The position numbers and the translations under genes are program-made. The notes below the pieces were generated by a model. It worked only from the letters and a program-made list of their open reading frames with translations, was not told the origin of the DNA and searched no databases. Shown here piece after piece: positions 1 to 24,120 of a stretch of 24,120 bases of DNA; position 1 is the first letter of the stretch, and each line of letters opens with the position of its first letter. The stretch comes from a virus (Duplodnaviria > Caudoviricetes), in the IMG/VR virus record IMGVR_UViG_3300025848_000183, positions 1 to 24,120 of that record; one strand, given 5' to 3'.

Positions 1-1
1 T

Positions 2-100
2 TTCCTCGAGCGTGTCAAGCATTTCTTCGATGGACGGGAAGCTCCTGCGGACGACTCGCCAGAGCAAGGAGAGGGCGCAGGCCGCCGCCCGCTCAATCAT
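2..100 (-). CDS. small hypothetical protein, runs off the window edge (MIERAAACALSLLWRVVRRSFPSIEEMLDTLEE...)
   Basis: Translated by hand. ATG at 100 overlaps the end of the 93-191 ORF (ATGATTGA). Frame is open to the window edge. No clear SD. Confidence 0.45.
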   Translation of the reverse strand, partial: MIERAAACALSLLWRVVRRSFPSIEEMLDTLEE

Positions 101-191
101 CGGGCAGTAGCGAGAAGATGGCGCCGGCGACAAGGTTACCGATCGTCGTCCCCAGCGTGACGACCAGGAGCAGCTCTCCGAACGTCAGCAC
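93..191 (-). CDS. 32-aa hydrophobic micro-protein, probable single TM helix (MLTFGELLLVVTLGTTIGNLVAGAIFSLLPDD)
   Basis: GTG start overlaps the upstream stop (GTGCTGA). AAGGGT SD-like element 5 nt upstream. Continuous hydrophobic stretch. Confidence 0.55.
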   Translation of the reverse strand: MLTFGELLLVVTLGTTIGNLVAGAIFSLLPDD

Positions 192-325
192 GGCTTACCC
201 TTGCCGCTCTTTTTCTTCTTCTTCATTTCTTCTTCCCTCCTGCGCCTTCGCCTGGCGAAGACAACGATCTCCGCGATCCCTTTGGCGACCGCGACAACTG
301 CCCTGACGATCGGGACGATGTTCAC
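185..325 (-). CDS. 46-aa amphipathic, highly basic peptide (MNIVPIVRAVVAVAKGIAEIVVFARRRRRREEEMKKKKKSGKGKPC)
   Basis: GTG start in a GTGA overlap with the upstream stop. GGAGG SD 7 nt upstream. Purine-rich Arg/Glu/Lys codon run. Confidence 0.65.
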   Translation of the reverse strand: MNIVPIVRAVVAVAKGIAEIVVFARRRRRREEEMKKKKKSGKGKPC

Positions 326-393
326 CGTCCCGCCTCCGTTGCGATGATCGCCGCGATCGCGATGATCATTCCGAATCCGATGAGCGTGATCAT
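322..393 (-). CDS. 23-aa hydrophobic micro-protein (MITLIGFGMIIAIAAIIATEAGR)
   Basis: ATGA overlap at the start and GTGA overlap at the stop. Almost entirely one TM-like segment, with ATC/GCG codons like neighbouring genes. Confidence 0.55.
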   Translation of the reverse strand: MITLIGFGMIIAIAAIIATEAGR

Positions 394-473
394 GCGACCA
401 TCCAATGAAAGTGGATCTCGGGATAGATGATGTGCATTGTCGGGTAGAACCAGCAACACCAAGCGACGGTCAT
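390..473 (-). CDS. 27-aa Trp/Cys/His-rich micro-protein (MTVAWCCWFYPTMHIIYPEIHFHWMVA)
   Basis: AGGAG SD 6 nt upstream of ATG 473. ATGA overlaps at both ends. The longer 390..713 ORF-track version overlaps a better gene. Confidence 0.55.
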   Translation of the reverse strand: MTVAWCCWFYPTMHIIYPEIHFHWMVA

Positions 474-697
474 CGGCGACTCCTGACCACCGGAGGCTTC
501 ACGGGGAGAAGATCGAGAACACGATCGGCGCGTTCGAGCGCGCGAGCGAGCTTCTCCGGCCAGAGCCAGTCGACCTTCCCGTCGAGCGCCAGATCGATCG
601 CCCGAATCGCCACGACGCTGAGGCTCAGGGTCGTTCGCAGAGCGATCGCGGCTCCAAGCACCGCGCCGGTAACAGCCGCGAGTTCTTCGTTCGTCAT
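470..697 (-). CDS. 75-aa membrane-associated hypothetical protein, possibly holin-like
   Basis: Strong SD GAGGAGG. N-terminal hydrophobic segment (AAVTGAVLGAAIAL...LSLSVVAI) and basic C-terminus. Lies just downstream of the XhlA-like gene. Confidence 0.7.
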   Translation of the reverse strand: MTNEELAAVTGAVLGAAIALRTTLSLSVVAIRAIDLALDGKVDWLWPEKLARALERADRVLDLLPVKPPVVRSRR

Positions 698-711
698 GCT
701 CTTTCCTCCTC

Positions 712-768
712 ACGAGAGCGTACCACGGAGTTCACGGCAAGCCCCTGCACTCTCCCGGTCGCTCTCAT
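712..768 (-). promoter_or_regulatory. long imperfect RNA hairpin directly upstream of the SD of the 75-aa gene; also a 24-codon bridging ORF at 694-768
   Basis: On the minus strand ATGAGAGCG-ACCG-GGAG pairs with CTCC-(G)-TGGT-(A)-CGCTCTCGT, including G-U pairs, with an inner GCAG/TTGC stem. Confidence 0.55.
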
Positions 769-1025
769 GGCACGTCCCCTAGCGCCGAGATGGCCCACGC
801 GACGGCGCCGAGCAGGCCCGAGACAACGAATGCCGCTCCAGCCGCCCACGCGCGGATCCACGCCTGCGTCTTCTCGATCGACGCCACGCGCTCGTCGGTC
901 CGCTCGCACACGGAGAGCCGCGCCTCGAGCCGCTCGTCCATCCGCTCGACGAGGGCGCGCAGTTCCGCAACACGGTCTCCGACCGCCTCGACGCGCTCGA
1001 CCACGGAGACGAGCAGATCGCTCAT
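765..1025 (-). CDS. 86-aa coiled-coil plus C-terminal TM protein (XhlA/holin-associated-like)
   Basis: Heptad-like N-terminal region (VERVEAVGDRVAELRALVERMDERLE...RVASIEKTQAW) followed by a hydrophobic helix (AWAAGAAFVVSGLLGAVAWAI). ATGA overlap with the upstream gene. Confidence 0.7.
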   Translation of the reverse strand: MSDLLVSVVERVEAVGDRVAELRALVERMDERLEARLSVCERTDERVASIEKTQAWIRAWAAGAAFVVSGLLGAVAWAISALGDVP

Positions 1026-2122
1026 GGCGTGATGTACACGATCGCGATGTAGCCGTCCGAGCCCGCGCCGCCGTTACCGCCGTTGCCACCGGCTCCGCCC
1101 GAACCGACTCCGCACCCGCCACCACCGCCGCCGCCACCACCGCCGCCGCCCAAGCCCCCGGTACCGGCCGTGCCGTTTCCGCCGTTGGACCCGGCGTTAC
1201 CAGCACCGGCCCCGCCGCCAGCGCCGCCGGCGGCCGAAGCGCCGCCCACACCGCCGGCAGCAACGGGCATGCCAGGGAATGGTTGAAAATCGTTCACGCG
1301 CACCGACGTGCCTCCGGCCGAGCTACCACCGCCACCTCCCGTGGTGCCGCTTGCCGCTCCGCCGGAACCACCGGCCAACCCAGACAGCAGCAAGCCCGTG
1401 GATGCCTGTAGCTGGGAGTAAGAACCGGAACCGCTCGTGCCGGCACTGCCGGCGTTGCTGGGGGAACCGCCGGCGCCCGCCACGGCAGCTGCACCTGAAT
1501 TGAACGACCCTGTACCCAAAACCTGCCCCGCAGCCCAGGTTGTGCCGATACTAGGGCTCCCGCCCGACGCGCCGCCGCCTCCGGATGTCCCAGCTGACCC
1601 GCCGGAACCAGACGAGCCCCCTCCGCAGCCGGCCACGGTGGTGGGCGTTGGCGAGTTATCGGCGTTACAGGCTTGGAAGATCAAACTCCCGGATCTCGAT
1701 ATCGACGAAACGCCGCCTTGAGAGCCCGCCGCGCCGGCGGAACCGCTGGCCCCGCTGCCGCCACCCGCGCCACCCGCGCCACCCGCGCCACCCGCGCCCA
1801 CTACGAGATCGTACGCCCCCGCGGTAGTCGTCAAAGGGACGCAGCTCAGGCACGCGGATCCTCCCGGACCACCGCCGCGGCCAGCACCGCCACCGCCGCC
1901 CGATGCGCCAGCGTATCCGCCGCCGCCGCCAGCTCCGCCAGCGCCTCCTCCCGCCCCAGGCCGGATGTACACGTAAACGAGATCAACCCCAGTCGGACAC
2001 GTCCACGTGTGCGCGCCAGCGGTGGCAAACTCATCGATTGTCCAAGACATACCTGCTCCTATGGGCAATCCCGCGATCGCCCGGACAACGTACCTGCGAT
2101 AACCTCGCTCAATCCGCCTCAT
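1022..2122 (-). CDS. glycine-rich tail fibre/adhesin-like protein (about 366 aa; alternative start at 2050)
   Basis: Characteristic borders of phage Gly-rich domains (EFATAGAHTWTCPTGVDLVYV...GAGGGAGG and GGAGSDGYIAIVY). ATG 2122 is in an ATGA overlap. Confidence 0.8.
   Translation of the reverse strand: MRRIERGYRRYVVRAIAGLPIGAGMSWTIDEFATAGAHTWTCPTGVDLVYVYIRPGAGGGAGGAGGGGGYAGASGGGGGAGRGGGPGGSACLSCVPLTTTAGAYDLVVGAGGAGGAGGAGGGSGASGSAGAAGSQGGVSSISRSGSLIFQACNADNSPTPTTVAGCGGGSSGSGGSAGTSGGGGASGGSPSIGTTWAAGQVLGTGSFNSGAAAVAGAGGSPSNAGSAGTSGSGSYSQLQASTGLLLSGLAGGSGGAASGTTGGGGGSSAGGTSVRVNDFQPFPGMPVAAGGVGGASAAGGAGGGAGAGNAGSNGGNGTAGTGGLGGGGGGGGGGGGCGVGSGGAGGNGGNGGAGSDGYIAIVYITP
1761..1796. repeat. 9-bp tandem repeat (CCACCCGCG)x4 encoding (AGG)n in the Gly-rich protein
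   Basis: Four perfect copies read directly from the sequence. Confidence 0.9.
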
Positions 2123-2556
2123 AGCCCGGCCTCCGCAGCCCAGATCCGTGCGTCGCGGTGCTGCGCGTCGTACGGGTCGGGTACCCGGCCGCGCATGCAC
2201 GCCGCCATGACGTGGAGCGCCTCGTGCGCGATCGGGTCGTAGTAGTCCTCGCGCGGAATGCCCGGAGCGACGACGATGAGGAAGATGCCGTTGAAGGGAG
2301 CAACGCACCCCTGCTCCTCCTTGAACGCGACGCAGACGCGGTCGAACGTCTCCGGCCCCTGCGCGGGGAGTACGAACGAACTGGCGAGGCAGCCGGAGAC
2401 GTCGGGGAGGCCCGCGTGTTCCCACTCCTCGAGCGCTCGGAGAACCGCGACGTTCTGCGGAAGGACCGGGGCCTCGACCGACACATCTAGGCATGACGAG
2501 CCAAAGGCGACGAGAAACGCCGCCATGGCCGCGGTTCTGCGCCAGATCTTGCTCAC
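2119..2556 (-). CDS. 145-aa putative lipoprotein with HExxH zinc-metallopeptidase motif
   Basis: GTG start in a GTGA overlap. Signal-peptide-like MSKIWRRTAAMAAFLVAFGSS-C. Motif IAHEALH with a downstream His (AQH). Confidence 0.7.
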   Translation of the reverse strand: MSKIWRRTAAMAAFLVAFGSSCLDVSVEAPVLPQNVAVLRALEEWEHAGLPDVSGCLASSFVLPAQGPETFDRVCVAFKEEQGCVAPFNGIFLIVVAPGIPREDYYDPIAHEALHVMAACMRGRVPDPYDAQHRDARIWAAEAGL

Positions 2557-2948
2557 AAACGGTTCTCGCTCATGTACGCGAACAGGTACCCGGTGGTCCC
2601 CGACGAGATGATCGCGAAGTCGGTGACGCTCGCGTCGTTCGGGATGCGGTAGCTGACCGTCGTCCCGGCGACGATCGGGAACCCCGTCGCGTTGTTCGTC
2701 GTGATGACCTCTGATGCGACGCCGCTCGTCTGGTTCAGCGTGACCGAGACAGCGGACCCGCCGAAGCTGATCTGCACGTCCAGGGTCACCGCGACAAAAG
2801 TCACGTACTTCCCCTTCCAACTGGAAGGGATATCGAATCGCTGACTCGCGGCGGTCGTCGCGACGCAGAAGTTGCCGCTCGAACCCGTGATCGCTCCGCT
2901 CATGGGAGGCGCTACGTCAACGGCCGGTTGTTCGTACTGGTGTGCCAT
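2553..2948 (-). CDS. 131-aa small beta-rich putative virion protein
   Basis: Thr/Ser/Val/Gly-rich with alternating beta-strand pattern. AGGA SD upstream. Located in the structural operon. Confidence 0.7.
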   Translation of the reverse strand: MAHQYEQPAVDVAPPMSGAITGSSGNFCVATTAASQRFDIPSSWKGKYVTFVAVTLDVQISFGGSAVSVTLNQTSGVASEVITTNNATGFPIVAGTTVSYRIPNDASVTDFAIISSGTTGYLFAYMSENRL

Positions 2949-2966
2949 GTTGCTATCCTATCACTT

Positions 2967-5900
2967 TCAGCGTTGTTTTCCGCCGCGGTCGCGCTCCGCA
3001 GAAAGGCGCCCGATCGGCTTCGTTGTCTCTGCCGCTTGCCCCGCCACGTCGGCCGCTCCGCGCAGCGCTCTGTGCGTCGCGATAGGAGCGCCCTTCGCGA
3101 TGCGTCGAGCCATCGAACCGATCACCATCGTGAGTGCGCCTGCCGCCTGCTCGCTCGACGCGGTGAGCTCGTCGACGGCTCCGGCCTGCACGAGCTTCGA
3201 GACGTAGTCGCCCAGTCCGTGATCCTCGAGGAACGCGGACAGGTCTTCTCGCATCCTCTGGCTTCCGTTCGCCATTTCGAGAAGCCTCTTTCTCGTGCTC
3301 TCGCGCAGTTGCTCCGGCGTTGTCTTCCGTGGGTCCGTTCCGAACAGCGTGGCGAAGCGATCGACCTCGCGGCGCGCGACGGAGACGGGCGCGTCTCTGA
3401 ATCGCTCGGAAACGTGAGCAGCTACGCGCTCGGACTTCACGGCCTCTGGCGACGTCCTGTTGAAGCCAAACAGCTTTTCCGACTTCGACGCCGCCCGCTC
3501 AGCGGCGCCGGCGGCTCGGAGGGTGGCTGCCGCGTCAGGGCCGACGAACTCCGAGATCTCTGCCCGCTTCTCAGGCGACCCGGCCGCGTACTTCGAGAGG
3601 CCCTCGCGAGCCTCGCTGAGTCGCTCTGGAGCGCGTTTCCCAACGTCGTACCCGAGGGCTTCGGCGACGGGAGAACGCGCCTCTCCCGCCCGCTTCAGTG
3701 CGCGCTGCGACCCGACTTCCACAGGGAGCGCTCGGGACAGCGACTCGGCCGCTCCCGGTGGCGCGTCTGGAGACCCGAGGATGGCGCGGTATGCCGCGTC
3801 TACGTTCTTCGTCGACCGGCCCACTGGCGCACCGAGCGACCCTGGTCCAGATATTCCGAGGATGGTTCGCGCAATCTCCGGCGCGTCCTCCTTTGCGACC
3901 CTCCCCGTCGCGAGGGCCGCGCGGAGCGCGTCTGCGGCCTGCGGGTTCTCTCGGATGGCAGCGAGCAGTTCCTCCGCTTCCCGTGGGGTGAACCCTCCGG
4001 CCGGCATCTCCGTCGAGACGCGGACCAGCGTTCGCTCCAGTGGCTGTCGGATCAGAGGCAGCGACTTCTCCTCCGGCATCACCGCCATGTCCGTTGGGAG
4101 GCCGAACAGCTCGAGACGACCCTTCGCCGCACCAAGGTCTGCCGCGTTCTCCCGCTGAATATCAGCAACATGCTTCGGTCTTGTCGCGACAAGACTCTTG
4201 ACGTATTCCGGATCTCCCGGATTGCTCGGATCGAATGTACTCGGGTCGATTCGCGCGTTTTCTTCCCGAATAGTCTGCTCTAGCTCGCGCACGGAGAGCG
4301 GCCTCGTCGGAGCGTTTCCGGTATCCGCGTGCACCGGTCCCGGAAGCTCCAGCCTACCGAGAGCCTTACCAAGGTACGAAGCTCGACCAGCGGCGACGCC
4401 GGAAATGCCTCCGAGGTGCCTGTCGCGAAGGGCCGCGATAGCTTCCGCCAGACCCTCAGTTGAGATAAGCTCGTCGGCAACTTCGTTTAGTCTTGCGCTC
4501 GAACGTCCGACGGCTCCGGCGTGCTCCGCGAGAAGGTGCTTTCCGACCGGATCGACCGCGGCCTCGGACGCGATCCGCGTGGCAGTAGACGGGACGCCGC
4601 CGGCGTCCTCGAACGACTTCTGAACCGACGCTGCGTAAGGCCCTGCGACCTCGTCAAGCCGAGCGGCGATCTCCGATCTGACAACACGCAGCGCCTCGTC
4701 GACGCCCTGCTCCGCGGCTATTTTTCGGACCGCTGTCGCCGACTCCGCTCGCGGCGCACCAGCGCGAACAAGATCGATGAACGCGGACTGTAGCTCCTCC
4801 GGAAGATCGCTGCCGATCGCTGACCTGGCGACTTCGACCTCGGCCGCGTCGATCGACGTGCGTAACGGTCGTCCCGTCTGCGTCATGAGCGACGACGTTA
4901 CACGCGGTATGGACCGAGAAGCGCCTTCGAGACCAAGAGCCTCCGCCGGGGCTCTGCCGGACGAGATCGCGGACGCCTCGCGGACGTCAGTGGGCGCGAG
5001 ATCGATCGGCCGTGGCTGATCGGCCAGGTCGCCGAGTCCTCCGAGCCGACTCTCCTGCGCCACGAGCCGTTTCGCCACGCCCCCGATCTTCGGATCCGCC
5101 GCGAGCTCGCCGGCGAGCGTTTCCGAGGTGTTAGCGTTCGGCCGATCCGGGTGTTTCATCGCCCGAAGCACGTCCGGGTCGAGCGTCGACTCGTCGATCC
5201 CGCCAAACGGCCCGACGGAGACTCCGGTGCGCTCGGCCTCGGTGGCGGCGCGCACAGCAGGAGATCGTTCCAGCAGGTTCGCTCCTCCGCGCGACGCGCC
5301 TCGTAGAGCGGAGAGGCCGACGGGCAGCATTCCTCCGAGTCCAGCGAGTCCAAGTTCCATGCCAGACGGAGCGGCGTCTTCGCCGGCCAAACCCCTCGAC
5401 GCGGCGCTCGTGCTCAGCCCAATAGCGCCTCCAGCCGCCGCCTGTTTGGCGGTCTCCTTGACCGTCGCCGTGGGGGCAAATAGATGAGAGCCAGCCCCCT
5501 TCGCTCCGGCGCCAAAACCGAGCACAGCTCCGACTCCTGCGCCTGCGAGCGTTGTGCCGGGGTGCTGGCTCTCCTCCTCGCGCATTCGAGAGAGTGTTCC
5601 TTGCGGAATCGCCCCGGACTGTTCTAGGGCGTAGATCGTTGCGTCGGAGAGCATGTTGCCAAGACCGAGCGTTGCCGCCGATCCGAGCCCGCGCACCATG
5701 GCCGGAGCGCGGCTCGCAACCTTCTCGGCCGCGAGCATCGCCGAGTCGGAGGCTCCTTCGGCCTCTCGCCCCTCCAGAAAGACCGCCGGTTGTCCTGACT
5801 CGATGCTCCTGGCGACCGCGTGCGCCCTTCCCGCCTGCTTCTCTCCGTACGTCGCGAACGGGCTGGGGTCGTCGTAAATCGCTCGACCGCCGACGTCCGC

Positions 5901-6137
5901 AGGAACATCTTCTCCGGCCTCGTTCTTCACGAACGGCAGAAACATCGTCGTTTTGTCCTGCATGGCAGGAGAAACGCCGAGCGGCGGTCGGTACGGATCC
6001 GGGTCTTTCGGAGCAGAGCCACCGCGACGAGCAACCTCTGCCATGACGACCTCGCGCGCCTTCGCCACCGTCTCCGGACGAAAATGCTCCTGGTCGCGCA
6101 TGATCCTTTGCGCAAGCTCGAGCTCCCGATCACTCAT
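2967..6137 (-). CDS. 1056-aa large putative internal virion/DNA ejection protein
   Basis: Long Ala/Gly/Glu/Arg-rich helical protein with Gly-zipper-like hydrophobic segments (GLGSAATLGLG, HPGTTLAGAGVGAVLGFG). Last and largest of four genes after the tail hub, as in P22/T7-type ejection modules. Confidence 0.7.
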   Translation of the reverse strand: MSDRELELAQRIMRDQEHFRPETVAKAREVVMAEVARRGGSAPKDPDPYRPPLGVSPAMQDKTTMFLPFVKNEAGEDVPADVGGRAIYDDPSPFATYGEKQAGRAHAVARSIESGQPAVFLEGREAEGASDSAMLAAEKVASRAPAMVRGLGSAATLGLGNMLSDATIYALEQSGAIPQGTLSRMREEESQHPGTTLAGAGVGAVLGFGAGAKGAGSHLFAPTATVKETAKQAAAGGAIGLSTSAASRGLAGEDAAPSGMELGLAGLGGMLPVGLSALRGASRGGANLLERSPAVRAATEAERTGVSVGPFGGIDESTLDPDVLRAMKHPDRPNANTSETLAGELAADPKIGGVAKRLVAQESRLGGLGDLADQPRPIDLAPTDVREASAISSGRAPAEALGLEGASRSIPRVTSSLMTQTGRPLRTSIDAAEVEVARSAIGSDLPEELQSAFIDLVRAGAPRAESATAVRKIAAEQGVDEALRVVRSEIAARLDEVAGPYAASVQKSFEDAGGVPSTATRIASEAAVDPVGKHLLAEHAGAVGRSSARLNEVADELISTEGLAEAIAALRDRHLGGISGVAAGRASYLGKALGRLELPGPVHADTGNAPTRPLSVRELEQTIREENARIDPSTFDPSNPGDPEYVKSLVATRPKHVADIQRENAADLGAAKGRLELFGLPTDMAVMPEEKSLPLIRQPLERTLVRVSTEMPAGGFTPREAEELLAAIRENPQAADALRAALATGRVAKEDAPEIARTILGISGPGSLGAPVGRSTKNVDAAYRAILGSPDAPPGAAESLSRALPVEVGSQRALKRAGEARSPVAEALGYDVGKRAPERLSEAREGLSKYAAGSPEKRAEISEFVGPDAAATLRAAGAAERAASKSEKLFGFNRTSPEAVKSERVAAHVSERFRDAPVSVARREVDRFATLFGTDPRKTTPEQLRESTRKRLLEMANGSQRMREDLSAFLEDHGLGDYVSKLVQAGAVDELTASSEQAAGALTMVIGSMARRIAKGAPIATHRALRGAADVAGQAAETTKPIGRLSAERDRGGKQR

Positions 6138-7800
6138 GGCTCTGCTCCGAACCCTTGCGTGCCACCGGTGCCGCGCCTCGAGCGCGCAAAAACTCAGCCT
6201 CGACGTCTCCGTTGCTCATGTCATCTACAGGAGTTGTCGGCGCCGCCTTCTGCGACAAAGCGTCTCTCGTTCGCAGCGTAGCCATTTCCTCTGGAGTCCA
6301 CACGGAGGAGAGCATGTCCATCTGCCGAGACGGCGGAAGTCCATAGGCAAGGCCGGACAAATACGAGAGCCCAGCGTCCGGTCCAGCCCCTTGCTCGCGA
6401 GCGGACGCGAGAGATACGCGGATCGCGTTGCCGATGCGTTCGTGTTTCATCATCGCTCGAAACTCGGCGATTTGGCCAGCGATACGCTCAATCTCCTCCG
6501 ATGCGTTCATGTCGAACAGTTGGCGCATCCGAGCCTCCCATTGCTTAGGATCGCCGAGGACGTTTGTGTAGAACGTCTGGAAGTCGCGCTCTGTCTGCGT
6601 GCCGACGCCGCCGAAGTCGCGTTGCATCTGCGTGATCGCTGCCTTGCGAACATAAGGATCCGCTGACCTCAGACCGGCCGCCACCTGATCGCCCGACGCC
6701 GCCGCTTTGATGTCCGCGGCGAGACTGCTGCTGTTTGCCTTTCCTCTCGCGAACCACATTCGATCGTCAGAGACTCGGTCTCTGTCTTCCTTTGCCTCCG
6801 CGGCAGCGGATCGCGCTCCCGCCGATGCCAGTCTGCCGGCAGCGCGATCGATCGCTCCGATGGCGTCGTGCGCACGTTGCGCCATTGGTCCGCGAGCGAC
6901 CGCAAAAGCGGAGCGTCCTACCGAAATAAGCCGGTCGGCTTCCTCGGGCGAACCAGCGACCGATCGCGCGTAGCTGTCGAGGCTGTCCTGGTCGAACGAA
7001 CCGCCGCCGCCGCCAGATCCAAATCGTTTCTGCGTCGCGAGTTTCTCTGCGTAGCCTCGCATGCCCTCGCGAACGATCTTTTCTCTGTCTGCGTACCCAG
7101 TGGTTTTCTCCGCGCTCTGCAATAGTGCGTAACCACGCGCCGCGATCTTTGCGACGTCCTCCGGATTCCTGCCGAGACTCTCCGCGAGAGCAGGGATGCT
7201 GGACGCGAGGTCGGGACCGTCTACTGGCCCACCGACGCCGCCGAGCGTCGGAGGAGCAGACGGAGTCGGCTTCGCGGCCTCTGCCGGCGCCTGCATCGCC
7301 CGGTCGACCGCACCCGGAGACAGATCGAGCTCGCCGGGAGACAGAACGAGGGGAAGCGGTTCGGCCTTGCTTCCTGGCCGCTCGACCATCCCCGCGAGCC
7401 CGCCGAGTCGCGGCGGAGGCTGCTCCTGTCCGCCCAGCGCGTCAACGGCGGCTTGCGCCTGAGCGATGGCAACGGGATCGCCGCTCGCCTTCGCCTCGGC
7501 CAACCTCGTCTGCGCCCGAGCGAAAGCCGCCGCGCGTTTCGCCGCCATCTCGGCCGCTGCCGCTCGCTCGTTCGCCGCGATCTGCGCGTTGTCGCGACCG
7601 GTAATGGCGTTCTGTTGAAACCGCTCGCGCTCCATCGCTGCGATGTTGCCGGCATTCTCGCGCGCCATGGCCCCCTGCTCGCGCATGCCGCTTTGAAGCA
7701 TGTCGAGCACCGGGCCGAGGCGGTCAGGATACCTCGTCGGCCTATTCAGCGCGTCGGAGACGTCCGGAACACGAAGATTGCTGCCAGGAATATACGCCAC
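6130..7800 (-). CDS. 556-aa putative DNA ejection/injection protein
   Basis: GTG start with GAGGTGG SD. Ala/Gln-rich coiled coil, Pro-rich linker and helical C-terminal part. Position in the ejection cluster. Confidence 0.7.
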   Translation of the reverse strand: MAYIPGSNLRVPDVSDALNRPTRYPDRLGPVLDMLQSGMREQGAMARENAGNIAAMERERFQQNAITGRDNAQIAANERAAAAEMAAKRAAAFARAQTRLAEAKASGDPVAIAQAQAAVDALGGQEQPPPRLGGLAGMVERPGSKAEPLPLVLSPGELDLSPGAVDRAMQAPAEAAKPTPSAPPTLGGVGGPVDGPDLASSIPALAESLGRNPEDVAKIAARGYALLQSAEKTTGYADREKIVREGMRGYAEKLATQKRFGSGGGGGSFDQDSLDSYARSVAGSPEEADRLISVGRSAFAVARGPMAQRAHDAIGAIDRAAGRLASAGARSAAAEAKEDRDRVSDDRMWFARGKANSSSLAADIKAAASGDQVAAGLRSADPYVRKAAITQMQRDFGGVGTQTERDFQTFYTNVLGDPKQWEARMRQLFDMNASEEIERIAGQIAEFRAMMKHERIGNAIRVSLASAREQGAGPDAGLSYLSGLAYGLPPSRQMDMLSSVWTPEEMATLRTRDALSQKAAPTTPVDDMSNGDVEAEFLRARGAAPVARKGSEQSHE

Positions 7801-7809
7801 AGGTCCACC

Positions 7810-9060
7810 TCAACTCTCGTCCAGTACCCGTCCTGCCCAGCCGCCAGCGCTCGCTCCAGCCGCCGCTCCTCCTGGGCCGCCGAAGTACATGCCAGCGGCG
7901 CCGCCGATGAGTGTTCCGAGTTCCTGCGCGAGCCCCGTGTTGCCCGACTCGACCGCCGATCTGTACGCCGCGATCAGCCCCTGCGGCGCCCCCGTATACA
8001 TCGAAAGCTCGGCGTCTGTCATCGCAAGATTGATGTCCTGCGCGCGACCCTGCGCATCTCCGCTCAGCCCGGCATACCTGTCGCCCTGCGCTCCGACGGC
8101 ATTGAGCGCAAGCGTGTTCGCGGCGAGATTCGATGCGTCGGCCCCGGCCGCAAGACTGCCGAGCAACTCCTTCTCGTTGCCGATCGACTTGTCCGCCTCG
8201 GCCGCGCCACCCAGGAGAGCGTCGAAGCGACCCAGAGAGAACTGGTCCGCTCCGCCGGCGAGGTTCCCGAGGGTCGAGAACCGCGCATTCGAGGACGAGT
8301 CGGCCTGACCCGCGAGTCGTCCGAGCATGTCCTGGCGCTGAAGGCCGTACTCTGCGTTGTACTTCGCCTCCTCTGCGCCAAGGCGAGCCAGTCCCTGCAT
8401 ATTCGTTTCGAGCGCGCGAGACGACCCGCCCATGCCCTTGGCCCTGGCCTCGGCGTTCAGTCGCCTAAGCATGTCGTCTCTCTCGAAATCGTAGAAGCCA
8501 GAGGCGTCAGCCGCAAGACCCGATCCTCTGGCGTCGTCGAACTGCTGAGCGGAGTACGTCGGCGTGCCGCTTTGCTGCATCATCGCGTCAAACGCGGCGT
8601 CCTGACGATTCTCGTTCAGGCTTCCTTGCTCAGCAGAAAACGTGGTCGACGTCGTCGTTTTGTTGTCGTTGAGGCCGGGAGACAGGTCGGCGACGACCTT
8701 CTCTTGCGCGGTGTCTCCGAGCAGATCCGTCCCGCTCGTCGTGATCGGCTTCCCCGTACCTGTCGTGCCCGACGCGAAGGATCCGGCGGCCTTCGCTGCC
8801 GCCGTGGCCGTTCCGCCGCCAAACGCTCCGCCGTCGCGGAGTCCGCCTGCCGTTCCGGACACCTTGTTGAGCGCATCATTCGCCGACGACATGCCGGACG
8901 AACCCCACCGCCCGCCTACCCTCGCCACGTTGCGATTCGACGTCTGCTCTGGCGACAGCCATGCGCTGCGGCGCGCATTGTTCCACGCAGGAGCAGACGC
9001 GGCAGCGCTCTTGGCGACCCCGGCCAAGCCAGCTTTCTTGAACGAACTTCCGATTCCCAT
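7810..9060 (-). CDS. 416-aa putative ejection/pilot protein with 18-aa repeats and C-terminal glycine zipper
   Basis: ATG 9060 in a TGATG overlap. Gly/Ala/Ser-rich. Ends in LGTLIGGAAGMYFGGPGGAAAGASAGG. Confidence 0.7.
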   Translation of the reverse strand: MGIGSSFKKAGLAGVAKSAAASAPAWNNARRSAWLSPEQTSNRNVARVGGRWGSSGMSSANDALNKVSGTAGGLRDGGAFGGGTATAAAKAAGSFASGTTGTGKPITTSGTDLLGDTAQEKVVADLSPGLNDNKTTTSTTFSAEQGSLNENRQDAAFDAMMQQSGTPTYSAQQFDDARGSGLAADASGFYDFERDDMLRRLNAEARAKGMGGSSRALETNMQGLARLGAEEAKYNAEYGLQRQDMLGRLAGQADSSSNARFSTLGNLAGGADQFSLGRFDALLGGAAEADKSIGNEKELLGSLAAGADASNLAANTLALNAVGAQGDRYAGLSGDAQGRAQDINLAMTDAELSMYTGAPQGLIAAYRSAVESGNTGLAQELGTLIGGAAGMYFGGPGGAAAGASAGGWAGRVLDES

Positions 9061-9605
9061 CAGTAGAACTCCGATTGTCCGGGCGCCTGGGAGCGCGCTG
9101 CGGCTTGCTGTTGTTGATACAACTGCCACGCTGCCATCGTGTTCCTAGGATACCCCTGCGGCTGGCTGTTTATGTGCCAGGTCACAAACTGCGACTGGCT
9201 CATGCCCGGCGGAGCCGTTTGACCCTGGTACTGTTGGCCGAGGTACCTGTCTTCGCGTGGCTGCCACTTGATCGTCTCCTCGACCGACGGAGCGAAGATC
9301 TTTTCTCCCGTCTCTGGATTCGTGAGCGGGTTCATGGACACCTCGTCGAACCCTGTTCCGTGGTACGGATCGGCAAAGAGCGTGTCGTAGTTCGGAGCCT
9401 GATATCTTCCGCCGGTCATTTCTGTGAGCAGGCGGTCCATGTTGCCGTACGCTTCGGCCGTGTTCTTTCCGGCGTTCAGAGCCGCCTGTCTCGCCGGCCT
9501 GCGCATGTTCTGATATTGCAGCGACGCCTCGTTCATTCGCTGCGTCACTTCGCGCTGCGAACCCTCGAGCTTCTTCTGATCGTCGCTCTTTCCGAAGATT
9601 CCCAT
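9060..9605 (-). CDS. 181-aa putative small ejection protein
   Basis: Starts 1 nt after the hub stop. MGIFG N-terminus and Gln-rich helix. Position directly after the gp10-like gene. Confidence 0.6.
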   Translation of the reverse strand: MGIFGKSDDQKKLEGSQREVTQRMNEASLQYQNMRRPARQAALNAGKNTAEAYGNMDRLLTEMTGGRYQAPNYDTLFADPYHGTGFDEVSMNPLTNPETGEKIFAPSVEETIKWQPREDRYLGQQYQGQTAPPGMSQSQFVTWHINSQPQGYPRNTMAAWQLYQQQQAAARSQAPGQSEFY

Positions 9606-9606
9606 A

Positions 9607-11025
9607 TCAGACCCCCAAGACGTCGAAATCTTCTGAGACGCCGGCTAGGACGAGTTCCGCCGTGTCCATGAACGTGAACCGCCATTGCCTGCGGCGATAC
9701 GATCCGAGCGACCGAAGCTCGACCACTGGGAGTGTATCACCCGTCGTGCCAAGAGACACGCGGACGTCGCTCGACCAGCTTCCGAGGTCGTCGCGCCAAG
9801 AGACGAGGAGCGTCGGAGCTGTCCCGCCGGTCTGCCCGCGCCGCAGGGCGATCCTGAGCGCCTTGCAGTGCTTCATAGCGTCGGTACCACGGTTGATGAA
9901 CCCGGTCTCGACGTATCCCTTGAGGACGGTTCCAGCGTCGGAGTACGCCGTTCGAGAGAGGCTCATGACACGTCCGTCTGTCAGACCAACGAGGTTGTCG
10001 CCGTACCCGATGCGAACCGCGTGGCTCGACACGGGGAAGCGGGTCCAGCCCGTCGTCCCGGTGTCGTACATGTACCACCTAGACCACGTCCCGTTCGAGT
10101 ACACGAAGGTCTGCCCGTCGGTCGGGAATGTCCACACGAGAAGGTCGTACGCGCCTTCGGCGACGCGATACCCGAAGCAGTCGCTGGGCGTCGTGATGTC
10201 GTCGAGAGAGAGCGCGTTCGAGATCACCTCCGGCTCCCTGCCGGAGAAGGAAACGAAACGCATCCGGTCGTCGAGCCAGGCGAATCCGGTGTCCGTCCTG
10301 ACGATCGAGTGCCTTGCCGAGCAACCGATCTCGATCGCTCCGACAAGGGCAAAATCCTGAGTGCTGTCCGGGACAAAAGTTGACGTCGTTGACGTCCCGA
10401 AGGCGAAGATGGCTGACGTCGTGTCTGCGATTGCGATTACCGGGTCGGGTCGCGCAGAAGTGGAGAACTCTCCGGTTTCGTAGCCCGTCCACACCTCGTG
10501 TCCGGCGTACGACGTGGACCCTTCCTGCGTTTGCGAGTAGTAAATCCTGCCACGATAGGCAGCGTTGTTGTTCGTGAGAAGCCGCGTGTCTATCGTGGCG
10601 ATGTGCGTCGACTCGACAGGCCCTCCCGCCAGCGGGGACATAGCGTCCGTCGCCAGCACCACCTTGTACGGGTAGCTTCCGGTTGTGATCCCAAGGATCG
10701 CCTCCGTCTCCACGATGCTAGGTCGAAAGAGCCCGGGCATGCTCCCGAGCGAAGCTGCTCCACCGCTGCCGACGAGGAACATCTCGCCGCTCGCTGCTCC
10801 CTGAGCGAAGGCGTAGAGCTTTCCACCGTTCGTGTATCTGAGGCCGGAGATCTCGTCGGTCGAGAACGCCGTGGAGTAGAACGAGGAGTGCGCGACGATT
10901 CCGGGACGCAGGCGCACAGCCCCGCGAGAATCCGCGAGGACGTTGATCGCGACAGGGCTCGCCCCGGCGAGCTCCTCGTCGTTCGACTCCTCGTTGTTCG
11001 TCAGCGGTACAGGCGCGGTGCTCAT
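9607..11025 (-). CDS. tail hub / packaged-DNA stabilisation protein (P22 gp10-like beta-propeller), 472 aa
   Basis: Family-type motifs SARPDPVIAI, IFAFGTSTT, IEIGCSARHSI, LVWTFPTDGQTFVY and LRSLGSYRRRQWRF. ATG 11025 in an ATGA overlap. Confidence 0.85.
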   Translation of the reverse strand: MSTAPVPLTNNEESNDEELAGASPVAINVLADSRGAVRLRPGIVAHSSFYSTAFSTDEISGLRYTNGGKLYAFAQGAASGEMFLVGSGGAASLGSMPGLFRPSIVETEAILGITTGSYPYKVVLATDAMSPLAGGPVESTHIATIDTRLLTNNNAAYRGRIYYSQTQEGSTSYAGHEVWTGYETGEFSTSARPDPVIAIADTTSAIFAFGTSTTSTFVPDSTQDFALVGAIEIGCSARHSIVRTDTGFAWLDDRMRFVSFSGREPEVISNALSLDDITTPSDCFGYRVAEGAYDLLVWTFPTDGQTFVYSNGTWSRWYMYDTGTTGWTRFPVSSHAVRIGYGDNLVGLTDGRVMSLSRTAYSDAGTVLKGYVETGFINRGTDAMKHCKALRIALRRGQTGGTAPTLLVSWRDDLGSWSSDVRVSLGTTGDTLPVVELRSLGSYRRRQWRFTFMDTAELVLAGVSEDFDVLGV

Positions 11026-12659
11026 GGCGTGAAGTTCGTTCCGTTCGCTTGGAGCCACACGAGGGTTGATCCGTCGTGCGACGCGCAGACGAAGCGCACG
11101 ACCGTTACTTTCGCGTCGTCAGGAACGGTGACGCTGTCGACCTGCACGTTGTTTCCCCAGGTGATCGCGCCAAGCGGCGTGACGCCGGAGTTGTTGTAAA
11201 TGACTAGCGTGAACTCGCTCCCCGGAGTCGCGTTGTTGAAGTTCAACGTCTGCACCGCGCCGCCCGTGCGACGAAGTACAACGACGCCGTACTGGTCGGC
11301 CGGGATCGTGAGCGGCGTCGTGTTGTCAGACGTACGGTAGTACATCTCGGGACGAGTACCGAGGACGACCCGCGTCGCGTCCCACGCCGGAGTGTATGCG
11401 TAAGGCGTGACGCTGGAGTGAAAGACGTTTCCGCTCTCGGTAATGCGCATTGTGGACGAAAGAGTTCCTTCGATCTCGATCCCAGTGATCGTGCCCGACG
11501 AGTCGTAGTTGAACTCATTTCCCGTGATCGCTGCATAAGCGTTGGCAACGTTCGGAATGACGATGCAACTCTGTGCCCCACCTTGCCCAGGCTCGAACCG
11601 TGTGCCGACGACCGTGAGCCGCGGACACCTGACCATCTCGCCTGAGAACGAGTTCGGCGTGGTCAGCCAGCAGTGGTCGAGCCAGATCTGCGCGCTCGTG
11701 CTGTCGCTCGTGACAACGTGTCCGCCCGACGTGCTTCCGATGTCGAAGCGGCAGAAGGAGAAGCGTGCCGTGGATACGACGGCGGACGCCGGATCGTCCC
11801 ACACGTATTTCGTGTAAGACGAATCGCCGAATACGCAGTTCTGTGCCAGAAAATGCGTGCTGCTTACGGAGTACGGCAGGAAGATCGGTTTGCTGTTCGA
11901 CTGCGCATTCTCGAAGCGCAGGTCGCGAAACACCTGACTCCGGTTCGTTGTCCCGCTCGTGAACGTGACGTGAGCCGCGGAGGCGGCGTCCATCTTGATT
12001 AGTGAGACCTTCGGAGACACCCCAGCGAACGAGACTGTCCCAGGCACGTTGAGTGTCGTCGTGATCCTGTACGTCCCCTTCGGGAAGTACACGGTGCCGC
12101 CTCCCGCCGCGCTCGCCGCCGAGATAGCAGCGTTGATCGCCGCCGTGTCGTCGGTTGCTCCGTCGCCCGTCGCGCCAGTTGCGTACGCCGTGCTTTTGAC
12201 GTTGTACAGCATCCCGGAGAGTCGGGACGCGAACGACGACAGTGGAGTTGACGCTCCCTCAAAAAGAACCTCGAAGTCGTCAGCCCCAGCGCTGTTGTCC
12301 CATTTGTCCAGGACAGCCTTCAGCGTCGTCGGTTGACTCGTCGCCGTAGGCGCCCCGGAGTACGCCGTCCCGGTGAAGCTGTCGCTCTTGACCTCGATGT
12401 TCCCCGCTCCGACGCCGGAGACGAACGTCCGAACGGTGTTGCCGCTGCTGTCCTTGCAGGCCACGGTCACCAGGACGTTGTCGACGTACGCGACGGCGCC
12501 GCCGCGAGCGTCGAGCGTGATCGTGTTGCTCGCGTACGAACCGGTCCCCTCGAAGTCAGTGTAGACCGTGGTCGATGTCGCCGTTCCGCGTAGCGTGATG
12601 ACCGCCGTTCCGTTCTCGCAACCCGCGACGCCGGGAACAAGTGCTTCGATCAAATGCAT
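11022..12659 (-). CDS. tailspike with pectate-lyase-3-like right-handed beta-helix, 545 aa
   Basis: YNVK..YATGATGDGATDDTAAINAAI..GGGTVYFPKGTYRI signature. N-terminal virion-binding-like segment (TVYTDFEG...NTITLDARG). C-terminal beta-sandwich-like region. Confidence 0.85.
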   Translation of the reverse strand: MHLIEALVPGVAGCENGTAVITLRGTATSTTVYTDFEGTGSYASNTITLDARGGAVAYVDNVLVTVACKDSSGNTVRTFVSGVGAGNIEVKSDSFTGTAYSGAPTATSQPTTLKAVLDKWDNSAGADDFEVLFEGASTPLSSFASRLSGMLYNVKSTAYATGATGDGATDDTAAINAAISAASAAGGGTVYFPKGTYRITTTLNVPGTVSFAGVSPKVSLIKMDAASAAHVTFTSGTTNRSQVFRDLRFENAQSNSKPIFLPYSVSSTHFLAQNCVFGDSSYTKYVWDDPASAVVSTARFSFCRFDIGSTSGGHVVTSDSTSAQIWLDHCWLTTPNSFSGEMVRCPRLTVVGTRFEPGQGGAQSCIVIPNVANAYAAITGNEFNYDSSGTITGIEIEGTLSSTMRITESGNVFHSSVTPYAYTPAWDATRVVLGTRPEMYYRTSDNTTPLTIPADQYGVVVLRRTGGAVQTLNFNNATPGSEFTLVIYNNSGVTPLGAITWGNNVQVDSVTVPDDAKVTVVRFVCASHDGSTLVWLQANGTNFTP

Positions 12660-13357
12660 CAGCGCCTCCAGGCCGTCGAGTGCTGTACGACCATTTGCGA
12701 CGGGAGCCCGCTCTTGCTACGAGCCATCGCCGCTTTCATCTTAGCCTCAGCAGCCCCACGAAGGTAGCCGACACGGTCGAGCGGAAGGCTGTGGGCGAAC
12801 GCCAGCTTCGACGCCAGTGCGTGGATGATGTAGTCCACCCAGTGCCGCTCGAGGTCGAGCGTCTTGCTGCCATCGTCGTTGTCTCCGAGCAGCTTGTGGA
12901 CTTGCAGGTTGATCGTGCCGGCGGCGTCCGGAACCGGCCAGACGTAAAGCGTCATGGTCGCAAGCCTGTGCAGGTACATCCTGGATGGCCTGCCCCGCGA
13001 GACCTTGTCGGTGAGAGCGTGGTACTCCTCGCGCGAAATCGGCTCGACCCGCGCCTCTCCCGTCGTCTGCCCGGTCGGTAGGTACATCCCGACGCCGGCC
13101 AGGTCGATCGTGTACGTCGGCAGGGTGTACGACGCGGTCCCAGCCGCGACGGTGAGCGAGTAGAAGTCGACGGCGCGGACGACGATTCCGGCCGCCTGCA
13201 GAGCATCGATCTCGAGCTCAAGGAGGTCGCGGCCCAGGCTCGCCTTCTCGTTCGAGACGCTGCCCTGCTCGGCCGGAGTGAGCCCGGCGAGTTGGTACGC
13301 GCGCCAAACGATCGTCTGGATGTCGAGTTCGCGCGTCCTCGTGCTGTTCGCTGTCAT
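12659..13357 (-). CDS. head-tail adaptor/connector protein, 232 aa
   Basis: LDIQTIVWRAYQLAG N-terminus and motifs AGTASYTLP, ISREEY, GRPSRMY, LYVWPVPD, IIHALASKLA typical of podovirus adaptor proteins. Overlaps at both ends. Confidence 0.8.
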   Translation of the reverse strand: MTANSTRTRELDIQTIVWRAYQLAGLTPAEQGSVSNEKASLGRDLLELEIDALQAAGIVVRAVDFYSLTVAAGTASYTLPTYTIDLAGVGMYLPTGQTTGEARVEPISREEYHALTDKVSRGRPSRMYLHRLATMTLYVWPVPDAAGTINLQVHKLLGDNDDGSKTLDLERHWVDYIIHALASKLAFAHSLPLDRVGYLRGAAEAKMKAAMARSKSGLPSQMVVQHSTAWRR

Positions 13358-14286
13358 GCGTAAACCCCCGAGACGTAAGTATGCACGGCAAGCATATCAG
13401 CGGCAGAGAGGGCGCGTCTGAACGCAGCCTGCACGCCGATGCCCTGGTGTGTCAGTCCGGTTGACCCAACGAACTCCTGACGAGTGTTCGAGGCCGAGAA
13501 GACGAAGGCCGCGCTGCCGGCGGACACCCCGTTGATGTACAGCGTTGCCGTCGTGCCGTCACACGACCATCCGATGGTGCGCCACGCCGCGTTGCTGTAG
13601 TTTCCTACCGATATCTCGGCTGTCACTACCGTTGATCCCTGGTCCACGAACACGGAGTTGTAACCGTCGCTCGCTCGCATCTGAGAGCCGACACCGCTAA
13701 CGTCGTTGTCTGGATCCGCGTCGGAGTCGTCCCCGGACCACGCAAGAGCGTCGAGGTTCGACGAGTCCGGCAACACCCTGGCGACGAGCGAGAACGCTCC
13801 GAAGCCTGTCAGGTCCGGGCGGCCACGCCTGATCAGGTAGTCGTACGTGATGCCGTAGCCGTCGAGTCTCCGAGGCGTCCCCACCGTGTGATACCGACGA
13901 TCCGCGATCGCCTGCGCGAAGTCCGGGCCTCCGGCGCGGTCGACCACGCTCGCAGCCCGATCGTCCGCGTCCAGCGTCGCATCCCTGCCTTCGACCCAGT
14001 ACGCGCAAGACCCGAGACTCGACCAGAGGCCGTGACCGCTGGCTGGCGACCATAGAGCGGGGCGTGCGTCCGGCGGGGACAGTTTCGACCGCTTCTGTCC
14101 TCCGGCGGCGTTCAGCCGGTCGAGAGTTACAGCGTCCCGGCCTCTGGCGTCGTCAGGACACGCGAAGCGACCGCTCCCGTCCCGTACGAGACTGCTGCGG
14201 CGATAGGCCACGCCGCAGTAACTGCACTCCGCGGTGTAATCTCCGCGAGGAGCGTTACGTGGCCAGCGCTTTCCGATCGTCCGCAA
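13354..14286 (-). CDS. 310-aa protein: N-terminal Cys-rich Zn-ribbon-like domain fused to a LamG/ConA-like domain
   Basis: TTG start at 14286 with GGAGGG SD. Motif CSYCG...RFAC. C-terminal NAAWRTIGWSCDGTTATLYING and FRRALSAADM LamG-type signatures. Confidence 0.7.
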   Translation of the reverse strand: MRTIGKRWPRNAPRGDYTAECSYCGVAYRRSSLVRDGSGRFACPDDARGRDAVTLDRLNAAGGQKRSKLSPPDARPALWSPASGHGLWSSLGSCAYWVEGRDATLDADDRAASVVDRAGGPDFAQAIADRRYHTVGTPRRLDGYGITYDYLIRRGRPDLTGFGAFSLVARVLPDSSNLDALAWSGDDSDADPDNDVSGVGSQMRASDGYNSVFVDQGSTVVTAEISVGNYSNAAWRTIGWSCDGTTATLYINGVSAGSAAFVFSASNTRQEFVGSTGLTHQGIGVQAAFRRALSAADMLAVHTYVSGVYA

Positions 14287-14313
14287 GACCTGCCCTCCGA
14301 AGATGAAAGAGAG

Positions 14314-14377
14314 GCTCCGAGCGCCCTCCGAGAGGCGGAGAGCAGCGAGAGAGGACGCCCCGGAGGACGCCCGGAGC
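14314..14377 (-). terminator. 20-bp stem-loop after the capsid gene block (terminator-like or processing site)
   Basis: GCTCCGGGCGTCCTCCGGGG pairs with TCTCGGAGGGCGCTCGGAGC using 4 G-U pairs, followed by the pyrimidine tract CTCTCTTTCATCTTC. No classic poly-U tail. Confidence 0.6.
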
Positions 14378-14386
14378 AACGAGGGT

Positions 14387-15328
14387 TCAGGTAGACTCGG
14401 TTCCGAACAGCGCTGCGCGTGTGCCCGCCCCGTCCGTCGTGGTGACCTGGCGGCCGACCCAGAAGGCGTTGAGGGTTCCCGCCCCGGCGATGCCGGAGTT
14501 CACGAGGAAGGTGGTTCGGTCAATGATGCCGGTGGTCGTCGCGTGGCCCGTCAGAGCCTCGGTCGAACCGCTCTTGCTGTTGCCGATGATGCAGTCCTGA
14601 ATCACGACGTCTGTTGACGCCGTGGTCAGGAAGCGGACGATGCCGACTCCGTTCGCCGATGTGCCGGCTACAACGTAGTTGCCGACGAAGCGGAGACGGT
14701 CCGCGCCGACGAACTGAAAACCAGTCGTCGCCGCGCCGTCGGCCGCTCCGTAGACGAAGCAGTTGGCGATGGTGAGGTCAGCCGCCGTCGTCGTCACGCC
14801 GATCGTCGTCTTGCTGTTCGCGTCCGTCGAGAGCCGGATCTGGCAGTTCGTGATCGCGCACCCAGCCGCCGAGACGGTGATGGGGGCTGCCACAGTGGTC
14901 GAACCGGTCCCAGGGTCCATGTTCAGGATGCAGTTGTCGATGTGGACGTTGGCCACGTCGAGGAGGAACGTCGCGGTCGCCGCCGTCCAGGTGAACGTCG
15001 GGCGAGCCGTCCCGTGGCCGCGACCGAGAATTCGCGTCCCGGCCACGAGGCTGCTCATCTGATCCGCCGAGGAGATGTTCTCCGCGTGGCCTTCGAGCAC
15101 GACGACGGCGTCGCCGCGCGCCGATCGGCAGAGGGCGAGCGCAGCGTTCAGGGTGGTCACCAGCTTCGCTCGGACGTCAGGATGATCCCCGTCCTGTACG
15201 CCGCCGGATCGAACGTACGCAACGACCTCGCCGCCAGGCGGCACGATCGTCCCGTACTCGTGACGCAGGCCAGCGCCTACCGGGTAGGAAGGCACCTGCG
15301 GGAACGTGAATGCTCCGTAAACCGCCAT
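14387..15328 (-). CDS. 313-aa right-handed beta-helix (pectin-lyase-like) virion protein
   Basis: TTLNAALALC..RGDAVVVLEGH cap, ILGRG..RPT, and repeated IDNC/ITNC/IANC/IQDC ladder rungs. GGGGAG SD. Confidence 0.75.
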   Translation of the reverse strand: MAVYGAFTFPQVPSYPVGAGLRHEYGTIVPPGGEVVAYVRSGGVQDGDHPDVRAKLVTTLNAALALCRSARGDAVVVLEGHAENISSADQMSSLVAGTRILGRGHGTARPTFTWTAATATFLLDVANVHIDNCILNMDPGTGSTTVAAPITVSAAGCAITNCQIRLSTDANSKTTIGVTTTAADLTIANCFVYGAADGAATTGFQFVGADRLRFVGNYVVAGTSANGVGIVRFLTTASTDVVIQDCIIGNSKSGSTEALTGHATTTGIIDRTTFLVNSGIAGAGTLNAFWVGRQVTTTDGAGTRAALFGTEST

Positions 15329-15340
15329 GATTCTCTCCCC

Positions 15341-16249
15341 TCAAGCCTGCGAACCGTAGGCACAACGGGGATCGCTCCAGCCGCGTGCCCAGCGGGCGCT
15401 GATCGAGTGCTTCATGCTCTCGTGGTCGTTGTCGACCCAGGTCCGCGCCTTCGGACGACGGCGCCAGCGGAACTGAAGTCCGTTGTCGACGTCCGTGAGC
15501 ATCGCCCAGTTCGTCGTGGTGTTCGACCAATACTTGATCGGAACGACCTTCAGGCTGAGGTCGTTCTTCGCTACGTTGATCTCAGCGAAGTTGCCGGCCG
15601 TGGGCGTGAAGTTGCTGTTCAGGATCTGCGACCAGATCGCCCACTGGTCCACGGGACAGACGATCTTCGTAGGCTCGGCGCCCTCGATGAGACTGTCGTG
15701 GCCGGGGAGCTTCCGAATCGCGGTCGTCACAGCGGCAACAGCGGCGACGCTCGGAGAGAGCGGCGTCGCGAGCGTATTGCTGAACGTGCCGCCGTTCGGC
15801 AGCGTGTGCGAGGAGCTGAACAGGCAGACGCCGTCGCCGCCCGTGTAGCTGCTATTCCAGCCGCGCACGAGAACATTGGTCGCGTCGTAGTCCGCGGTCT
15901 TCCACAGCGAACGCTTCAGCTTCCGAGCAAGAGCGATGGCGCGAGGGTACTTCGCGTCCTCCATCGCCTCCTCGGAGATGATCATCTTCTGGCCGAACGT
16001 GCGCGCGATGTACCGAGTGATATACCCCTCGGACATGGTTCCGGTCGCGATCTCCGCGTCCTCTGCCTTCTCCTGCGCAAGACCAGGGCCGCCCATCTCG
16101 AGGTCGTCCTCGAAGTTGTCGGACATGGTCTTCTCGTCCATCCAGAGCTTGAAGACGGCGTTCGACTCGAGGCCGTCGGTGTCGTCGTCGACGATGTTGT
16201 CGATCGTCTCCTTCAACGTGTTCGCAATCGTGCTTGTAAAGACGGTCAT
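15341..16249 (-). CDS. major capsid protein (HK97 fold; resembles the Mu gpT-like family), 302 aa
   Basis: Motifs SDNFEDD, EKAEDAEI, ISEEAMEDAKY, GGDGVCLFSSSH and ARWARGWSDPRCAYGS. AAGGA SD. Position after scaffold and decoration genes. Confidence 0.9.
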   Translation of the reverse strand: MTVFTSTIANTLKETIDNIVDDDTDGLESNAVFKLWMDEKTMSDNFEDDLEMGGPGLAQEKAEDAEIATGTMSEGYITRYIARTFGQKMIISEEAMEDAKYPRAIALARKLKRSLWKTADYDATNVLVRGWNSSYTGGDGVCLFSSSHTLPNGGTFSNTLATPLSPSVAAVAAVTTAIRKLPGHDSLIEGAEPTKIVCPVDQWAIWSQILNSNFTPTAGNFAEINVAKNDLSLKVVPIKYWSNTTTNWAMLTDVDNGLQFRWRRRPKARTWVDNDHESMKHSISARWARGWSDPRCAYGSQA

Positions 16250-16267
16250 GGTCCTTCGTAGCTCCTA

Positions 16268-16906
16268 TCAGGTGCCGCTGGCGCCGCTGTCGTATCCGGC
16301 CAGAGCGGCCGTCGTCTCGTTGGCGACCACGAGAACCTTCACGTAGTTGCCGGAGAAGTCTGCGTTTGGCCCGTCTTGCTTCACGTCCCAGATGCGGAAC
16401 TGCGCAGACCCGGTGCCGTGCCCGCTGATGTCGAGGCGGTAGAACGACTTCTTGCTCGTTGCGTCGCACGACACGGCGAGATCACAGTTTTCGCCCACAA
16501 ACGCCTGGTAGGCGAGGAACGTGGTGGCCGTCGCTGCGTCGTCGCAGTCAACCTCAAAGATGGCGTCGTAGAACGGAATGACGTGAACGTAGCTCTGTCG
16601 CGAGATGTTCGTGCTGTACGTGGTTCCGCTAGGAAGATTGCTTCCTCGCTGCATCTTCGACCCGTCCCAGTACGGCGCGATGCCGACCACGACGCCAAAG
16701 AGTCCGGTATCGCCGGCTGCCGCGAGAGCTACGGTTCCGTCGTTGACTACCTTCACGACGTCGCCGGGGTTGATATTCACCGTGGTCGCACCGTCGGGCT
16801 GCCCGGCGTACCCAGAAGCCACTGCCTTCTTCACAACGTGCGGCGTGCCCGAACCGCTCTTCGTGGAGTGGAATCGGAAGCCGTAGAGCTGAGGATTATC
16901 CGCCAT
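16268..16906 (-). CDS. 212-aa putative capsid decoration/cement protein
   Basis: MADNPQLYGFR N-terminus and INPGDVVK, GLFGVVVG, AIFEVDCD motifs, typical of the gene preceding this MCP type. TAAGGA SD. Confidence 0.65.
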   Translation of the reverse strand: MADNPQLYGFRFHSTKSGSGTPHVVKKAVASGYAGQPDGATTVNINPGDVVKVVNDGTVALAAAGDTGLFGVVVGIAPYWDGSKMQRGSNLPSGTTYSTNISRQSYVHVIPFYDAIFEVDCDDAATATTFLAYQAFVGENCDLAVSCDATSKKSFYRLDISGHGTGSAQFRIWDVKQDGPNADFSGNYVKVLVVANETTAALAGYDSGASGT

Positions 16907-16921
16907 CTTCTTTCCTTATCG

Positions 16922-17383
16922 CTATTCCGGCGTGGCCGGAGACGTCTCGTTGATGACCGAGATCATCGGTCGTCCGTGCTGCCCGCGCAGGTGGTCGACC
17001 TGCCCTCGCTTCTTGAACCCGATCGCTTCGGCCTCAAGGCGATCCTGCGCCGCTTGCCCGGTCACGCCGTCGGGGCCGTACATGACGAGCTTGGCGTGGT
17101 CCTCGTTCGAGATGCTCATGAGGACGTGCCCCCGCTTCTCGATCTCAGACCCGGGCTCCTGCTTCCCGTGAGGCTGAACCCCGCCCTCGCGGTAGTGCTC
17201 GATCTCGTACCCGATGGACTGGTAGTATTCGACGCCCTGCGCCGCGTCGCCCTTGTTGACGTAGACGTAGTGCCGGTTCGGATCCTTGTTCCGAAGCTTC
17301 ACCCAGCTCGCCGTGACGTCGTGAAAACGCGGTTCCGGATCCGTCCGACGCTTCCCTTGCTCTTTCTTTTGCTCTTGCTTCAT
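16922..17383 (-). CDS. 153-aa conserved-type phage hypothetical protein between scaffold and capsid genes
   Basis: ATG 17383 with AAAGGG SD. Pattern DPNRHYVYVN...GYEI...HVLMSIS. Confidence 0.75.
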   Translation of the reverse strand: MKQEQKKEQGKRRTDPEPRFHDVTASWVKLRNKDPNRHYVYVNKGDAAQGVEYYQSIGYEIEHYREGGVQPHGKQEPGSEIEKRGHVLMSISNEDHAKLVMYGPDGVTGQAAQDRLEAEAIGFKKRGQVDHLRGQHGRPMISVINETSPATPE

Positions 17384-17385
17384 AC

Positions 17386-17505
17386 GGGTTCCCTTTCTCG
17401 CTGTTTGCAGACCAGCGCGAGAGGGTCCCCGCAGAACGAGCAACGGAGCCGTGCGGCCGACTTCCGTCGATCAACGCAAAGACGCGGCACGTCCGAGCGT
17501 CGTGC
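17386..17505 (-). promoter_or_regulatory. structured 5' leader with three hairpins, the last sequestering the RBS
   Basis: GCACG/CGTGC (17487-17505), CGAC-GGAA-GTCG (17458-17469) and GGG.CCC.TCT.CGCTG / CAGCG.AGA.GGG.CCC (17386-17429). Confidence 0.55.
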
Positions 17506-17509
17506 AGAG

Positions 17510-17540
17510 ACTCTCCCACGCCTAAACTTGACTGTCAAGT
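17510..17540 (-). promoter_or_regulatory. sigma70-like promoter (TTGACA-17 bp-GAGAGT with TGn extension) overlapped by a 15-bp palindrome
   Basis: Consensus -35 at 17538-17533, 17-bp spacer, weak extended -10 at 17515-17510. Palindrome ACTTGAC-T-GTCAAGT at 17526-17540. Confidence 0.6.
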
Positions 17541-18469
17541 CATTTTCCCTCAACGATCTTCCGGCCGACCTTGTTGACCCAGAACTGATGCCGCTTCGCC
17601 TCGTCCTTGATATGCGGGGCAAAAGCGTCAGCCATCCTACGAAACTCCTTGGTCATTCGGATGGTGGCCGGCGGAGATGTCCCGGCGGATCGCGCCCCTC
17701 CGGAGTTGCTCGAGCTGCTGACGAACCGGCTCTTGCTCTCCTGCGACGGGGCGCCGTGGCCGGAGAGTCGGAAGTTCTTCCGCGCCGCGTCCATGCTCTC
17801 GTCAAAGAGTGCGCGGGTGTCCGGGCGGCCCATGGCGAGCTGCTGGTGGTAGTACCCGCGAGCCCACTGAAGCGCTTTCCCGTGGTCGTATACGTCGGCG
17901 TGCTTCTCGCGGACGGCGGCGGCCTCGGCCTCCTTGCGGTACATCGCGAGGCGCTGCTCGAGCTTCCTGTCGACCAGCTCGTCGGCTGCCGCCTGCGTCG
18001 CCTGGTCCGTGAGGTCGCGGTACTTCCTCTGGTACTCGACGAGGCGTTCCTGCGTGAGCGTCCCCGAGAGCCGCTCGTTCTCGTACTGCGTCTGGAGAGC
18101 ATCCTGTTCGCGGCGGATCCGTCCGAGTTCCGGGTTCGGCTTCGGCGCCGGAGGAGGCTCCGGGGCTCGCGGCTCCGGACGCTGTTGCCGCTCGAGCCAG
18201 GAGAGACGGTCTTCGAGCTCCTTCGCCCTTCGCTCCGCCTGCTCTGCCCGATCGACCTGCTCGCGATACCTGTTTGCGCGACGTTCCGACCGAGACGGAC
18301 GATCGTCCTCTCGCTCCTCGGGCTCGTCGTCCTCGGGCTCGGAGATCGCGATCTCAGGAACGTCCTCGTCGTCCTTCGGCGCAGACTTCATCGCCGCACG
18401 AACCTTCGCGACGTCCCGCTCGTTCGCCGCATCTTCGGATGCGATCTCCTTCTTCTCCTCTTTCGCCAT
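17540..18469 (-). CDS. capsid scaffolding protein, 309 aa
   Basis: Acidic disordered N-terminus, long Glu/Arg/Gln coiled coils and a short C-terminal helical element (IRMTKEFRRMADAF). GAGGAG SD. Position between portal and MCP. Confidence 0.75.
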   Translation of the reverse strand: MAKEEKKEIASEDAANERDVAKVRAAMKSAPKDDEDVPEIAISEPEDDEPEEREDDRPSRSERRANRYREQVDRAEQAERRAKELEDRLSWLERQQRPEPRAPEPPPAPKPNPELGRIRREQDALQTQYENERLSGTLTQERLVEYQRKYRDLTDQATQAAADELVDRKLEQRLAMYRKEAEAAAVREKHADVYDHGKALQWARGYYHQQLAMGRPDTRALFDESMDAARKNFRLSGHGAPSQESKSRFVSSSSNSGGARSAGTSPPATIRMTKEFRRMADAFAPHIKDEAKRHQFWVNKVGRKIVEGK

Positions 18470-18480
18470 CGTCTCTCTCC

Positions 18481-19074
18481 TCAGTAATCGTCAGGGTGAT
18501 CTGGCGAGGTACGTACCGCGCCCATGTACTCGTGTTGTCCCGTCTCGGCGTTGAACGAGATGGCTCCGGGGTTCGAGCGAAGTTCGTCGCGAAGATCCTC
18601 GGAGCCGATGAGGTCGCCACTTCGCAGGATGAGCGCGTGCTGCTCCTGTCCGCCGATCGTGTCGACGCGCATTCGCCAGGGGGCGAGACGAATGAAACGA
18701 ACGACGTGCCCGAGCTCTATCCCGTTGCTCCGCAGGCCGTCGAGCGCGAGTTGCCCAGCGGAGATGAGAATCCCTCGTGGCGCCGCCTCCTGAGTCCGCG
18801 CCTTCGCCAGCTCAGGCATCACGATCATGGTGTCGCCGTACGTCTCGCCTTCCCAGTCCGAGACCTGCCAGACGAGGATGCGGTCGAACACCGCCTGAGT
18901 GCGAAACGCCCCGTCGGGGATGGCGAAGCGCAGTCTGCGCTCGTCGAGCAGGGACGGGAGGCCGAGGGAGCCGGCCGGCGACTGCCTCTCGCGGATCCTC
19001 CGTTCCAGCTCCGTAAGCCCCTTCTCCGTCTCCGCCGCTCGCGCTGCCACGTCAATCAGTTTCCGCTCCCGCAT
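18481..19074 (-). CDS. GroES/Cpn10-like co-chaperonin with N- and C-terminal extensions, 197 aa
   Basis: GroES-like pattern AVFDRILV...IVMPELAK...RGILISAG...IELGHVVRF...GGQEQHALILRSGDLIG. GGAGG SD before ATG 19074. Confidence 0.65.
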   Translation of the reverse strand: MRERKLIDVAARAAETEKGLTELERRIRERQSPAGSLGLPSLLDERRLRFAIPDGAFRTQAVFDRILVWQVSDWEGETYGDTMIVMPELAKARTQEAAPRGILISAGQLALDGLRSNGIELGHVVRFIRLAPWRMRVDTIGGQEQHALILRSGDLIGSEDLRDELRSNPGAISFNAETGQHEYMGAVRTSPDHPDDY

Positions 19075-19270
19075 TCTTTCCTCCCAGAGTCCCGAGGACT
19101 CGCTGCCTCTCGTCGAACTTCGCAAACGCCGCTCGCACGGCCGGATCGGAACTGCTCGCCGCGCGAGACAGAAGGTCGGTGAGCGCTGCCGTTGCCTCGC
19201 TCGCGATCTTCTTTCTCAGCCGAACGGTCCCGGGGTGCCTGAGCCACGACCCGTCTTCGTCATCGATCAT
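19052..19270 (-). CDS. 72-aa small helical protein following the portal
   Basis: ATGA overlap with the portal stop. WLRHPGT motif like small post-portal phage proteins. Confidence 0.7.
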   Translation of the reverse strand: MIDDEDGSWLRHPGTVRLRKKIASEATAALTDLLSRAASSSDPAVRAAFAKFDERQRVLGTLGGKNAGAETD

Positions 19271-21387
19271 ACCGGTGCCTCCTCAGGCGGCGGCTCTCCG
19301 CCCATGTCCGGCGGGGCGCCCGCTGCGCTCGGGTCGGGCATCCCGGCTGGTGCGCCAGGAGGCATTCCTGGCATCGGAGGCGGCGCTCCGAACGGAGTGG
19401 TGGGAGGAGGCGGCGGCGGGCCAAGGAGAGGAATCATCTCGTGCTTATTCCTCGCCTCCAGCGCCTTCCTCACCGCGTGATGGACGAACGCCGTGTCCGT
19501 CTGAAGCGGAGGCACGGCCCCGGGCATCTGCAAGAGCTCGTCCGCTTCACTGATCTTCTGCGCCTGACTCGCGAAGCGAAGATCGCTGCGGATCTCCACG
19601 CGGTAGTCGCGTTGGTACATCGACCGGCCCACGACGATCTCCTCGCCGCCTCCGAACTTCGTGTCGTTGAGGTACAGGATCTGCTCGTCGGGGAGGAACT
19701 GCGCGTTGAGCTTCGCGTTGTTCTTCAGGATGCCCTCAACGAAGTCGGCGTAAACTCGGGTGACAACCGAGAGCTGCCTCGTCGCTTGCTCGACGCGAGT
19801 CGACAGGCCTCGGTATGTCTCGCCGCTCTTTCCGGGCTCGCCAGAGAGGACTGCTGGAGCCTGAATCGCGCTCTGGCCCCAGTCGTACATCATCTTGATG
19901 ACGTTCACGAGCTGCTCGTTCGCCGGGCTCGGACGCAGCTCCTTGATCGCGTTTCCGAGGTCGCTCGGGCCGATCCCCTTCACCTTGTTGATCGCGCCGG
20001 GGCGGACACTGAACGGCTGGTCGAACTCGACCCCCTCCGGCGTGATGTAACTGCAAACATTCGCGAGCGTCGCCGCGTCCGTGTACTGACTGAACGCGAC
20101 GTTCGCCGCTGCGTTGAAGTCGCTCTGAATGCGGCCGAACCCGATGCCGAGCGACCCGACGAGCGGCTCGATGCAGACCGCGTGAGTGAATAGTCGGATG
20201 GGCACCATCCGAATCGGGTCAGGAGAGGTCATCGGGTCGTCGGGATTCTCCGCCCAGCCGGGAGGAATCGCCGGCTCGGGCGGCGGGTGAATCATGTTGA
20301 CGTCGATCGGCATCCCGGTCATGGGATCGACCATCCCCGCGGCCTGCTCGACCATCGCCTGATGCTCCGCCTCGGCAGCTCGAGCCGCGCGGTACCGTTC
20401 GAGCTCCTCGTTCTGCCTGTCGAAGCGAGCCCGATCCTGCCAATCTTCTTCCTCGTGAATCTGAAGTAGCAACAGGTTCTTCGTCGTGTAGTCCATGATC
20501 GCCCGGATGAAGCGATCGTTCTCCTGGTTCGGAAGCTCGGCCCAGCCGACGTACTCAATGAGCTTGTACGGCGCTCGCGAGGAGTCGTCCGGCTTCTCGA
20601 TCCCCATCGTCTGCGCCATCGACTCGTGAGCGACCTGCTCAGGATCGTCGTCCCAGCTCGGAGGCTCGCGCGCGATGACCTCGTCGACGCCGGACCACTC
20701 GCCGCGCATCCTCTGTAGCTCGTGCCGGTACCGGTGAAGAACCTTCCCCATGTACGGGACGTCGGAGAGGTCCGGCTCCGTCGTCGTGAAGACGTACGGC
20801 ATAAAGAACTCGTCGCACGTCAGGATGTCGTGCCTGTTCCGCTTCTTCGCCGAGTCGTAATAGCTGTGGCAGACAACGTCACCAGCGGTGTAGAAAAGAA
20901 GCATGCCGCGACTGCCGATCTGTCGTCGGAAGTCCGTGAGCTCGTTCCTGATCTGCCAGTTCCCGTGCTTCGTCAGTAGGTACGCGAGCTGCTCGTCGTC
21001 CGGGGTCATCGGGAGGACGGAGAAGACGTTCGTCCAGTCGCCGAAAAGTTCGCTTGACGAGCGAGCGGTCACTCGTGATAGGGTCTCCAGCATGATCGGC
21101 ACGTTCGCGTTCGCGCTGTCCTCGAAGGGGAAAGATTTCTTCGGAAGATCTCCTGTGAAGATCTTGAAGTCGTTCGCGATCCTCTCGCGATACGCCTCCG
21201 CGCCGCTCCAGGCCGCGTCGAAGTCCTTTCGGACCTGGTCGGCAAGCCTCTTGAGCGCCTTCCTACCCTTCTCCGTCGACGCGAACGTCTCGACGAGATT
21301 CGGAGCCGCCTCGTCGTATACGAGTTCGGCCTCCTTCGGCTCAAAACCGCCTCCGACTTCGAGCTCAACGTCAGTTTCTTCTTCCAT
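19267..21387 (-). CDS. portal protein, 706 aa
   Basis: Directly follows TerL. Motifs KKSFPFEDSANANVP, GSLGIGFG, DAATLAN, VRPGAINKV. Pro-rich C-terminal tail. ATG 21387 with AAAGGT SD. Confidence 0.88.
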   Translation of the reverse strand: MEEETDVELEVGGGFEPKEAELVYDEAAPNLVETFASTEKGRKALKRLADQVRKDFDAAWSGAEAYRERIANDFKIFTGDLPKKSFPFEDSANANVPIMLETLSRVTARSSSELFGDWTNVFSVLPMTPDDEQLAYLLTKHGNWQIRNELTDFRRQIGSRGMLLFYTAGDVVCHSYYDSAKKRNRHDILTCDEFFMPYVFTTTEPDLSDVPYMGKVLHRYRHELQRMRGEWSGVDEVIAREPPSWDDDPEQVAHESMAQTMGIEKPDDSSRAPYKLIEYVGWAELPNQENDRFIRAIMDYTTKNLLLLQIHEEEDWQDRARFDRQNEELERYRAARAAEAEHQAMVEQAAGMVDPMTGMPIDVNMIHPPPEPAIPPGWAENPDDPMTSPDPIRMVPIRLFTHAVCIEPLVGSLGIGFGRIQSDFNAAANVAFSQYTDAATLANVCSYITPEGVEFDQPFSVRPGAINKVKGIGPSDLGNAIKELRPSPANEQLVNVIKMMYDWGQSAIQAPAVLSGEPGKSGETYRGLSTRVEQATRQLSVVTRVYADFVEGILKNNAKLNAQFLPDEQILYLNDTKFGGGEEIVVGRSMYQRDYRVEIRSDLRFASQAQKISEADELLQMPGAVPPLQTDTAFVHHAVRKALEARNKHEMIPLLGPPPPPPTTPFGAPPPMPGMPPGAPAGMPDPSAAGAPPDMGGEPPPEEAPV

Positions 21388-21397
21388 CGCGGACCTT

Positions 21398-22873
21398 TCA
21401 GAAAAGCTTGGATCCGTACCCGAAGCGGCCTCTCGACCCGCCGGACTCCCGCTCGTCTTCCTCTCTCTCCTCGGACGGGAGACCGACTGCCCCCTGCCCG
21501 CGCGAAGCGTACGCGCAGGCATACATTACCATGTCCAGCCAGTGATCCTCGCCGCCCTTCTTCGGCGCCTCGCTGTCGCCAGGATCGACGCCGATCGTCG
21601 GGATCGTCGTAATGCACTTCTTGCAGTTCCGAAAGAACATGATGCCTGGCCGGGTCGTCTGACCTCGATGGTCCTTGAGGCGCGCGAGAAGTCGCTCGGC
21701 GTTCCTCGCCCTCGAACGCTTGTCCGCCCTGCGCCACATCACGCCCTGCGCGGCGAACTCCTCCGCCTTGCTCTTTCCGCTCTCTCCACGCTCCTCCCAG
21801 AGCTGCGTGTCTGCCGGGCCGGTGATCTTCGATCGACCGCCCTTCCACAGACCGAGTTCAATCTCGATCTCCTTGACCCTCTTGGCGACCTCGGTCGCGT
21901 TCATCTCCTTGAAGGAGAACTCCCGTTCGCAATAAAGGTTGTCGTCCTCGTCGAGAGCAAACCATCCGATCGTCCCGTTCGTCTTGTACCCCCAGTCCAT
22001 CGCACGGAAGCGTGGCCAGTCGTTGGGGATCTTGAACGGCTCTACAACGTGGATTGCCTCGATCCAGTCGTCTCCGAAGAAACTGCCTACCGTCGCGTAC
22101 CAGTTGCCGTACAGAAGCGCCTGCCTGATGTGCGCTGGGCTCGACAGTAGCTTCTCCTCGTAGCTCGCAACGAACTCCTTATCCGGGTTGTCGTAGAGCG
22201 TGGCCGGCAGGTACATCCTCGTGCGAACGAAGTTCTCCCCGCTCCGACGCTTCACCTTTCGCTTCAACACGACGCGCCCCTCTGGCGCCTCGTCGACGAA
22301 ATACTCTCTGAGCCAGTTCGGATTTTTCTCGTCGAGGCAAGTTCCTGGGTTGCTCGCGAGACGAACCTTGAGCATCGGGCGAAGGACCGGGTCGCTCGAT
22401 CGGAGACGAGTCGAGATCTGATCGTACTGCTCTCTCGTGAACTGCCTCGCTTCGTCGAAGGCGATGTGCGTGAACTGGCTTGAGTAATACTTCTCCCAGT
22501 CGTTTTCGCGTTGGCAGTGGCCGAACTGAAACTTGTACCCCGAACGGAACTGCCACATGTGGCGCTGACGATCGTACTTTGCGTCTGGGTCGATGCGCGG
22601 AAAGATGCGTTCAGAACGCGCAATCGTTTCCTCGAGCGTGGGGAACTCCCGGCGAAGCGAGAGCGCCCATCCCGTCGAGTCTCCCCACCTTTGCCTGTTC
22701 GGATGCTTCGGATCGAGGCACCTGTTGTGCTCACTGATGATCTGCGGGACAACGTCCATGAGCAGGACGAGCGTTTTCCCAGGTCCAGCCGCTCCAGCCC
22801 CGAGAAGCTCGTCGACCGTCGAGCTGTGAAACTCGTTTCCCCAGTCGCTCGCGGTGTAGAGAGGGCCGTCCAT
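21398..22873 (-). CDS. terL: terminase large subunit, 491 aa
   Basis: Walker A GAGAAGPGKT, Walker B HIAFDEA, coupling motif LASNPG, PATLYDNP, and nuclease acidic motifs RAMDWG and EDHWLD. ATG 22873 in a TGATG overlap. Confidence 0.95.
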   Translation of the reverse strand: MDGPLYTASDWGNEFHSSTVDELLGAGAAGPGKTLVLLMDVVPQIISEHNRCLDPKHPNRQRWGDSTGWALSLRREFPTLEETIARSERIFPRIDPDAKYDRQRHMWQFRSGYKFQFGHCQRENDWEKYYSSQFTHIAFDEARQFTREQYDQISTRLRSSDPVLRPMLKVRLASNPGTCLDEKNPNWLREYFVDEAPEGRVVLKRKVKRRSGENFVRTRMYLPATLYDNPDKEFVASYEEKLLSSPAHIRQALLYGNWYATVGSFFGDDWIEAIHVVEPFKIPNDWPRFRAMDWGYKTNGTIGWFALDEDDNLYCEREFSFKEMNATEVAKRVKEIEIELGLWKGGRSKITGPADTQLWEERGESGKSKAEEFAAQGVMWRRADKRSRARNAERLLARLKDHRGQTTRPGIMFFRNCKKCITTIPTIGVDPGDSEAPKKGGEDHWLDMVMYACAYASRGQGAVGLPSEEREEDERESGGSRGRFGYGSKLF

Positions 22874-24120
22874 CACTCCTCGTTCCAGGCGATGGAGACC
22901 GCAGCCGTCACCGTTCCGGCGCTCGTTCCAACAACGATCGTGACGACGTCGTCGCTTGACACGACGATGTCCATCGACTTGAGGTCGATCACCGCTTGTC
23001 CGTTCTTCGCCAGCGCTTGAACAGCAAGGTACGTTCCTCCTGATAGCGCCGTCGCGCTCGTGTCGTAGTGTACGCAGCTCTCGTTCCAAGCGCTGAGCCA
23101 CTGAGCACCGGTCAGGGTCGCGTTCATGTAGAAGTAGACCGTGACGGGGGCGGACCCAGAACCGTCCGTTCCGACGCTCGCACGGAGCGGGAGAACCTCG
23201 CGGAAGTTGATCCGTCCTCCGAAGGTCTTCCCGTTCCTGATGCTCAGGACGGGAACTGCACTAGAGATTCCGCCCTTTGTCGCGGTCGCAGAGAACGGGT
23301 TCCTGACGTGAACGCGGCGACCTTCGACGGCGACGTATCCGCTGGCGCCTTTCACCGTGAGATTTGTCGTTGATCCTAGCGACGCTGCCGCCCAACCGAG
23401 CTTCATCGTCGGGTTTCTGATGCTCGGCTTCGTGTTCGCGTTCGCGTACTTGATCCGGTGAACCAGAGCGAACTGTCCCTCGCCAGGATCTTCGACGTAG
23501 AAGTCGATGTTGCCAGCTCCGAGCCACTGCATCTGGATTTTGTAGACGTTGAGCTTCGTCGTATCCAGGGTCATCCCGGACGGACCGGTACCGTCCATTT
23601 TGTCGACATTCCAGTCAGATTGCGCTGTCCACGTCTCCGTGACCACGGCTCCCGCGCGAGTCGCCGCGAACGTCCCTGCCGCCGTCCCCGTGCTTGAGAA
23701 GGAGAATGTTCCGGACTTCGCTCCGACCGCCGTGGCGACGAAGACGACGGTGGCGCCAACCTGAAACGCCGACCATCCAGCGAAAGAGTCAGCGCCGATC
23801 TTCGCGGCCGTCGCCGTTGTGCTGCCGCTGGAAAGGCTGACGTTCGTTGCGACGCCAGCGAGGGTAACCGTCCCGGTCTCCGCTCCGCCGGCGCCGACCG
23901 TTACCGTGAGCGTGCGAATCTCGAGCGCGCCCTCTGTTCCGCGCAAGATGCCAAAACTCGTCCCGTTGTACCCGAAACAGAGCGAGTTCTCCGACGTGAA
24001 CAGACCGGCCTGCTGAAGACTGCTGGCCACGCCGGCCGTGAACATCGCCGTGAACCGAGCCATGTACCCCTGGCCGGCACGGTACCTTCCGTCGCGACGA
24101 GAGCGAACGACGCCGTACCC
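22873..24120 (-). CDS. beta-rich putative structural protein (>415 aa), start lies beyond the window
   Basis: Frame stays open to the edge (GYGVVRSRRDGRYRAGQGYMARF...). Thr/Gly/Ala/Ser-rich. QSDWNVDKMDGTGPSG..LD..KLNVYKIQMQWLGAG pattern suggests a ConA-like beta-sandwich. Confidence 0.75.
   Translation of the reverse strand, partial: GYGVVRSRRDGRYRAGQGYMARFTAMFTAGVASSLQQAGLFTSENSLCFGYNGTSFGILRGTEGALEIRTLTVTVGAGGAETGTVTLAGVATNVSLSSGSTTATAAKIGADSFAGWSAFQVGATVVFVATAVGAKSGTFSFSSTGTAAGTFAATRAGAVVTETWTAQSDWNVDKMDGTGPSGMTLDTTKLNVYKIQMQWLGAGNIDFYVEDPGEGQFALVHRIKYANANTKPSIRNPTMKLGWAAASLGSTTNLTVKGASGYVAVEGRRVHVRNPFSATATKGGISSAVPVLSIRNGKTFGGRINFREVLPLRASVGTDGSGSAPVTVYFYMNATLTGAQWLSAWNESCVHYDTSATALSGGTYLAVQALAKNGQAVIDLKSMDIVVSSDDVVTIVVGTSAGTVTAAVSIAWNEE

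Follow-up and report, generated by a model that had tools for sequence, protein, structure and literature searches.

The minus strand of the first 768 nt of an uncultured phage sequence carries a chain of seven overlapping ORFs, which is a real, unusually dense, and mixed small-gene tail of a late operon. We assign a probability of about 0.5 to the reading that a podophage late operon ends in these small genes and that a holin-like gene would act in lysis together with membrane partners of 75, 23, and 32 aa. Small coupled membrane genes at a phage lysis site are a known arrangement, of which this is a denser variant; it does not amount to proof of a new lysis system. The window is the entire 24,120-nt virus record (IMGVR_UViG_3300025848_000183), and its features in and next to the chain are as follows:

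2119..2556, minus strand: lipoprotein-like protein with an HExxH motif, 145 aa (phrog_16003, E 0.0026)
1022..2050, minus strand: glycine-rich putative tail-fiber gene, sharing an ATGA overlap with the holin-like gene
765..1025, minus strand: XhlA-type holin-like gene, 86 aa, heading the chain
694..768, minus strand: ORF1, 24 aa, hydrophilic; codon score −3.1, second of six frames
470..697, minus strand: ORF2, 75 aa; ribosome site −12.2
390..473, minus strand: ORF3, 27 aa; AGGAG site −6.9; best of six frames
322..393, minus strand: ORF4, 23 aa, predicted single-pass membrane peptide; hydropathy 2.5, codon score 8.6
185..325, minus strand: ORF5, 46 aa; GTG start at 325; GGAGG site kept in variants
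185..226, minus strand: nested in-frame peptide in ORF5, 13 aa, Lys/Gly-rich, ending GKGKPC
93..191, minus strand: ORF6, 32 aa, predicted single-pass membrane peptide with an acidic end
1..100, minus strand: ORF7, cut by the window end; in full 48 aa (10849–10995 of a second assembly, L217)

Genome setting and geometry of the chain

All long genes of the window lie on the minus strand. The virion module (terminase, portal, capsid, SU10-type adaptor, tail spike, and head-closure protein) was recognized using Pfam and PHROGs and is, judged by these matches, of podophage type. The relatives bearing end repeats are 44–49 kb long; therefore, about half of the genome lies outside the window. Most of window 1–3000 was present in three freshwater metagenome runs, and run X1 was identical to the window over 1–1108 and may be its source; no RNA data set was listed among the runs carrying this region. 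A host call from genome-bin contigs was discarded as unreliable, as four contigs pointed to four different phyla or classes. Window 1–3000 showed neither promoter- nor terminator-like sites. An RNA element in the chain region was rejected, as window 1–3000 had no Rfam match and the folding of window 1–800 was ordinary (z −0.22).

Outside the chain, the longest frames of the portal (19267–21522) and terminase (21398–23101) on the minus strand overlapped by more than 100 nt (21387–21522); their true starts are probably internal ATGs, giving 706 and ~491 aa with short gaps. A 341-aa minus-strand frame (13354–14379) resembled by eye, in its middle, a ~95-aa Cys-rich protein of relatives and had a weak lectin/glucanase fold match (PF13385) in its C-terminal part, and it is possibly a small zinc-binding gene fused to a fiber domain.

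The original prediction described seven consecutive junctions at which each start overlaps the preceding stop, and all of them were found in the sequence: ATGA at 765–768, 694–697, 470–473, and 390–393; GTGA at 322–325; GTGCTGA at 185–191; and an overlap at 93–100. The predicted lengths of 24, 75, 27, 23, 46, and 32 aa were likewise correct, and the last ORF, more than 33 aa within the window, is 48 aa in L217. An additional eighth ATGA (1022–1025) joins the tail-fiber gene to the XhlA-like gene.

The chance occurrence of such chains was estimated from dinucleotide shuffles, counting ORFs of 12–100 aa with overlaps of 1, 4, 7, or 8 nt. A chain of seven arose from the first start (768) in 2 of 5,000 shuffles; when any start within the 768 nt was allowed, 4 of 5,000 had one. 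A chain of at least seven arose somewhere in the shuffled whole 24 kb in 7 of 200 cases, and one of seven or more was present on 1 of 81 antisense strands of related loci. The claim that the junctions are unlikely by chance holds well at this start and less well genome-wide, where the significance of the chain alone is only moderate. Between genes of at least 100 aa in the phage group, up to 355 of 906 junctions overlapped in this way, which is an upper estimate because the gene caller rewards overlaps; overlap coupling is the usual gene arrangement of this group.

Coding evidence and peptide properties

Contigs of four runs were aligned to window 1–1300, and 25 substitutions and one 3-nt deletion were identified, all within 31–331. 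In the proposed frames, 16 of the 25 SNPs were synonymous against 7.3 expected (p ~1e-4) when each change was redrawn among the same-base sites of its own ORF; 17 of the 25 stemmed from one contig of depth 2.9, and excluding that contig, 5 of 8 were synonymous. Synonymous changes accounted for 2/2 SNPs in ORF4, 2/4 in ORF5, 5/7 in ORF6 (p 0.01), and 7/12 in ORF7 (p 0.02), and the two non-synonymous changes in ORF6 were both conservative. No SNP created a stop, the deletion (at 210, in ORF5) was in frame, no frameshift was observed, and the start/stop overlaps and the GGAGG site ahead of ORF5 were unchanged. Conservation of frames, which had been put forward as a check on the chain, was thus seen among strain variants for ORF4 to ORF7; the variant evidence covers these four distal ORFs only, with no variants within the 24-, 75-, and 27-aa ORFs (ORF1 to ORF3).

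Scored with the phage's codon usage, the proposed frame ranked first of six in five of the seven ORFs, by a narrow margin in ORF2 (6.0 vs. 5.1). The 24-aa and 48-aa ORFs ranked second with negative scores, and ORF7 (−3.9) has no ribosome site and overlaps the next gene by 29 nt. The three strong Shine–Dalgarno sites predicted (GAGGAGG, AGGAG, and GGAGG) were all present, with duplex energies of −12.2, −6.9, and −9.5 kcal/mol, compared with −3.3 to −9.3 kcal/mol for 14 long genes. Including that of a nested ATG at 226, four strong ribosome sites were located at the correct spacing. We consider ORF4, ORF5, and ORF6 very likely to be genes and ORF2, ORF3, and ORF7 likely to be genes. ORF1 is the weakest member and doubtful as a gene; it may be a chance spacer frame carrying the ribosome site of ORF2, and the odds that it alone is a chance frame are about even.

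None of the seven micro-ORFs had a meaningful match in Pfam, PHROGs, or NCBIfam, and no homolog was found in 82 related loci or in 31 further loci; compared with 708 small proteins of relatives, no score exceeded those of shuffles. Searches with ORF2 yielded no homolog, an Atlas score of 0.82 being a lead only, and those with ORF5 returned only unnamed Atlas clusters (0.85–0.86).

Membrane calls were made from the best 19-residue Kyte–Doolittle value and the summed Hessa scale. The values were clear for the 23-aa peptide (2.5/−2.3), likely for the 32-aa peptide (2.0/+1.2), and marginal for the 75-aa ORF (1.9/+2.1). In the 46-aa ORF (2.0/+5.3), charges interrupt the hydrophobic N-terminal half, which is followed by an Arg run and a basic, Lys-rich tail with a terminal Cys (net charge +11). 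The 48-aa (0.9/+9.8), 27-aa (0.7/+9.5), and 24-aa (−0.1/+16.7) peptides were not membrane-spanning. By hydropathy, the description of the chain as encoding membrane-type peptides holds for about three of seven (23, 32, and marginally 75 aa) and not for the whole chain, three or four of the ORFs not being membrane-spanning. ORF2 combines its marginal N-terminal helix with an amphipathic C-terminal helix (moment 0.93, shuffle p 0.011), and its product is a candidate partner of the holin-like protein. ORF3 is rich in Trp, Cys, His, and aromatic residues, with a GC3 of 0.71 vs. 0.36 and 0.43.

The 13-aa peptide nested in ORF5 was absent from the original prediction. Its ATG at 226 has its own GGAGG site (−10.8, comparable to any in the window), and its frame scored best of six. 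The same last six residues end a free-standing 26-aa ORF in an unrelated phage (L083). Similar ORFs of 23–32 aa occur in nine related loci (seven distinct peptides), where they overlap the next gene by one base, and they directly follow the capsid gene in all eight loci showing that gene. No such ORF follows the capsid gene in the window, where only 12 nt lie behind it. When viral contigs were scanned for a KKGKGC-stop tail, 111 loci were returned; of the 80 that were read (L105–L184), 27 had no in-frame start and the remaining 53 yielded 42 different ORFs, of which 32 were ≤40 aa. Nearly all of these ORFs were Lys/Gly/Pro/Met-rich upstream of the forced tail, and many had ribosome sites, in a scan that covered this single tail. 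The 13-aa peptide is, like members of this class, short and basic, with its own ribosome site and a terminal Cys; its similarity to the class is within the shuffle range, and low complexity prevents a homology claim. PHROGs contained no match to any of three such peptides taken from relatives. A full-text search for the motif in three spellings, with subscription papers mostly outside its coverage, returned nothing relevant and no description of the class. The 13-aa peptide is probably made as a product of its own and belongs to a broader class of phage micro-genes; its role would be nucleic-acid binding and not lysis.

In related phages, Lys/Gly/Pro-rich micro-genes with KGKGC-like ends were noted directly behind the capsid gene at L064:7156–7239, L065:2165–2242, L068:7616–7714, L071:7492–7572, L073:2289–2366, L077:7536–7613, and L081:7738–7812, and such genes recur in many viral contigs unrelated to the window. 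ORFs of the KGKGC type spanned 9–48 aa, and some were the tails of basic proteins of 91–112 aa. A 160-nt contig (run X1, record 2) matched only window 190–226 (37 nt with 6 differences) and may be another phage's micro-gene copy or a low-complexity match. The candidate locus L084 was rejected, as the peptide-tail pattern arose there by chance with no fitting ORF.

The lysis site in relatives and the sequence beyond the chain

The 86-aa protein heading the chain matched the holin family phrog_689 (E 1.7e-5 over 71 residues), and its score against Pfam XhlA (PF10779) was 17.3 bits, under the curated cut-off of 34.7. It has a charged helical N-terminal part and a single C-terminal hydrophobic helix (residues 64–82), which agrees with the size and shape of XhlA proteins (70–90 aa, a soluble helical N-terminal part, and a single C-terminal helix). 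Among 76 candidates, only the protein itself was matched. The gene at 1022..2050 had no Pfam or PHROGs family match and is a putative tail fiber from its composition and position. The 145-aa HExxH protein just before it could be an envelope peptidase and was considered as a candidate for the missing endolysin; its single-sequence fold model (pLDDT 48) gave no fold match and is too poor to name it. Small lipoproteins near the lysis site were also seen in the extensions of L042, L044, and L003, some with similar metal-binding words.

Relatives were obtained by alignment of the head-closure protein (80 loci, 32–44% identity). A single-query search of viral contigs with this protein gave no homologs, alignment of the 131-aa gene against viral contigs gave no homologs, and cultured phages matched by DNA only in pieces of 37–47 nt within a diphosphohydrolase gene. 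In many relatives, a ~130-aa gene and tail fibers are followed by coupled small hydrophobic genes, small lipobox genes (L033, L034, L062, and L074, with L086 and L092 excluded from the lipobox comparison), and an endolysin of the CHAP, glucosaminidase, M15 peptidase, or lysozyme type. An endolysin-type gene was identified in 9 of 20 extended regions, eight by Pfam (E ≤ 0.005, some under the curated cut-off) and one (L022) by PHROGs, and these genes adjoin coupled hydrophobic genes of 40–120 aa and lipobox genes. Profiles detected no endolysin in the other 11 regions, two of which look endolysin-like by eye and some of which end early; therefore, position does not fix function. The gene runs include 76-67-54-227 aa in L033 and 117-32-26-72-146 aa in L052, in which a 26-aa membrane peptide is coupled between the 32-aa ORF and the 72-aa gene, ahead of the M15 peptidase.

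By gene order, the chain occupies the lysis site of this phage group, as the original prediction had expected. Called genes of ≤50 aa in a same-strand run numbered zero or one in 19 of 20 relatives and four in the remaining one, and the window has six within a run of seven; micro-genes at the lysis site are not unique to the window, which is denser. The window shares with the loci L022, L033, L034, L052, and L062 the site after a ~130-aa gene and a tail fiber, ATGA/GTGA coupling, and small membrane, lipobox, and basic peptides. The relatives' loci, however, often have an adjacent endolysin, whereas the window runs into a PF18909 gene. Basic small peptides were also observed at the relatives' lysis site (54 aa at L092:4268–4432, reversed; 40 aa at L094:4903–5025; and 14 aa at L030:20252–20296), where basic micro-genes recur.

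The sequence beyond the window was provided by L217, retrieved in a metagenome scan with the 131-aa gene; it is 99.95% identical over 10,948 nt, extends 885 nt further, and is possibly not independent of the window's sample. In L217, ORF7 overlaps a dATP/dGTP diphosphohydrolase gene by 29 nt (PF18909, E 5e-30; phrog_801), and the stretch 10967–11833 contains this gene, then an ORF of 84 aa, and finally the beginning of a phrog_284-type gene, which is probably a metallophosphoesterase. Profile searches recognized no endolysin in the window, nor in the additional 885 nt. The gene that follows ORF7 also drew the labels "endolysin; inhibits RNA polymerase" (phrog_2252 and phrog_5033), which were dismissed as an artifact of naming, as its best matches were phrog_801 and PF18909; the PHROGs "endolysin" label on part of the diphosphohydrolase family can mislead annotation. 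PF18909 was found in none of 26 relatives, the control genomes of that search being equally blank. In this layout, the chain bridges the holin-like gene and a nucleotide-metabolism block; the diphosphohydrolase/phrog_284 block may serve nucleotide-pool control or DNA modification.

This layout bears on the strongest alternative, which we regard as possible and clearly less probable than a lysis role: the ORFs would be real but form a fast-turnover block of unrelated accessory micro-genes (for host modulation, superinfection exclusion, or as young genes) between the tail and nucleotide-metabolism modules, with no part in lysis. The end of the chain at the PF18909 and phrog_284-like genes rather than at an endolysin fits this alternative, as do the chemical mixture of the peptides, their lack of homologs, and the unrelated phage L236, in which a tail fiber, a hydrophobic 95-aa gene, small ORFs, a phrog_284 protein, and a diphosphohydrolase follow in the same order. 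However, the chain and the holin-like gene to which it is directly coupled occupy the family's lysis site, and three of its seven peptides are of the membrane type, as in the relatives' lysis loci.

Proposed mechanism and known lysis systems

In the preferred reading, that of membrane partners acting with the holin-like protein, the micro-genes would be translated by termination and re-initiation through stop–start coupling, and late expression is suggested by their common strand and by window 1–3000 being free of promoter- or terminator-like sites. The 86-aa protein would be a holin component. The 75-, 23-, and 32-aa peptides would be its inner-membrane partners in setting or triggering lysis, cooperating as in the XhlA/XhlB or LysF1a/LysF1b pairs, and the other peptides of the chain would be non-membrane accessories. 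The endolysin would be encoded in the unassembled half of the genome. Position and peptide chemistry are what point to this lysis role.

Several known systems resemble the proposed one in part. In PMC6316719, XhlA-type proteins are described as having one C-terminal helix and being lethal only with a second holin. The XhlA/XhlB proteins of Bacillus PBSX and SPP1 gp24.1/gp26 covered there are likewise encoded by coupled late genes, with a ~90-aa one-helix protein needing a second small membrane protein. Unlike in those systems, no two-helix XhlB-type holin and no adjacent endolysin were seen here, the partners would be single-helix peptides of 23–75 aa, and the Pfam score is below the cut-off. 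Lysis cassettes can contain as many as four membrane genes (PMC9671378), and two further reports (PMC13056207, 10.64898/2026.08.27.747656) state that mycobacteriophage holin-like proteins need single-helix regulators controlling lysis. The Gordonia and Mycobacterium cassettes (LysF1a/LysF1b and LysA2a/LysA2b) resemble the chain in having several unrelated small membrane genes in one run, poor sharing of the genes between phages, single-helix regulators, and the possibility that lysis genes lie at separate places in the genome. No sequence similarity to these cassettes was detected, and the chain differs from them in that its peptides are shorter and alternate with micro-genes of non-membrane type. 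Multi-membrane cassettes have been published for phages of Gram-positive or mycobacterial hosts, a host group that may differ from that of the window phage. As in such cassettes, at least two adjacent small membrane genes are present (86, 75 (marginal), 23, and 32 aa); an adjacent endolysin was found in neither the window nor the L217 extension, with about half of the genome lying outside.

The original prediction went further, proposing a micro-peptide cassette possibly standing in for holin and spanin genes. The holin part is not supported, an XhlA-type gene (phrog_689) already heading the chain, and a single membrane-peptide cassette is contradicted by the three to four ORFs that are not membrane-spanning and by the run of the chain into the PF18909 gene. 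Spanins are recognized by a hydrophobic region with a lipobox Cys or by an N-terminal anchor with a long periplasm-spanning helical domain. The chain has a single lipobox-like word, which starts no lipoprotein signal because the first seven residues of ORF7 ahead of it (residue 8) form no hydrophobic region; the longest candidate for an anchor and long helix is the 75-aa ORF, with ~45 residues past its marginal helix; and no spanin profile in Pfam, PHROGs, or NCBIfam matched. The chain carries no spanin signature, and the replacement of spanins is only a lead, provided by one basic 46-aa ORF. The bold version, in which the holin-like protein and membrane or cationic micro-peptides of 23–75 aa replace spanins and perhaps the endolysin, and one gene gives a 46-aa membrane-anchored form and a free 13-aa form belonging to a widespread class of Lys-rich, Cys-ended phage micro-peptides, is unlikely.

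A related alternative, which we judge quite unlikely, is that the phage has no spanins and that ORF5 disrupts the outer membrane like gp28 of phiKT, making the chain a peptide-based lysis system. According to 10.1101/515445, gp28 is a small basic peptide encoded near a holin gene with no recognizable spanins around it, and disruptin candidates are those of <80 aa with a net charge of +4 or more. ORF5 (charge +11) falls within this cut-off, and the chain has no lipobox gene where several relatives (L033, L034, L062, and L074) have one. However, the same report describes the cut-off as noisy, with 528 candidates in 91 genomes, and gp28 as hydrophilic with spread basic clusters, whereas ORF5 consists of a hydrophobic half and a separable basic tail. 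Its amphipathic moment (0.62) was no higher than that of shuffles (p 0.74), and 7 of its 11 net charges sit in the nested 13-aa peptide, the like of which relatives carry as a separate gene beside the capsid genes. Moreover, gp28 is located between an endolysin and a holin, and no endolysin was found here. It is very improbable that GC-rich sequence with few stops and many ATGA/GTGA words gave rise to most of the chain by chance and that most of its frames go untranslated: chains of seven do occur in whole-window shuffles and on an antisense strand, and two ORFs (24 and 48 aa) have negative codon scores, but the anchored null, the synonymous excess, the four well-spaced ribosome sites, and the ordinary folding without an RNA family stand against it, and it is largely refuted for ORF4 to ORF7.

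Small phage genes are common, with over 2 million counted (PMC11323111), and a run of them is by itself not surprising. If the membrane peptides act in lysis, the chain would represent, for an uncultured group of podophages, a lysis locus whose peptides fall below the lengths that gene callers accept, and these peptides would be candidates for how spanin-less phages break the outer membrane. The Cys-ended, Lys/Gly-rich micro-gene class may matter more than the chain itself, and it is the lead most worth a separate look.
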